Counted from the stretch's first letter, positions 1 to 64,000 are shown. The stretch is DNA of 64,000 bases from a bacterium (GCA_963662285.2 CAXXMV010000002.1:576001-640000), one strand, 5' to 3'. Notes: generated by a model not told the origin, from the sequence alone. Numbers and translations: made by a program.

Positions 1-437
1 GTCTGATAGATAAATTAGACCAGACCTTCCTGGTTATGAATGGAGATTTATTAACCGATCTGAATTATAAAGAACTCTACGAATCACATAAAACCAACGG
101 ATCGATTTTAACAATAGCTGTCTGCAAACGGCATGTCAGTATATCGCTTGGCGTTCTATCATTCGATGATGACCAAAGAGTGACCTCGTTTCAGGAAAAA
201 CCGCAATTCGATTATGATGTAAGCATGGGCGTCTATATTTTTGAACCGGGCATATTTAAATATATTCCCAAGGGCGAGTCATTCGGCTTTGACCATTTGA
301 TTCATAAATTACTTGATAAAAAAGAACCGGTCAATGTTTTTCAATTTGATGGCAATTGGCTGGATATGGGAACTCAAGACGATCTGGATAACGCCATAGA
401 AGAATTTGAAAACCATAGAAGCCGCTATCTACCATAA
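1..437 (+). CDS. Sugar-phosphate nucleotidyltransferase, 5'-truncated by window edge
   Basis: Frame is open from base 3. Motifs FLVMNGDLLTD, FQEKP, GVYIF and WLDMG are typical of the NTP_transferase family. Confidence 0.85.
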   Translation, partial: LIDKLDQTFLVMNGDLLTDLNYKELYESHKTNGSILTIAVCKRHVSISLGVLSFDDDQRVTSFQEKPQFDYDVSMGVYIFEPGIFKYIPKGESFGFDHLIHKLLDKKEPVNVFQFDGNWLDMGTQDDLDNAIEEFENHRSRYLP

Positions 438-473
438 GATAGAATGCACCACCCTTTTTTATGGGATAATAAT

Positions 474-1097
474 ATGACTACTCAAAACGATAAAAACTAT
501 TTCGTACATGAATCGGCTTATGTAGACCAGCCCTGCACTATCGGTGATGGGACGAAAATATGGCATTTCAGCCATGTGATGAAGAATGCCCGTATCGGAC
601 GGAACTGCATTCTTGGTCAGAATGTCCACATCGCCAATGATGTAGTACTTGGTGATAATGTAAAAATCCAGAATAACGTCTCAGTCTATACCGGCTGCGT
701 TATAGAAGATGACGTCTTCCTGGGGCCATCATGCGTGCTTACCAACGTAACCAATCCACGCAGCCAGATAATACGTCATGATCTTTATGAAAAGACGCTG
801 ATTCGACGGGGCGCATCTATCGGCGCCAACGCTACGCTTGTGTGCGGCAATACCATCGGGAAATATGCATTTATCGCAGCTGGCGCCGTGGTTACACGGG
901 ATGTCCCGGATTATGCTTTGATGATCGGGACGCCCGCCAGACGCGCCGGATGGATGAGTCGGCATGGTTTCACGCTGCCCGCCCCGAACCAGGAGGGAAT
1001 CATGTTCTGCCCTGAAAGCGGATGGCGTTACAAAGAGATCGATAAAGACGTGCTGCGGTGCATGGATTGGCCGGAAGACAAATCATTAGAGAAATAG
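474..1097 (+). CDS. Hexapeptide-repeat N-acetyltransferase (WbpD/WlbB-like)
   Basis: Left-handed beta-helix repeats; FVHESAYVD..IGDGTKIWHFSHV, KIQNNVSVY and FLGPSCVLTNVTNPRS. Start placed at the second ATG (ORF track gives 444). Confidence 0.88.
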   Translation: MTTQNDKNYFVHESAYVDQPCTIGDGTKIWHFSHVMKNARIGRNCILGQNVHIANDVVLGDNVKIQNNVSVYTGCVIEDDVFLGPSCVLTNVTNPRSQIIRHDLYEKTLIRRGASIGANATLVCGNTIGKYAFIAAGAVVTRDVPDYALMIGTPARRAGWMSRHGFTLPAPNQEGIMFCPESGWRYKEIDKDVLRCMDWPEDKSLEK

Positions 1098-1107
1098 AAA
1101 GAGAAAA

Positions 1108-2241
1108 TTGATGCCCTTATCTAACCAACCAACCTCTGTTCCCTTGCTGGACCTGAAATCACAATACTATAAGATCAAGGATGAAATCCACGCGGCTATT
1201 GATGGCGTTCTTGAAACGCAACATTTCATCATGGGGCCCGAAGTCAGTTCATTAGAAGAAGAGATCGCCGTCTATTCCAACTGCAAGTACGGCGTTGGAG
1301 TCACCTCCGGCACCGATGCGCTGCTAATCGCCTTGATGGCGCTCGATATAAAATCCGGCGATGAGATCATCACCACGCCTTACACCTTCTTCGCCACTGC
1401 TGGAGTGATCCATAGAGTCGGCGCCAAAGCGGTCTTCGTCGATATCGATGAAGACACGTACAACATCGATCCACGGCAGATTGAACAAGCCATAACAGAT
1501 AAAACCAAAGCCATTATTCCGGTTCATCTCTATGGTCAATGCGCTGCAATGGATCCGATTCTGGAGATAGCCCAAAGACGTAATCTGGCGGTAATCGAAG
1601 ACGCAGCGCAGGCCATCGGCGCCGAATATAAAGAAAAACGCGCCGGATCAATGGGATTAATGGGCTGTTTCTCTTTCTTCCCTTCAAAAAACCTGGGAGG
1701 ATTCGGCGACGGCGGCATGGTGGTAACCAACGATGAAGAACTGAACCATAAATTGAAAATGCTGCGCATGCATGGTTCCGAGCCAAAATATTACCATTCC
1801 ATAGTTGGCGGCAATTTCCGGCTCGACGCCATACAGGCTGCCATTGTAAGAGTAAAACTAAAGTATCTTGATAGTTGGACGAAGGCCAGACAAGAGAATG
1901 CAGCCAGATACAACGATCTCTTCAAAAAGGCAGGATTAGACCATAATATAAAACTTCCTGTTATTCAGCAAAACCGGCATATCTTCAATCAATTCATCAT
2001 CAGCGTCTCTAAGCGCGACGAGTTGAAAGAATGCCTGACAAAGCACAACATTGGAACCGAGATTTACTATCCCGTCCCTATGCATTTACAGAAATGCTTT
2101 GAATATCTGGATTACAAAAAGGGCGATTTCCCCATTAGCGAAAAGGCCGCTGATTCTACATTGGCTCTACCCATCTATGCTGAACTTACCGCAGAACAAC
2201 AGGAATACGTAGTAAACTGCATCGCTTCGTTTATGGATTAA
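1108..2241 (+). CDS. DegT/DnrJ/EryC1/StrS family PLP aminotransferase (WbpE-like)
   Basis: SGTDAL, PVHLYGQ, IEDAAQAIGA and SFFPSKNLGGFGDGG motifs. Confidence 0.93.
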   Translation: MMPLSNQPTSVPLLDLKSQYYKIKDEIHAAIDGVLETQHFIMGPEVSSLEEEIAVYSNCKYGVGVTSGTDALLIALMALDIKSGDEIITTPYTFFATAGVIHRVGAKAVFVDIDEDTYNIDPRQIEQAITDKTKAIIPVHLYGQCAAMDPILEIAQRRNLAVIEDAAQAIGAEYKEKRAGSMGLMGCFSFFPSKNLGGFGDGGMVVTNDEELNHKLKMLRMHGSEPKYYHSIVGGNFRLDAIQAAIVRVKLKYLDSWTKARQENAARYNDLFKKAGLDHNIKLPVIQQNRHIFNQFIISVSKRDELKECLTKHNIGTEIYYPVPMHLQKCFEYLDYKKGDFPISEKAADSTLALPIYAELTAEQQEYVVNCIASFMD

Positions 2242-2253
2242 GGTTTTACAACT

Positions 2254-2320
2254 GTAGTGGCGTCTTTCATGGGCGCCCGATATGCAGCATGGTGGGTCGC
2301 GCTTTTTCGACTCACCGACA
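2254..2320. repeat. Degenerate REP-like hairpin pair between convergent genes
   Basis: GTAG-led imperfect hairpin gtagtggcgtc..gggcgccc, followed by ggtgggtcg-cgctttt-tcgactcacc, which resembles the REPs at 61342 and 62583. Confidence 0.45.
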
Positions 2321-2370
2321 AGAATTGATGAATCACATGAACCTATTAAAAATAAATCGCAAGAAATCAA

Positions 2371-3126
2371 TCACGCCTGTTTTTCATAAGGCATTTCTCT
2401 TTTGCGGATAAAAGCGATGAAAATGGCGATAAAAACCTTAACCACATACCATATCGGTCTACAGCCGCGATGTAAAGAATGCAGTTTGGCGTTGTGATAC
2501 ATATAGACTGGTATCTCTTTTAGCCGGAATCCATTTTTGAGAAAGGTCATTATCATATCTGCATCGGGATAATCGAATGGGAAACTTTTGCCGCATAGAA
2601 ACTTGAGGACGCTACGGTTAAAACCGATATAACCGCTGGTAGGATCAGTAATTCTCCTCAGACATAGGCAAAGAAGAACCAACCGGAATAGATTGATGCC
2701 CACCCAGCGAAAGAAAGTGCCATAATATAAGGGATTGCTAGGCTCGAATAGAATGTTATCTTTATGCAGAAAACGCGACCCGATTACAATATCCGATTGA
2801 CCGCTTTGTAGTTCTTTCAGGATAGACAGAAGACAACGGGGATCATGTTGACCATCGCCATCCAATTGTATTAAATACTTATACCCTTTGCGGTAGCAAT
2901 ATTTATAACCAGTTTGGATTGTAATTCCGTAACCCATTTGAGTTGAATGGGTTAAAGTTAAAATACCATGTTCAGCCAAAATCTTCGCTGAATCATCACT
3001 CGAAGCGTCATTAATAGCAACAATATCCGCATTCAGAGTACGGCATTCCCTTTTTAATAGCGGTAAGAGAGTCGGAAGATTAGCCGCTTCATTATGAACC
3101 GGGATAATAACTAAAAGATCAGTCAT
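2371..3126 (-). CDS. Glycosyltransferase family 2 (DPM1-like)
   Basis: IIPVHNEA, INDASSD, LDGDGQHDP, IGSRF and DPTSGY motifs. Confidence 0.9.
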   Translation of the reverse strand: MTDLLVIIPVHNEAANLPTLLPLLKRECRTLNADIVAINDASSDDSAKILAEHGILTLTHSTQMGYGITIQTGYKYCYRKGYKYLIQLDGDGQHDPRCLLSILKELQSGQSDIVIGSRFLHKDNILFEPSNPLYYGTFFRWVGINLFRLVLLCLCLRRITDPTSGYIGFNRSVLKFLCGKSFPFDYPDADMIMTFLKNGFRLKEIPVYMYHNAKLHSLHRGCRPIWYVVKVFIAIFIAFIRKREMPYEKQA

Positions 3127-3353
3127 AAAGTTAACCGTAAAGATGTTATGGAAAAAAATAAATGCATTATCGAATCAATCAAAAATGTTGTGGTAAGATT
3201 TAACTTTACTCTATATCATCAAGAAAAGCCATCCTAAGATTTACTATTCTATTGATTGAGTATCAATCCACCCTGGATTCCATCTATCAACCACATTATC
3301 AGGAGAGATTCACGCTTAGGCAAGAGTATTTAGGGCGATTCTCACAATTATAA

Positions 3354-4589
3354 TTATTCAGGTAAGCCTTTCTGATAATAATCACACGTTTGTTTCGCCA
3401 CTTCTTCCCACGAAGGCAGTTTAAGATCAATTCTGCCGTGATTTATGATATCTTTTTTGCGAACGCGGCAATTTAGCATCTCATTCTGTAATGATCCGAC
3501 GTCATTAGGTTGAATTATTTTTAGCATGACTTCTTCGGTGGAAAGATGTTCTAAACACCCGTAGGATTCTGTCGCAATAACCGGCGTCCCACACATCAAC
3601 GATTCTACCGGAACCAGACCAAATGACTCATAGGGAGAAGGGCACAGCGTACAATCAGCATGTTTAAACAGGTTCGGTATAGACTGCCGGGATGCTTCGG
3701 GTATCACATATACTCCCGGCAGGGCAAGTACAATTTCACAAGCAATTGATATTCGATGCCGGTTGCATAAATCCTGGATATCCTTTACCGCCCCTTCATC
3801 GGGACCACAGCAAATCATTCGTGCTCGATATCCCTGTTTTAATAAACCGCAAAATGCTTTTAATGCGGTAATCACCCCTTTGGCCTGGTTTAATCTTCCC
3901 AGGTAAAGAAAAGTGGGGAATTCATCATTCGCAGAAATATTTACATTAAGTTTTGCGTGAGGAGATTTGAAAGTCGGACAACCATGAGGCAGAATATTTA
4001 TAATCTGGTCTGGAACACTACAACTATTAAGCTGTTTTTTCTCATTTTCACATAAAGCAAAATGACCGGTGATTTTGCTAAACCATCCTCTGCGAAGATA
4101 TGGATCGGCGACAGTATGCACTATGCGGCGCATTCCGCGATGCACGGGTGGATTGAGCGAACCATGGCAAGACAAAAAGGCCTTCGCTCCCCTTTTGATA
4201 AATTCATGAAAAACCTTGCGGTAACCGGGGATATGAACCTCATGCAGGTGAAGAATATCGGCGCCTTTGGACATTCGCACGTCAATATCCTTATTCCAAA
4301 AAGGAGCAGAAAAGATTTTTCTCTTATTGGCAAGTTGAGGATAACGGTTGGGAATATAAAAAATATGCACGCCGCCAATACGTCCGATAGCCCGCAATGT
4401 ATCTGAATGAAGCCATTCAAGAGACAAGCCTTCTCTTTGAATATCTTGATCAAGCCCGGCGTCAGTGGTCAGGACAAACACTTCATGGCCTTGTCGGGCT
4501 TGAGCTGTTACCAGCGAAAATACCGCTTCAGGTACGCCTCCAAAGCGCCTCGCCGGAGGAAAATAGGGAATAACATGAAAAATCCGCAT
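3354..4589 (-). CDS. Glycosyltransferase family 4
   Basis: FLYLGRL..KG and PSPYESFGLVPVESLMCGTPVI (E-x7-E) motifs. Confidence 0.9.
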   Translation of the reverse strand: MRIFHVIPYFPPARRFGGVPEAVFSLVTAQARQGHEVFVLTTDAGLDQDIQREGLSLEWLHSDTLRAIGRIGGVHIFYIPNRYPQLANKRKIFSAPFWNKDIDVRMSKGADILHLHEVHIPGYRKVFHEFIKRGAKAFLSCHGSLNPPVHRGMRRIVHTVADPYLRRGWFSKITGHFALCENEKKQLNSCSVPDQIINILPHGCPTFKSPHAKLNVNISANDEFPTFLYLGRLNQAKGVITALKAFCGLLKQGYRARMICCGPDEGAVKDIQDLCNRHRISIACEIVLALPGVYVIPEASRQSIPNLFKHADCTLCPSPYESFGLVPVESLMCGTPVIATESYGCLEHLSTEEVMLKIIQPNDVGSLQNEMLNCRVRKKDIINHGRIDLKLPSWEEVAKQTCDYYQKGLPE

Positions 4590-4599
4590 TGATTATTCG

Positions 4600-5613
4600 T
4601 TAACCAGAATCTGTAGTTGGGGCTATCCACTTATAAATCCAACCGCACGCATAGGCGGACAAAAATATAACGCTCCGCAAAAAGAAAACCGGAGAAGAAA
4701 ATAATAAAACATAATCCTTGAAATAGCAATATAAAAATAAAGAATAGCTAACCGGCGCCAAAATGGTGAGTCCAATCATGCAAAAAGAGGCTATAGGAGA
4801 GAACCAATATAACAAACATGCCATTGGCAATAATGCCGATGATAAAACCAGAGCGCCAACCACCCGGTCGAAGGGATATAATACCTGGCTATCAACAAAG
4901 GGACGCCGGAATCCATAAGACCATATTCGAACAAGGCAATCGGTTAGTTGAGTTTTGAAATGATGCCACGCAACCGCCTTGGGATTGCAGCGCAATAAAT
5001 AACCGGCGTCGCGCAGCCGCTGGTTATAATCAGAATCGAAGCCCGCCGGGCCTAGTTCGAGTCTACATGGTCCGATTTCATCGAAAACCGCTTTCCGGTA
5101 AAGCGCATTGGCGCTGGTGATATGACGGGCTATGGCAGTATTCGAGTGAATTTTGTAAGCGATTTCATAACCGAACATCTTCGCTACAGCCGAATCATCA
5201 TCAGAAGGGTAGAGGCATCCCCCGGCGCCAGCAGTCCGGTCTTGCTCAATTTCCGGCAGTAAATGATTCAACCAATCCGGCGCCAGTTTTACATCACTCT
5301 CCACCCAGGCCACGACGGGATGAGAAACCTGCTCCAAACCGGCATTCATGGCGGCGGCTTCTCCTCCATGCGGTATAATCAAACAGGTAACAGCAATGCG
5401 CTCATTTTGGGTATCAAGAGTAGCTATCCACTGCTGTACGACCTTGGCTGAATCATCAGTTGATTGATCGTCAACCATAATTATCTCTATAGGAACTGAG
5501 ACATCCTGGTTCACGATGCTATCTAGGCTCTCGACCACAGTATGCGCCGCATTAAAAACCGGGACAATAAACGATACGGGTTGCTCCACAGCCTTAAAAT
5601 CACTCATAAGCAT
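4600..5613 (-). CDS. Glycosyltransferase family 2 with C-terminal TM helices
   Basis: VSFIVPVFN, VDDQSTD and AAAMNAGL motifs; hydrophobic C-terminus. Confidence 0.85.
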   Translation of the reverse strand: MLMSDFKAVEQPVSFIVPVFNAAHTVVESLDSIVNQDVSVPIEIIMVDDQSTDDSAKVVQQWIATLDTQNERIAVTCLIIPHGGEAAAMNAGLEQVSHPVVAWVESDVKLAPDWLNHLLPEIEQDRTAGAGGCLYPSDDDSAVAKMFGYEIAYKIHSNTAIARHITSANALYRKAVFDEIGPCRLELGPAGFDSDYNQRLRDAGYLLRCNPKAVAWHHFKTQLTDCLVRIWSYGFRRPFVDSQVLYPFDRVVGALVLSSALLPMACLLYWFSPIASFCMIGLTILAPVSYSLFLYCYFKDYVLLFSSPVFFLRSVIFLSAYACGWIYKWIAPTTDSG

Positions 5614-6257
5614 TAATACCCATTAGAAAATAATGAATTCACGATTGCAAAACATCCTGGGAAATCATACATCAGCCTGAATCCAGTAATAATCAGAAAT
5701 ACGGCAAGAGCGCAGGCGAATAATTTGGTTTTCTGTTGCGCTTGAAGAAACGCGACGCCGCCAGCGCAGAACAGCATCATCCCCTCAATCAGCATCAAAT
5801 TTCCTTTGAACACATACAAAACCGCTTCTGAAAAATGCCATCCGGCGAAGCGCAGATTCCCTGAGGCGTCGCGTATAAACATAAATCCTTGCGCGGCTTC
5901 CTCTAAACCTTTGATGCTCGCTTCGACTACATTGGGCGCCGGAGGCCAATCATAAGGAATTACTGGATAAAACCAGGGAATAAAACCGATATCGCCGATT
6001 AAATGTAAAAAATGCCCTACGCACCAGGATGCTCCCCATGCTTTACCTTTCCACCAAGCAACCAGCAATGAACATATTGCCACCGAAAGTAATGTATGAA
6101 ACCAGCAACGCCCATAGGGAGCGATGTAGATTACATCAGAAAAAAATTTGTCTGCAATATCCACAAAGAAAGTAGCCGCAATAGCCGGAGTATAAGGTAA
6201 TTTCAATAGCCGAGCGCCTACAATGCTCATCGCTGCATGACCGGGAATGGGATACAC
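5613..6257 (-). CDS. Membrane-bound metal-dependent hydrolase (YdjM-like)
   Basis: GH, DIADK, R..FHTL and GHFLHLIGD motifs within a hydrophobic protein. Confidence 0.7.
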   Translation of the reverse strand: MYPIPGHAAMSIVGARLLKLPYTPAIAATFFVDIADKFFSDVIYIAPYGRCWFHTLLSVAICSLLVAWWKGKAWGASWCVGHFLHLIGDIGFIPWFYPVIPYDWPPAPNVVEASIKGLEEAAQGFMFIRDASGNLRFAGWHFSEAVLYVFKGNLMLIEGMMLFCAGGVAFLQAQQKTKLFACALAVFLIITGFRLMYDFPGCFAIVNSLFSNGY

Positions 6258-6327
6258 TTTAAATCCTTAAATAATCCTGGATTGGTACGACGATTGATGT
6301 TCTATTGAACATTTTTCACTTAAAAAC

Positions 6328-6367
6328 AAAAAGGGCGGCGAAAAGAAACGTTCTCTTTCCGCCGCCC
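6328..6367 (-). terminator. Intrinsic terminator after large secreted protein gene (copy 1)
   Basis: gggcggcg..cgccgccc stem with a T-run on the minus strand; near-identical copy at 9804-9843. Confidence 0.7.
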
Positions 6368-6392
6368 ATAATAGGTGTTATTAACTATTCAA

Positions 6393-9300
6393 TTAGAAGA
6401 GTTCCCACCCGGCAACATCGGTGAAGATATCCAACGTTTGCAATGTAAAGTAATCATATTCTGCTACATTAACATTCTCGCCGCCCCAGTTTTTGGCGAA
6501 GATTCCAACGCGGGTTGCCTGGCGATTCTCCTGAATTGGAGCGCCAACCAACTGCCACGATGAATCCGGCAACTGCGCGCTGAAGATCAATTCTCCATCG
6601 CGTCTGGTTACCGCAATCTTGGCCGTGATCTTATCCTGTAACATGAGTTCATCAATCCAATCATAATCATTCACGAATTCATGATAATCGAGGATGCCAA
6701 TCACGCTTTGACCTGTCAGTTCAACGCGTAAATCAGCTGCATAGAATCCAAAGAGATACTCGTCTCCACTCACGTCCGCATCATCGCCCTGGTTGTAGGT
6801 GACAGCCAGACCTACATGATATTGATCCCAGGTGATGGTATCTTTCAGCGTAACGTTGGTCTCAATGCGCCAGTCACCTTCTGGTATATCAGTTCGCAGA
6901 ATCATGGGAGCGCGGCGCCCGTCAGTCCATTCATTGAATTTTTCGGGAGTGGAAATTGTATCAACTTCAAACGATAATAATCCGTCAGCCGTAGAAATTA
7001 TGACGCCGTCTTCATAATCCGCGCTTAAGGCCGGATCGCTGCCATATTCCACAAACCACGGATCAGCCAGATCGCTATCGAAATCGTCTTTCTTCTCATC
7101 TGTCGGGGCGCCAAACAACCAGACTTCATTGGTCACGCTGACGTCTCCGTTAATCGGACGGGCGAGAGGAAGACCAATATCACAAAGCCCGTCAAAGATC
7201 AGGAATCTTGTCCCTTCGGATGAAGCGAGCGTGTAAGAAATTGTCTGTGATCCGGTAATCGGCGCCAAATCCCAAATGATTTTACTTCCTATTTGCTGAC
7301 CGCCATCGCTGATATCCTGAACTTGCGCTCCGGGAGGGATAGATTCTTCAATAAAGGCTTCATACGAGCCATAGACCGATTCGGAATTAAGAGAAACCAT
7401 TAATGGTTGGCTGGCATCAAAGAATCCATCTTGCGTGAGTTGGCGAGTCACCTTCCCTACCCCTTTGACCCGGACGATTTCCAACCGTTGAAAACCAGTG
7501 GGATCATGGTGATCGGCGGGCAACGTGGGGAACGCCGCTACAATGGAATGCACTCCTCCACTGACCGGGAAGGGGCCGACGCTGAACATCTTAAATACAT
7601 CAAAACCTTGAGTATCCGGGACTCTGATTTCGCCTTTGAATTTATTATCAACATAAACATCTATCAGGGCGTCGCCGGTGTGTCCCCATCCGTTATTGAT
7701 GGATAAATTCAAATACAACACTTGATCTCCCTCGCCTAGATCGAAAGTGTATCGCCACCAATCTCCCCCGGTGATGCCTTGTCCGATACTGTAAAGGTCG
7801 CCGCGTTTTTCAAGGCCGACTTCATCGTCATCCCGGAAACCATCCAGATCATAACTGTCGCCTCGCGTTCCGGTTGGATTGGATTGGTGAAAATCAGCGC
7901 CGGTAGGAAATTCAAAGGTTAGATCTATTTGAGGAGTTGAGCCATCGCCGGATGGACGTTCATACGCTACAGCGCTGGCAATTCCATCCATTCCCTCTGT
8001 GTATCGCTCATCCAATTCATAGCCGGTGGGATAATTTTTACCATCAACCGGGCTTCCGCTGAAATCGTAATCAACGGCTTCTCTATACAGATAGGGCAAC
8101 AAAATAGAGATAGCAGTCTCACCCGTTATACGTTCTTCTCCATCTCCCTGGTCAAAACTCCCCGAAAAACCTGCTATCCGGTTTAGCAGAAGCCGTGGAG
8201 GAGTAATGGTGTATGACAGAGTTGTCGATTCACTCAGATTCTTGAGCGACCAATAGATATTGCCTCCAGATACGACGCCGTTATTGGATATGTTGGAAAC
8301 TGTCCAATTATTGGGCAAACCTTCAATAATTTCCAGAGAAGGTATGCTGCCATTTATTTTGACGGGAAGACTAATGGTCAGCGGAGTGTCCGCTTCGAAA
8401 TGCATGGCGCTCATCTCGCGGCTTATGGTCGCCCTATTCGCCGCAACTCCACGTACTTCCAAATTGTCTATGTATATCAAACCAGCGGGAGCAGAATCCA
8501 GGTTGTAACCCAATTGGATGTACCGGGGGCCATCGCCAAACGGTGGAAAATCACGATCATCAATCAGTATCCAGCCGCCTTCGCCCTGATCCTTGTACAT
8601 CAAAAGTACATGGTCGCCGCTGACTTCCGCCCGGAGGCGGTGTGGATTAGCGCCTAGAGGAAGGGTTATGTCACACTCTCCTTCACTGGGGAGTGAATTG
8701 GAACCATCAAAATAGTGCGTGGTCTGACGCAAGAAATAATTGTGACGGTCAAATATCCCATTCCCTCCCGCGACATCCGGACCAACCAAAGGCCAGAAAG
8801 AGAATCGTCCTACTATTTCATTATGGTAAAAGAAATCGAATTCGACTGAATACTCTTGCGGCAGTTCTTTGTCGAGGCGCAGCCAGTGATTTGAGCCGCC
8901 CGTCCATTCTATTCGCCCATTGACGGCTTCTACCGGCCCATCGGTCGACATATCTACCAACTCAGGCCAGGCCGTAGTGGGATCAGGTGCGCTTGGATCA
9001 TTAAAATTGTTGCTATAATTGAAGAGATTCTCATCCTTGTAACTGACGACAAAATTATCGATATAAATCAGCCCGGCGGGAGCGGAATCCAGATTGTAAC
9101 CTAATTGGATATACCGGGGTCCATCGCCAAATGGTGGGAAATCACGCTCATCGATTAGAATCCAACCGCCTTCGCCTCGATCCTTATACATTAAAAGGAC
9201 ATGGTCGCCGCGTACTTCCGCCCGCAGGCGGTGTGGATTGGCTTCCAGAGGAAGGGTTAAGTCACACTCTCCTTCGCTGGGTACAGTATTGGTTCCATTA

Positions 9301-9692
9301 AAATAGTGAGTGGTTTGACGTAAGAAATAATTGTGACGGTTATGGATGCCTCCCCCTCCCGATATATCCGGGCCGACCAAAGGCCAGAAAGAGAATCGCC
9401 CTACTATTGCATCATGATAAAAGAAATCAAATTCGACCGTGTATTCCTGCGGCAGTTGCTTATCGAGACGCAACCAGTGATTTCCAGTACCGGTCCATTC
9501 TATTCTGCCGTTGACGGCTTCAACCGGGCCTTCAGTAGACATATCGATCCATTCCGGCCATGCTTCGGCTGGATTAGAACTGGAAGGATTCTCAAAATCG
9601 TTTTGATATTGCACGCCTGAATAGGCATGCGATGCAATTAACAAAATAGCGGATATTGCAATAATCGATTGTACCATCTTCATTCTTTTCAT
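6393..9692 (-). CDS. Large secreted multidomain protein: 2 tandem ConA/lectin-like repeats, Ig-like modules, CBM-like module, C-terminal LamG/DUF1349-like domain
   Basis: Signal peptide (MKRMKMVQSIIAISAILLIASHAYS) and GGAGGT RBS. Two ~195-aa internal repeats and two Ig-like repeats are visible. Ends TDVAGWELF. Domain names are inferred from pattern. Confidence 0.75.
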   Translation of the reverse strand: MKRMKMVQSIIAISAILLIASHAYSGVQYQNDFENPSSSNPAEAWPEWIDMSTEGPVEAVNGRIEWTGTGNHWLRLDKQLPQEYTVEFDFFYHDAIVGRFSFWPLVGPDISGGGGIHNRHNYFLRQTTHYFNGTNTVPSEGECDLTLPLEANPHRLRAEVRGDHVLLMYKDRGEGGWILIDERDFPPFGDGPRYIQLGYNLDSAPAGLIYIDNFVVSYKDENLFNYSNNFNDPSAPDPTTAWPELVDMSTDGPVEAVNGRIEWTGGSNHWLRLDKELPQEYSVEFDFFYHNEIVGRFSFWPLVGPDVAGGNGIFDRHNYFLRQTTHYFDGSNSLPSEGECDITLPLGANPHRLRAEVSGDHVLLMYKDQGEGGWILIDDRDFPPFGDGPRYIQLGYNLDSAPAGLIYIDNLEVRGVAANRATISREMSAMHFEADTPLTISLPVKINGSIPSLEIIEGLPNNWTVSNISNNGVVSGGNIYWSLKNLSESTTLSYTITPPRLLLNRIAGFSGSFDQGDGEERITGETAISILLPYLYREAVDYDFSGSPVDGKNYPTGYELDERYTEGMDGIASAVAYERPSGDGSTPQIDLTFEFPTGADFHQSNPTGTRGDSYDLDGFRDDDEVGLEKRGDLYSIGQGITGGDWWRYTFDLGEGDQVLYLNLSINNGWGHTGDALIDVYVDNKFKGEIRVPDTQGFDVFKMFSVGPFPVSGGVHSIVAAFPTLPADHHDPTGFQRLEIVRVKGVGKVTRQLTQDGFFDASQPLMVSLNSESVYGSYEAFIEESIPPGAQVQDISDGGQQIGSKIIWDLAPITGSQTISYTLASSEGTRFLIFDGLCDIGLPLARPINGDVSVTNEVWLFGAPTDEKKDDFDSDLADPWFVEYGSDPALSADYEDGVIISTADGLLSFEVDTISTPEKFNEWTDGRRAPMILRTDIPEGDWRIETNVTLKDTITWDQYHVGLAVTYNQGDDADVSGDEYLFGFYAADLRVELTGQSVIGILDYHEFVNDYDWIDELMLQDKITAKIAVTRRDGELIFSAQLPDSSWQLVGAPIQENRQATRVGIFAKNWGGENVNVAEYDYFTLQTLDIFTDVAGWELF

Positions 9693-9803
9693 TGCTATTA
9701 CCTCCATTTTTGAAGAAAAATCAGAACATTATTACGCCTACTACTCTATGCATTCATAACACAAAAATAATTCAATTGATAGACTGCTCCCTAATTAATC
9801 AAC

Positions 9804-9843
9804 AAAAAGGGCGGCGAAAAGAAATATACTCTTTCCGCCGCCC
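9804..9843 (-). terminator. Intrinsic terminator (copy 2)
   Basis: Same stem as 6328-6367, downstream of the paralog. Confidence 0.7.
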
Positions 9844-9869
9844 ATAATAGTTGTTATTAACTATTCAAA

Positions 9870-11685
9870 TTAGAAGAGTTCCCACCCGGCAACATCGGTG
9901 AAGATATCCAATGTTTGAATGGTAAAGTAATCATATTCTGCAATATTGAAATTCTCAGCGCCCCAGTTTTTGGCGAAGATTCCAATGCGGGTTGCCTGAC
10001 GATTCTCCACAATTGGAGCGCCAACCAACTGCCACGATGAACCTGGCAACTGAGCGCTGAAGATCAACTCTCCATCGCGTCTGGTTACAGCAATCTTGGC
10101 CGTGATTACACCCTGTAACAAGAGTTCATCGATCCAATCAAACTCATTAGTAAATTCATGATAATCAAGGACGCCCAACGCGCCCTTATTGGTTAACTCA
10201 ACGCGTAAATCTGACGCATAGAATCCGAGGAGATACTCATCTCCAGTTACATTGGCATCATCACCTTGATTGTACGATACGACCAAACCAACGTGATATT
10301 CAATCCAGGAAAGAGCATCCATCAAAGTCAATTCAGTCTCTATACGCCAATCACCCTCAGGAATATCCGTACGCAGGATCATGGGGGCGCGGCGTCCATT
10401 GCTCCATTCATTGAACTTTTCAGGAGTGGAAACCGTATCAATCTCAACAGACAATTTTCCATCAGCTGTCGAAATCATAACGCCGTCTTCATAATCTGCG
10501 CTTAAGGCCGGATCGCTGCCATATTCAACAAACCAGGGATCAGCCAGATCGCTATCGAAATCGTCTTTCTTCTCATCTGTCGGGGCGCCAAACAACCAGA
10601 CTTCATTGGTCACGCTGCCATCGCCATGCACTGTATCCGCCAAAGGCAATCCAGTATCGCATAAACCGTTGAACATTAGGTATTTCAGTCCTTCAGGCGT
10701 ACCTAAGGTATACTGAACTGTTTGGGAATTGGTTGTTGGATCAACTTTGAATAACAGGTGGTTGCCAACTAACTCTCCGCCGCCCAGATCAGTAACTTCA
10801 ACGCCAGCAGGAATAACTTCATCAATAAAGGCGGTATAAGAACCATAAAGGGCTTCTGCGGATAACGAAACGGTTAAATCATCACCAGCGTTAAAGAATC
10901 CATCCGCTGTTAATGAACGCTCGACGCGGCCAATTCCTTTTACCCGAACCACTTCCATGCGACCAATATCTTCAACTACATTCGCCCCTGGCATGGCCAG
11001 AACTATCGAATGCACGCCGCCGCTCACTTCAAATGGTCCAACAGTATAGAAATAATACGCATTAAAGTCCGTACCAGCCGCTTCGAAGACGCCCTTGAAT
11101 TTATTGTCGACATATAGATCGACTTCACAATCGCCATTACCCCAAGTATTGATGCTCAAATTCAGGAGAAGAACCTGATCGCCTTCACCCAAATCAAAAG
11201 TATATCGTAACCAGTCACCTGGAGTGACTTTATCACCGCCGATTCCAGCGCCAGTGTCACTGGCCCCTTTCTCGAAGGTCATTTCATCCATATCGCGGTA
11301 ATCACCTAAACTATAGTTCTCATCATCTTTTGGAACTCCAGGATTCGCAAAGTGGAAATCCGCACCAGCTGGAAAGACGAATTCTGCATCAAAAGCAGGA
11401 GCTTCACCGCCTCCGGGACGTTCATAAACTGTGTCTGAAGGGATTCCATCCATGCCTTGGGTATATCGCTCTCCTAAAGCAAACTCTGTCGGATAATTCT
11501 TGCCATCCACCGGGCTGCCGCTGAAGTCATAATCGATGCATTCACGATATAGATATGGCAACAAAATAGCTATCGCTGTATCGCCGGCAATACGCTCTTC
11601 GCCGCCGCCGGAGTCAACGCTGCCTGAAAAACCTGCAACGCGCTTAAGAATCAAGCGGGGTGGTATCGCGTCATAGGTCAACGTT
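9870..11685 (-). pseudogene. 3' part of IS-interrupted paralog of the 6393-9692 protein
   Basis: Collinear with the C-terminal ~600 aa of the neighbour; joins in frame to 14015-15470 after IS removal (..SETVT-LTYDAIPPR..). Confidence 0.9.
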
Positions 11686-14014
11686 CAGACCTCCTGAGCT
11701 CACCCGTGGTTTGCGGTTCTCGCGGGATTTTGTTAGGATACTGGAGGGAAGGCCAATCCTGCAGAGTATGAGGGAGTTAAAAAAATGCCGCAGACCTTAT
11801 TACCTCTATTCGCATCAGGCGAAGGATTCATATCCGAGTTGATTTCCTATCAAAAAAAAGATGGATCGGTGTACTACTTTCATGCCGGATTACCGGTTTT
11901 CAGTCATGGGGAAACCGACCTTAAAAGTTTTCGCATGTTCACCAGCCAGTTGGCGGTCAGTGGAGTCTGCCGCCAAGTTGACATCGTTAGAGCCTTTGGC
12001 ATCAGCGCCATCAGTATGAAGCGATGGGTCAAGAAATACCGCGAGGAAGGCCCGGAAGCATTCTTCAAAACTCCGCGCCGACGCAGCGAACATGTCCTGA
12101 CGCCGGAGGTGTTGCAAAAAACCCAAGACCTCTTATCGCAGGGCGTGAGCCGTTCCGAAGCAGCGAAGCAAATGAATCTAAAATCGAATACCTTGTCGAA
12201 GGCGATCTGCGCAGGCCGCTTGACCGAACCGGTAAAAAAAAAGACCTGAACGGCAGCAACAAAAGCCAGCGCAGCGCGGCGGATCATGCCGCTCCCATGG
12301 GGATGGGATGTACGCGGGTCGTGGAGCGGGTCTGCGCGGCGACGGGGCAACTCAGCGAAGCGCCCACCCGTTTCGAGACCTCGCTGGACGTCTGCAATGG
12401 CGGCGTGCTTTGGGCGCTGCCGGCGTTATCGGCCAATGGATTGTTGACCAAAACAGAAGCCTTGTTCTCCCTGCCCAAAGGTTATTATTCCTGCATTCAT
12501 ATTTTCCTGCTGTTAGCTTTCATGGCCTTGATCCGGATCAAGACCAACGAACAGTTGCGCTATTTTCCGGCGGGAGAAGGGGGCAAATGGCTGGGATTGG
12601 ATCGAATCCCCGAAGTGCGGACCTTGCGGGAAAAGATCAAAATCCTGGCGGCGCCCGAATCGGTCGCGCAATGGAGCCGCATCTTGTCACGGCATTGGAT
12701 GGATAACAATCCAGAGGCGGCGGGAGTTCTGTATATCGATGGACACGTACGCGTCTATCACGGCTCGCAAACTCCGCTCCCCAAACGGTACGTGGCGCGC
12801 GACCGCTTGTGCATGCGGGGCACGACCGACTATTGGGTAAACGATCAGCAGGGCGATCCGTTCTTCGTGGTGAGCACGCCGTTCACCGCGGGATTGCTGG
12901 ATATGTTGAAACGCGAGATCGCGCCGCAACTGCTGCAGGATGTTCCCAACCAGCCCAGCCCGCAACAACTCGAAGCGAATCCTTATTGCCATCGGTTTGT
13001 CATGATCTTTGACCGTGAGGGATACAGCCCAACCTTCTTCGCGGAGATGCGGACGCTCCGCATCGCCTGCCAAACCTACAACAAGTATCCCAAAGAAGAT
13101 TGGCCGGAAGCGGAATTCACCGAGGTCAATGTGGAGATGCCCGGCGGCCATTCATCACGCATGAAATTGGCTGAACGAGGGGTGTTCCTGGGCCGGGTTT
13201 TGTGGGTGAGGGAAATCCGGAAACTCACAGAAAGCGGTCACCAAACCTCGGTGATCAGTACGGATTACACCTCTGATTTCACCCGTATTGCGGCGCATAT
13301 GTTCTCGCGATGGTCACAGGAAAACTTTTTCCGTTATATGATGCAACACTATGGAATTGATCGGCTTATCGACTACGATCTCGTCAAGCCGGATGATACC
13401 GTGAAAGTGGTCAATCCCGCCTATCGTTCTTTGGAAGGCCGGATAAAAAAACAAGCGGGACGATTGGGAAGAAAGAAGGCGGAGTTTGGAACTTTGGCGC
13501 TGACGGAATCCCAGGTGGAGGAGAAAGATATCTTATCCTTTGAACAAAAAAAGGGGGAAATCAAAGAAGATATCGAGCAGTTGGAGCATGAACTGGCCGG
13601 GATGAAGGAGGAACGTAAAACGGTTGACAAGCACTTGCCGCTTAATCAACTGCCGGAGCCGGAACGGTTTTTGCAACTCGCTCCGACGCGCAAACAATTT
13701 CTCGATGCGATTAAAATGATCGCCTATCGGGCGGAGACGGCCATGGCGATGATTGTGCGAACAAAATTGGCCCGAAGCGACGATGCCCGCTCATTGATCC
13801 GGGAAATATTTGCGACGGAAGCGGATCTCATTCCGGATGAGGAAAACAAAACCTTAACGGTGCAGTTGCACCATTTGACCAACCACCTATCGGATCAAGC
13901 CGCCCGCAACTTAGCAGCGAATCTCAACGCCACAGAAACCATCTACCCCGGCACGGAATTGCGACTAATCTACAAACTGGTATCGGATGAAATTCCACCA
14001 GATCAGGAGGTCTG
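11686..14014 (+). mobile_element. Insertion sequence (2329 bp), DDE type, family unassigned
   Basis: Terminal inverted repeats CAGACCTCCTGA / TCAGGAGGTCTG; direct repeat ACGTT at 11681-11685 and 14015-14019; visibly GC-richer than the flanks; interrupts a gene. Confidence 0.93.
11785..12249 (+). CDS. IS OrfA, helix-turn-helix domain (transposase N-terminus)
   Basis: HTH-like QVDIVRAFGISAISMKRWVKKYREEG; ends just after an A9G run. Confidence 0.85.
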   Translation: MPQTLLPLFASGEGFISELISYQKKDGSVYYFHAGLPVFSHGETDLKSFRMFTSQLAVSGVCRQVDIVRAFGISAISMKRWVKKYREEGPEAFFKTPRRRSEHVLTPEVLQKTQDLLSQGVSRSEAAKQMNLKSNTLSKAICAGRLTEPVKKKT

Positions 14015-14015
14015 A
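12234..14015 (+). CDS. IS OrfB, DDE transposase catalytic region (likely fused to OrfA by -1 frameshift)
   Basis: YIDGH, IFDREG and RWSQENFF triad-like motifs; -1 frame relative to OrfA (ORF track 12024-14015). Confidence 0.85.
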   Translation, partial: KKKDLNGSNKSQRSAADHAAPMGMGCTRVVERVCAATGQLSEAPTRFETSLDVCNGGVLWALPALSANGLLTKTEALFSLPKGYYSCIHIFLLLAFMALIRIKTNEQLRYFPAGEGGKWLGLDRIPEVRTLREKIKILAAPESVAQWSRILSRHWMDNNPEAAGVLYIDGHVRVYHGSQTPLPKRYVARDRLCMRGTTDYWVNDQQGDPFFVVSTPFTAGLLDMLKREIAPQLLQDVPNQPSPQQLEANPYCHRFVMIFDREGYSPTFFAEMRTLRIACQTYNKYPKEDWPEAEFTEVNVEMPGGHSSRMKLAERGVFLGRVLWVREIRKLTESGHQTSVISTDYTSDFTRIAAHMFSRWSQENFFRYMMQHYGIDRLIDYDLVKPDDTVKVVNPAYRSLEGRIKKQAGRLGRKKAEFGTLALTESQVEEKDILSFEQKKGEIKEDIEQLEHELAGMKEERKTVDKHLPLNQLPEPERFLQLAPTRKQFLDAIKMIAYRAETAMAMIVRTKLARSDDARSLIREIFATEADLIPDEENKTLTVQLHHLTNHLSDQAARNLAANLNATETIYPGTELRLIYKLVSDEIPPDQEV

Positions 14016-15470
14016 CGTTACGGTTTCAGATTGATTGGTAAACGACCAGATAACATTGCCATTACTCACAACGCCGCCATTAGAAATATTGGCTACGCTC
14101 CAACCTTCGGGGATGCCTTCTATGATTGTCAGAGAAGGAATATTGCCTGTTACCGTCATCTGAAGAGTGATTGGAACAGCGGTATCAGGTTCAAAGATTG
14201 CAGCGCCAATAGCGCGTTCAACAATTGCTCTGTTATCAGAAAGACCCGTCACCTCAAAATTATCAATATAATGAGCTGATGAAGCGCCGCTATCGAGATT
14301 GTTGCCTAGTTGAACATACCTGGGGCCATCACCGAAGGGAACATCAATATCACGTTCGTCGACTTTGATCCATCCGCCTTCTCCTCGATCCTTATAAAGG
14401 AAGACCACATGGTCGCCAGTCACTTCAAAACGCAATCTGTGTGGTGGAGATCCGATAGGCAGATTGGCATTAAATGGACCTTCGCTGGGAATGGTATCCG
14501 AGAGATTGTAATAATGTGAGTTTTCACGAAGGAAATAGTTACGGCGTTCGATGCTTTCTCCAGGTTTAACTAAAGGCCAGACGGAAAACCGGCTGTTGAC
14601 ATTTTCAGGATGGAAGAAATCGAACTCCATGACAAAGTTCATGGGAAGTTCTTTATCCAACCGAATCCACTGGTTGCCGCCATTAACCCATTCGATGTGA
14701 CCATTAACCGCCTGAGCAGTAACTCCACCAAATTCAACCCATTCCGGCCATGCTTCCCAGGGTACAGTGCTGCTGGGATTATCGAAATTATTGCTGTAAT
14801 GAAAGAGGTTTTCTTCCAGATAACTCACAACGATATTATCTACATAGTGTGTTCCGATATTGCCTCCATCATCGTTGTAACCCAACTGGATATAACGGTT
14901 TTCTCCGTCAAACGCAGGAAAATCACGCTCATCGATCAGAATCCAGCCGCCTTCACCTTGATCCTTGTACAGGAAAACCACATGGTCGCCAGTCACTTCA
15001 AAACGCAAACGATGTGGATTTGATCCTATAGGAAGAGTAAGGTCTCTCGGTCCCTCACTTGGTATCGTATCCGCCAAATTATAGTAATGAGTATTGGCGC
15101 GCATAAAATAATTATGCCGATCAGCGATGCTTTCATTTTCATCGCATAATGGCCAAAATGAAAAACGCCCATTTACATCCTCTTGATAGAAGAAATCCAA
15201 CTCGACGGTATATTCTTGAGGCAGGGGCATATCCAACCGGATCCAGTCGTTGTTATCCCCACTGCCATACCATTCCAACCGGCCATTGATCGCATGGCAA
15301 TCAGTATCTGCAGCGAATTTTATCCATTCAGGATAAGCTTCCTGAACATCTTCGCTGCTCGGATTCTCGAAGTCATTGCTGTATTGAACCGCGGCTTCAG
15401 TTGAAACAACCGAAAAGGCCCAAATAGCAAGACATGCTAACAAATACACCGAAATTCTTTTACTACGCAT
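14015..15470 (-). pseudogene. 5' part of IS-interrupted secreted multidomain protein
   Basis: Signal peptide MRSKRISVYLLACLAIWAFSVVSTEA and the same two tandem repeats as the paralog; homology stops at the IS end. Confidence 0.9.
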
Positions 15471-15672
15471 AATCTACCTCCCATTTAATTAAATAAATCA
15501 ATCAATATGTAATACACCCTAATACAGCTTGGTATCATATAAAATTAAATAACTCCGTGTCAACTATCAACTCATAAATAACCTTAACAAATCACCCAAA
15601 ACTATTTACAATCATCAAAAATGATTGATAATGAAAATAGCAAAGATTTTTGTAAAAGAAAAGGATAATATA

Positions 15673-16458
15673 GTGCTACAGGAAGAACGATACGAGAAAA
15701 TATTAAACCTATTGTCCGACAGGAATCATTTAACGGTTGATAATGTCAAAGAATCTCTAGGGATAAGCCCATCTACGGTACGGCGTGATTTCCGTACTCT
15801 GGTTGAGCGAAATCTGGTGAAACGTTCGCGGGGTGGAATAAGCCAATTAACAAGCGGAAAAGAAGATGGCAATATGCCATTCGAACTGCGTCAGATCACC
15901 CATGCAGATGAAAAACAGTTATTAGCAAAACAAGCTGTATCATTATTACAGCCAAACGATACTTTGTTCATTGATGGAGGAACCACTACGCTGCAAATGA
16001 TCCGGTACCTGCCTCATTTTCCTCTGACAGTAGTATCGAATTCGCTTCCCCATGTTTCAGCAATGATCGAGAATCGCTCCAAGAATCCGCAACTTGAAAT
16101 ATATACCGCCGGAGGATATGTCTACGTCCCCTGGCATGTCAACCTTGGGCCGCAAACCAGATATTGCCTATCGCAGTATCATGCCAAATACGCATTTTTA
16201 TCGGGCAGGGGCATTGATGAGATTGGCGCCTATAATCATAACGAACTGGTTGTTGAAACCGAGCGAACCATGATGGCCAATGCTGATAAAGTGGTTTTCA
16301 TCATGGATCACTCGAAAATCGGACAACGATCTATGAGTTTTCTATGCACGCTGAATGAGATCGATATTTTGATAACGAGTACTAATTGTATAAATCGAAG
16401 TCTATTAGATAAATTAAATGAAGCAAAAGTCAAAGTAATAATCGTCGATCTTGCTTAG
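15673..16458 (+). CDS. DeoR/GlpR family transcriptional regulator
   Basis: ISPSTVRRDF HTH, LFIDGGTTT and DHSKIG motifs. GTG start after AAGGA chosen (ORF track gives 15625). Confidence 0.92.
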   Translation: MLQEERYEKILNLLSDRNHLTVDNVKESLGISPSTVRRDFRTLVERNLVKRSRGGISQLTSGKEDGNMPFELRQITHADEKQLLAKQAVSLLQPNDTLFIDGGTTTLQMIRYLPHFPLTVVSNSLPHVSAMIENRSKNPQLEIYTAGGYVYVPWHVNLGPQTRYCLSQYHAKYAFLSGRGIDEIGAYNHNELVVETERTMMANADKVVFIMDHSKIGQRSMSFLCTLNEIDILITSTNCINRSLLDKLNEAKVKVIIVDLA

Positions 16459-16494
16459 CGCGCCTTGCCTATCAGGATCGAAATTGAGCGCATA

Positions 16495-17955
16495 TTACTC
16501 GCTCCAGCTGAAGGCGAAGTCGAGAACATTGGCGCCCGCCATTGAGACTCGTTTGAATTCTTCCCAGCTATCGATGCGACGCACCCATTTCCAGACATAA
16601 CTAGGACGAAGGTAGAATTTCCGGTAAATGCGGCGGATATTATTGGATAATTCGTCGTTGGTTAAATCGGTAAAGAATTGATTAAAGAAAGCATCGGTAT
16701 GCAAACGGCTGATATCCATCTGGCTGCCATCGCCGATATCGGGATGGACTTTCGCCACTTCATTAAACAATGGAGTACCTGGATATGGCGTGGTTATTCC
16801 GAAAGTGATAATAGTCGGATCGATATCAAGGATGAACTTGATGGTTCGTTCAATGGTTTCCTTGGTCTCACCGGGACTGCCGATAATGCAATGAGCATGA
16901 GTATCCAGTTTATATTTATGGCAAAGTTCCATGGCTCGCCGCGTCTCTTCGACGGTAATATCCTTGCGAACGTTATCCAGAATTTCCTGGGCGCCCGATT
17001 CAACGCCAAAGCGTAATAAATGGCAGCCGGCGTCTTTCATGGCCAATAAAATTTCATCATCTACATTATTGACGCGGGAACTGCATATCCAGGTCAAATC
17101 GAGTTTGCGATCCTTGATGCCCTGACATATTTCCAGGACGCGCTTTTTCGAAGCAGTAAACAATTCATCGCGGAAGAATATTTCACGGTATCCGAGGTTC
17201 TGGCAATATTCCATCTCATCCACAACCTTTTCGGCGCTGCGGAAGCGTACTTTATCACCATAAAATACCGGGGAAGTGCAATACGTACATTTAGCCGTAC
17301 AGCCGCGGGTGGTAAACATGGTTGTAAACGGCATACGTTTTACAATAGGATTAAAGTAATCAACATCCTGAGGCAGCATGGTGCGATCAGCAAAAGGAAG
17401 ATCATCCAGGCTTTTTATCATAGGAGCAGGAGGGTTGATAACCACTTCGCCCTTTTCATCTTTGTAACCAATGCCCAGCACGTCTTTATAAGCGTCGCCG
17501 CCTTTTGCGAGGGCATTGACCAAATCGAGGACGATAGCTTCCTGTTCACGCATAACGATAAAATCGATGCCGTCGCGTGAAATAGTCGACCGGGGCATAA
17601 AAGTAGGCTGTGATCCAGTAACGATGGTTTTTAACCCGGGATGCGCATTTTTAAGATCAAGCAGAATTTCTGCATCTTCGACAACAGTCATAGTCGAAGT
17701 CAGCATTTGACAGACATCATATTTTTCTCTGGCCACTAATTGTTTGACATCTTCAATAGACATATCAAGCGCTGCGCCGTCAAGCAAATGGGCGTCGTGG
17801 CCAGCTTCTTTTAATACAGTACATACCAGCAATTGGGAAACAGATGGGAATTGGATTCCGGCAATTCGTTTTCCTTTACACCAGCATCCATATACCAAAT
17901 CCCTGGCAACATTCTTACTGTGTTTACTTGCTGGAATAAGCGTCAGGGTCTTCAT
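16495..17955 (-). CDS. Cobalamin-binding radical SAM protein
   Basis: TRGCTAKCTYC (CxxxCxxC), N-terminal B12-binding-like domain, FGVESG and TPYPGTP. Confidence 0.9.
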   Translation of the reverse strand: MKTLTLIPASKHSKNVARDLVYGCWCKGKRIAGIQFPSVSQLLVCTVLKEAGHDAHLLDGAALDMSIEDVKQLVAREKYDVCQMLTSTMTVVEDAEILLDLKNAHPGLKTIVTGSQPTFMPRSTISRDGIDFIVMREQEAIVLDLVNALAKGGDAYKDVLGIGYKDEKGEVVINPPAPMIKSLDDLPFADRTMLPQDVDYFNPIVKRMPFTTMFTTRGCTAKCTYCTSPVFYGDKVRFRSAEKVVDEMEYCQNLGYREIFFRDELFTASKKRVLEICQGIKDRKLDLTWICSSRVNNVDDEILLAMKDAGCHLLRFGVESGAQEILDNVRKDITVEETRRAMELCHKYKLDTHAHCIIGSPGETKETIERTIKFILDIDPTIITFGITTPYPGTPLFNEVAKVHPDIGDGSQMDISRLHTDAFFNQFFTDLTNDELSNNIRRIYRKFYLRPSYVWKWVRRIDSWEEFKRVSMAGANVLDFAFSWSE

Positions 17956-18441
17956 GTTTGAAATTCTCCTAAAAAACCGCCGTAAAAATCGGCGTTCCGT
18001 AAAAGATAGTAAAAGTTTAAGTTTTGTTTCAGTTTCGATTTAACCTAAATCAATTTTAAACAATTTTCTTATAAAACAAAGTAAATGGGCTGAATCTTTC
18101 ACTGCAATGGTCGAATCATTCCACTAAATAGCATTCGCAAATCATATAGAAGATACAATAGTTATGAATAAAATGTAATCCCTGGTAAAGTTAGAATCTG
18201 ATTAAGTGGAACAAACGTAACAGCATTTAAGAAAACGCAAAAAGGCGATTTCCTGATAGATCGCATCAATGCGGCCATAAAATCGGGCGAAAAATTCTTA
18301 AATACTGTTAAATCATGCGGTTGTTTAATAACTAAACTAGTGGCATATGGCAGTTCCCGAATGCGTTTCAAAAAAAGCCTGGTTAGATAGTCTTTTTTAA
18401 AGATAAAACTATTGCCAACAGGCATAATCATCAGAACTGCT

Positions 18442-19335
18442 TTATTCATTGCGGGAACGCCCCTGAGCAACAATAAGATCAGCCAGCAGCCCCATCATCC
18501 CGATAAGAATGCCGCCTAGGGTAAGTATTATGTCGCCTTCCTGTAATCCTCCAATAGATTTATAACTGTATATACTGCGCATTACGCCAGTGCCGCAAGC
18601 CAGGAATGAAAGAGGCAGAAATACTCGTAATGGGTTGAAATACATAACCATACGAATAACGGTAGCCAAGTACTTACTAGTATCTTTAATGGGATGGAAT
18701 TTAGATTCTCCAATTCGTTTATGGTATTTCGATGGAACCCATGTAACAGCGTAACCATTGCATAAAAAAGCCAGTGTCATGGTTGTGACGCAGGAAAAGC
18801 CTTCAGGCATAACCCACAGGTATTTCAACATTACGCTTCTTTTGAATGCCTTCAATCCGGTGTTCAAATCCGGGATTTTGACGCCGGAGAGATAAATGGC
18901 CAATTTACGAATAAACCATTTGGCGGGAACCCGTAACAATTTCATGGTTCCTTCTTCGGAAGTTCGGGCGCCATTAACCTGATCCCATTCGGGCAGCATA
19001 TCGAGCATTATGGGGATATCAGCCGCAGTATAAGTCCCGTCGGCGTCAAGCATGGCGATAAATTCGCCTTTGGCTTCACGAATGCCTGTTTTACGGGAGG
19101 CGCCTGATCCGCCATTTATTTTTCGCTGAACCACGCGAACTTTGAGGTCTTGGGCGATTTTCACAGTAGCGTCTGAGGAGCAATCATCAACCACTAAAAT
19201 CTCATAGGCATAAGAGGTTGCATTCATGGCAGCGCGAACATCGTTGATTACCGGGCCAATCGCCTCTTCTTCGTTATAACTGGGGATAACAATACTAACT
19301 TCGATTTGGGCGCCTGAGTCATACAATTCCGGCAT
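18442..19335 (-). CDS. Glycosyltransferase family 2
   Basis: IVIPSYNEE, VVDDCSSD, DADGTY and PDLNTG motifs; two C-terminal TM helices. Confidence 0.9.
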   Translation of the reverse strand: MPELYDSGAQIEVSIVIPSYNEEEAIGPVINDVRAAMNATSYAYEILVVDDCSSDATVKIAQDLKVRVVQRKINGGSGASRKTGIREAKGEFIAMLDADGTYTAADIPIMLDMLPEWDQVNGARTSEEGTMKLLRVPAKWFIRKLAIYLSGVKIPDLNTGLKAFKRSVMLKYLWVMPEGFSCVTTMTLAFLCNGYAVTWVPSKYHKRIGESKFHPIKDTSKYLATVIRMVMYFNPLRVFLPLSFLACGTGVMRSIYSYKSIGGLQEGDIILTLGGILIGMMGLLADLIVAQGRSRNE

Positions 19336-19455
19336 GAAACTATCCTTTCAAAAGAAAACAAAAGTTTTTCTGTATATGCAATGTGGAATACTACGTTTTG
19401 CATCTGAATATGTCACTAGAGTAGGACCAGTTTTTTTTGTCAGGTAGTTTTCTAT

Positions 19456-19515
19456 AATTCACCCTCACCCTAGCCTGCTCCCGGAGGGAGAGGGGACGAG
19501 GTCGCCCGACATAAT
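19456..19515. repeat. ~60-bp dispersed intergenic repeat (copy 1)
   Basis: Reverse complement matches 51362-51418 (attatgtcgggcgac...gtcccctctccc...gggtgaggg). Confidence 0.75.
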
Positions 19516-19596
19516 AAGGTGGTCAGCGTACTAGAGTATTGTCATTTTTCCCCTTCTGTATGGCCGGTCAACCTCCAGAATTGATAATATCATATA

Positions 19597-20286
19597 TTAA
19601 GAGTCCTGCGGGGAAGAAAAAAAGCGTCGCGCCATATAAAATAGAACGATCAGCCAATTTCGCAAAGTAGTGCGGATAAATCCATATTTCCAATGGCGGG
19701 AAGATATAAGTACCGGGCAATCAATATATAGGAGCGGACCAATTTTGCGAAGTCGAAGAGAGAGTTCCACATCTTCCAGGGATTCCTGGTGAGGAAACTC
19801 AAAATGGTCATTAATGGCTATAGGTCGAAAGAATTGAGCCTGGTCTCCATAGGGGAGATGAAAAAACCGGGCGCGAAAGTTGTTGCCCCACTCAATCAGG
19901 CGATAACATAATCCCACTTCATCAATATGGTGTCCCAAAACTCCACCGGGAGAATTCGGGGATTGAGATAATTTTATTAATAGGGTTTGCCGGGTATTAG
20001 GCGCCACGACCATATCGGCGTGAAGAATCATTATGGCGTCAAAAATCTTCTCGGACGCCCGGAGGTCATTTATCCCAAATTCGACTGCGCGTCCACGAGA
20101 AGAAGATATGGTATGAATCACTCGAAAACCCATTTGACGGGCAATGAGAGCAGTATCATCCTTAGAGGCGGCGTCTATAACTAACACCTCATCGCCTTGA
20201 TCGAGAAAAGGTTGCAGGCTCTTCAGGCAAGCAGGCAATAGTTCTTCTTCATTATGAGCAGGGATTACAATGCCAATGAAAGACAT
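19597..20286 (-). CDS. Glycosyltransferase family 2 (TIGR04283-like)
   Basis: IPAHNEE, LHAD, LPYGDQAQF, EDVELSLRL and SSRHW motifs. Confidence 0.82.
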   Translation of the reverse strand: MSFIGIVIPAHNEEELLPACLKSLQPFLDQGDEVLVIDAASKDDTALIARQMGFRVIHTISSSRGRAVEFGINDLRASEKIFDAIMILHADMVVAPNTRQTLLIKLSQSPNSPGGVLGHHIDEVGLCYRLIEWGNNFRARFFHLPYGDQAQFFRPIAINDHFEFPHQESLEDVELSLRLRKIGPLLYIDCPVLISSRHWKYGFIRTTLRNWLIVLFYMARRFFSSPQDS

Positions 20287-20744
20287 CGATAATCAACTTT
20301 CTTGAGATATTTAGTATGCTTAAAAAATTACGCGACATTTTGAAAAAACGAATATGCATGTTTATACAAGACTTTCTATAAGTCAATTATTATCAGAAAA
20401 GTCAACCGCTTTTAAAATGCCCTTTGTTTGGTAATCATATAAAAAATGCACAACTAAAACATCTGCTATTTTATCATTATAAAATAGGTTATAATATATA
20501 TTAGAGAAGCGACATTAAATAGTGATATTCATGTGTCTTATGGTGTTGTATTTTATAGAATTGGATAAACCGCAAACACAAACATAATCCACAGGAGGAT
20601 GGGATCATTCGTCAAAAGTCAGAAGAATCCGCGAAATCAGAGGTCGCTCTTATTCTAGAATTCATCGGTTATCGAAACCTAACAATTATAGGTTTCCTGG
20701 GCAGCGTCTATTTTGTTTCCGGTTTCAAAAATTATATTGATGGG

Positions 20745-21599
20745 ATGAAATTAGTCCGGGCATTCTCACCTTATTATGCGCTTCATTTTAACAATGGATC
20801 TCGCATGCTCAGTAATCTCGGTAGAAATATATCTACCTGGATGAAGAGTCAACAAAACAATTTGTCTAATCTAATAGATAGTTATGTAGTGCAAATCAGT
20901 TCATTTTTTAATACTAATGTCAAGCCTTTCTTTGATGCTCATCCCGTAATCGGAATAATGGTTATAGTAACTATAGGTTTCGCTCTTACTATTTTTCTGC
21001 TTGCATTGTCAATAATAATCATAAAGAAAGGAATCAAACTTTTAGCGCTGGGCAGCGCGGTTGCCATGCCTCGTGCGCGAAGTCAACATACAGCGGAAGA
21101 AGTCTGGTCATTCGATCCTCATAAGAGACCATCTCCGGATCAGTTAAAAATTACTCAAAAGAACCTGGAGAAGCTTGTGCAACGCGCGCCAGTTTTGGGG
21201 GGGCATGTGCCTAAAAATTCAGATCCATCTCTTAAAGAATTGGCCAGGCGCAACAAAGATTCTGATTATAATTACCGTAATGCGATTTATGTTATGGGGC
21301 CAATAAAAGGAACCAGTTTTGATAACCAATATGAAATCCCAATTGCTATTGATCAGATCAAACGAGTAAGCAATATGATGAAGCAGGCATCGGATTATGA
21401 AACGCTGCCCCTTGATCTGGTTATATTGCGGGCTAAAAAAGGCTCCAACAATTGGGAAATCGAACCGAGTATTGCTCCTGTCAGCTTGGGGAAATCTTTC
21501 CCCGTGAAATGTATTGAGAAAATCATGATACAATACCGAAATACATTTATTTGGGATCAACGAGCAACAAAATCCAAAACCGGTCATGGAACGCGGTAG
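20745..21599 (+). CDS. Hypothetical membrane-anchored protein (frame open upstream to 20559)
   Basis: 284-aa ORF with one long TM segment; no recognised family. Confidence 0.65.
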   Translation: MKLVRAFSPYYALHFNNGSRMLSNLGRNISTWMKSQQNNLSNLIDSYVVQISSFFNTNVKPFFDAHPVIGIMVIVTIGFALTIFLLALSIIIIKKGIKLLALGSAVAMPRARSQHTAEEVWSFDPHKRPSPDQLKITQKNLEKLVQRAPVLGGHVPKNSDPSLKELARRNKDSDYNYRNAIYVMGPIKGTSFDNQYEIPIAIDQIKRVSNMMKQASDYETLPLDLVILRAKKGSNNWEIEPSIAPVSLGKSFPVKCIEKIMIQYRNTFIWDQRATKSKTGHGTR

Positions 21600-21606
21600 G
21601 GTATAT

Positions 21607-21638
21607 AAAAATTCCCCTCAAGACAAGAGGGGAATTTT
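21607..21638. terminator. Bidirectional intrinsic terminator closing the phage-like operon
   Basis: aaaattcccctc-aagacaa-gaggggaatttt between convergent genes. Confidence 0.75.
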
Positions 21639-21684
21639 GAACAAATCCAGCGCTTTCAATACGCATATTGTTTTGTTAACCGTT

Positions 21685-21993
21685 CTAGATAATTTCTATA
21701 GGAATAATATCCAGATTGCCTGCTTTCATGGAAGCATCCGCCAATTGTATTTTGCCATGAAGAATTCCAGCAATATTGGTATCACTGGATTGAACAGTGT
21801 ACTCAGCTATTCCCATTGGAGCATCTCTTTTAACGCAGCCGGTGTGATCAGTATTTTGCAGATCGTTGTCATTATATAAAAGAAAATCCACTGAAAATCC
21901 CGATAAATCTATAGGCGTTCCCTCCTCGTCCCGACATAAGAAAGTTAGCTTCAGGCCATAATCATTTTGGTTTATTCTAATAGAAGAATTCAT
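21685..21993 (-). CDS. BppU-like phage baseplate upper protein domain
   Basis: QND....L.F....GTPIDLSG...G...Y.VQ..DT..AG pattern typical of the BppU N-terminal domain. Confidence 0.65.
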   Translation of the reverse strand: MNSSIRINQNDYGLKLTFLCRDEEGTPIDLSGFSVDFLLYNDNDLQNTDHTGCVKRDAPMGIAEYTVQSSDTNIAGILHGKIQLADASMKAGNLDIIPIEII

Positions 21994-22202
21994 GAATGCA
22001 CCTCGTTTAATGGTTTCCGGGCGAAATGAACTTGAACCGAATGATGGAGAGGTATTGTGATATCGATATATATCCGATGTTGATTATCAGAATCAATACC
22101 TTTTGCGCTCTGCCACTCTTGCCCCAGAAAACGCCCTGATCTGCGTAAGATGGGATCGTCGGAATTAATTGCTGATGAATTATTATTAGTGATATCAGAC
22201 AT
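21990..22202 (-). CDS. Small hypothetical protein of the phage-like operon
   Basis: GGGAGGAG RBS before ATG 22202; ATGA overlap with the next gene. Confidence 0.5.
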   Translation of the reverse strand: MSDITNNNSSAINSDDPILRRSGRFLGQEWQSAKGIDSDNQHRIYIDITIPLHHSVQVHFARKPLNEVHS

Positions 22203-22233
22203 GTTGCATCTCCTCCCTTCAGCTGGTGTTAAG

Positions 22234-23025
22234 TTACCAGGATTGATTAGGCGATAGATAGAAAGTTCCATCGATGGGTGGAGTTGTAGAACGAATTTCT
22301 TTTGATGATTTAACCGCAGAGGAAGCATTTGAATAATATAAAACGCGGAAAAATGTTTCTATGGGAGTCGCGAACAGGATATCATCCGGCGCGGCGAGTT
22401 GAATTTCAATATGAGAGGGTAAATCAGCGGGAACTTTCCTCATGCTGCTATCAATCGCGCTTTGAGCATACCACAATCTGGCGCGGGAATATTCGCGGGA
22501 ACCAATGCGAACCTCATTATTCATATCATCAATAGTTGCAATGATGGCCTGGCTGGCTGATAAGACAGACGCAGTAACGCAAGCAACCATTTCGTTTTTG
22601 TATGGAAGATACGCCGCCTCGGTAAGAGGCGTCAGACCTCCGAGACCGCTTACTTCATTGGCGATTCCCGTAATCCCATGACCTGCGCTGTATAGCGAGT
22701 AGGTCTTATAGGCTTGCGCCGTCACTCCACCGATCAAACCGGAAATCAATATATCATACTGTCCGGGGCTATCTCCACTGGTGGAATAGGAACCTGTAGC
22801 AACGCCAAGTTGCGCAATCGACATTGATCCTGAAGAGAGCGCTGCGCCAAACTGCATGACCGAGTAAGATAAATTTACCGGATTGGTTGGAGAGCCAGTA
22901 ACCGGATCAGAAGCAATAACCAGAAAAGGGATGTTCTCTCCAACTTCAAACATCCCTAAATAATTTTGAGAGAATGCAGGTAAAGAAAAAATCAGTACGT
23001 ATAATGATAATAAAAAGCGTTTCAT
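22234..23025 (-). CDS. Signal-peptide-bearing hypothetical protein (Ig-like N-terminal region)
   Basis: MKRFLLSLYVLIFSLPAFS-Q; AGGAGG RBS. Confidence 0.7.
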   Translation of the reverse strand: MKRFLLSLYVLIFSLPAFSQNYLGMFEVGENIPFLVIASDPVTGSPTNPVNLSYSVMQFGAALSSGSMSIAQLGVATGSYSTSGDSPGQYDILISGLIGGVTAQAYKTYSLYSAGHGITGIANEVSGLGGLTPLTEAAYLPYKNEMVACVTASVLSASQAIIATIDDMNNEVRIGSREYSRARLWYAQSAIDSSMRKVPADLPSHIEIQLAAPDDILFATPIETFFRVLYYSNASSAVKSSKEIRSTTPPIDGTFYLSPNQSW

Positions 23026-23046
23026 GATAAAAACCTCCTGTTTTCT

Positions 23047-23313
23047 TTATACTTTGTCAGAGAAAAAAACGCGCAATACCACGGCGATAAGACTTCCGAC
23101 TAAGGCGCTGACGCATGCCGCCGTCGCTTTAACGCCAGCAAGATCCACCCGGCTGTTATCCACTTTGTTATAGAGATCGATATTCGATTGATGGATATCT
23201 CGAACTGAACATTCGATAGATTCCAATCTTGTGCGAATATGCTCTAATGAAGTTTGTATCTCGACGTACTCTGTGGTGTACCTGGCATCTGATCCGTTCA
23301 TGGCGTTCTCCAT
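23047..23313 (-). CDS. Small coiled-coil protein with C-terminal TM (holin/XhlA-like)
   Basis: Heptad-rich N-terminus followed by a single TM helix; architecture and position typical of phage lysis-cassette proteins. Confidence 0.5.
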   Translation of the reverse strand: MENAMNGSDARYTTEYVEIQTSLEHIRTRLESIECSVRDIHQSNIDLYNKVDNSRVDLAGVKATAACVSALVGSLIAVVLRVFFSDKV

Positions 23314-23344
23314 TTTTTCACTTTGTTATATAAATCACTCCAGA

Positions 23345-24196
23345 TTAATTACACTTTTGCCATCCCGACGAACAGCGGATATAAGCGCCATCCTGGTTAT
23401 CATCGCTGGTATGGTCGAAGTAGATTAAATCGCCCACTTCACCACCGGGTAGAGAGTTATAAACCGGGAGTTTCAATGGACCCGAAAGAGTCAAACGACC
23501 AGTATCGCCATTGAGCAGCATGGAATTTGACTGCGTATCGCTATGCCATGCGAAATTAGCATCAGAATAGAAATCCATAGTACTGGCGGAGATTGCCAAG
23601 CGGTATAATGTTCCGAACAGGCGCAGCTTATCACCGGTGGAATCTTGCGCGAATTTAAATAGCCCTGTAGAGATAACATCCCGCCCGGCTTGAATATCCC
23701 GTTTAATTTGCACATCCCCGTCATCACCCAGAATAACCATTAAATCGGGAACGGTATCACTGTGGAATTTGATGTTCTGATCCGAAGTGATATCCAAATC
23801 GAATGGAGATACGCCTATGCTGTAGGAATGGCTATAGAAGCGTATTTTATCTCCCAGAAAATCGGCGAATTCCATCATGGTTGCAGGTATGATTTTGCCC
23901 GATGACGTCCCTCCACTGGTGGGATCGAGCTGCATATCTGTATTTGACCGGATTACGAATTTTGATCCATCGCCAAAGATATGAAACAAACCCGCATTAT
24001 GGTTCAAAACAAAAGTCGCCGCCTCAATGGTTGATGTTGCGGCGCTGACATCGCCATACAAGGCGCCGCCGGATTTTAACAAAAAGGCGTCTTCGATCTG
24101 CTCTTTCCCTATTAGGGTTTGCGAGCATGAATTTATAGGATTTGAGTAGACAAGAACGATGAATCCAAAAATATAAAACAACTTTGATTTCTTCAT
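23345..24196 (-). CDS. Tail-fibre-like beta-rich protein with apparent signal peptide
   Basis: MKKSKLFYIFGFIVLVYS.. N-terminus; internal repeat GDKIRFYSHSYSIGVS..SDQNIKFHSD / GDKLRLFGTLYRLAIS..SDANFAWHSD. Confidence 0.55.
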   Translation of the reverse strand: MKKSKLFYIFGFIVLVYSNPINSCSQTLIGKEQIEDAFLLKSGGALYGDVSAATSTIEAATFVLNHNAGLFHIFGDGSKFVIRSNTDMQLDPTSGGTSSGKIIPATMMEFADFLGDKIRFYSHSYSIGVSPFDLDITSDQNIKFHSDTVPDLMVILGDDGDVQIKRDIQAGRDVISTGLFKFAQDSTGDKLRLFGTLYRLAISASTMDFYSDANFAWHSDTQSNSMLLNGDTGRLTLSGPLKLPVYNSLPGGEVGDLIYFDHTSDDNQDGAYIRCSSGWQKCN

Positions 24197-24231
24197 GTTG
24201 CACCTCATTGGATTGAAAAAAGATACTGTTT

Positions 24232-25029
24232 CTATTCGATTTCGTAATCGACTATATAGCGGTGTTGAATTCTGTAATGAGCCGAAGGAGATTGATTGAA
24301 GGTATAACTATTACGCGATTCATCCTCCTTGTAATCAATTCCTTGTTGTTGCAAGACGCCGTTAAGATAGATATTCAGGCTTCCGGTGCGGTAAATATGC
24401 CTGGTGAAGAACTGGGTTCGCTCTCCATCCGGCGCTTGATCCGGTGCGGCATCCGTTCCGTGCAGATGGGCTTCGCCAAGCATAAATCTGGGGCGGACAT
24501 CGATGATGTATGACTGGACGTTATCATCCACCGCTACGATAGATTCTGCGCCTACCCGCTGGTATATCTGCGCCAAAACCAATGAATCAGATGGCGTCTC
24601 TGGAGCAATGGGCGTCTCCGCCTCATCTCCCTGAACCACATCCAATTCGCCCGCATCGGTCAGGACAATCAAATCAATACGCGGATATGAAACAGGCGCG
24701 ATGAATACTCCGCCTGCAGGGAGGACTTGCTCCTCCAGCGATCCGGCGAATGATTTTTGTATCACCGCCAATCCAGGACTGACTTTGATCGTCATGTCTG
24801 GAGAATCGGCGGGAGTAATCTTGAGCGAATCATCTCCCATGTTTGTGATAACGGCGGAACTGTTCCTGGCAAAGAGAGACGCGCACGCCTGGTGCAGTAA
24901 TTCGAATGCAGCGGTGATGTTGCCATTCCAACGATTCACTTTCGAAGAAGTTAATGGCGCCTCCTGGAAGACGAAAAGCGCCGAAGTGTTTTCAGTATTT
25001 TCCGGGTTATAACGTCCATACTGAGCCAT
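24232..25029 (-). CDS. Phage tail/baseplate-associated protein
   Basis: MTIKVSPG.A..PRIDLIVL..G..P.AP..P...LAQI..I.DVR pattern plus a C-terminal SLNIYLNGVLQ..G.DY module common in tail proteins. Start at MAQYGRY. Confidence 0.6.
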   Translation of the reverse strand: MAQYGRYNPENTENTSALFVFQEAPLTSSKVNRWNGNITAAFELLHQACASLFARNSSAVITNMGDDSLKITPADSPDMTIKVSPGLAVIQKSFAGSLEEQVLPAGGVFIAPVSYPRIDLIVLTDAGELDVVQGDEAETPIAPETPSDSLVLAQIYQRVGAESIVAVDDNVQSYIIDVRPRFMLGEAHLHGTDAAPDQAPDGERTQFFTRHIYRTGSLNIYLNGVLQQQGIDYKEDESRNSYTFNQSPSAHYRIQHRYIVDYEIE

Positions 25030-25030
25030 T

Positions 25031-26026
25031 TTAAGCCTCCCGGTTATGCAGTGTTTGAACTGACAAAGAGCCTTGATCCTGACGGGTGACAGCGGCGATT
25101 GATACGGCTTCAGCATTTTTATTGCTGCAATCACTGAGGATTTCTCCAAGGCAGGCGCCATCTTCTTGTAAGAGAGTATTAGCAGTTTGAAGCATGTCCT
25201 CATTGGTTGCACTACGAATCCACAACAGGTCAGCGCTTTTGGATAACGCGTCGGAAATATCATCCAGAGTATTTCTTTCTTGCAACAAGCCGCGTTTTTC
25301 CAGAAAGTCTAAAAGTGGATCGTCGCCATCACCAACTATCAACACAGGATTGTCATTTACAAAACCATCTTCAGAACGCTCGCCGGATAGATAGGTGTTA
25401 CGGTCAGCGCTCTTGTATACCAGAGAGCCTTCAAGCACTTCGGTGATATGATCGATCAAACGATAACAGCGCTGTTCGTTATACAACGCTCCCGCCCGGT
25501 GGCCGCATCTACCATTGGGAGAACGGCAAATCGAGCAACTCCATGCATCAAATTTCCAGGCCAGAGAGACTTCGCGATAAATGCCGCCGTCAATATTAAG
25601 CAGCAGGTCTTTGGCGCCGCTGGTATTGCGCAGCCAATAAAACCAAGCCCGTACAAAAAAGACCGGCTCGTTGCTATTCTGCAAATCGCTTTGCACAACT
25701 TCCGCCTTAAAAAAACGTGCGATTGGAAGTGAAGAACGATCATGACCAGTTAACACTGACAATCCGACTACTCGCTGTGCGATTTCATCCAAAGCATTAC
25801 GGGTAAACTGACAACCGTCTGATAAACATGGTTGTGAAGAGCAGAGATACATGCTTCTGATAAAAACCTGTTCCGAAGACAGATTACCCGGGGCGAGTTG
25901 ATTGATAATTTCCATGTCCGATTCGCTAGTCGGAACATCTTCGAACATCGGTTTACCACGGGTTAACATAGTCGGCATTTTGTTTTTAATCTTTGAAAAG
26001 GAGCGTCCACTTAATTGATTGGACAT
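25031..26026 (-). CDS. Putative prohead protease with CxxC..C.H..C motif and an unrelated C-terminal domain
   Basis: GHD, IDGGIYREVS, CSIC..CGH..G..Y...C and EGSLV match the pattern of prohead-protease-type genes found before this capsid family. Confidence 0.65.
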   Translation of the reverse strand: MSNQLSGRSFSKIKNKMPTMLTRGKPMFEDVPTSESDMEIINQLAPGNLSSEQVFIRSMYLCSSQPCLSDGCQFTRNALDEIAQRVVGLSVLTGHDRSSLPIARFFKAEVVQSDLQNSNEPVFFVRAWFYWLRNTSGAKDLLLNIDGGIYREVSLAWKFDAWSCSICRSPNGRCGHRAGALYNEQRCYRLIDHITEVLEGSLVYKSADRNTYLSGERSEDGFVNDNPVLIVGDGDDPLLDFLEKRGLLQERNTLDDISDALSKSADLLWIRSATNEDMLQTANTLLQEDGACLGEILSDCSNKNAEAVSIAAVTRQDQGSLSVQTLHNREA

Positions 26027-26072
26027 AGCGCGCCTCCTGTTTTTTATTTGTTTTCAGATAGATTCAACTTAA

Positions 26073-26726
26073 TTAAATCCAGAAATCCCGGTATTGGATG
26101 GTGCAGAAAAAATCCGCGTTCGATGGCTGCGCTTGCACCGTCACCTGATTGACGCCAACATCAAGTGAAGGAAAATCATCCATTGACCGGGCGAGACTCT
26201 TTTCGTCCTTAAACAATGATCTACTTTCAGAATCGACAATCAGAGATTGTCCTTCATCAAGGGTTTCATCCAATTCGCAGATTCGATTTCCGATGGATAT
26301 TTCCAGATGATGGATGGCTTGAATTGCCTTGATGGATATGTGCAGCGGCGCTATCCAGTTCCCGGCATTGAAAAGCGAAAGAGCTGCGCGTCCGAAGAAA
26401 CCTGATAATGAATGAGTATGAAGCGACAGGCTTCGTTCATAGCGATCACTGGTAAGTGCGGTGAATTCCACCCATGTCCGTGAGCCATGAAGGTTGGGTG
26501 CGGTGTGAAAAGAACGGCGCCGCCCAAGATAAAAACGCCCTGGATGAAGGCTTAGATGAGTCGCGCCCTGATCAAAAGATTCAACAGCATTTTCAAGTAT
26601 ATCCATCGACTTATCTATCATTGATTGAATCCGTATTTCCTTACGGACTTTACTTTTTGCTTCAATGGTATTGACCTGCATAATTGTCGAACGTTTAGGA
26701 AACTCGAAATCGCCAACCGATATCAT
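26073..26726 (-). CDS. Distal tail (Dit)/phage tail family-like protein
   Basis: N.G....P...I, L..G..L.VDS, and FPSL.VG.N.V....I.YR..W C-terminus typical of siphophage Dit proteins. TAATG coupling to the upstream gene. Confidence 0.65.
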   Translation of the reverse strand: MISVGDFEFPKRSTIMQVNTIEAKSKVRKEIRIQSMIDKSMDILENAVESFDQGATHLSLHPGRFYLGRRRSFHTAPNLHGSRTWVEFTALTSDRYERSLSLHTHSLSGFFGRAALSLFNAGNWIAPLHISIKAIQAIHHLEISIGNRICELDETLDEGQSLIVDSESRSLFKDEKSLARSMDDFPSLDVGVNQVTVQAQPSNADFFCTIQYRDFWI

Positions 26727-27118
26727 TATTGATCTCCCTTCGTAACAACCACCGGCGTAGAAACGCTGACGCGAAGATAAGGACGCAACATGCACCAGGA
26801 TTCTTCCCACAAGACTTCTGATAATTTCATCAGATTATTCAAACGGCTTGATTCATTGACTTGCAAACCCGAAGTACGCCAGTCATTGGTCGAAACAGCA
26901 CAAGAAACCACTATTGAACGAAAGATATGAGAAACGGCTAAAAGCGATTCGGCGCTTATAATCTCATTCGTTATCCCGCTTTCATCAGTCAGCATCGTCC
27001 CGGCCAAGATGTCCTCATGCGCTTTTGAAAGATTGTCGAGTAAAAGTTCTGGTGTGATTTCATCGAAATTGCGCAGGTTTGCCGCCTTACGCACGTCACT
27101 TTCAGTTGCAAAACTCAT
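26726..27118 (-). CDS. Putative head-tail adaptor / head-completion protein
   Basis: MSFAT..DVR N-terminus, AE..LA and L.PY C-terminus; located directly after the capsid gene. Confidence 0.6.
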   Translation of the reverse strand: MSFATESDVRKAANLRNFDEITPELLLDNLSKAHEDILAGTMLTDESGITNEIISAESLLAVSHIFRSIVVSCAVSTNDWRTSGLQVNESSRLNNLMKLSEVLWEESWCMLRPYLRVSVSTPVVVTKGDQ

Positions 27119-27148
27119 AGTCCTACTCCATGTTTCTCTTGGAGAATT

Positions 27149-27186
27149 GCGGGGAGCAAGTCGCCCAACAACGACTCGCTCCCCTG
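27149..27186 (-). terminator. Stem-loop downstream of the capsid gene (attenuator or mRNA stabiliser)
   Basis: ggggagc-aagtcg..cgact-cgctcccc hairpin, without a strong U-tract. Confidence 0.5.
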
Positions 27187-27204
27187 TAATGACATCACAC
27201 GCGA

Positions 27205-28269
27205 TTAGGCCGATCCAATGTCTAGTATTTTGCACGAGTCAGTGATGACTTTTGCGAATCCAGCAGTTTCAGAAATAGCTGTTCCTTCGATCTGGCGCCG
27301 GATCAAACGCTCGCTTTCAGTCAACACTCCTGTTTCATAGACTTCTTGTAGCGCAAAGCGTCGATCAAGACCGATGATTTTATTATTCGATACGGATTCA
27401 TCAACAATTAATTCAGCGCCAAAGAGACGGACGTTTTCACCTTTGGTCTGGAAGCCGCCAGTGACGGCGGGTTCGCTGATCTCATCAACGCCCAGCAGCG
27501 TTCCTGCTGTGGTTTTATTGCAGATCATGATATTCATCTGGTAGGGAGCGAAAGAAAGAACGAACGAAACCAGGTCGCTATAGGTTAAAGTTCCAGCAGT
27601 CGCTGCATCAATTTCAACGGCGGGATTGCTATTGCCATCACCATTAATAAGTACATCAATGGCGTCAACAAACTTATCGCGTTGAATCTGAACGCCGATA
27701 CTGCGCAGGAAAACCGAAATAACATTGGCGCGTTTGCGGCGGATTGCTTCATAGGTCGCCTGGAGATAGCGCCCGTATTTCTTGATTTCAACTGAATGTT
27801 CAGCCGTCTTGAGTTCTATTGCAGGTAGCGAAGCGCCTTCGCCGACAATAGCCAGAGATTTATCTCCTGTATCAAATACCGATTCATCCATGTAGATGCT
27901 TTTGTATGAGTTGTCATCGATTTTGACGCGTGCGGCGAGGATGTTTCTCAGTTTATTGAAATCATCAAAACCGGTTTGCACCGAGCGGGAAACATATTCA
28001 GGAAACAGCACTGCACTCTCCTGGGAGGCGAAGAACCGGTCAATTATATCTGCGTCATTGCCGCTCACCCGAATACCAGCCAGAGCCAGCTGCCGTTCGA
28101 ATGCATCAAGTTCCGCATCCTGCGGTGATGGATCCAGGCTCTCCAGATATCCGGTTAGATCGAAGCCGCGTTGCGCGGATTCGGCGTACATGCCTTCATG
28201 CAGAGGAATTGTTGCAGCGCGATGCAAAGTTTCTGGTATGGAATTCAATTTATCTTCTGGAAAAAACAT
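27205..28269 (-). CDS. Phage major capsid protein (HK97 fold)
   Basis: LESLDPS..LDAFERQL..FF..SAVLFPEYVSR, VGEGA.LP, IKKYGR.L.ATYEAIR and VLINGDG; 354 aa. Confidence 0.88.
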   Translation of the reverse strand: MFFPEDKLNSIPETLHRAATIPLHEGMYAESAQRGFDLTGYLESLDPSPQDAELDAFERQLALAGIRVSGNDADIIDRFFASQESAVLFPEYVSRSVQTGFDDFNKLRNILAARVKIDDNSYKSIYMDESVFDTGDKSLAIVGEGASLPAIELKTAEHSVEIKKYGRYLQATYEAIRRKRANVISVFLRSIGVQIQRDKFVDAIDVLINGDGNSNPAVEIDAATAGTLTYSDLVSFVLSFAPYQMNIMICNKTTAGTLLGVDEISEPAVTGGFQTKGENVRLFGAELIVDESVSNNKIIGLDRRFALQEVYETGVLTESERLIRRQIEGTAISETAGFAKVITDSCKILDIGSA

Positions 28270-28345
28270 AATATAAACTCCTTATTTACTCTAAGAATTT
28301 AACTGGTTGTTCTTTTTTTCGTCTTTCAAACCGAGGCGATATCTT

Positions 28346-28753
28346 TTACAGAAGAAGATCGCAGGTACTGCTTCCATCTACCGCAAGAGTGGTTCCACGG
28401 GCGATATTGCCGCCAGCCGGGTCGCCGGATGATTCAGCAATCGCAGGCGCCTGGTACACTTCACCAGCCCCATCAACCACAACGCTGTTGCCGACGCCTG
28501 GGGCCGTCATGCCTGATTTCAACCGGAAACGCGCCACGCCGCGAATTTGCACTGTAGCCAAACCACCTGAAACATGCTCCAAGCGCCCCAACAATTGACC
28601 GCCATTGCTGCCATGATTAATTTGGTTGCTGCCGGAAAGCACGACGGCGTCACCGACATTGGTTTCTTCCAGGTCGTAATCATCACCCGTCTTGTGAATG
28701 TTGAATGTGGCGTATAACGCGCCGATTCCATTGTTATCAACTGTTCTACTCAT
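28346..28753 (-). CDS. Capsid decoration/cement-like protein
   Basis: Gly-rich 135-aa protein directly upstream of the capsid gene; ATVQIRG and VVDGAG.V pattern. Confidence 0.6.
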   Translation of the reverse strand: MSRTVDNNGIGALYATFNIHKTGDDYDLEETNVGDAVVLSGSNQINHGSNGGQLLGRLEHVSGGLATVQIRGVARFRLKSGMTAPGVGNSVVVDGAGEVYQAPAIAESSGDPAGGNIARGTTLAVDGSSTCDLLL

Positions 28754-28812
28754 TGGTTTTCCTCCACTGGATTTTTTTTGGTTGAAACAAGATTTTTCAA
28801 TTACTCAATCTC

Positions 28813-29283
28813 TTAGTCCGCAGCCCCGATGCGGTAATCCGCCAAATCACCGATGCGGGCAGAAGACGCTGAAGCATCTTCTTGAAAACGCGATAATGGT
28901 TTGGTTGGATAGAGGCTTCTAAACTCGTTGGTAATCTGGCGATGCAACATTGCAATCTCACTCAATGGAAAAGAGTTATCCGCAAAAGAACGTTCCATCG
29001 TTTGCAAGCGTTCTCTATCGCCGCTGTAATGGACAATGGCGCGCAAACGAGTCAAAGACTCCTGCTTTTGTTTTTCAACTGCACATCGTCCAAGATCAGC
29101 GTATCGAGAGAGATTCTTTGACTCGTCTTCTAGTCGATTGATAGTTTCAGTTTGAATCTCGTTGCGCTGTTTCTCTGTTTCGACTTCTTTTTCGAGTTGT
29201 TCGCACTGCAAGGCTAATTTTCGTACATCCAGCATTGCCGTGATTTTTTCATTGCGATTATGGTGTTGATTATCAGTAGCCAT
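28813..29283 (-). CDS. Coiled-coil protein, putative capsid scaffold
   Basis: Heptad-rich and charged; first gene of the operon; GAGG RBS. Confidence 0.55.
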   Translation of the reverse strand: MATDNQHHNRNEKITAMLDVRKLALQCEQLEKEVETEKQRNEIQTETINRLEDESKNLSRYADLGRCAVEKQKQESLTRLRAIVHYSGDRERLQTMERSFADNSFPLSEIAMLHRQITNEFRSLYPTKPLSRFQEDASASSARIGDLADYRIGAAD

Positions 29284-29516
29284 TGTTTTTTGACCTCTTT
29301 TTCAAGTCGGTTAAAAAAAACTCCTCTACTAATAGGGAGGATGTCTGCAAAAAAAAGGCGTTAATCTGCATGTCTTTTTTTCAAGACCGGCTTTAATTAT
29401 TAATTTGCAAGGATTTAGGTTCGGTAGTAAAATTTAAAAGAAAGGAATTTCAAACATCAAATATTAACTGAAAAATTAGAAAATCATAAAAAACCGGCCC
29501 TACGCAAGGATCAAAA

Positions 29517-30905
29517 ATGGAGATACGACCTCATATCATCATCATTGGCGGTGGATTCGGTGGTTTGTACGCCGCTAAAACTCTAAGACGCGCTGCTGTT
29601 GATATTACGCTTATCGATAAACGTAATTTTCATCTTTTTCAACCACTGTTATATCAAGTTGCCACAGGAGGTTTATCACCGGGTGATATCGCATCTCCAT
29701 TGCGGGCGGTGCTAAAAAATCAAAAAAATACCCGTGTTATAATGGGATCGGTAACGGATATTGATAGCAAAAACCGCAAAGTTTTCTTAAAAGATAAATC
29801 TCTCGACTATGATTACCTGATAGTCGCAACCGGAGTTAGACATGCCTATTTCGGCAACGACCAGTGGGAAGATATTGCGCCCGGCTTAAAAACCATCGAA
29901 GACGCCGTTGAAATGAGACGTCGTTTGTTCTACGCCTTTGAAGCAGCCGAACGCGAAACCAACACAGAAAAACAAAACCGCTGGTTGAATTTCGTACTCG
30001 TAGGAGGCGGCCCGACCGGAGTTGAACTGGCTGGGGCGCTGGCCGAATTAGCCAGGCATACCTTGAAGAATAATTTCCGCAACATAAATCCAGCCCATGC
30101 CCGCATTCACCTGATCGAAGGCATGGACCGCATATTATCCGTTTATCCCGAAAAACTATCTGCCAAAGCGCATAGCAGCCTAGAAAAACTAGGCGTTACA
30201 ATTCATACCAATACGTTTGTAACAGACATTGACCAGAACTCAGCAACCATGCGCCATGAAGAGAAAGATTTTATTATCCCGACTAAAACCGTTTTTTGGG
30301 CAGCTGGAGTTCAAGCCTCATCGTTAGGCAAGATTTTAGGAGAACAAACATCTGCGACGCTGGATCGTATTGGTCGAATCGAAGTCGAGCCTGATTTAAG
30401 CATCCCAGGTAATCCGGAAATATTCGTCGTCGGAGATTTAGCGAATTTCAAGCACCAGACCGCCAATCCACTGCCCGGCGTGGCTCCGGTCGCTATGCAA
30501 CAAGGTCTATACGCCGCCAAAATAATAATCCAAAAACTCAAAGGTAAGAAACATAAACCATTTCATTATCATAACCGGGGCAGCATGGCCGTTATCGGAA
30601 GAGCCGCTGCGGTAGCTGATTTGAAATTCTTTATGTTTTCCGGTTACCCGGCATGGTTTATTTGGTTATTTATTCATATCATGTACCTTGTAGGATATCA
30701 AAACAGGTTATTGGTTTTTATTCAGTGGGCTATCAATTACTTCACTCTCAACCGTGGCGCACGGCTAATAACCGAACAACATCTAAGCGTACTCAAAGCG
30801 CTTAAAAAGCAAGAAGAGAACAAAAATCGGGGGGAGGAGGTGATCGCGGACCGGTCTAACCGGTGCGAGGAAAGTCCGGACTCCAAAGAGCAGAACGCTG
30901 GGTAA
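29517..30905 (+). CDS. ndh: Type II NADH dehydrogenase (NAD(P)/FAD oxidoreductase)
   Basis: IIGGGFGG, FQPLLYQVATG, VGGGPTGVELAG, WAAGV and APVAMQQG motifs. Confidence 0.92.
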   Translation: MEIRPHIIIIGGGFGGLYAAKTLRRAAVDITLIDKRNFHLFQPLLYQVATGGLSPGDIASPLRAVLKNQKNTRVIMGSVTDIDSKNRKVFLKDKSLDYDYLIVATGVRHAYFGNDQWEDIAPGLKTIEDAVEMRRRLFYAFEAAERETNTEKQNRWLNFVLVGGGPTGVELAGALAELARHTLKNNFRNINPAHARIHLIEGMDRILSVYPEKLSAKAHSSLEKLGVTIHTNTFVTDIDQNSATMRHEEKDFIIPTKTVFWAAGVQASSLGKILGEQTSATLDRIGRIEVEPDLSIPGNPEIFVVGDLANFKHQTANPLPGVAPVAMQQGLYAAKIIIQKLKGKKHKPFHYHNRGSMAVIGRAAAVADLKFFMFSGYPAWFIWLFIHIMYLVGYQNRLLVFIQWAINYFTLNRGARLITEQHLSVLKALKKQEENKNRGEEVIADRSNRCEESPDSKEQNAG

Positions 30906-31189
30906 CTCCCAGGAGGGGTAACCCTATGGAAAGCGCAACAGAAAATATACCGCCTGCATTATTGTAGGTAAGGGTGAAATGGTGGGGTAAGAGCCTACCG
31001 CAGTTCCGGGCGACCGGACTGGCACGGCAAGCCCCGTTCGGAGCAATGCCAAATAGGAGAGGGAGGCGCTGCTCGCGCCGATCCGCCTTCGGGCGGCGAA
31101 CTCTCGGGTAGGCAGCTTGAGGCCGTTGGTAACAACAAGCCCAGATAAATGATCACCCTCGACAAAATCCGGCTTATACCTCCCCCCGA
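30827..31189 (+). ncRNA. rnpB: RNase P RNA (bacterial, type A-like)
   Basis: GAGGAAAGTCCGGACTCC, GGAAAGCGCAACAGAAA, AGGGTGAAATGGTGGGGTAAGAGCCTACCG and ACAAAATCCGGCTTAT conserved regions; P1 helix tcggggggagg / cctccccccga. Confidence 0.96.
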
Positions 31190-31213
31190 ATAAAAAAAGA
31201 TGATAATCACCTC

Positions 31214-31272
31214 TTGATAATTAATTAATCACCGTTATAATGCATCCTAAGGATGCATTATAACGGTGATTA
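31214..31272 (+). promoter_or_regulatory. sigma70-like promoter with a perfect 23-bp inverted-repeat operator for abiE
   Basis: TTGATA(31214)-16 bp-TATAAT(31236); arms taatcaccgttataatgcatcct (31226-31248) and aggatgcattataacggtgatta (31250-31272). Confidence 0.82.
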
Positions 31273-32150
31273 TGAAAACCATCGAAAAAGCGCTGTTACA
31301 ATATATAGATAATTACGAACTCGCACTTATTGCGGATTACCAAATAAGCGTTCTTTTTTTCACGCTCCCCGAAAACCAAAGAAGAGAATTAAATATTGAT
31401 TCCCCATTAAAAAAGAATACGATTACTGGAATTATCGAAAGATTTCTTTCCCTCGGATTATTACAATTAAACAAATCTTTCCCCAAAAACAATATTTATA
31501 ACATCATAGGGAAAAAACCTTCTATTGAAGAAATCTCTTGTATTATAAATCCCTTCTCCTATATATCTCATCTAAGCGCAATAGAGCATCATGGTCTTAC
31601 TAACCGAATCTCAAAAACCCTTTTTCTCTCATCTCCACCTGACAAAAAGTGGAATGAATTAGCTAAACAAAAAATGAGTAGTGATCTAGGTGAATTATTT
31701 CCTGATTATTTGAAAAGCGGATTACCAAGATTAAAAAGGATTCATGTAGAGAAAATCAATAAACATACTTTAAATATCCATAAAAGTAGTTATTTAGGAG
31801 CGTTTAAATCACATAATAATATCCGCGTTTCAAAAATTGGACGAACCTTTCTCGATATGATCCGCGAACCAAACCTCTGCGGTGGTATAGAGCATGTTTT
31901 GGATATCTATCAGGAGCATTCAGAAAAATATCTAAGATTGATAGTAGAGGAAATCAATAGAAACGGCAAAAAAATCGATAAAATTCGTGCAGGTTATATA
32001 CTTACGGAACGATGCAAACTCGATCATCCATTGATCCATGAATGGGAACAATGCGCTCAAAGAGGCGGTTCGCAAAAACTCGATGCGTCCACCGAATACA
32101 GTCCGGAATATTCAGAACGCTGGAAACTGTCAATCAACACAATCACATAA
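31272..32150 (+). CDS. Type IV toxin-antitoxin AbiEi-family antitoxin / transcriptional regulator
   Basis: YISHLSAIEHHGLT, RTFLDMIREPNLCGG and RAGYIL motifs; upstream of AbiEii. Confidence 0.82.
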   Translation: MKTIEKALLQYIDNYELALIADYQISVLFFTLPENQRRELNIDSPLKKNTITGIIERFLSLGLLQLNKSFPKNNIYNIIGKKPSIEEISCIINPFSYISHLSAIEHHGLTNRISKTLFLSSPPDKKWNELAKQKMSSDLGELFPDYLKSGLPRLKRIHVEKINKHTLNIHKSSYLGAFKSHNNIRVSKIGRTFLDMIREPNLCGGIEHVLDIYQEHSEKYLRLIVEEINRNGKKIDKIRAGYILTERCKLDHPLIHEWEQCAQRGGSQKLDASTEYSPEYSERWKLSINTIT

Positions 32151-32153
32151 CAA

Positions 32154-33023
32154 ATGAAAAAGGCTCTAATCAATATTGAAAAGTGGGTTCAACAAAAAAC
32201 CGAAAAGCCGCCCAAGCCATTTCGGGAAGCCGTTCATTCAATTCTTTTTGCAATTACAAATTCGGACTATCTATTGCGCAATATGATCATCAAAGGTGGA
32301 ATGCTTCTTGCAATAAGATACCAAAGCACCCGCTTTACCAAGGATATCGATTTTTCAACATCTGAATCCTATACCGAGAAGAAACAGCAGGAATTAATTA
32401 AAGAACTTGAACAAAGCCTTACTGATAACGTTGATATTCTTGGCTATGATCTTGATTGCAGAGTTCAATCCTGCAAAATCCAACCAGCCAATCAACCAGA
32501 ACCAACATTTCCATCATTGAAAATAAAGATTGGCTATGCCTATATAGGAACAAGAGAGCATAAACGATTAGTCATGAAAAATGCTTCATCCGTCATTGAT
32601 ATAGATTTCAATTACAATGAATCCATGCCTCATATTGAAGAAATTCTAATATCTGAAGGCAAAAAAATCTTAGCCTACAGTTTGAATGATCTAATTGCGG
32701 AGAAATATCGGGCTATCCTTCAACAAAAAGAGAGAAAACGTACTCGACGACAGGACATCTATGATTTACATTATCTATTTCAAAACCTAGATGATTTTCC
32801 CCCGGAAGATAAAACTGAAATACTAGAAACTCTCATACTCAAAGCAAAATCACGAAACCTTTTAATCAATCGAGATTCCATGGATAATGCAGATATCCGT
32901 AAAAGATCAAAGCAAGATTACAATACGATCAAATATGAAATAGTCGGTGAACTACCAGATTTTGATGAAGCCTATGATATGATTCAGAATTTTTATCAAT
33001 CATTACCTTGGAAATCAAAATAA
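32154..33023 (+). CDS. AbiEii/AbiGii-family nucleotidyltransferase toxin
   Basis: IKGGMLL..RFTKDIDFS, AEKYRA and R.QDIYDL motifs. Confidence 0.9.
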   Translation: MKKALINIEKWVQQKTEKPPKPFREAVHSILFAITNSDYLLRNMIIKGGMLLAIRYQSTRFTKDIDFSTSESYTEKKQQELIKELEQSLTDNVDILGYDLDCRVQSCKIQPANQPEPTFPSLKIKIGYAYIGTREHKRLVMKNASSVIDIDFNYNESMPHIEEILISEGKKILAYSLNDLIAEKYRAILQQKERKRTRRQDIYDLHYLFQNLDDFPPEDKTEILETLILKAKSRNLLINRDSMDNADIRKRSKQDYNTIKYEIVGELPDFDEAYDMIQNFYQSLPWKSK

Positions 33024-33038
33024 TCGTTTCACTTGACC
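33017..33038 (+). repeat. 22-bp direct repeat, copy 1
   Basis: aaaataatcgtttcacttgacc, identical to 33887-33908. Confidence 0.8.
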
Positions 33039-33265
33039 TGACTAATACCTGAAGAAGAATACGCATCTCGAATTAATTAATAAGTACTTGACTTGTCCTC
33101 TGTCTTGTCGCCTTTACTCTTTCTTCAAAACTCTATTCACTCATTTCCAGAATCTGCCGTTGCTCTTACAAAACCTTCGCCGTACCATATAGAAAACTCA
33201 TATTGGAAGCGGAAAAGGATGCAAACAAAATGATTTAGAATCATATTTGTGTGAAGGAAAATAAC

Positions 33266-33829
33266 ATGAATAAACTGATTCAAAGAGCATTCACATTAAT
33301 TGAGTTGCTTATAGTTGTCGCTATTATTGGAATATTAGCAGCGATTGCGGTTCCAAATTTTTTGAACGCACAGCTACGGGCTCGCGTTGCCCGAGTCATG
33401 AACGATCAACAAGCCATCGGGACCGCGTTGGGCATGTATCAGATAGACTATAATGCTTTCCCTCCTTTTTTAAATTGGCCGGATTTCGCATATGTGGGCG
33501 TCAAGGAACTGACAACGCCCACTGCTTATATGGCTGATTACCCGGTTGACCCATTTCAAAGCGCCAAAGAAGGATCGGGTGTTCCGGATACCTTTAAGTA
33601 TATAAAAATGTCGTATTACAACCTTGATATAATGAATCAGACCGGGCAAGCTCGAGGTAATACCAGTTTCGGCGTGAAAGAATATCGCCAGGGGCATAAA
33701 TGGTGCGTACGCAGTTTCGGTCCTAATCGGCTGGCGGATTATGATAGCAGTCTCGATGTATTTCCGACATATGATATGAGCAATGGCTTGATGAGCGTAG
33801 GAGATATTTACCGTTGGGGCCCGGGTTAA
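33266..33829 (+). CDS. Prepilin-type N-terminal cleavage/methylation protein (GspG/pilin-like)
   Basis: AFTLIELLIVVAIIGILAAIAVPNF class III signal; LTTP..Y...P.DPF and S.GP motifs. Confidence 0.9.
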   Translation: MNKLIQRAFTLIELLIVVAIIGILAAIAVPNFLNAQLRARVARVMNDQQAIGTALGMYQIDYNAFPPFLNWPDFAYVGVKELTTPTAYMADYPVDPFQSAKEGSGVPDTFKYIKMSYYNLDIMNQTGQARGNTSFGVKEYRQGHKWCVRSFGPNRLADYDSSLDVFPTYDMSNGLMSVGDIYRWGPG

Positions 33830-33886
33830 TTCATCTACCAGTTGGTTATGGAACGATCCTCACTGTTCCTACAATGCACCTTGACT

Positions 33887-33908
33887 AAAATAATCGTTTC
33901 ACTTGACC
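33887..33908 (+). repeat. 22-bp direct repeat, copy 2
   Basis: Identical to 33017-33038. Confidence 0.8.
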
Positions 33909-33963
33909 ATCCTAAAACCTATACGAGAATATACAAATCGAATAGGAACAGTGAGGCCATATC

Positions 33964-34770
33964 ATGAAAGTTACAATTACCATAGCAATAGTTTTTTCTC
34001 TTGTTGGATTCGCCTTTGCTATAAATGCAACTGCCGCCGACTGGCAATTAGTCTGGTCGGACGAGTTCGATAAACCAGGTTTACCTGATGCCAAGAAGTG
34101 GGGTTATGAAGTTGGTTTTATTCGCAACAACGAAAAGCAGTATTACACTAAAGAACGAGCTGAAAACGCCCGCGTTGAAAATGGCTCATTGGTTATCGAA
34201 TCACGTAAAGAGCAATATAAAAACGCTGATTATACGTCCGCCAGTCTAAATACCGCAAAAACAGCGACATGGACTTATGGCAAAATCGAAGTGCGCGCCA
34301 AGTTGCCAACAGGAAAAGGCATGTGGCCCGCCATCTGGATGCTGGGCGTCAATATGCCTGAAGTAGGATGGCCCAAATGCGGCGAAATCGACATTATGGA
34401 AAACGTCGGTTACGATCCAGACGTAATACATGCCAATATCCATACCGAGAAATACAACCACGTCAAAAAAACCGGCAAAGGTTCCAAGACCACCATCAAA
34501 AAACCATCCCAGGATTTCCACATCTATAAAGTCGAATGGTTCCCTGATCGTTTGGATTTCTTTGTAGATGATCAAAAATATTTCACCTACGAAAATGACG
34601 GAGAAGGAAACCCCAGTTGGCCGTTCGATAAAGATCATTACTTGATCCTAAATGCTGCAATTGGAGGAAGTTGGGGAGGTCAAAAAGGAATTGACGACTC
34701 GATTTTTCCACAAAAATATTACTTTGACTATGTTCGGATTTATCAACAAACGACCAAAGTCAAAAACTGA
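33964..34770 (+). CDS. Secreted glycoside hydrolase family 16 (laminarinase-like)
   Basis: Signal peptide; WSDEF, WPAIWML and GEIDIMEN catalytic motif. Confidence 0.93.
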   Translation: MKVTITIAIVFSLVGFAFAINATAADWQLVWSDEFDKPGLPDAKKWGYEVGFIRNNEKQYYTKERAENARVENGSLVIESRKEQYKNADYTSASLNTAKTATWTYGKIEVRAKLPTGKGMWPAIWMLGVNMPEVGWPKCGEIDIMENVGYDPDVIHANIHTEKYNHVKKTGKGSKTTIKKPSQDFHIYKVEWFPDRLDFFVDDQKYFTYENDGEGNPSWPFDKDHYLILNAAIGGSWGGQKGIDDSIFPQKYYFDYVRIYQQTTKVKN

Positions 34771-35200
34771 ACCAAATAAAAAAACAAAAAAGGAATCATA
34801 AAAATCCCGGAAATTTAGTTATTTAGTTTTACCAACCGGGATTTCAGTCAAATTGGGATAGTTGGGATTAAAAAATCTGTAATTAGCGCTTTTTTAAATA
34901 AAAAAAGTAAATCACCAACTATAATTCTAAAAGATATGATAATAATATAAATTTTATATGCAGCCATGATAAAACAAACGAAATTTAATGTTTTTTATCA
35001 TTTTAATTATAATTCAAACTCTGGAATATCTTCTTTTGGAGTAATTCCTTCCATTGATAGGCTGTTTAGTTAGCGTGTTTTGCTTACATGATTGCATGAG
35101 AACAGTTGACATGTGAGAAAGCTGCTTTAATATTTCTGAAATAGGATTTGATAACTTAAATGTGCGCTTGATTTCGCTTAGGTTTTGAAAGGGTCAACGG

Positions 35201-35440
35201 ATGTCTCGGCAACCGACAGAGTCTTCAAAATATAAGTGGATGCGCGTTGCCGGACAATGTTCTTTTATCCCGACATATCTTGCTTTATTCCCCATAGCGT
35301 TTTATTACGTGGGGAAATGGCTGGACGGCAAGATCGGGACAACGTGGCTAAGCGTCGCATTTTTGTTTCTAGGACTTGTATCCGCGTTCCGGCAGACCTA
35401 TTTCATTATCAAGCGGTTGCTGGAGACGCTGGAGGAATAA
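35201..35440 (+). CDS. AtpZ/AtpI-family small membrane protein
   Basis: GKWLDGKIGT.W....LG...AF pattern; first gene of the atp operon. Confidence 0.8.
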   Translation: MSRQPTESSKYKWMRVAGQCSFIPTYLALFPIAFYYVGKWLDGKIGTTWLSVAFLFLGLVSAFRQTYFIIKRLLETLEE

Positions 35441-35441
35441 A

Positions 35442-35816
35442 TTGGATTCAGAAGGACTGGCGCGGGTGTTGCGCCGATCGTATTGGGTTACGATTTTATG
35501 CGCCTTGGTTATCTGGATCTTCTGGGATGGAAGTCACGCGTTGGGAATAGCGTTTGGCGGACTTTGGTCGACAACCAACATTTGGGCGATAAAGGGATTA
35601 TTTGAGAATATCTGTAATTCCGGAAGCATATTTAACATTGCTTTATTCGCTCAGTTGAAAATGCCTGTTTTGTATGGCATTGGCGCATTGGTTTTATTTA
35701 CCGTCCCGTTATCAATTGGAGCAGGAATTTTCGGGTTTCATATCCCGTTCGTATTAATAGTGGCCGAAGCTGTTGTTCATGGAAGTGATGAAGCGCCAAG
35801 CGCAAAAGTCTCCTGA
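35442..35816 (+). CDS. atpI: ATP synthase protein I
   Basis: Four TM segments; TTG start after GGAGGA; located before atpB. Confidence 0.72.
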   Translation: MDSEGLARVLRRSYWVTILCALVIWIFWDGSHALGIAFGGLWSTTNIWAIKGLFENICNSGSIFNIALFAQLKMPVLYGIGALVLFTVPLSIGAGIFGFHIPFVLIVAEAVVHGSDEAPSAKVS

Positions 35817-35851
35817 TAGGATGCTGATTAGTGCTTGAGGGTACCGCTAGC

Positions 35852-36742
35852 ATGTCCATACTGTATTCCGTCATACCAAACGTCGTCTTGCAAGCTGGCG
35901 AGCATCTAGCCTCCCAGGCAGCTTCGCATGCTGCGGATCAAACTGCAACGGCTCAGGCCGCATCCGCACATCCTCCCGAATTGCCCAATTTCGTGCATTT
36001 ACTGCATGAATTCTTCCCTGATAGTTCATTGTTTTATAACTTATGGCAAATTCAGGACTTAGTTTTTATTGTGATTATTATCGCTGTGATTGCAGCGTTC
36101 TTTAGTGCGGCGACCCGCAAAATGTCAATAATTCCCCGTCGTTTACAGTGCATGGTGGAGATGATCGTTGAAGGTTTGCTTGGCGTTGTTTGCGGCATCC
36201 TTGGCGAAAAAAATGGCCGCCGTTATTTCCCCTTCCTGGGTTCCCTGTTTATCTTCATTATCTGCATGAATTGGTTTGGCTTAATTCCATTCATGAAATC
36301 GCCGTCATCCAACATTCTGGTTACGGCGTCGCTAGCCATCTGCGTTTTTATCTTTGTGCAATTTACCGCCATAAAGCGTCTGGGTATTAAAGGCTTCTTC
36401 TTTCATTTGATGGGAGAACCCAGAGATGCGGTTGGCTGGGCGATGGTTCCTCTCTTTTTACCCTTGCATATTCTGGAAGAATTTATCAAACCGCTTAGTC
36501 TGGCCTGTCGACTATATGGTAATGTGTACGGCGAAGATGTGTTGCTGGGTGTTGGTCTGGTATTGGGCATCGGTATGGTTGCTGTTGTTTGGCCTGGAAC
36601 ATTTATTGGAGTTCCGCTTCATTTACCATTCGTTTTACTGGCTATATTATTAAGCGCCATTCAGGCTCTGGTCTTTACCCTGCTGGCCTCAGTTTATCTT
36701 TCGATGGTTATGCCGCATGAAGATCATGATGACGAGCATTAA
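35852..36742 (+). CDS. atpB: ATP synthase F0 subunit a
   Basis: [12 protein letters not shown] and IQALVFTLL motifs. Confidence 0.95.
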
Positions 36743-36822
36743 TAGAAAAAGTATGTAATCCTGGCATAGGCCGGGTGCAGAAATATATCGAATTCGTTCG
36801 TGCCGAAGGATTTAAGGAGGAT

Positions 36823-37059
36823 ATGATGGAAGAACAACTCGCAACCTTTTTGACGTCCCAGGGAGCATATCATATTGGCATCGGTCTGGCCGCTATCGGG
36901 TCAGGTCTTGGTTTGGGCATGGCCGTTAGTAAGGCGATGGAAGCTATGGGACGCCAGCCGGAAGCTGCAGGACGCATTCAGACTGGTATGATTATCGGCG
37001 CGGCGTTTATCGAAGCGTTGACAATTTACGCTCTGATTTCTAGTTTTATCCGTATGTAA
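36823..37059 (+). CDS. atpE: ATP synthase F0 subunit c
   Basis: GxGxG, RQPEA and FIEALTIY; AAGGAGG RBS. Confidence 0.96.
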
Positions 37060-37108
37060 CCTGTAACTTTTCGGCGTCCAGTTACGGACGACGTAGGGAG
37101 TATTGCGC

Positions 37109-37666
37109 ATGAGTTTGTATCATTTATCTATAATCAGCGCTCAGGTTATCGCCGCAGCAGAAGGGACTCATGAAGCCAGCGCCGGTCCGTCTATTCCGGC
37201 GATGATGATCACGGTGATTGTGGGTTTCCTGGTGGTCTATTGGATCTTGAAGACCTACGCTTTTGGTCCTGTCTTAGACATGATTGATCAGCGCGCCGAC
37301 AAGATCGAATCTGAACTGAAGCGGGCGGATGACGCCCGTCTTCAGGCGGAAGCGGATCGCTCCGAAGCTGAAAATCGTCTTCGAAATATCGAAGACGAAG
37401 CTCGGGTCAAAATGCAGGCGATGATGACTGAAGCTAAGCAGCTGGCCGATTCGATTCACCAAAAAGCGCAGAAGGATTCGGCGGATTTGCTGGATAAAGC
37501 GCGGCAAAACATAGAGTTTGAAACAGAGAAAGCCCGCGAGACAATCAAGTCTGATGTTGTTAATCTGACTATAAGCGCTGCTGAGCATCTGATTAAAGAG
37601 AATTTGGATGATCCGAAGCAACGCGAACTGATTGGTGATTTTTTGACTCGAATTGAAAGGAACTGA
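37109..37666 (+). CDS. atpF: ATP synthase F0 subunit b
   Basis: TM followed by P+..R...I and a long coiled coil. Confidence 0.92.
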   Translation: MSLYHLSIISAQVIAAAEGTHEASAGPSIPAMMITVIVGFLVVYWILKTYAFGPVLDMIDQRADKIESELKRADDARLQAEADRSEAENRLRNIEDEARVKMQAMMTEAKQLADSIHQKAQKDSADLLDKARQNIEFETEKARETIKSDVVNLTISAAEHLIKENLDDPKQRELIGDFLTRIERN

Positions 37667-37668
37667 CG

Positions 37669-38226
37669 GTGCCAAAAGATCCACTTGTCGCTTCCAATTA
37701 TGCAAAAGCTCTCTTGCATGTCGTGAAGAAAAGCGAAACCAAACTTCGCGATGCGCTGGATGAGGCTCTGCATTTCAAGAGTCTCGTAAAAAACGAGCCT
37801 AAACTCCGCATCTTTCTCGAAGGGCCTCAATTTCGTGAGGAAGATAAAGAACGCTTGGTAACCAACGTTTTTAAATCTGAATTGTCGGAGATTTTCTTCC
37901 AGTTTCTGATTATTCTCTTGCGGCGCGACCGCATCGAACATCTTTTCGATATTCTTGAGGTGTTCGAAGAGTTAGTGGAACAGGATGAAGGTATAACGCC
38001 TGGCACGGTGTTTACTGCAATTGGTTTATCTGATGAAGAGCGGCTGGCGGTGAAAGAGAAACTGGAAGCCAAGTGCGGGTTGAAATTCGATTTACGTTTC
38101 AAAATCGATCCCAGCCTGATTGGCGGAGTTAAAGTGCAATACAGAGATGTTCTGATCGATTCCTCGATTCAGACTCATCTCGGTGATTTACGGCATCGCT
38201 TAATGCAAACGCGGCTTGCATCCTAA
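37669..38226 (+). CDS. atpH: ATP synthase F1 subunit delta
   Basis: VASNYAKAL and [12 protein letters not shown] motifs. Confidence 0.93.
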
Positions 38227-38269
38227 TGCGCAAGTCTGGCCACTGCCCGCAGGAAGAGAGATAAGGAAG

Positions 38270-39799
38270 ATGGCTTTACGACCTGAAGAAATCACATCCG
38301 TTCTCGAAAAAGAACTTTCTTCTTTTGAGACCGATTTGAAGATGGATTCCGTAGGAACCATTCTCCGCGTCGGAGACGGAATTGCGACAATATATGGTCT
38401 CGAAGAGGCTATGGCTGGTGAACTTCTAGAGTTTTCAGATGGTTTGAAGGGGATGGTGCTCAACCTGGAAGAGAGTTGCGTTGGCGCCGCCTTGTTTGGA
38501 TCTGACCGTTATATTAAAGAAGGCGATCTGGTTAAACGAACTGGTAAAATCGCATCTGTTCCTGTTGGCGAAGCGATGGTAGGTCGCGTTGTTAATCCCC
38601 TTGGCGAGCCGATTGATGGAAAAGGACCGATTGTAACCAAGGAATTTCGTAATCTGGAACACAAGGCGCCTGGCGTCGTACGCCGTCAACCAGTTAAAGA
38701 ACCTTTAATGACAGGTTTGAAGGCTATTGACTCGATGATCCCCATTGGACGGGGACAGCGCGAACTCATCATCGGCGACCGTGGCACAGGTAAATCGGCG
38801 ATAGCGATTGACGCTATTATCAACCAACGTGAGACGGATGTTTATTGCATCTATGTCGCCGTTGGACAGAAGGCGTCAAGCGTCTCCGCTGTGGTGGATG
38901 TTCTGGAAAAGAACGGCGCCATGGATTATACAACTGTCATTTCGGCGACGGCTGAACAAGCTGCTACCTTACAGTATATCGCTCCATACGCCGGGGCGGC
39001 GATGGGCGAATATTTCCTCTTCAGCGGAAAGCATGTATTGGTCGTTTACGATGATCTTTCCAAACACGCAACAGCGTATCGTCAACTTTCATTGCTGTTG
39101 CGCCGTCCACCCGGACGCGAGGCTTATCCGGGCGATGTATTCTACCTGCATAGCCGTTTGCTGGAACGCGCAGCCAAAATGCATGATAACGAAGGCGGCG
39201 GATCCTTTACCGCGTTGCCCATTATCGAAACTCAGGCGGGCGACGTTTCGGCTTATATTCCAACCAATGTTATTTCCATTACTGATGGTCAGATATATCT
39301 GGAACCTGACTTGTTCTATGCGGGCGTCAAACCGGCGGTTAACGTTGGTCTCTCGGTATCCCGCGTAGGCGGCAATGCTCAGACTAAAGCGATGAAATCT
39401 GTAGCGGGTCGGCTTCGTCTTGATCTGGCTCAGTTTCGCGAGTTGGCGGCCTTCGCTCAGTTTGGTTCAGATTTGGATAAAGCGACCCAGGCTCAGTTGA
39501 TCCGCGGCGAGCGTATGGCCGAAATTCTCAAGCAGCATCAGTACGCGCCGCTTACCCTGGAACAGCAGGTTTTGATTGTTTTTGCCGGTGGTCAGGGTTA
39601 TCTGGATAGCCTCTCTTTAGATGAGTTGAAAAGTTTTGAAGAAGAACTCTCTACCTATATGGAAGAGAACTATGATCATGCTCTTCAGGCTATTAAACAA
39701 TCTAAAATAATCAGCGAAGACACCGAAAAGATGCTTAACGAGGGGATTAAGAAATTCAAAGATATGTTTGTTGTTCGCCAACAGAATCTCTCTGAATAG
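38270..39799 (+). CDS. atpA: ATP synthase F1 subunit alpha
   Basis: [17 protein letters not shown] and [23 protein letters not shown]. Confidence 0.98.
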
Positions 39800-39823
39800 A
39801 AGTAGAGATAATAGGTAGATACG

Positions 39824-40702
39824 ATGCCGTCACAGAAACATCTGCGCCGTCGACTAAAAACGGTCAATAACACGAAATTGATAACCCGCGCTATGCGGTC
39901 GGTTTCCGCTTCGAAAATGCGGAAGACTCAAGATCGGCGTGATCGTATAAAACCTTACGCAAATCGTTTGCAGCAGATAGTTGCGAATGTGGTTCGGAGC
40001 GTAGGCAGCGAAGGTCAACCGCTAATGCAGATGAAAGACACTGGCAAGCGGCTGGTTGTTGTATTCTCTTCTGATCGCGGTTTGTGCGGCGCGTTTAATA
40101 ATACTATTATCCGTTATGCGGAAAATTATCTTAAATCGTTGACGGATGATTATGAACTTTATACCATCGGCAAGCGGGCGGGAGATTATTTTAATAAGCA
40201 TGGTTATCCCATTTACCGCAGACAAGCCGATTTTCGCGGCAACATTGTTCTTGAAAGAATGATGGAAATTGCGGAAGATTTGAAAAACGCTTTTCTCGAC
40301 GGTAGTTTTAATCAAGTCGAGATTATTTATAATTACGCGGTTACGGCCATGATTTATCGTCCTAAACGCGATTATTTTCTTCCTTTGAAAGAAGACGAGT
40401 TGTACGCCGGTTTGGAAGCGGAAAGCGAGTCTGATGAAGCGCTTGACTATATCTTTGAACCGGATGCGCTAAGTCTGTTGACGGATTTGCTGCCCAAGTT
40501 TGTTGAAACCAAGGTTTACTATACTTTCGTCGATGCTTTCGCAGCTGAACATCAAGCTCGAATGCTGGCGATGGCGGCGGCTAACGACAACTGTATTGAA
40601 TTGATCGACTCCCTTACCCTGAGCATGAACAAAGCGCGGCAATCCGATATTACCAAAGAAATTTTGGAGATCGTCAGCGGCGCCGAAGCATTAAAAGGTT
40701 AA
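39824..40702 (+). CDS. atpG: ATP synthase F1 subunit gamma
   Basis: ITRAM, SDRGLCGAFN and NKARQSDITKEILEI. Confidence 0.97.
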   Translation: MPSQKHLRRRLKTVNNTKLITRAMRSVSASKMRKTQDRRDRIKPYANRLQQIVANVVRSVGSEGQPLMQMKDTGKRLVVVFSSDRGLCGAFNNTIIRYAENYLKSLTDDYELYTIGKRAGDYFNKHGYPIYRRQADFRGNIVLERMMEIAEDLKNAFLDGSFNQVEIIYNYAVTAMIYRPKRDYFLPLKEDELYAGLEAESESDEALDYIFEPDALSLLTDLLPKFVETKVYYTFVDAFAAEHQARMLAMAAANDNCIELIDSLTLSMNKARQSDITKEILEIVSGAEALKG

Positions 40703-40749
40703 GTGGAATATAAAGAATCTTTAGACTTCTTTGGATAAAGACAAAATAG

Positions 40750-42180
<1,431 letters not shown>

Positions 42181-42236
42181 GCGTTAGGTTTTTTGTTTTA
42201 TAACTAAGTAATAGATTATATGTAGGAATAATAATT

Positions 42237-42509
42237 ATGGCCGCAACCTATCAGCTTCAGATTGTCAGTCATGAAGAAATGACATATAAGGGCGAAGTCG
42301 AATCGCTTGTGGCGCCAGCTGCATTGGGGTATTTAGGTATCCTGGCGCATCATGCTCCGCTTCTTACCTCTTTGACAGAGGGTCTGTTGACAATCCGCGA
42401 AGCGCAAGGTGATAATAAAATATATAAAGTTAAAGGAGGTATTCTCGAAGTCTCCGCTAAAGAAGTGGTTATTTTGGCTGATGAAATCGAGGATGCTACT
42501 CCATCCTGA
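42237..42509 (+). CDS. atpC: ATP synthase F1 subunit epsilon (short form)
   Basis: GYLGILAHHAPL and GGILEV; 90 aa. Confidence 0.92.
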   Translation: MAATYQLQIVSHEEMTYKGEVESLVAPAALGYLGILAHHAPLLTSLTEGLLTIREAQGDNKIYKVKGGILEVSAKEVVILADEIEDATPS

Positions 42510-42579
42510 TTACAGAATGTGATTTTCATCCATGTATAGTCTTCATAAAGAAATTCCTGACTTGGGAACATGAATAGTA

Positions 42580-42611
42580 TAAAGCGGCCTCTTTGGCCGC
42601 TTTATTTATTT
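42580..42611 (+). terminator. Intrinsic terminator of the atp operon
   Basis: aaagcggcc-tcttt-ggccgcttt followed by a T-rich tail. Confidence 0.8.
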
Positions 42612-42881
42612 GCGCGGATGGCGGGATTTATATTTCACCTGACATCCGCACGTATGTGATATTCAACAAAATTTTTCTTTAAAACTGGTTTGCGAATTTT
42701 GTTTAATTAGTGCATACTAATAATCATCCAGTTAAAGAAGAAAATCATTCCAAGAGCAATTGTGGAATGGGTTGTATATTAGTGTTAAACTTAAGTCCTG
42801 ACATGGACGAAAATTGAAATTATTTAGCGCTGTATATCAAAACCTGTTTTAGCAATGGCTAAGTAGTGAAGGGAGGACTAT

Positions 42882-44123
42882 ATGTACGAGAAAGTCACTG
42901 TTCCATCCGATGGACAAACGATCAGCATCCAAGACGGCAACCTCCTTGTCCCGGAGAATCCAATTATTCCTTTTGTAGAAGGTGATGGCATCGGAACCGA
43001 TATCACGCCGGCTATGAAATGCGTGATTGATGCAGCTGTGGAAAAAGCTTACGGTGGTTCTAAAAGGATTGCATGGATGGAGGTTTATGCGGGAGAGAAA
43101 GCCAACCAGGTTTATGGCGATTATCTTCCAAAAGAGACGCTTGACGCATTCACCGAATTTCATGTCGCTATTAAAGGACCCTTAACAACCCCGATTGGCG
43201 GAGGCTTTCGGTCTTTGAATGTTTCCATACGTCAATTACTCGATCTTTACGCCTGTGTTCGGCCTGTTCGTTACTTCGAAGGCGTCCCCAGCCCGGTTAA
43301 ACATCCGGAGAAATTGAATTTAGTCATTTTCCGTGAGAATACTGAAGATGTCTATGCCGGTATTGAGTGGCAGAAAGGCTCTCCGGAAGTTAAAAAAGTT
43401 CTTAAATTTCTCAAAGATGAAATGGGTAAGAATATACGGGAAGATTCGGGCATTGGCATCAAGCCAATGAGCGAATTTGGTTGCAAGCGCCTGATACGAG
43501 CGGCCATTCGTTACGCGATAAAGCGAAATCATTCATCTGTCTCCATGGTTCATAAGGGAAATATTATGAAATTCACCGAAGGCGCCTTTCGCGATTGGGG
43601 TTACGAATTGGCTAAAGATGAATTCATTGATAAATGCATTTCAGAAAATAGCCTGTGGGAAATGTATGATGGTAAATTGCCTGAAGGTAAATTATTAATT
43701 AAGGATAGAATTGCCGATTCCATGTTCCAGCAGGTGCTTTTACGTCCTGATGAATATGATGTATGCGCCATGCCCAACTTGAACGGCGATTATCTTTCTG
43801 ATGCATGCGCCGCCCAGGTAGGCGGACTTGGTATGGCGCCTGGGGCGAATATCGGTGATGAAGTGGCTGTTTTTGAAGCTACTCATGGCACAGCGCCCAA
43901 ATATGCTGGAATGGACAAAGTGAATCCTGGCTCTCTTATGTTGTCCGGGGTTATGATGCTGGAACATCTTGGATGGGATGAGGCTGCCAAACTGGTGGTT
44001 AAAGGCATTGAAGATACTATCAAGCAAAAGCGGGTAACCTATGATCTGGAACGTCAGATGGAGGGCGCAACGCTTTTGAAATGTTCTGAATATGGTAATG
44101 CAATTGTGGAAAATATGGATTGA
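42882..44123 (+). CDS. icd: NADP-dependent isocitrate dehydrogenase
   Basis: [34 protein letters not shown] and [13 protein letters not shown]. Confidence 0.97.
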
Positions 44124-44200
44124 TCTTTGTTTGTTTTTTGTAAGTGTGTTTGGATAAATATTTTCAGTATGAGTCAAATTCCAAAAAAAGGGAGACGATC

Positions 44201-45133
44201 ATGCAAAAAAAGATTACGGTTGTTGGAGCTGGCAATGTAGGCGCATCCTGCGCTTTATATTTGGCTCAACAGGAATTAGGTGATGTTGTGCTGGTGGATA
44301 TTATTGAAGGCGTTCCTCAAGGTAAAGCCTTGGATATCCTTCAATCGGGCGCAGTTCTCGGATTTGACGGAAATGTTACGGGAACCAATGATTATGCGGA
44401 TACGGCGGGATCAGACATTGTGATCATTACTGCCGGTCTGGCGAGAAAACCGGGAATGGATCGGCTTGATTTGCTTAAAAAAAATGCCGATATCATTAGC
44501 GGGATAGTTGAAAATATCAAAAATACTTCCCCGGATAGTATTATCATAATGGTGACTAATCCCATCGATGTGATGGTCTATCTAGCCTATAAAAAATCTG
44601 GATTCCCCAGCCAAAGGGTATTTGGTCAGGCCGGGATTCTGGATTCAGCGCGTTATGCGACATTTATTGCTATGGAGTTAGGCGTCTCTGTCAAAGAAGT
44701 TCGCGCCATGATACTGGGTGGACACGGTGACTCAATGGTGCCGTTGCCGGCATTTAGTACGGTTTCGGGCATCCCTATCACAGAGTTGATCTCGCCTGAC
44801 CGCATCAAAGCTATCGGCGACCGCGCCCGCACGGGAGGCGGAGAAATCGTTAAACTGCTGGGTACCGGCAGCGCTTATTATGCGCCGGGCGCAGCAACAG
44901 TCAAAATGGTTGAATCCATTGTAAACGATTCTAACCATGTATTGCCTTGCTCGGTCTTTACCCAGGGAGAATATGGCGTATCGGATATATATCTCGGTCT
45001 TCCCGCTAAACTTGGTAAAGATGGCGTCACTGGTATTCTGGAAGTTAACCTGGATGCAGTTGATAAACAGGCTTTGATGAATTCTGCCGAAATTTATAAG
45101 AAAAGTATTGCTGATCTAAGCGAATACTTCTAG
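44201..45133 (+). CDS. mdh: Malate dehydrogenase (LDH-like)
   Basis: VGAGNVG, AGLARKPGMDR and LGGHGD; follows icd. Confidence 0.95.
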   Translation: MQKKITVVGAGNVGASCALYLAQQELGDVVLVDIIEGVPQGKALDILQSGAVLGFDGNVTGTNDYADTAGSDIVIITAGLARKPGMDRLDLLKKNADIISGIVENIKNTSPDSIIIMVTNPIDVMVYLAYKKSGFPSQRVFGQAGILDSARYATFIAMELGVSVKEVRAMILGGHGDSMVPLPAFSTVSGIPITELISPDRIKAIGDRARTGGGEIVKLLGTGSAYYAPGAATVKMVESIVNDSNHVLPCSVFTQGEYGVSDIYLGLPAKLGKDGVTGILEVNLDAVDKQALMNSAEIYKKSIADLSEYF

Positions 45134-45165
45134 GAGTTGGATGCTGCGCTTATTGATTAAAAGCC

Positions 45166-45204
45166 AAAAAATGCGCTCGGTATTGCGCCGGGCGCATTTT
45201 TTTT
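45166..45204 (+). terminator. Intrinsic terminator after mdh
   Basis: aaaaaatgcgctcgg..ccgggcgcatttttttt. Confidence 0.8.
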
Positions 45205-45414
45205 AATCCGAAAATGGTTTTCAATCGTTATTGCGGATATAATGTATTTTTGCCATGCATTTAATGTTGTATTCGAAAAATCATCTCCAATCGAACCTAT
45301 TAATGGACAATGTGAATGTGATTTTTTTTTGTAACACATAACTAACAAATTAAAATGTGAGACCGTATAATTCAAGATATCGTAAATGAAAATAATTAGA
45401 TTGCAGGTATTGTA

Positions 45415-46065
45415 ATGATAATAAAATTTTTAGGTCATTCGTGTTTTTTGCTAAAATCAGATAGTGGATTATCCATCATGACTGATCCATATAAATCTGG
45501 CGCTTATGGCGGCGCTTTAACCTATGCCCCGATTAGGGATATCTGCGATATTGTTACGCTAAGCCATGATCATGAGGATCATGCAGAGTTAGATAGTCTG
45601 CCCAATCAGCCCTTGGTGATCCGGGCTGATTGCCGGGCGCGGGGAATTGATTTTGATATTATCGATTCATTCCATGATGATGTGCAGGGTAAAGAACGTG
45701 GCGCCAACCGTTTGATCTTGTTCTCTCTGGATGATATTCGCGTCTGCCATTTAGGTGATTTGGGTCATGTACTCTCTGACGAGCAGATAAAAGAAGCTGG
45801 TGAAATTGATATTTTGCTGATCCCTGTTGGCGGGCGTTTCACGATTGACCCAGATGAAGCGACCAGCGTTGTCGAGCAATTGCAGCCCAAAATAACAATT
45901 CCCATGCATTTTAAAACCGACAAATGCGGTTTTCCTATAGAGAATGTGGATATTTTCCTGGAAGGCAAGGCGAACGTAAAGCGTTCTCCGACTAGTGAAG
46001 TGGTCTTGAAGAAAGAAGACCTTCCAAAAGAAAAAACATTTCTGCACATACCTCCCAGCAACTAA
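45415..46065 (+). CDS. MBL-fold metallo-hydrolase
   Basis: LGHSCF, SHDHEDH, HLGDLG and IPMHF motifs. Confidence 0.9.
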   Translation: MIIKFLGHSCFLLKSDSGLSIMTDPYKSGAYGGALTYAPIRDICDIVTLSHDHEDHAELDSLPNQPLVIRADCRARGIDFDIIDSFHDDVQGKERGANRLILFSLDDIRVCHLGDLGHVLSDEQIKEAGEIDILLIPVGGRFTIDPDEATSVVEQLQPKITIPMHFKTDKCGFPIENVDIFLEGKANVKRSPTSEVVLKKEDLPKEKTFLHIPPSN

Positions 46066-46196
46066 ATCAGTGGGGATTGTTTTTTCAGGCGCTGCATCTA
46101 TGCAAATTCTAGTGATATGAAAATGCCTTTTATAAGGCGCTATACGGATACTGTCTGGACTCGATTTCCGATTATTTATTTGTGAAAGGCTTATAA

Positions 46197-46541
<345 letters not shown>

Positions 46542-46643
46542 GAGTAAAATATTTTATATATTTCCGATAGGGGCTGTAATGGCCTATTTTTTATCAAATA
46601 TTTTCAATAGAGGAAAATCTTTTCGAATTAATCTCTCTTAGCT

Positions 46644-47525
46644 TCACGGCGTTCCGCGTAAGTTGAATTTGTAGCGCAGCACTTGTGAAAAAGTTCGGTC
46701 GGGAATGGAGATAGTTGGAAAGGTCTGCTTTGTTCGTCTGATAGTAACCTTATCAGTGGGTTGCAGATCGGCGTGAATCTGACCGTCTAAAATCATAACC
46801 AGTTTATGGGCTTCATCATCGAACCAGATATGCAACTCTTTTTCTCCTCCAAATACCAGTGGGCGGTTGAATAGGGAATGAGGTGAGATAGGAGTCACAA
46901 TTAAGGCGGCCAGATGTGGTTCTAGAATAGGTCCCCCGGCAGAAAGCGAATGTCCGGTTGATCCGGTCGGGGTAGATAGAATAAGCCCGTCGGCTTTATA
47001 GGCCAGCGCTGAATTCCTGTTTTCACCCACCCAGAGTTCCAGCAAACGTCCCGGTTCTGATCGGGTAATAAGCGCTTCGTTCAGCGCTAGCGATTTGAAT
47101 ATCTCTTGATCTCCAGAGTCGCTAGTGTGAATAATTCGTGCTTCTAACATATAGCGATGTTGAATTTCCCATTGTGATTTAATCAAGTACTGCAATGCGG
47201 TTTCCAACTCGGTTTCTGCGCAGGATGTAAGGAAGCCGAATCCCCCCAGATTTATTCCAAGTAAAGGTCGCGGCGATTGAGCAAGTTGCCGCACTACGCC
47301 CAGAATGGTTCCATCTCCACCAAGGACTACTACTGCCTGGCATGATTGAGCCCACATATTTAGCGTGTCTTCGTCGGTTTGCTCATGCTGATAAGCGTGA
47401 ATCTCGGTGTGGATATGGGCGTCATTCAAAATCTGAGCGGATAAATTGGCCGATGAGAGTGCATCGGTTTTATTGGGATTATAGATTATCAGTATATTCG
47501 TCAATGGAGCATTATTTGTTTCCAT
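46644..47525 (-). CDS. nadK: NAD(+)/NADH kinase
   Basis: LGGDGT, LNE and DGLILSTPTGSTGHSLSAGGP. Confidence 0.95.
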   Translation of the reverse strand: METNNAPLTNILIIYNPNKTDALSSANLSAQILNDAHIHTEIHAYQHEQTDEDTLNMWAQSCQAVVVLGGDGTILGVVRQLAQSPRPLLGINLGGFGFLTSCAETELETALQYLIKSQWEIQHRYMLEARIIHTSDSGDQEIFKSLALNEALITRSEPGRLLELWVGENRNSALAYKADGLILSTPTGSTGHSLSAGGPILEPHLAALIVTPISPHSLFNRPLVFGGEKELHIWFDDEAHKLVMILDGQIHADLQPTDKVTIRRTKQTFPTISIPDRTFSQVLRYKFNLRGTP

Positions 47526-48336
47526 CGTTTTGTCCTACATTGTTGTTATGCGCTTCAGACGCAATGGCTTGAATATCTTCCATAGTAACGCAAACACTAA
47601 TCGGATTTGGCGTTACATGCAGCAAGAATTCGATATTACCTGACTTTCCTGTGATGGGCGAGGGGATGGCTCCGGCTACTGACCACTTTTCTTTTTGGAA
47701 GAAATCCAGAAATTGTTGCAACACTTCGATATGATCTCCTGATTTGCGAACAATGCCTTTTTTTCCGACGCGCCCTTTACCAATTTCGAACTGGGGTTTT
47801 ATCAGGAGAAGCGCAAATCCGTTCTCTTTTAGAATTCTCTTGATTGCCGGGAAAACAGTCCTGATGCTTATAAAAGATAGATCGGCCACAATGATATCAA
47901 CGGTTTCGCCAAGGTCCTGCGCGGTGAGATGGCGGCAGTTGGTTTTATCCATAACAATAACGCGTTTATCTATTTGCAGCGAGTATGCCAGTTGACCGTG
48001 TCCCACGTCTATGGCGTATACTTTTTGGATTCCATTTTGCAACAGGCAATCGGTGAATCCTCCGGTGGATGCGCCAAGATCGGCGGCAATCAGTCCGGAC
48101 GGGTCAATGGCGAACTGCTTAAGCGCCGCTTCCAGTTTCAAGCCGCCCCGGCCAACAAAGGGGCATTTGGGAGTTATGATGCGAATAGGATATTCATCAG
48201 ATACTTTAATCCCCGGTTTATCCACAACCTCTTCGCGAATAAGCACCTTGCCCGCCCTTATTAATCGCTGGGCTTCGCTTCTGTTGTCTACCAGGTTTTT
48301 ATCGATTAACAGCTGATCCAGGCGCGTCTTTTTCAT
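47512..48336 (-). CDS. tlyA: TlyA-family rRNA 2'-O-methyltransferase
   Basis: S4 domain RLD, VGRGGLKL, DLGASTGGFTD and LIKPQFE. Confidence 0.95.
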   Translation of the reverse strand: MKKTRLDQLLIDKNLVDNRSEAQRLIRAGKVLIREEVVDKPGIKVSDEYPIRIITPKCPFVGRGGLKLEAALKQFAIDPSGLIAADLGASTGGFTDCLLQNGIQKVYAIDVGHGQLAYSLQIDKRVIVMDKTNCRHLTAQDLGETVDIIVADLSFISIRTVFPAIKRILKENGFALLLIKPQFEIGKGRVGKKGIVRKSGDHIEVLQQFLDFFQKEKWSVAGAIPSPITGKSGNIEFLLHVTPNPISVCVTMEDIQAIASEAHNNNVGQNDGNK

Positions 48337-48386
48337 AAGCAGTTCTATTTTTAGCCAAGGTTTGTTTAGAGCGATTCACGAAAATA

Positions 48387-49337
48387 TTATACATCGCCCG
48401 ATTGATAAATGGGGGCGCCGCAGGCGGCCGCTTTTGCTCCATAATACTGTCCCCATGCAGAGGACCAGGAGTGTAATGGAATTGAATAAACTGACTTGAA
48501 CCAATCCAAAGACCATTCTGGATTTCGAGCCAGATATGATAAATCTTGACAGGTGGAAAGTGTAAATCCACGCAATGCTTGACGCCGTGATGGAACAGTT
48601 CGCAGCCCGAAAAGTTGGAAAAGTCGATAATGGTCTACGAACGTACGTTTATAGGTGTATTGCGGTGAGCGTTGGTGAGAATGTCGTACAACGGCTTGTG
48701 GTTCGTATATCACTTTGAATCCATTACAAAGAGCGCGATAAGCCCACTCGACGTCTTCTCCGAATGGAGCGTGGGGGAAGGGGATTTTCTCCCATGTTTC
48801 TTTACGGATAATACTGGCCACATTATCAAACACGCAAGTTAAATAACGATCCATAGGTGAACTGGAGAAGAAAACGTTTGGCGAATCAATTTGCATGGTA
48901 CGAGGTTGATCAGAACCTGCTGACCATCTCTGGACATCTCGTTTAACCAGCGGCGTTGCCTCATCCCTGGGTATTTGACGAGCAAAGCCGCCTGCTGCCT
49001 GCTCATGTTCCAACGATTCAACCATAGTTAAAAGGAAATTATCACCTACTGGAAATGCATCCTGGGTAAAGAGGCAGACTAGTTCGCCGCTGCATTCTTC
49101 AATGCCTAAATTTCGGGTTGATCCATGGTTGAATTCACTTTGTGATATACTGATGACGCGTGCATCAAAACTCTCCGCGCATTCTACTGTTCCATCAGTT
49201 GATGAAGAATCTATTACAATTATTTCTGCATTTGCATAGTGATATTGTTTACGCAATTGGTATAGAAGATGACGAAGGTCTATGCCTGCGTTGTAAGTTG
49301 GGATTACAATGCTAAGAAAATTCCTGTGTTTTATCAT
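48387..49337 (-). CDS. Glycosyltransferase family 2 (rhamnosyltransferase-like)
   Basis: IPTYNAG, IDSSSTD, FNHGSTRN, TQDA and V.HSH motifs. Confidence 0.88.
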   Translation of the reverse strand: MIKHRNFLSIVIPTYNAGIDLRHLLYQLRKQYHYANAEIIVIDSSSTDGTVECAESFDARVISISQSEFNHGSTRNLGIEECSGELVCLFTQDAFPVGDNFLLTMVESLEHEQAAGGFARQIPRDEATPLVKRDVQRWSAGSDQPRTMQIDSPNVFFSSSPMDRYLTCVFDNVASIIRKETWEKIPFPHAPFGEDVEWAYRALCNGFKVIYEPQAVVRHSHQRSPQYTYKRTFVDHYRLFQLFGLRTVPSRRQALRGFTLSTCQDLSYLARNPEWSLDWFKSVYSIPLHSWSSAWGQYYGAKAAACGAPIYQSGDV

Positions 49338-49835
49338 TTTGAGAATCAAATTGTATACAAATTATGATTATTTATATGTTGATCCTTTAATAATATTGAA
49401 AAAAATCTATTTCTATTTTTAATTGTAATATTGTTTTCTTGTTGCTTATTATGACAACCTATATTGACGTTATGGTGAAAAAAGTACATCATTGCTTCGT
49501 GCGGTTGTAAAGGTATTATACATTATTTTATGGAAAAATAACAGGCTGGTAATTTTTTAAGTATAATACCTTAAAAAAACAATCCCAAAATTATATGATT
49601 CAATGTTTTAATATTGTATTATTATTATGGCGAATAATGTAATTAATTATAGTAATACTGTTCTGTCTTTTAGATCATGTTGTTTCGTGGTTGAGTTTAT
49701 TTATCTTCAAGCAGATAATAAATAGAAAAAAATGTTAAATTGTCATGATTGTTGCTTAAATCTTATTATTATTCTGTGCAAATTACTGCAAAGCGATAAA
49801 AACTATATTCTTGATTGAGGACTGGATATTAAATC

Positions 49836-51239
49836 ATGAAAAACAAGTCGAAAGATAGCGGAAATCTAAAAGGGGTCAGTGTAGCTGTATTAACCTCAAA
49901 AGGGAAATCTGAAAAGGCTTGGCTGGATGGTCTTATTGATGTGGGTTGTAAAGTACAGCAAACCGATGATCTCGAAAAGTTGATCAAGGCTGTATCCAAG
50001 GCGCCCGCGAAAGCCTTGATTCTGGGAACATCTTACTGTGGGGAACTCCAAGAACAATTGGAAACTAATCCAGAGGCTTTAGAAAATCTGGGCAGAGAGA
50101 TTATCGTTCTGGCCGCGCCCGGGAAAACTACTGAAGCCGCTGAATGGGCGAGAACTTTCTCCGGGTATTTCCTTTCGGGAACCGTAAGCCCCGAAGAAAT
50201 GACCGTGCTTTTAGAGAGAGTGCTTGAATCTAATCTCTTGAAATCGCGTCTGGCTCGTTATGAATCCAAAGAAGCTTCTGTTGAGCGCTTTGGCCCTGTA
50301 GTAGTAAAATCTCCTGAGATGAAAGACGTCATTCGGCTTGCGAGAATTCTGGCCACGCGTAGCGACTCGATCTTATTTGTTGGCGGCATTGGAACTGGAA
50401 AAGAACTTGTCGCCCGTACGGTGCACGAGAATAGTTCTCGCCGTCATGGACCGTTTTATTCAATCAACTGCCGTTCCTTTTCCAGTGAAGATTTGGCTGT
50501 TGAACTCTTTGGCCGTGGAGAACCTGATTCTCCTGAAGCGGCTGAAGGTAAGACTTTGATAGAATTGAGTGATGGTGGTACCTTGCTCTTGGACGAGATC
50601 GGCGTTATCTCTCCCAATGTCCAAGGCAAATTGCAGCGCTTTTTGGAAGATGGATCATATACGCGGGTTAATTCGCGTACTGTATGCAAGGCTGAAGTTC
50701 GCATATTCGCCTCGACCAGCGCATTGCTTGATGAGTCGGTTGCCACTGGCGAATTTTCTGAAGATTTGTATTTCCGTTTGAACCGCTTTACTTTGCATCT
50801 CCCGCCATTGCGTCGTCGTGTTGAGGATATTCCTGTATTGACCAAAGTAGTTCTCAACCAAATGGCGAGCGACAAGGGTGGAGAATCACTCCAGGTTACC
50901 GAAGATACATTGAAAATGCTGATGGAATATCATTGGCCGGGCAATGTTCGTGAACTTGAGAATGTTCTGGAGTTTGCTTCTCTGGTTGCGGGCAAAGGCC
51001 CCATCGAACCCAAACATCTTCCCAAGCAGTTTCACGACGAAGTGGGAAGCATCTTCGTGGGCGCATCAGTAGAAGATTTGCCCGCTATCAGCGAGATTGA
51101 ACGGCGCTATATCCTACGCGTCATGGAAGCGACCAGAGGAAACAAGGTTCGCGCCGCGCAGATATTGGATATCAACCGTGCAACCCTGCACCGCAAACTG
51201 CAAATGTACCAAAAACAAAAAGTAGTCGATCTGGCATAA
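49836..51239 (+). CDS. NtrC/Fis-family AAA+ regulator with degenerate receiver domain and no GAFTGA loop
   Basis: GTGKELVAR, GGTLLLDEIG, WPGNVRELEN and C-terminal Fis HTH (AAQILDINRATLHRKL). Confidence 0.9.
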   Translation: MKNKSKDSGNLKGVSVAVLTSKGKSEKAWLDGLIDVGCKVQQTDDLEKLIKAVSKAPAKALILGTSYCGELQEQLETNPEALENLGREIIVLAAPGKTTEAAEWARTFSGYFLSGTVSPEEMTVLLERVLESNLLKSRLARYESKEASVERFGPVVVKSPEMKDVIRLARILATRSDSILFVGGIGTGKELVARTVHENSSRRHGPFYSINCRSFSSEDLAVELFGRGEPDSPEAAEGKTLIELSDGGTLLLDEIGVISPNVQGKLQRFLEDGSYTRVNSRTVCKAEVRIFASTSALLDESVATGEFSEDLYFRLNRFTLHLPPLRRRVEDIPVLTKVVLNQMASDKGGESLQVTEDTLKMLMEYHWPGNVRELENVLEFASLVAGKGPIEPKHLPKQFHDEVGSIFVGASVEDLPAISEIERRYILRVMEATRGNKVRAAQILDINRATLHRKLQMYQKQKVVDLA

Positions 51240-51272
51240 ATCTGATTGTTATATATATAAGTATTGAATAAT

Positions 51273-51304
51273 AAAGCCCGTTCCGCTGATGGAACGGGCT
51301 TTTT
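51273..51304 (+). terminator. Intrinsic terminator
   Basis: aaagcccgttcc-gctgat-ggaacgggcttttt. Confidence 0.8.
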
Positions 51305-51361
51305 CCTATAATAAATCCGTATATACTTTTGAAAACTGCTGGTATTTTTTTTATTTCACAA

Positions 51362-51418
51362 ATTATGTCGGGCGACTAAGTCCCCTCTCCCCACGGAGAG
51401 GTTGGGTGAGGGGGAATT
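51362..51418. repeat. ~60-bp dispersed intergenic repeat (copy 2, inverted relative to copy 1)
   Basis: Matches the reverse complement of 19456-19515. Confidence 0.75.
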
Positions 51419-51424
51419 GCGAAC

Positions 51425-53251
51425 ATGAAAATCCTACTTGTCAATCATACTTTTCCCCCGGAATCTTTAGCCGGTTCAGAAATCTGCGTCTTAAATACCG
51501 CCAAAGAACTGCAAAAACGCGGCCATGAGGTTGTGGTATTCTTCCGGGTGCATGATCCTTCTACTGAGGAATATGTTGTACGCCAAGCAGAATATGAAAA
51601 CATTCCTCTTTATACAATCAATCATACCTATCGTTTTGCTCAGACATTTCAGGATATATATTGCAACTCTGCCATTGCCGCCCGTTTCTCTTATCTATTG
51701 CATCAAATAAAACCTGATATTGTTCATTTTCATCATTTAACCAATTTATCCCTGTCACTAGTGGAAGAAGTACGGAATTATGGCGCCGCCGCAGTGATGA
51801 CGCTGCATGATTATTGGCTGCTTTGTCAGCGGGGGCAGATGTTAAAAAGAGACTTACGTCTCTGCCCTGGTCCATCTAAAGATAGATGCCGTACTTGTCT
51901 TGCCCCCCAGCTGCTGCGTGGGCGCACCCAACGCCTGGCATCGAAACTCTTATCTAACCCAAAATCACCCAAGAGCAGTGCAGATTTAATTGATTTATTG
52001 CATATACGCAAGGCGAAAATAGACGCGCCGGATAGGCGGTTTGTTTGTTTAACCTGCTTTAACATGGATGATCTGCCCAAAGAGACTTTGCAAGCGCATC
52101 CCCCAGCGGCAATCTCTTATGCCATTCGTATCGAGAGCGCAGCAACATTAGAAACCTCGATTGGCATGCATCCATCGACCTATGACCAAACAGGCCAGGG
52201 AGTGCGATTTGAGATTGAGCGTAACGGTCAGCAATTATTCGAGCATACTCTTAATCCTAAACTAAATCCGGCTGATCATGGTTGGCATAAGATTAGTCTT
52301 GAGTTGAGTCCATCTGAGGCGAAGGAGGATCGGTTGATCCTGCGGACTGTTCCGGAATCTACTGTGGATAATAAATTCTGCACAGCTGGATGGAATAAGC
52401 CGGTAATCCATTTAAAGAGCAAAACAACGGAAAAGGAATTGGCTTATCCGGTTAGAAATAAAGAAATTCAATCCCTGATTTTTAAGGGAGCGGAAATTAT
52501 CACTGATGTAGTGGCGGCGTTTTCTGAAAGGGCGTCAGAAGGGCTTCAACATCGAAGCAATTGGGTGCGCCGGGTGTGGGATGATATGGACATGTTCATT
52601 TCACCTTCACGTTTTTTGCGACATTTCTTCATAGATCATGGCTTGCCGGAGGAGAAGATTGAATTTTTGGATAATGGTTTCACTCCGATAGAACCAATTA
52701 TTAAAAAGCCTGTAGAACGGCCTGTTCGTTTTGGTTATATTGGAACGTGGATACCATCCAAAGGAGTGGATCTGGTATTACAGGCTTTTCGTAATGTTGA
52801 TCCAAAGGACGCCCGGTTGGAGGTTCACGGATTCTTCCCTGGATATGACGGCTATGAAGATTACGAGCAATATCTGCAATCGCTCAGCAGTCCGGCGGTT
52901 GAATGGAAGGGGCGCTATAAGCCCCATAAGGTTTATGATTTGTTAGCAGAATTGGATTGCTTGATAATGGCTTCAATATGGTTGGAGAATTCACCATTGA
53001 CCATTCATGAAGCGTTTCAAGCCAAGGTACCCCTTTTGACGGCGGATGTTGGGGGAATGGCGGAATTAGTGCGGCATGGCGGCGGCATGACGTTCCATCA
53101 TCGGGATGCAGAGAGCCTGGCGCATCAGGTGAAACGTATTGCAAGCAATCCGGCTTTATTAGACGACTTGCGCAACAGCATTCCAGGCGTACAATCGGTT
53201 AAAGAACATGTAGATCGTCTGCTGGAAATATATGCAAACCAAGTTAAATGA
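51425..53251 (+). CDS. Glycosyltransferase family 4 with inserted beta-sandwich domain
   Basis: TLHDYWLLC, FGYIG..KG and SIWLENSPLTIHEA motifs; ~140-aa internal insertion. Confidence 0.88.
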   Translation: MKILLVNHTFPPESLAGSEICVLNTAKELQKRGHEVVVFFRVHDPSTEEYVVRQAEYENIPLYTINHTYRFAQTFQDIYCNSAIAARFSYLLHQIKPDIVHFHHLTNLSLSLVEEVRNYGAAAVMTLHDYWLLCQRGQMLKRDLRLCPGPSKDRCRTCLAPQLLRGRTQRLASKLLSNPKSPKSSADLIDLLHIRKAKIDAPDRRFVCLTCFNMDDLPKETLQAHPPAAISYAIRIESAATLETSIGMHPSTYDQTGQGVRFEIERNGQQLFEHTLNPKLNPADHGWHKISLELSPSEAKEDRLILRTVPESTVDNKFCTAGWNKPVIHLKSKTTEKELAYPVRNKEIQSLIFKGAEIITDVVAAFSERASEGLQHRSNWVRRVWDDMDMFISPSRFLRHFFIDHGLPEEKIEFLDNGFTPIEPIIKKPVERPVRFGYIGTWIPSKGVDLVLQAFRNVDPKDARLEVHGFFPGYDGYEDYEQYLQSLSSPAVEWKGRYKPHKVYDLLAELDCLIMASIWLENSPLTIHEAFQAKVPLLTADVGGMAELVRHGGGMTFHHRDAESLAHQVKRIASNPALLDDLRNSIPGVQSVKEHVDRLLEIYANQVK

Positions 53252-53406
53252 CGAAATGGTAAAAAGTCAAAAACTGTTTTTATGACAACAATACTTAGTG
53301 GATATTTATAAGACTTATATACAAGATACTGTGTGAGTTTCGTCTTTCATCCACTTTTGCCGACTCATCAGTTAAATATAAAACCAAAGAAACGAGCGTC
53401 TTCGAG

Positions 53407-54174
53407 ATGGAAGATACTGTATACAACGCGTTCGCAGAAATATATGACGAAGTTATGCGCGATGTGGATTATGCCAGTTGGGCGCGCCACCTTGTCCGTC
53501 TTATCAAAAAATTTGATATTAATGTTGATAAGATATTAGACTTGGCCTGTGGTACGGGAGGCCATGCGCTGCAACTCTCTCGAATGGGATATAATCTAAC
53601 CGGCTTGGATCGCTCTACAACCATGTTGCGCATTGCCAGGGAAAAGCAGGTCAACGCTAAAGTTGAAGTGGATTGGCGTGAAGGCGATATGGATTCTTTC
53701 TCATCGATTGGATTAGATACTAATTTCGACCTGATTACATGTCTTTATGACAGCCTGAATTATATTTTGGAAGAGGAGGGCATCGAGCGTTGTTTTCAGG
53801 AAGTATATGCGCATCTGCGTCCCGGGGGTGCGTTTATATTCGATGTGACGACTGAATATAACCTGCTGCAAAATTTCTCCGGCTACACTTTCGCGGAAAA
53901 TTTTGAGAATGCCTCATATATATGGGAAAATGATTACGACATCGTCAGTAAAATTTGCTCGTCTAGAGTAACTGTTTTTTATCACAACAATGGATGCTAT
54001 GAAAAACATGTAGAAGTACACAGACAAAAAGTCTATCCCACGACTCTTCTGAAGAAACTCTTGCAGCGTAAGGGATTCACGGTGGAAGGCGTTTACCATA
54101 ATCTCACAGAAAAACCAGTTAAGCAGGAATGCGAGCGCATTCATTTCGTCTGCCTTAAACCAAACTCCAAATAA
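53407..54174 (+). CDS. Class I SAM-dependent methyltransferase
   Basis: LDLACGTG, DSLNY and LRPGGAFIFD. Confidence 0.92.
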   Translation: MEDTVYNAFAEIYDEVMRDVDYASWARHLVRLIKKFDINVDKILDLACGTGGHALQLSRMGYNLTGLDRSTTMLRIAREKQVNAKVEVDWREGDMDSFSSIGLDTNFDLITCLYDSLNYILEEEGIERCFQEVYAHLRPGGAFIFDVTTEYNLLQNFSGYTFAENFENASYIWENDYDIVSKICSSRVTVFYHNNGCYEKHVEVHRQKVYPTTLLKKLLQRKGFTVEGVYHNLTEKPVKQECERIHFVCLKPNSK

Positions 54175-54345
54175 GCCTAAAAACTTGTTGTTATACCTAT
54201 CCGAAAGTTAGTTACAAACCATATATCTCCGATTACTTAGTATATGCGAATTGTTCAAACGGGACATAATCGACATCTATCATGATTTATTGGATAAATG
54301 GCTTATTATATAATAGGCATGATTAGTTAGTTATGTATATTAAAA

Positions 54346-54965
54346 TTGTACATGAGGAGATATAAAATGATGCATAAAAATATTCTAGTAATATCAATAA
54401 GCATTTGCTCTGTTTGTTGTTCTTTTGCATCTGATATTAGTAAAAAATGTTATAAATATAATGATTTGATTGTGAGTTCCAGTGTTATTTTAGAGGGTTC
54501 GATAACAGAAAACTATTTCAGAATGAAAGAAGATCATGATATCCGTGAGTTAGCATCAAAGGGTAAATTGGAAAGATTTGGTATTAAGCCTGCAATGATT
54601 GAGGAATTTAATAATTTTATTTCAAAAAAACCAAGATCATATTCTATTGAATACACTTTCCTGAATCATGGATCTAGTTATTTAAATACTTTTTTCTATG
54701 CACCTGTCAGAACATTTGCACTGAAAGAAACTTGTGATGAATCTATCATATATGAAAATGTTAAATTCTCGTATTATCATTCAGATCGTTCTGTAAAAGT
54801 AGAAGATTTCGATAGCATAGATAAATATTATCGTTATAGTTTTAACCCAGTCGCTTTTGTTTATCCTCTTAGTATTGTTATTCCTGAGGAAGTGACGTTT
54901 TCTGACTTCAATGATGGGAAATCCATTATAGTGTGTAATCAAAGTTATATGAATAAAGACATATC
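54346..54965 (+). pseudogene. AT-rich exported hypothetical protein, apparently 3'-truncated (ORF runs on to 55086)
   Basis: Signal-like N-terminus; very AT-rich until ~54960, then the frame reads through the antisense of the opposing gene. Confidence 0.45.
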
Positions 54966-55437
54966 CATCTTTGTCGCAATCCCAGCCGGTGTGAGTCCCT
55001 TGTACATTACCATCAAGTACATCTTGAGTGTAGCTGATAATAACCGTATTTCTGGTACTGGTTGTTTGCGAACCGCTACTATTTAAGAACGTGCTGTTCT
55101 TGGCGGTGCAATCTCCACACTCCGGCGAAGCCGTTCCATACGAGTAAGCATACAAAGGTACAAATGGATCCCAACTGTCGCCAGAAGCAACTTGACCAAT
55201 GAGAATGTATTTAACCGTGTGAGGAGCCGAGTAGTAATCTAAAAATACGCTTTCATTATCTTCTGATTGAGCTACAATATAACCGACATGTTCCGCCCAC
55301 ATTACATACCTATCCGGCGTGTCGCAATCGGGCGGCGGTGGACAGGCGTTTATCGATGATACGCCAAAAGCAATAATTATGAAGAATGGAATTATTGCAA
55401 TAAGTGGTTTTCTTATGTCGATGTTATATAAACACAT
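54960..55437 (-). pseudogene. Cys-rich exported hypothetical protein, apparently 3'-truncated (ORF runs on to 54781)
   Basis: AGGAG RBS, signal peptide and CPPPPDC; overlaps the convergent ORF by ~300 bp. Confidence 0.45.
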
Positions 55438-55455
55438 AGTTGTTTTCTCCTTTTC

Positions 55456-55941
55456 TTAGTTGGATTGCTGATTGATCCGGTTTTGCTTTTCAACCCGCCG
55501 TCTCTCTTTCATGGCTTTGTACTCATCATCCATCCGTTTGTACTCTTCCATTTTGGCGATGGATTTTTCCAGGGCTTGGGCCATATCTAGACACTGCTTG
55601 AATTCGGGCGTGGGGTGAGGCGGGATCAGAGCGAAGACCTGTTTTAGAACCTCACGGGCTTCATCATACCTGGCGGACATAGACAGATATTTGGCTTTGA
55701 GGCGGAGAACGTGGGGCATGATCTCATCATAAGGCGCATTCTCAAGGATATCGTTCAGGTAATCCAACGCTAAGGCGACGTCGCGGCATTCAGGATTATT
55801 TTTCGACGCCGTATAAACCGCCTTGCTCATCAGAGCGCTGGCGCCGGTGATGGTATGGGGATAATAGTCCTGGAACAGTTGATCCCAGATGACGACGGCG
55901 TTCTGCCAATCGAATTTCCAGGAAAGGCTGTGGGCGTGCAG
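55456..55941 (-). pseudogene. TPR-like protein fragment, probably N-terminally truncated
   Basis: Helical-repeat pattern (RYDEAREVLKQV). Frame is open for 37 codons upstream of ATG 55830, up to the stop of the preceding gene. Confidence 0.5.
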
Positions 55942-57261
55942 TTACTGAACAATCTCCCAGTTATTAACCATGCTATCATAAACAATCGTTGTATTTTTAT
56001 CCTGGAATATTGGCAGCCCCTCTTCGCCGGGTTTGATGTCCTTCGATGGATCGCCCACGCCGCCCTGGCCGCCGATGGCTTTTACATTGGACAGGATAAT
56101 ACTTGAGTTTGTTGCGTATATACCATAGCCGCCATTGCCTGAATCCACTGGTAGTTGTGGATTCTCATCAATGTTGATTCCCATTTGCCCGCTGGCGCCA
56201 TCTCCTCCGATGCACTCTCCGCCCCGGATGGTTATGTCTTGGGAATTCATAATTTCTATTCCTGGGCCAGCTGGGATCTTTTTTCTGGTTTTTTTCACCA
56301 TTGGATATGGTTTGCTGTTGCCGATAGTTGCGCTTCCGTGCATATCAAATACAACATTAGAGCAGTCAGTAATTAATATTCCCGCCAATCCCTTATCCTC
56401 TTCAGTTGCTCTATCACATACTGACATCGTTATATGACCACAAGTAAGATATCCAGATTGTATGCAGGATCGTTCAATGTGAACTTTTGCATTGAGTATC
56501 TTTTCAAAGGTAATCGCTCTGGAGCCAATAGCGATGTCACGAATAATTTCCGAATCAGATATTCGAATATCGGGAGAATCATTCTGATATATGTAGATTG
56601 CGGAGATAGCGATTTTGTCCGCCAGAAATCTATAGGGATGATACGATATACGATAACTGTTACTATCGATGACAGAATCTTTTATTTCCATATCTCCCCT
56701 GACTTTGAAAATCCCTGTTATATGTACGTTATCCAATGTAAGTTTGCCTGATACTACTTGAATCGGCGCCATAGAAAAATCACTATGAGAGCAATCTATT
56801 GATGGACTGTAAAACGTTAGATTTTTGATCTCGACGAGAGAATTATCTACAACCAAGGCATTGTCTCCGCTCATGGGTGAAAGGCAAGAATATGGGCCGC
56901 TATGATGAATTAAACCGTTATAATGATATATGTCGTTATAATAAACAGAACCGCTTTGCGTAATCCTAACTCTTTCATTCGGTATTGTTCCAATAATGGT
57001 CAAGTCTTTATTGGTTATTACGATACCCTTGAACCGTTCGAGTAAATTTTTGGATAAGTCATTTTCTAATAAATCGACTGTGTCATGCTGGTTGATTTGA
57101 ATAACGTCCCCGCTGAAGGCCGCTTCAACTGCTTCCTGGATGGATGCATACTCTTCCGGTAGATTGATGACTCTGGCGTGGGCTGCCTGTAAACAAGCGG
57201 CGATCATGCATAATGCAATCAAATAAGCAATGCGATTGATGAGTGATTTCAGGATAAACAT
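55942..57261 (-). CDS. Secreted right-handed beta-helix (pectin-lyase-like) protein
   Basis: Signal peptide; VINLPEEYASIQEAVEAA..GD.I.I; Gly-rich GG.G turns; ends SMVNNWEIVQ. Confidence 0.7.
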   Translation of the reverse strand: MFILKSLINRIAYLIALCMIAACLQAAHARVINLPEEYASIQEAVEAAFSGDVIQINQHDTVDLLENDLSKNLLERFKGIVITNKDLTIIGTIPNERVRITQSGSVYYNDIYHYNGLIHHSGPYSCLSPMSGDNALVVDNSLVEIKNLTFYSPSIDCSHSDFSMAPIQVVSGKLTLDNVHITGIFKVRGDMEIKDSVIDSNSYRISYHPYRFLADKIAISAIYIYQNDSPDIRISDSEIIRDIAIGSRAITFEKILNAKVHIERSCIQSGYLTCGHITMSVCDRATEEDKGLAGILITDCSNVVFDMHGSATIGNSKPYPMVKKTRKKIPAGPGIEIMNSQDITIRGGECIGGDGASGQMGINIDENPQLPVDSGNGGYGIYATNSSIILSNVKAIGGQGGVGDPSKDIKPGEEGLPIFQDKNTTIVYDSMVNNWEIVQ

Positions 57262-57331
57262 AAGTCAATAATTCACCTTTGGATGCGGATAATATAAACG
57301 TCGTTTGTTTTATGAATAGTTCCAGACCGGA

Positions 57332-58375
57332 TCAAAATTTCCCGGTGCGGCCTTCGAAGTGGGTTGGTTTTTGGTGGATGGATTGGCCATTCCTGATCCA
57401 ATGGGCGATAAGGTCGATGACTTGATCGGTGGAGACCTGCGGAGGTCCGAATAGTTTTTGGGCTTGCGCTGCATTGTTTAATAGGGCGGTTGGTTCTTCG
57501 GTTCCTTCAAAGATTGGTTCTTTGTCGAAGCGTTGACCGAATTGTCGGGCGATCCAGCGGACGGTTAATGTTTCCGGTCCGGTGATGTTCATGATCCGCG
57601 TGGGGCTGGCGCATAGGTCGAAGCATTGCAGGGTCTGAGCGTTGGCGTCGCCCTGCCAGATCACGTTGACGTGTCCCATGGCTAGGGTGATTGGTTTATT
57701 GTCATATACCTTCTGCGCGATATCGAGCAGGACTCCATAGCGGGTTTCGACGGCGTAATTGAGACGGATAATAACTCCGGGAGTCCCGTATTGCTTGGAA
57801 AAATATTGAAACATGCGCTCACGTCCCAGACATGACTGGGCGTATTCGCCAACCGGTCCGGTGGGGTCGTCTTCGGTGGGGCCGCCGGATTCGACTGGAG
57901 TATAGGGATAAACATTGCCCGTGGAAAAAGCGACGATTTTTGAGTCTTTATATCTCTCCGCAACCAACGCCGGGAGATAAGTATTCATAGCCCACAGAAA
58001 TTCTTCATTCCCCATCGAGCCGAATTTCCAACCGGCCATGAAAAGAATATTTTCAGCATCAGGCAGAGAAGCCATAGCGGATGGATCAAGCAGGTCGCAG
58101 GCTATGGTTTCGATGCCGTATGATTCAAGTTGTTTACGCAGTTCAGGTTTAGAGAAACGGGAGACGCCTATTATACGGAGTGGATTATTGGATGCATCGG
58201 CGGCGCGTTTCGCCATCCGCGCCAGAGTCGGCCCCATCTTACCGCCAATGCCCAATACAAGCATCGCTCCTTTGAGTTTAGCGATTGATTCTATTGCGCC
58301 ATCCGTCGGCGTTGAAAGAATATCTTCCAGTTCTTCTTCATTGTTGATGGATTGGAGATTATCGTCTAAAAACAT
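57332..58375 (-). CDS. NAD-dependent epimerase/dehydratase family protein
   Basis: LGIGGKMG, FSTGNVYP, YAQSCLGRER and RLNYA. Confidence 0.88.
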   Translation of the reverse strand: MFLDDNLQSINNEEELEDILSTPTDGAIESIAKLKGAMLVLGIGGKMGPTLARMAKRAADASNNPLRIIGVSRFSKPELRKQLESYGIETIACDLLDPSAMASLPDAENILFMAGWKFGSMGNEEFLWAMNTYLPALVAERYKDSKIVAFSTGNVYPYTPVESGGPTEDDPTGPVGEYAQSCLGRERMFQYFSKQYGTPGVIIRLNYAVETRYGVLLDIAQKVYDNKPITLAMGHVNVIWQGDANAQTLQCFDLCASPTRIMNITGPETLTVRWIARQFGQRFDKEPIFEGTEEPTALLNNAAQAQKLFGPPQVSTDQVIDLIAHWIRNGQSIHQKPTHFEGRTGKF

Positions 58376-58769
58376 AAAATTGGTCTCACCGTTATACAGA
58401 TTATACGCTTACTCAATTGATCAGATTATATTGAAAGTATGTATAAATTCAGAGTTTTAATATAATCTAATAAACATTATAATATATCTATCTAAAAAAT
58501 ATATAGTTAATTTGAATATAATTTTCACTACGGTAATTGCAGTCTTTATGCTAATTTCAAGATAATATTTTTGAAATTCGAAAGGCGGCATAGACGTTAA
58601 AAAACTAAATCATGAATTCAGGGCTTCCTGATTTCGTTAGTTAGAATTATCAAATAGAGATATGCCAGAGCAAAAAATCAGCATATACTAAACTGAGATT
58701 ATTTACTGGTTTAAGCTTAGTGGTATTATCGATACTCTAACGTCGAGAGATATGAAATAATAGTAGTGG

Positions 58770-60212
58770 GTGATTGATGTGACGCATTTGTTAATAATCG
58801 GGGTTGGTCCTCTTCCTTTCTATGACGCCGACCGTTTATATGGTTTTGGAATTCGCGCGTGGCAGTTTGCGCAACCGCTGTTAGACGCAGGACATAGAAT
58901 CACTCTGGTATCCTGTGAATTCGGCGTGGAGCGTGAGAGCGCAATCCATATTAAGTATCGTTATAATCCATCGAAATGGGCGCCGATAGAACTTATCCCC
59001 GTGCCTCAGCCGGGTCCGAGAAACACGAATCTGATCTTAACCCGGATCGAAGAGATTATACGAACGCATAAACCAGAAGCAATAATCGCGGCAGGATCAA
59101 CTATAGCCACTAACCTGGCCGCCTATCTCAATACTGATCTGCCTATATGGATGGATATGTTCGGCGACCTTTTCGCAGAGGTGCAAGCCAAGACTCCATT
59201 CATGAATGCCGAAGTTGAGATCAACTTTTTCCACCAGATGTTAACCCGCATTCTCCTGAAGGGCGACCGTTTCTCTGTTGTCTCAGAAATGCAGCGTGGA
59301 GCTGCTATCGGTCAATTAGGCCTGATGGGTCGGCTTAACCAATATACTTTGGGCGATGAGATGGTGCAAACCATCCCTTGTGCATTGAATGGCAAAATAT
59401 CTCCCGTATCCAAAAAGCCCTATCTTCGCGGTAAGAATATCGGTCCCAATGAGTTTCTGGTTTTATGCAGCGGTGGATTCAATACCTGGACCGATGTCGA
59501 TACCATGTTTGAAGGAATCGAACGGGCTATGGAGCAGGATCGCCGGGTGCATTGCGTTGTAACTGGCGGCGGAATTAGCGGGCATCATGAAGATGGCTAT
59601 AAACATTTCCGTGGATTAATCGGTAAAAGCCCTTATGAGAGCAGGTTCCATCTTTTAGGATGGCTGTCGAATGACGAAGTCGACCAGGTTACTATGGAGT
59701 GCGATCTTGGTCTCAATGTCGATCTGCCTATATATGAATCTCTGTTAGGCAGCCGCAACCGTATGCTTTTCTGGCTGCAATGCGGACTGCCGATACTGAC
59801 AACCATAACTACAGAGATATCGCAGATTTTGGTGGAAAACGATCTGGCCCTGGGAGCGCCTTACGGGCAATCAAGACTGGTTGCTGATAAAATTATTGAG
59901 GCGGTTCAAAATCAACACATTCTCAAACGCCGGGCGCTTCGAGCCAAGAAATTTGGATATAAATTTTTAACTTATGATGAGACAGTGCGCCCCTTGTTGC
60001 AATGGGCTAAAGACCCGGTTAAAGCCGGAGACAATCAGGAACGTTTAATTCGGGGTGGTCAACCTTTTTCGCAAGTTGATCAGTTATGGCATACATGGGG
60101 ATTCCCGGAAAGCGGGAAAAGCAATAGCCTCAATCTGCCTCGTTCGCCCAAAGCGGTGATTAAGACGCGCCCGCGGGGGAAAAACTGGATACGCCGTTTA
60201 TTGGGTTCATAG
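58770..60212 (+). CDS. GT-B fold glycosyltransferase
   Basis: GIRAWQFA..L, LCSGGFNTWTD and R..L..GLPIL; adjacent to a GT2 gene. Confidence 0.7.
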   Translation: MIDVTHLLIIGVGPLPFYDADRLYGFGIRAWQFAQPLLDAGHRITLVSCEFGVERESAIHIKYRYNPSKWAPIELIPVPQPGPRNTNLILTRIEEIIRTHKPEAIIAAGSTIATNLAAYLNTDLPIWMDMFGDLFAEVQAKTPFMNAEVEINFFHQMLTRILLKGDRFSVVSEMQRGAAIGQLGLMGRLNQYTLGDEMVQTIPCALNGKISPVSKKPYLRGKNIGPNEFLVLCSGGFNTWTDVDTMFEGIERAMEQDRRVHCVVTGGGISGHHEDGYKHFRGLIGKSPYESRFHLLGWLSNDEVDQVTMECDLGLNVDLPIYESLLGSRNRMLFWLQCGLPILTTITTEISQILVENDLALGAPYGQSRLVADKIIEAVQNQHILKRRALRAKKFGYKFLTYDETVRPLLQWAKDPVKAGDNQERLIRGGQPFSQVDQLWHTWGFPESGKSNSLNLPRSPKAVIKTRPRGKNWIRRLLGS

Positions 60213-60245
60213 TGTTTGGAACGTTTCATAAAGAGAATATCTATT

Positions 60246-61310
60246 ATGCCGCTCGTTTCAATTTTTATTCCGCACCATAGAAATTCATTATTGCTTAAAC
60301 CATTGTTCACTTCATTGCTGGCTATGGATATGGATGCTTCTGAGGTGGAATACGTCCTGGTTGATAATGGTTCAAACGATGGTTCCATCGAGTATACCCG
60401 AAGCAATTTCCCCGAAATTAAAATCCTGTCGCTGGGGCAGAACGAAGGTTTCGCCCCGGCCATGAACCGGGCGGCGCAGGCCTATGAATCAGAGTGGATC
60501 TGCTTCCTCAACAATGACGTCCGGGTTGATGTTGACTGGCTTTCCAATTTGCTGCACGCCGCCAACCGGACCGAGGGCGACTGCCTGACTTCGCATGTGC
60601 TTGATTGGAGCGGGAAAAAGACTCAATTCGGCGGTGGTTGGGTTAACCTGTTCGGCAAAGGCTTCGAATCGAATGCAGTAGAAGAGATTTCTCCCTATGA
60701 GGTCTTTTTTCCCTGTGGTTGCGGTATGATGGTGCGGCGTGAGGTGTTCTTTTCCACGGGTGGATTCGATGATGATTACTTTATGATTTATGAGGATGTC
60801 GATTTTGGTTGGCGCCTTCAATTAATGGGCATCCCGGTTTATCTGGCGCCGGACGCCAAGATTATGCATAAAGCCCATGCATCACTGAACCAGATTCCAT
60901 ATAGTAAGAAAGCGCTCTATTACGAGCGCAATAGTCTGGCGACAATTTATAAAAACCTGTCAGACGAATGGTTGAAGATCATCTTTCCCCTGGCCTTGCG
61001 TGAAGCTGCGGTCAGAGCCAAAGGCATCGGAGGCATCGGCGTGCCTTTCAGTTATTCAGAAGATGGATTGGCCATTCTGGAAGCGGTTGAATCGTTTTAT
61101 GACAAGATGCCGAATTGGCGGGAAAAGCGTGAACTGGTTCAAAACCGGCGAGTGGTTGACGATAGTGAAATCTTCCGCAGGTTCTTCCCTAATCCCGGTC
61201 AGATGTGGGCTTTCTCTGAAGAACATTACAAAAGAATTCATCATCCCGCCATTCTCCCCACTCTGGAAGAAATATACCTCCGAGCCTGCGACGGCGTGAC
61301 CTCTTCGTAA
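60246..61310 (+). CDS. Glycosyltransferase family 2
   Basis: VDNGSNDGS, NEGFA, FLNND and GGFDDDYFMIYEDVDFGWR. Confidence 0.92.
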   Translation: MPLVSIFIPHHRNSLLLKPLFTSLLAMDMDASEVEYVLVDNGSNDGSIEYTRSNFPEIKILSLGQNEGFAPAMNRAAQAYESEWICFLNNDVRVDVDWLSNLLHAANRTEGDCLTSHVLDWSGKKTQFGGGWVNLFGKGFESNAVEEISPYEVFFPCGCGMMVRREVFFSTGGFDDDYFMIYEDVDFGWRLQLMGIPVYLAPDAKIMHKAHASLNQIPYSKKALYYERNSLATIYKNLSDEWLKIIFPLALREAAVRAKGIGGIGVPFSYSEDGLAILEAVESFYDKMPNWREKRELVQNRRVVDDSEIFRRFFPNPGQMWAFSEEHYKRIHHPAILPTLEEIYLRACDGVTSS

Positions 61311-61341
61311 TATAACACTAATTGTTTAATGAAACTCATGC

Positions 61342-61370
61342 GTAGGGTGGGTCGGCCTTATCGACCCACC
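61342..61370 (+). repeat. GTAG-type REP hairpin, copy 1
   Basis: GTAG-GGTGGGTCG-gccttat-CGACCCACC. Confidence 0.8.
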
Positions 61371-61399
61371 AAAAGACCACCCCCGATGCGCTATTGTCT

Positions 61400-62551
61400 C
61401 TAATGCTTTTGCCAGGAATCTACTTCTGATTCGAGTTTGGTGATGTGGATGCTTCCGCCTCTGCCGTAATCGTTGTATTCGACAAACCTTTCGATTAAGT
61501 AGGGAACGCCATCAACTTTGTGGATAAAATGAAGGGGCGTCTCATCAGCCTCAACTGGCTCTAACGTTTCCGGATTATAAGCCTGTATGTTCAATTTATA
61601 GTTTTCGTTTTCATATTTAAGATCAAAATCCCACAATAAGCCTCTCCAATATTTTGGAGAATGACCAGAAGGATAAAATGGTTTTGTGATAGGTATTTCA
61701 GAGATTTTCTGTAATGGATATAGAGAATAATATTCTAGTTTTTCTTGATTGACTCTATCTGGAGAGATATAGTAAAAATAACCTTCTGGATTGAAAGGGA
61801 AATAGGAACCTGCATCAAAATCATGTTTTATTACAATCTCGCCAGAGTTAAGATCCATCTTCCATATTTGAGGCGGTAATCCCATATCTTTTTTTAAGTC
61901 TAGACTGCCTCCATTCATAGTGATGTAATCGGCAAGAACAAGGTGATCTTTTTCTTCAACAACTCCAATCCCATAAATTCCAAAACCGTCTAAGGGGAAT
62001 GATGATTCAATCCACCCGTATTTATCGTAAATATAAACATGGGAAATATTATGATCATTTGGATCATCTTCAATAATGTTATCATAAGAAATAACGACAA
62101 CGATTCTATCATTCCATTTATAAACACCACGGATATCACAACCAATTGATTCCCAAGAGGACGGAAAATATTCAGGATTAATTTTCGGTTGTATAATTTC
62201 CCGCGCAAAATTCACTTTCCCTGAAGATATAGAAATCGAAGTCATAATCTGATCGCTGTTACTTATTACATAGAAAGGATAATTGACTCTGACCGATTCC
62301 ATAACTATCAATGAATCATCAACAATCAGTGGAAATGGATCATAATAATTATAATTTAAACTTGAAATATTTTTGATTGTATCAGGATTAAAAGTATAAA
62401 TCCTCGTATTCCCTTCCGTCTTGGCTTCCAAAGTTGATCTTGGATGAAAATAATCAAATTGCTCTACCCATTCAAAATCTTGAGATAATACGTTATTTGG
62501 AAATACTGAGATACAAACGATACATATTAAAACTTGGAGTCGTTTATTCAT
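61400..62551 (-). CDS. Secreted hypothetical protein (beta-propeller-like) with V-x-x-W tail
   Basis: AGGAG RBS; MNKRLQVLICIVCISVFPNNVLS-Q; AT-rich; ends SEVDSWQKH. Confidence 0.7.
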   Translation of the reverse strand: MNKRLQVLICIVCISVFPNNVLSQDFEWVEQFDYFHPRSTLEAKTEGNTRIYTFNPDTIKNISSLNYNYYDPFPLIVDDSLIVMESVRVNYPFYVISNSDQIMTSISISSGKVNFAREIIQPKINPEYFPSSWESIGCDIRGVYKWNDRIVVVISYDNIIEDDPNDHNISHVYIYDKYGWIESSFPLDGFGIYGIGVVEEKDHLVLADYITMNGGSLDLKKDMGLPPQIWKMDLNSGEIVIKHDFDAGSYFPFNPEGYFYYISPDRVNQEKLEYYSLYPLQKISEIPITKPFYPSGHSPKYWRGLLWDFDLKYENENYKLNIQAYNPETLEPVEADETPLHFIHKVDGVPYLIERFVEYNDYGRGGSIHITKLESEVDSWQKH

Positions 62552-62582
62552 TGTTTTAACTCTCCTATTAAGCTCCCTTCGC

Positions 62583-62611
62583 GTAGGATGGGTCGGCCTT
62601 ATCGACCCATC
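62583..62611 (+). repeat. GTAG-type REP hairpin, copy 2
   Basis: GTAG-GATGGGTCG-gccttat-CGACCCATC; compensatory G:C to A:T change relative to copy 1. Confidence 0.8.
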
Positions 62612-62668
62612 AAAAGACAACCCCAAACATAATTCCACCCATCTAATGCTTTTGCCAGGTGTTTACAA

Positions 62669-63811
62669 TCAATCCGTGATTTCATAAGGTATGATGACCA
62701 TATTTTTACCATTTTTACTAAGAAGGAATTCTGATGAAATTATGTATGAACTGTCTTTATTGATTTTTTCGTCGTAATATTTTCCATTATTATCTTTTTT
62801 GAATAACTTGAAATCCTGGGCTGACAGGTCTATCGTCTCTGCCGCGGAGGAAGGTGGATTGAATCCTGTTGATGCGATCACATTGCCGTCTTCGGACATA
62901 TCCATGCGATCCAGTTTATGAGGCTTAAAACCTAAAAATACAGGTTCACTCCATTCATTCTTCTTCCATTCTATTAATGCAATTCCGTTGTCTTCAGTAT
63001 TGACTAGTAATAAGTTCCCGTTTTTTGCATGATCTATAACTATTGGATTCGTCGCTCCCGAAATTTTCAAGGGCTGCGCCGGTTGCCATTCGTTGCCTTT
63101 ACGATCAGCCCAGAAACTTTTATAGACATTCACGGTTCTTGTGTAATTGCCATAGTCCTTTTTTTCTAAGACGGTTGCATTGATGAATACCCGTTGGCCG
63201 GAAGAATCTATAAAGAGATGTGTTGCCAACTCGACGACTCCAACTTCATGGGGTTTGGAGAAGGTTTTTCCTTCTTTGTCTACGATGCAAATCTTCTCTC
63301 TGCCATCACCGAAGAAATAGGAATAAAGAAAAGTGTTTGCGTTTGAGGAGATATCGAAATGGATCATGCTTTCCAAGGCATGTTCTTTAGGATGGATGTA
63401 TTGCGCCGATAATTCTGTCGTATCTGTATCCATGAAGTTTATATTGGCGTTTTTCTGATCCTGTTGTAGGTAGGACAGAGTTTTTCCTGAGGAATCCAGT
63501 TTCAATTTTACGCCATAAAAATCATGACCGGATATTTCCTTGACTTTGTATTGTCCATTTTGAGTGACGATCAATTTCCCATCGGCTGCAATGACGCTTC
63601 CATCGTTATTGATGTCCGCATAGTTATGATGGGCGGATATTCTGAATTGTAAGTCTGACGATGTTTTATCGCCGATATTTCCTTGTTCAGCGCTTAAGTT
63701 TATTGAAGACATTTTGGAACGCTGTAGTTTTTTTTCAGCTTGAGATGACACCGAGAGAATCAATACGAATGCGGCTGCTAAGCAAATTGGAAAAACAAAT
63801 ATTTTCTTCAT
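62669..63811 (-). CDS. Secreted TolB/WD40-like beta-propeller protein (possibly 3'-truncated)
   Basis: Signal peptide; repeated S.DG-like blades (INNDGS, LDSSGK, IDSSGQ, MSEDGN, LSKNGK). Confidence 0.65.
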   Translation of the reverse strand: MKKIFVFPICLAAAFVLILSVSSQAEKKLQRSKMSSINLSAEQGNIGDKTSSDLQFRISAHHNYADINNDGSVIAADGKLIVTQNGQYKVKEISGHDFYGVKLKLDSSGKTLSYLQQDQKNANINFMDTDTTELSAQYIHPKEHALESMIHFDISSNANTFLYSYFFGDGREKICIVDKEGKTFSKPHEVGVVELATHLFIDSSGQRVFINATVLEKKDYGNYTRTVNVYKSFWADRKGNEWQPAQPLKISGATNPIVIDHAKNGNLLLVNTEDNGIALIEWKKNEWSEPVFLGFKPHKLDRMDMSEDGNVIASTGFNPPSSAAETIDLSAQDFKLFKKDNNGKYYDEKINKDSSYIISSEFLLSKNGKNMVIIPYEITD

Positions 63812-63820
63812 TCTATTCTC

Positions 63821-64000
63821 CTATTTATAATCCTTGTAATTATTGGTTTTAGATTGGCTGGTCAGCAGGTCGTTCAAATCCCACAGATACAACATAGCAT
63901 CATGGCCGCCGGTTATGAATTTCGTACCGTCATGGGAAAAACGTGCAATATTCAAGTCTCCAAGTTTAATGCGTAGTTCGCTATTATGGGAAATGTGAAA
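63821..64000 (-). CDS. C-terminal end of a WD40-repeat protein (5'-truncated by window edge)
   Basis: Manual translation gives ..IARFSHDGTKFITGGHDAMLYLWDLNDLLTSQSKTNNYKDYK*; the stop overlaps the RBS of the next gene. Confidence 0.75.
   Translation of the reverse strand, partial: FHISHNSELRIKLGDLNIARFSHDGTKFITGGHDAMLYLWDLNDLLTSQSKTNNYKDYK

What the first reader, a model, noticed from the sequence alone, without database searches (positions are those of the whole stretch)
21685..29283. Intact minimal phage-derived head/tail-tip operon with no packaging, tail-tube, integration or replication genes: candidate domesticated GTA-like or capsid-based system
Seen: 12 co-oriented uninterrupted ORFs with clear RBSs, TAATG/ATGA coupling, a post-capsid stem-loop and a closing terminator. 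They sit between ordinary host genes, and I found no integrase, att-like repeat or decayed fragment at either edge. Inferred content: scaffold, decoration protein, HK97 capsid, head-completion protein, Dit-like protein, prohead protease, two tail/fibre-like proteins, holin-like protein and a BppU-like domain. Not recognisable here: terminase, portal, major tail protein, tape measure, endolysin, repressor and replication genes. Established: gene transfer agents such as RcGTA are host-maintained phage-derived modules whose genes can be split over several loci, and encapsulins are HK97 shells without a portal. Inference: this is a host-domesticated particle system rather than a decaying prophage, in a lineage where I know of none described.
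Basis: partly seen in the sequence, partly recalled or inferred. Interest (0 to 1): 0.85.

Follow-up and report, generated by a model that had tools for sequence, protein, structure and literature searches.

The report
Host-kept phage particle genes, scattered
This is an intact set of phage head and tail-tip genes that a whole candidate bacterial phylum has inherited and kept working, with its portal, terminase and tail-hub genes moved elsewhere in the chromosome, so it looks like a new gene-transfer-agent-like particle and not a dying prophage.

Summary
Window 21685-29283 (minus strand) carries 12 intact, coupled ORFs. They include an HK97-type capsid, a Dit homologue, a prohead protease with invariant His/Ser, and a receptor-binding-type protein.

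The missing parts are elsewhere in the genome as orphan genes between host genes. The portal lies 492 kb away, a hub-like tail protein a further 23 kb beyond it, and the only large terminase on another contig.

The capsid is found in 29 of 35 genomes of the phylum, and in 17 of 18 high-quality ones. Capsid and portal trees match the rpoB tree. All 12 ORFs have dN/dS of 0.03-0.30 in two same-genus pairs. In deeper families, portal to terminase form one compact ~12 kb cluster.

This supports a domesticated, vertically inherited particle system that later scattered. It is not a decaying prophage, satellite or encapsulin.

DNA packaging and transfer are inferred, not shown. The terminase matched in only 13 of 19 family genomes and is not similar to the one in the compact clusters. 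No tail tube or tape measure was found.

My literature searches found no description of it.

The parts
28813..29283 (-). o1, 156 aa, coiled-coil-like; possible scaffold by position only
   Evidence: Intact ORF. Homologues in 11 of 14 related loci. dN/dS 0.29-0.30. Only a weak DivIC match, E 0.052.
28346..28753 (-). o2, 135 aa, head-associated structural protein that always sits just before the capsid gene
   Evidence: phrog_4588 'virion structural protein' 3.5e-6. Found in 14 of 14 related loci, and also next to the capsid in the Zixibacteria-type loci. dN/dS 0.11-0.19. No PDB profile hit.
27205..28269 (-). o3, 354 aa, HK97-type major capsid protein
   Evidence: phrog_3922 2.3e-80 and PF25209 3.6e-12. 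One copy in the genome. dN/dS 0.05-0.07.
27151..27184 (-). Post-capsid RNA hairpin (15 bp, no U-tract); probably an attenuator or stabiliser that sets capsid dosage
   Evidence: Fold of 27110-27215: -42 kcal/mol, z -3.85. An uninterrupted stem of 10 or more pairs at the same position in 9 of 14 relatives.
26726..27118 (-). o4, 130 aa (refined start); unknown, sits where a head-completion or adaptor gene would
   Evidence: Homologues in 11 of 14 loci. dN/dS 0.12-0.19. No Pfam, PHROG or PDB hit.
26073..26726 (-). o5, 217 aa (refined start), distal tail protein (Dit) homologue
   Evidence: PF22768 SPP1_Dit 1.9e-7. The profile matches PDB 2x8k_A over 185 positions at 6.3e-8. Found in 14 of 14 loci.
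25031..26026 (-). o6, 331 aa, prohead protease with a Cys/His insertion and a C-terminal extension specific to this lineage
   Evidence: phrog_16951 8.6e-28. The same family sits between portal and capsid in phage contigs. H95, S154 and C164/C167/C174/H176 are invariant in 19 sequences.
24232..25029 (-). o7, 265 aa (refined start), receptor-binding or tail-fibre-type protein
   Evidence: AF2 model with pLDDT 77.5. 73 BFVD matches at E<=1e-3; the named ones are receptor-binding, minor tail or tail fibre proteins. The best PDB fold is a phi812 baseplate protein, 4.4e-4.
23345..24208 (-). o8, 287 aa, hydrophobic signal-like N-terminus, unknown function
   Evidence: Conserved in f1 and f2; the f2 form is 751-772 aa. 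dN/dS 0.10-0.14. The model is unusable, pLDDT 41.
23047..23313 (-). o9, 88 aa, coiled coil plus C-terminal hydrophobic helix; possible membrane or lysis accessory
   Evidence: The most constrained small ORF, dN/dS 0.03-0.09. XhlA matches are below threshold only: 4 of 11 members, best E 0.034.
22234..23025 (-). o10, 263 aa, N-terminal signal-like peptide, unknown function
   Evidence: Found in 7 of 14 loci, all in f1. dN/dS 0.30. No Pfam, PHROG or PDB hit.
21990..22202 (-). o11, 70 aa (refined start), unknown function
   Evidence: Found in 6 of 14 loci. dN/dS 0.30. 4-nt overlap with o12.
21685..21993 (-). o12, 102 aa, unknown function (the BppU-like label is not supported)
   Evidence: Found in 10 of 14 loci, in f1 and f2. 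dN/dS 0.06-0.17. No Pfam or PDB hit.
21614..21630 (-). Terminator-like hairpin plus T-run that closes the operon
   Evidence: Consensus scan.

Best explanation
The operon is the main locus of a host-domesticated, vertically inherited particle system derived from a tailed phage. The system is conserved across the candidate phylum whose record titles read Ca. Omnitrophota or Ca. Hinthialibacteria.

In this genome the system sits at four or more loci:
- this 12-gene head and tail-tip operon;
- an orphan portal at G000:C2:104533-105900;
- an orphan hub-like tail protein at G000:C2:80801-81931;
- the genome's only large terminase at G000:C8:864077-865666.

Proposed working (inferred). The capsid protein assembles on the portal, probably helped by o1 and o2. 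The o6 protease matures the shell. The terminase fills it with DNA. A short tube-less tail tip made of Dit (o5), hub and receptor-binding protein (o7) is attached through o4. The genes are spread over more than 500 kb and two contigs, so the particle cannot carry its own genome. It would therefore act like a gene transfer agent and move host DNA.

The post-capsid hairpin probably raises the dose of capsid relative to the downstream genes.

Shown here: homologies, gene scatter, vertical descent and purifying selection. Inferred: particle formation, DNA packaging, release and transfer.
For: Homologies.

Portal. phrog_30703 matches at 1.8e-14 and PF04860 weakly; host genes flank it. It matched in 18 of 19 f1 genomes, 4 of 4 f2, 7 of 7 f5 and 1 of 1 f6.

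Hub-like protein. It has the same distribution: 17/19, 4/4, 7/7, 1/1. It lies inside the cluster in f5/f6. Language-model features score 0.97 to minor-tail and Mu gp44/GpP hub clusters, and there is a weak PDB match to the diffocin hub, E 0.058.

Large terminase. PF03237 4.7e-16. Walker A, Walker B and nuclease motifs are invariant in 9 sequences. dN/dS is 0.20. It is the only convincing terminase match in the genome with two terminase models.

Co-absence. All four components were unmatched in f3 (2 genomes, 95% and 77% complete) and f4 (1 genome, 90% complete).

Vertical descent.
- Capsid identity to the window falls with rank, from 82-66% to 65% to 59-55%, next to rpoB at 86-80%, 77-74% and 66-64%.
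- rpoB, capsid and portal trees share the same family-level topology.
- ndh flanks the operon in three other genera. rsfS and a Zn-ribbon gene flank the portal in three other genera.
- The operon lies on the same 1.85-Mb contig as rpoB.
- Operon G+C is 45.8% against a genome value of 44.0 +/- 2.6%.

Selection. dN/dS is 0.07-0.30 for 12 of 12 ORFs in G006/G019, and 0.025-0.29 for 10 of 10 ORFs in G022/G024.

History. f5/f6 keep a compact portal-to-terminase cluster between host genes.
Against: The terminase link is the weak point.
- This query matched in only 13 of 19 f1 genomes.
- G012 (95% complete), G005 (94%) and G017 (85%) have no terminase at E<=1e-5 with either model, although they keep the capsid, portal and hub. 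G005 keeps only two ~50-aa remnants.
- The f1/f2 terminase has no significant pairwise similarity to the one in the f5 cluster.
- It is 52% G+C, sits beside an IS481-type transposase, and is present twice in G007 and G024.

The tail is incomplete on current evidence. No tail tube, tape measure, small terminase or endolysin was identified.

Six of the twelve ORFs have no assigned function. Two of them carry signal-like N-termini, which is unusual for virion proteins.

All relatives are metagenome bins, so an absence may reflect an incomplete assembly.
Confidence: 0.6

Rival explanations
1. The system is domesticated and makes particles, but the selected function is not DNA transfer. Possibilities are an empty or protein-carrying head with a tail tip used for killing, adhesion, cell-surface interaction or controlled lysis. 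The large terminase would be dispensable or belong to something else.
For: The terminase was not found in 6 of 19 family genomes, and G005 has only remnants, while the capsid, portal and hub stay intact. The f1/f2 terminase is unrelated at pairwise level to the f5 one and atypical in G+C. o8 and o10 have signal-like N-termini. No tube or tape measure was found.
Against: Where the terminase is present, its ATPase and nuclease motifs are invariant and dN/dS is 0.20. A portal and a maturation protease are conserved almost everywhere. These parts are needed for DNA-filled heads. Terminase absences occur in metagenome bins.
Confidence: 0.27
2. It is a defective prophage remnant that is decaying neutrally and has not yet been deleted.
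For: No integration, replication or lysogeny genes remain. One relative (G016) has a pseudogenised hub and no capsid match. G005 lacks o10 and o11.
Against: All 12 ORFs are intact with dN/dS of 0.03-0.30. The capsid was found in 29 of 35 genomes of the phylum. The trees agree with rpoB. The capsid diverges only a little faster than rpoB.
Confidence: 0.03
3. It is a mobile satellite of the capsid-forming PICI type, or a phage family that repeatedly integrates into these genomes and borrows missing parts from a helper.
For: The cluster is small, capsid-centred and lacks a tail tube. Related capsids at 45% identity or less exist in viral contigs with the order portal-protease-capsid.
Against: No integrase, tRNA or att-like repeat is present. 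There is one copy per genome. Host flanks are conserved across genera. The 23 capsids of this phylum form one clade with support 100. The genes are scattered over more than 500 kb. No other terminase, and so no obvious helper prophage, was found in this genome.
Confidence: 0.04
4. It is an encapsulin-like protein nanocompartment built from an HK97-fold shell.
For: The window itself has an HK97-fold capsid and no portal or terminase.
Against: Portal, prohead protease, Dit, hub, receptor-binding protein and terminase are co-conserved. The capsid matches phage major head families, not encapsulin families.
Confidence: 0.01

Closest known systems
RcGTA-type gene transfer agents of Alphaproteobacteria
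   Same: Phage-derived head and tail genes kept by the host. Vertical inheritance and agreement with host phylogeny at family and order level. The genome is divided into several loci after the association was established; the paper proposes the same for RcGTA (passages read in PMC5721377). HK97-type capsid, portal, prohead protease, large terminase, Dit and hub.
   Different: A different phylum. The capsid matches PF25209 and phrog_3922; I did not compare it directly with RcGTA proteins. No tail tube or tape measure was found. The protease lies downstream of Dit. Portal and terminase are themselves orphan genes. No function has been shown.
FpGTA of Faecalibacterium (Nat Commun 2026, PMC12946183; passages read)
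   Same: A GTA-like element outside Alphaproteobacteria. It has a compact ~10.5 kb structural operon plus a second operon ~125 kb away, and is described as podovirus-like, that is, short-tailed.
   Different: FpGTA has experimental evidence of packaged 8.4-8.9 kb host DNA. It is restricted to one genus of Bacillota. The element here spans a candidate phylum, is scattered over at least four loci, and has only sequence evidence. I did not test homology between the two.
Capsid-forming PICI satellites
   Same: A small module of capsid, portal, protease and packaging genes without a tail tube.
   Different: Those are mobile islands with integrase and replication genes that depend on a helper. Here there is no integrase or att site, descent is vertical, and the element has its own Dit, hub and receptor-binding protein.
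Encapsulins (HK97-fold nanocompartments)
   Same: An HK97-fold shell protein encoded among host genes.
   Different: Encapsulins lack a portal, maturation protease, terminase and tail parts (recalled). All of these are conserved here.
The parallel capsid system in genomes titled Zixibacteria or Ignavibacteria
   Same: Homologous capsid (36-39% identity), o2 and protease. One capsid place in each of 36 of 41 relatives of one complete chromosome, and a split match in one more. A minimal cluster between host genes, beside rpoB. The portal-terminase pair lies 5 kb, 107 kb or 412 kb from the capsid in three genomes.
   Different: It forms a separate, long-branched capsid clade. The order is protease-...-o2-capsid. 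The protease is fused to a ~400-aa extension. The downstream genes differ. I found no description of it in print either.

Membership tests
Gene transfer agent (functional class) | Phage-like structural genes in the host chromosome without replication, integration or lysogeny modules | tested here: met
   The operon and the orphan loci are flanked by host genes. No integrase, tRNA or att repeats were found.
Gene transfer agent (functional class) | Long-term vertical inheritance under purifying selection | tested here: met
   The trees agree with rpoB. dN/dS is 0.03-0.30. The capsid was found in 29 of 35 genomes of the phylum.
Gene transfer agent (functional class) | The particle cannot carry the genes that encode it | tested here: met
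   The loci lie 23 kb and 492 kb apart on contig C2 and on a second contig, C8. Head capacity itself was not measured.
Gene transfer agent (functional class) | Intact DNA-packaging machinery (portal and large terminase) | tested here: inconclusive
   It is intact in this genome. The terminase query matched in only 13 of 19 family genomes, and its link to the system is inferred.
Gene transfer agent (functional class) | Particles hold random host DNA and deliver it to recipient cells | not testable with these tools
   This needs particle purification and sequencing.
Gene transfer agent (functional class) | Production under host regulatory control | not tested
   No regulator was identified.
RcGTA-like elements (homology family) | Siphovirus-type tail with a tube and tape measure in one head-tail cluster | tested here: not met
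   PF10145, PF04630 and PF06199 found nothing in the genome. No ORF longer than 354 aa lies in the operon.
Encapsulin | A shell without a portal, protease or terminase | tested here: not met
   Portal, protease and terminase are conserved.
Prophage or phage satellite (PICI-type) | Integrase and att sites, mobility, patchy distribution | tested here: not met
HK97-type prohead protease (o6) | Conserved catalytic His and Ser; a gene that accompanies portal and capsid | tested here: met
   H95 and S154 are invariant in 19 sequences. The family lies between portal and capsid in phage contigs. That these two residues are the catalytic pair is my inference from motif resemblance, which I recalled.
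Distal tail protein Dit (o5) | Sequence homology to a solved Dit over both domains | tested here: met
   The profile matches 2x8k_A at 6.3e-8, positions 28-212 of 226. PF22768 scores above its cut-off.

The most novel reading that the evidence does not exclude
Two candidate phyla each keep, as near-universal single-copy genes, a scattered phage-derived machine. They are the Hinthialibacteria/Omnitrophota-titled lineage here and the Zixibacteria-titled lineage. The machine builds a head with a tube-less Dit-hub-fibre tail tip. That would make these the most deeply conserved GTA-like systems outside Alphaproteobacteria. Some lineages keep the capsid, portal and hub under selection after losing the terminase, so the selected role may go beyond DNA transfer, or differ from it.
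Probability: 0.4. Interest if true: 0.9.

Novelty: new variant of a known kind. Interest (0 to 1): 0.8.

Why it matters
Known gene transfer agents are few and mostly alphaproteobacterial, and telling them apart from dead prophages is an open practical problem.

Here the evolutionary signature of domestication is unusually clean. The system is present across a phylum. Its trees agree with rpoB. Every gene is under strong purifying selection. The lineage also shows a stepwise history from one compact cluster to scattered orphan genes. The lineage has no cultured model. A parallel case exists in Zixibacteria-titled genomes.

The system gives a concrete target, with defined genes, for three kinds of study: horizontal gene flow in uncultured sediment and groundwater bacteria, how a tail tip can work without a tube, and why hosts keep phage heads.

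Tried and rejected
Structure and fold.
- The o8 model had pLDDT 41, so I ran no fold search on it.
- PDB profile searches found nothing significant for the protease, o7, o8, o2, o12, o4 or o10.
- The Atlas search for o8 gave only unnamed clusters.
- PHROGs found nothing for the hub family, 0 of 11 members.

Complex prediction. The Dit plus hub job returned no verdict (score 0.00). It counts neither for nor against binding.

Missing parts.
- Tail tube and tape-measure models found nothing in the genome. Only three models were tried, so a divergent tube is not excluded.
- No conserved neighbour, and so no small terminase, lies within about 1.5 kb of the large terminase in the 9 relatives' terminase loci compared.

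o9. XhlA matches stay below threshold.

Explanations considered and rejected: decaying prophage, PICI-type satellite, encapsulin and tailocin (see the rival explanations).

Expression and earlier findings could not be checked. I did not consult the supplementary files of any paper. Those of PMC12946183 and PMC5721377 may list GTA-like elements that I could not see.

The claim that this is not in print rests on searches and on passages read. Subscription journals are not covered.

Limits of the counts.
- dS was saturated in the more distant pairs (shown as -1), so only two same-genus pairs are used.
- The Zixibacteria and Ignavibacteria labels interleave in the capsid tree. I cannot say whether one or two phyla are involved.
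- The trees use 15 genomes, chosen because full-length capsid, portal and rpoB sequences were at hand. The other 14 capsid-positive genomes were left out.

Full report
WHAT IS IN THE WINDOW

Between 21685 and 29283 the minus strand carries 12 intact, ATG-started ORFs. The homologues' alignment starts suggest shorter forms for four of them: o4 26726-27118, o5 26073-26726, o7 24232-25029 and o11 21990-22202.

With those starts the genes are tightly packed. o4/o5 overlap by one base (TAATG), o11/o12 by four (ATGA), and o6/o7 are one base apart. Most starts follow a GGAG-like run.

A perfect 15-bp G+C-rich hairpin lies at 27151-27184, 20 nt after the capsid stop. The stretch folds with z -3.85, and 1 of 200 shuffles folds as well. 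An uninterrupted stem of 10 or more pairs lies in the same place in 9 of 14 related loci, although the sequences differ. I ran no shuffle control on those. A terminator-like site follows o12 at 21630-21614.

The window has no tRNA, and no direct repeats bracket the operon. Its neighbours are an NDH-2 gene, two GT2 glycosyltransferases and a radical-SAM gene.

WHAT THE GENES ARE

- o3 is an HK97-type major capsid protein (phrog_3922 2.3e-80, PF25209 3.6e-12).
- o5 is a distal tail protein. PF22768 matches at 1.9e-7. A profile of 15 homologues matches the solved SPP1 Dit (2x8k_A) at 6.3e-8 over 185 positions.
- o6 belongs to phrog_16951 (8.6e-28).
  - In a gut phage contig the same family lies in the order small terminase, large terminase, portal, phrog_16951, capsid. 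There it also hits a head-maturation-protease family weakly.
  - Two IMG/VR contigs have portal, o6-like, then capsid.
  - In 19 aligned sequences H95 and S154 (in an S-x-[AG]-[FW] context) and a C-x-x-C...C-x-H cluster are invariant.
  - I read it as the prohead protease. The catalytic role of those two residues is inferred from recalled motifs.
- o7 gave a usable model (pLDDT 77.5). Its best solved-structure matches are phage baseplate and tail-fibre proteins (best 4.4e-4). It has 73 matches at E<=1e-3 among predicted viral structures. The named ones are receptor-binding, minor tail or tail fibre proteins.
- o2 matches only phrog_4588, 'virion structural protein'.
- o1, o4, o8, o9, o10, o11 and o12 have no significant family or PDB-profile match. 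The labels scaffold, decoration, head completion, holin-like and BppU-like therefore remain guesses.

THE MISSING PARTS ARE ELSEWHERE IN THE GENOME

The window is G000:C2:576001-640000 in a 7.29-Mb assembly of 8 contigs.

- Portal. A portal model taken from the related gut phage (phrog_30703) hits one place, C2:104533-105900 (1.8e-14, with PF04860 weaker). It lies between an NHL-repeat protein, a GGDEF response regulator, a Zn-ribbon protein and rsfS.
- Large terminase. Two large-terminase models hit one convincing gene, C8:864077-865666 (phrog_2 1.1e-35; PF03237 4.7e-16). It lies between asparagine synthase, an IS481-type transposase and purF.
- Hub-like protein.
  - A 376-aa protein at C2:80801-81931 is homologous to a gene inside the compact clusters of deeper families (E 1e-30).
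  - It lies between a TPR lipoprotein gene and sugar and quinone metabolism genes.
  - Its language-model features score 0.97 to phage minor-tail and Mu gp44/GpP baseplate-hub clusters.
  - Its profile weakly matches the diffocin hub (E 0.058). These are two leads that agree, not proof.

The operon is 492 kb from the portal, and the hub is 23 kb from the portal.

EVOLUTION

Distribution.
- The capsid gene matched in 17 of 19 same-family genomes, 4 of 4 in f2, 0 of 2 in f3, 0 of 1 in f4, 6 of 7 in f5 and 1 of 1 in f6.
- It matched one place per genome in all but three of these. G001 and G032 show two adjacent pieces on one contig, and G025 two pieces on two contigs.
- With a profile it is in 29 of the 35 held genomes of the phylum, and in 17 of 18 high-quality ones.
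- Portal and hub have the same distribution.
- All four components were unmatched in f3 (95% and 77% complete) and f4 (90% complete).

Synteny. The whole 12-gene order is kept in f1 and largely in f2. The core o2-o7 is kept in f5/f6.

Divergence. Identity to the window falls with rank for the capsid (82-66, 65-64, 59-55%) and the portal (70-56, 54-52, 48-42%). rpoB falls alongside (86-80, 77-74, 66-64%).

Trees. Maximum-likelihood trees of rpoB, capsid and portal for 15 genomes all give (f6,f5),(f2,f1). Within f1 they share the same two subclades.

Selection. Two same-genus pairs have unsaturated dS. In them, dN/dS is 0.07-0.30 for all 12 ORFs (G006/G019) and 0.025-0.29 for the 10 ORFs present (G022/G024). 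The capsid is at 0.05-0.07, the portal at 0.05-0.11 and rpoB at 0.03-0.06.

Context. Host flanks are partly conserved across genera. ndh lies beside the operon in 3 of 14 loci, and rsfS plus a Zn-ribbon gene beside the portal in 3 of 9 loci. G+C of the operon, portal and hub is typical of the genome.

Phage relatives. The best capsid in IMG/VR is 45% identical. The 23 capsids of this phylum form one clade with support 100.

HISTORY OF SCATTERING

In f5 the genes form one cluster of about 12 kb. Its order is portal, a 230-266-aa ORF, o2, capsid, o4, Dit, protease, o7, three small or unknown ORFs, hub, small ORFs, large terminase (phrog_38, 5e-74).

f6 has the same order as far as the hub. Its phrog_38-type terminase match lies on another contig.

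Among the 10 larger flanking ORFs tested around one such cluster, the 6 with Pfam matches are host-type and none is an integrase.

In f1/f2 the portal, hub and terminase are at separate loci. In G005 the portal is still 13 kb from the capsid on the same contig. Shakya et al. proposed the same order of events for RcGTA, association first and division into loci later (PMC5721377, passages read).

HOW IT MOST LIKELY WORKS

Shown: the homologies, the scatter, the vertical descent and the selection.

Inferred:
1. Capsid protein and portal assemble a prohead.
2. The o6 protease matures it.
3. The terminase packages DNA. Its Walker A, Walker B and nuclease motifs are invariant in 9 sequences, and its dN/dS is 0.20.
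4. A short tail tip of Dit, hub and the o7 receptor-binding protein is added.

I found no tape measure or tube with three Pfam models. Neither the operon nor the compact clusters hold a long gene. The tail is therefore probably tube-less, but a divergent tube is not excluded.

Because its genes lie more than 500 kb apart and on two contigs, the element cannot propagate as a virus. If it packages DNA, that DNA is host DNA, which is what a gene transfer agent does.

WEAK POINTS

- This terminase query matched in only 13 of 19 f1 genomes.
- G012, G005 and G017 have none at E<=1e-5 with either of two models, while they keep the capsid, portal and hub.
- G005 keeps only two short remnants and also lacks o10-o11.
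- The f1/f2 terminase shows no significant pairwise similarity to the f5 one.
- It is 52% G+C and lies beside an IS element.
- G016 has a pseudogenised hub, no capsid or terminase match, and an intact portal.

These facts keep a rival alive: a selected particle whose role is not DNA transfer.

COMPARISON AND NOVELTY

The system works like a gene transfer agent. It meets the class features that sequence can test. The functional ones, random host DNA and delivery, are untested.

It is not an RcGTA-type element, because no tube or tape measure was found and the arrangement differs. It is not an encapsulin, a satellite or a tailocin.

The closest published analogue in architecture is FpGTA of Faecalibacterium, which is podovirus-like with two operons (PMC12946183, passages read).

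My literature searches found no description of a GTA-like or capsid system in these phyla. One Hinthialibacteria genomics paper contains none of the words capsid, phage, prophage, terminase or viral.

IN PASSING: A PARALLEL SYSTEM

Genomes titled Zixibacteria or Ignavibacteria hold a homologous system. The capsid is 36-39% identical to the one here. Of 41 relatives of one complete chromosome, 36 hold one capsid place and one more a split match. The cluster is minimal and lies beside rpoB. The portal-terminase pair lies 5 to 412 kb from the capsid.

VERDICT

I put about 0.9 on a domesticated, vertically inherited particle system, and about 0.6 on the full GTA-like reading.

Noticed in passing
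L053 (complete chromosome titled Zixibacteria), capsid at 10001-10996; relatives G041-G083: A homologous minimal capsid system. 38 of 41 related genomes match at 66-86% identity: 36 hold one capsid place, one holds a split match and one a half-length match. The cluster lies between two-component genes and rpoB. The portal-terminase pair lies 412 kb (G041), 107 kb (G042) or 5 kb (G043) from the capsid. This looks like a second phylum-wide domestication.
   Followed up: partly
capsid tree of 156 sequences: Records titled Zixibacteria and Ignavibacteria interleave, and some pairs are nearly identical. The cause is either label noise in the record titles or transfer between the two groups.
   Followed up: no
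G016 (same family, 82% complete): The hub homologue is broken by several stops. There is no capsid or terminase match, yet the portal is intact at 63% identity. This may be a lineage in the course of losing the system.
   Followed up: no
G005: L024 and two other contigs: The operon lacks o10 and o11. The terminase survives only as two ~50-aa remnants (63% identity) inside two contigs, while the capsid (80%), portal and hub are intact.
   Followed up: partly
L021 and L026 (family f2), o8 homologue: The o8 homologue is 751-772 aa instead of ~285 aa, with dN/dS 0.10. It may be a lineage-specific extension of a fibre or spike.
   Followed up: no
window 25031-26026 (o6): The protease carries an invariant C-x-x-C...C-x-H cluster, probably a zinc site, between the putative catalytic Ser and the C-terminal strand. 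It is also present in the Zixibacteria-type homologues. Families f1/f2 add a ~110-aa C-terminal extension.
   Followed up: no
G000:C8:864077-865666 (L114:9077-10666): The large terminase gene is 52.3% G+C against 44.0% for the genome. It lies next to an IS481-type transposase. G007 and G024 hold two copies.
   Followed up: partly
window 31266-33023: An AbiEii-type nucleotidyltransferase toxin gene (PF08843, 1.5e-33) at 32154-33023 is preceded by an unassigned 294-aa ORF at 31266-32150 that could be its antitoxin. A protein with an N-terminal methylation motif follows at 33251-33829.
   Followed up: no
window 20745-21599: A 284-aa ORF with no Pfam match lies downstream of the operon. It has no homologue beside the operon in any of the 14 related loci.
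   Followed up: partly
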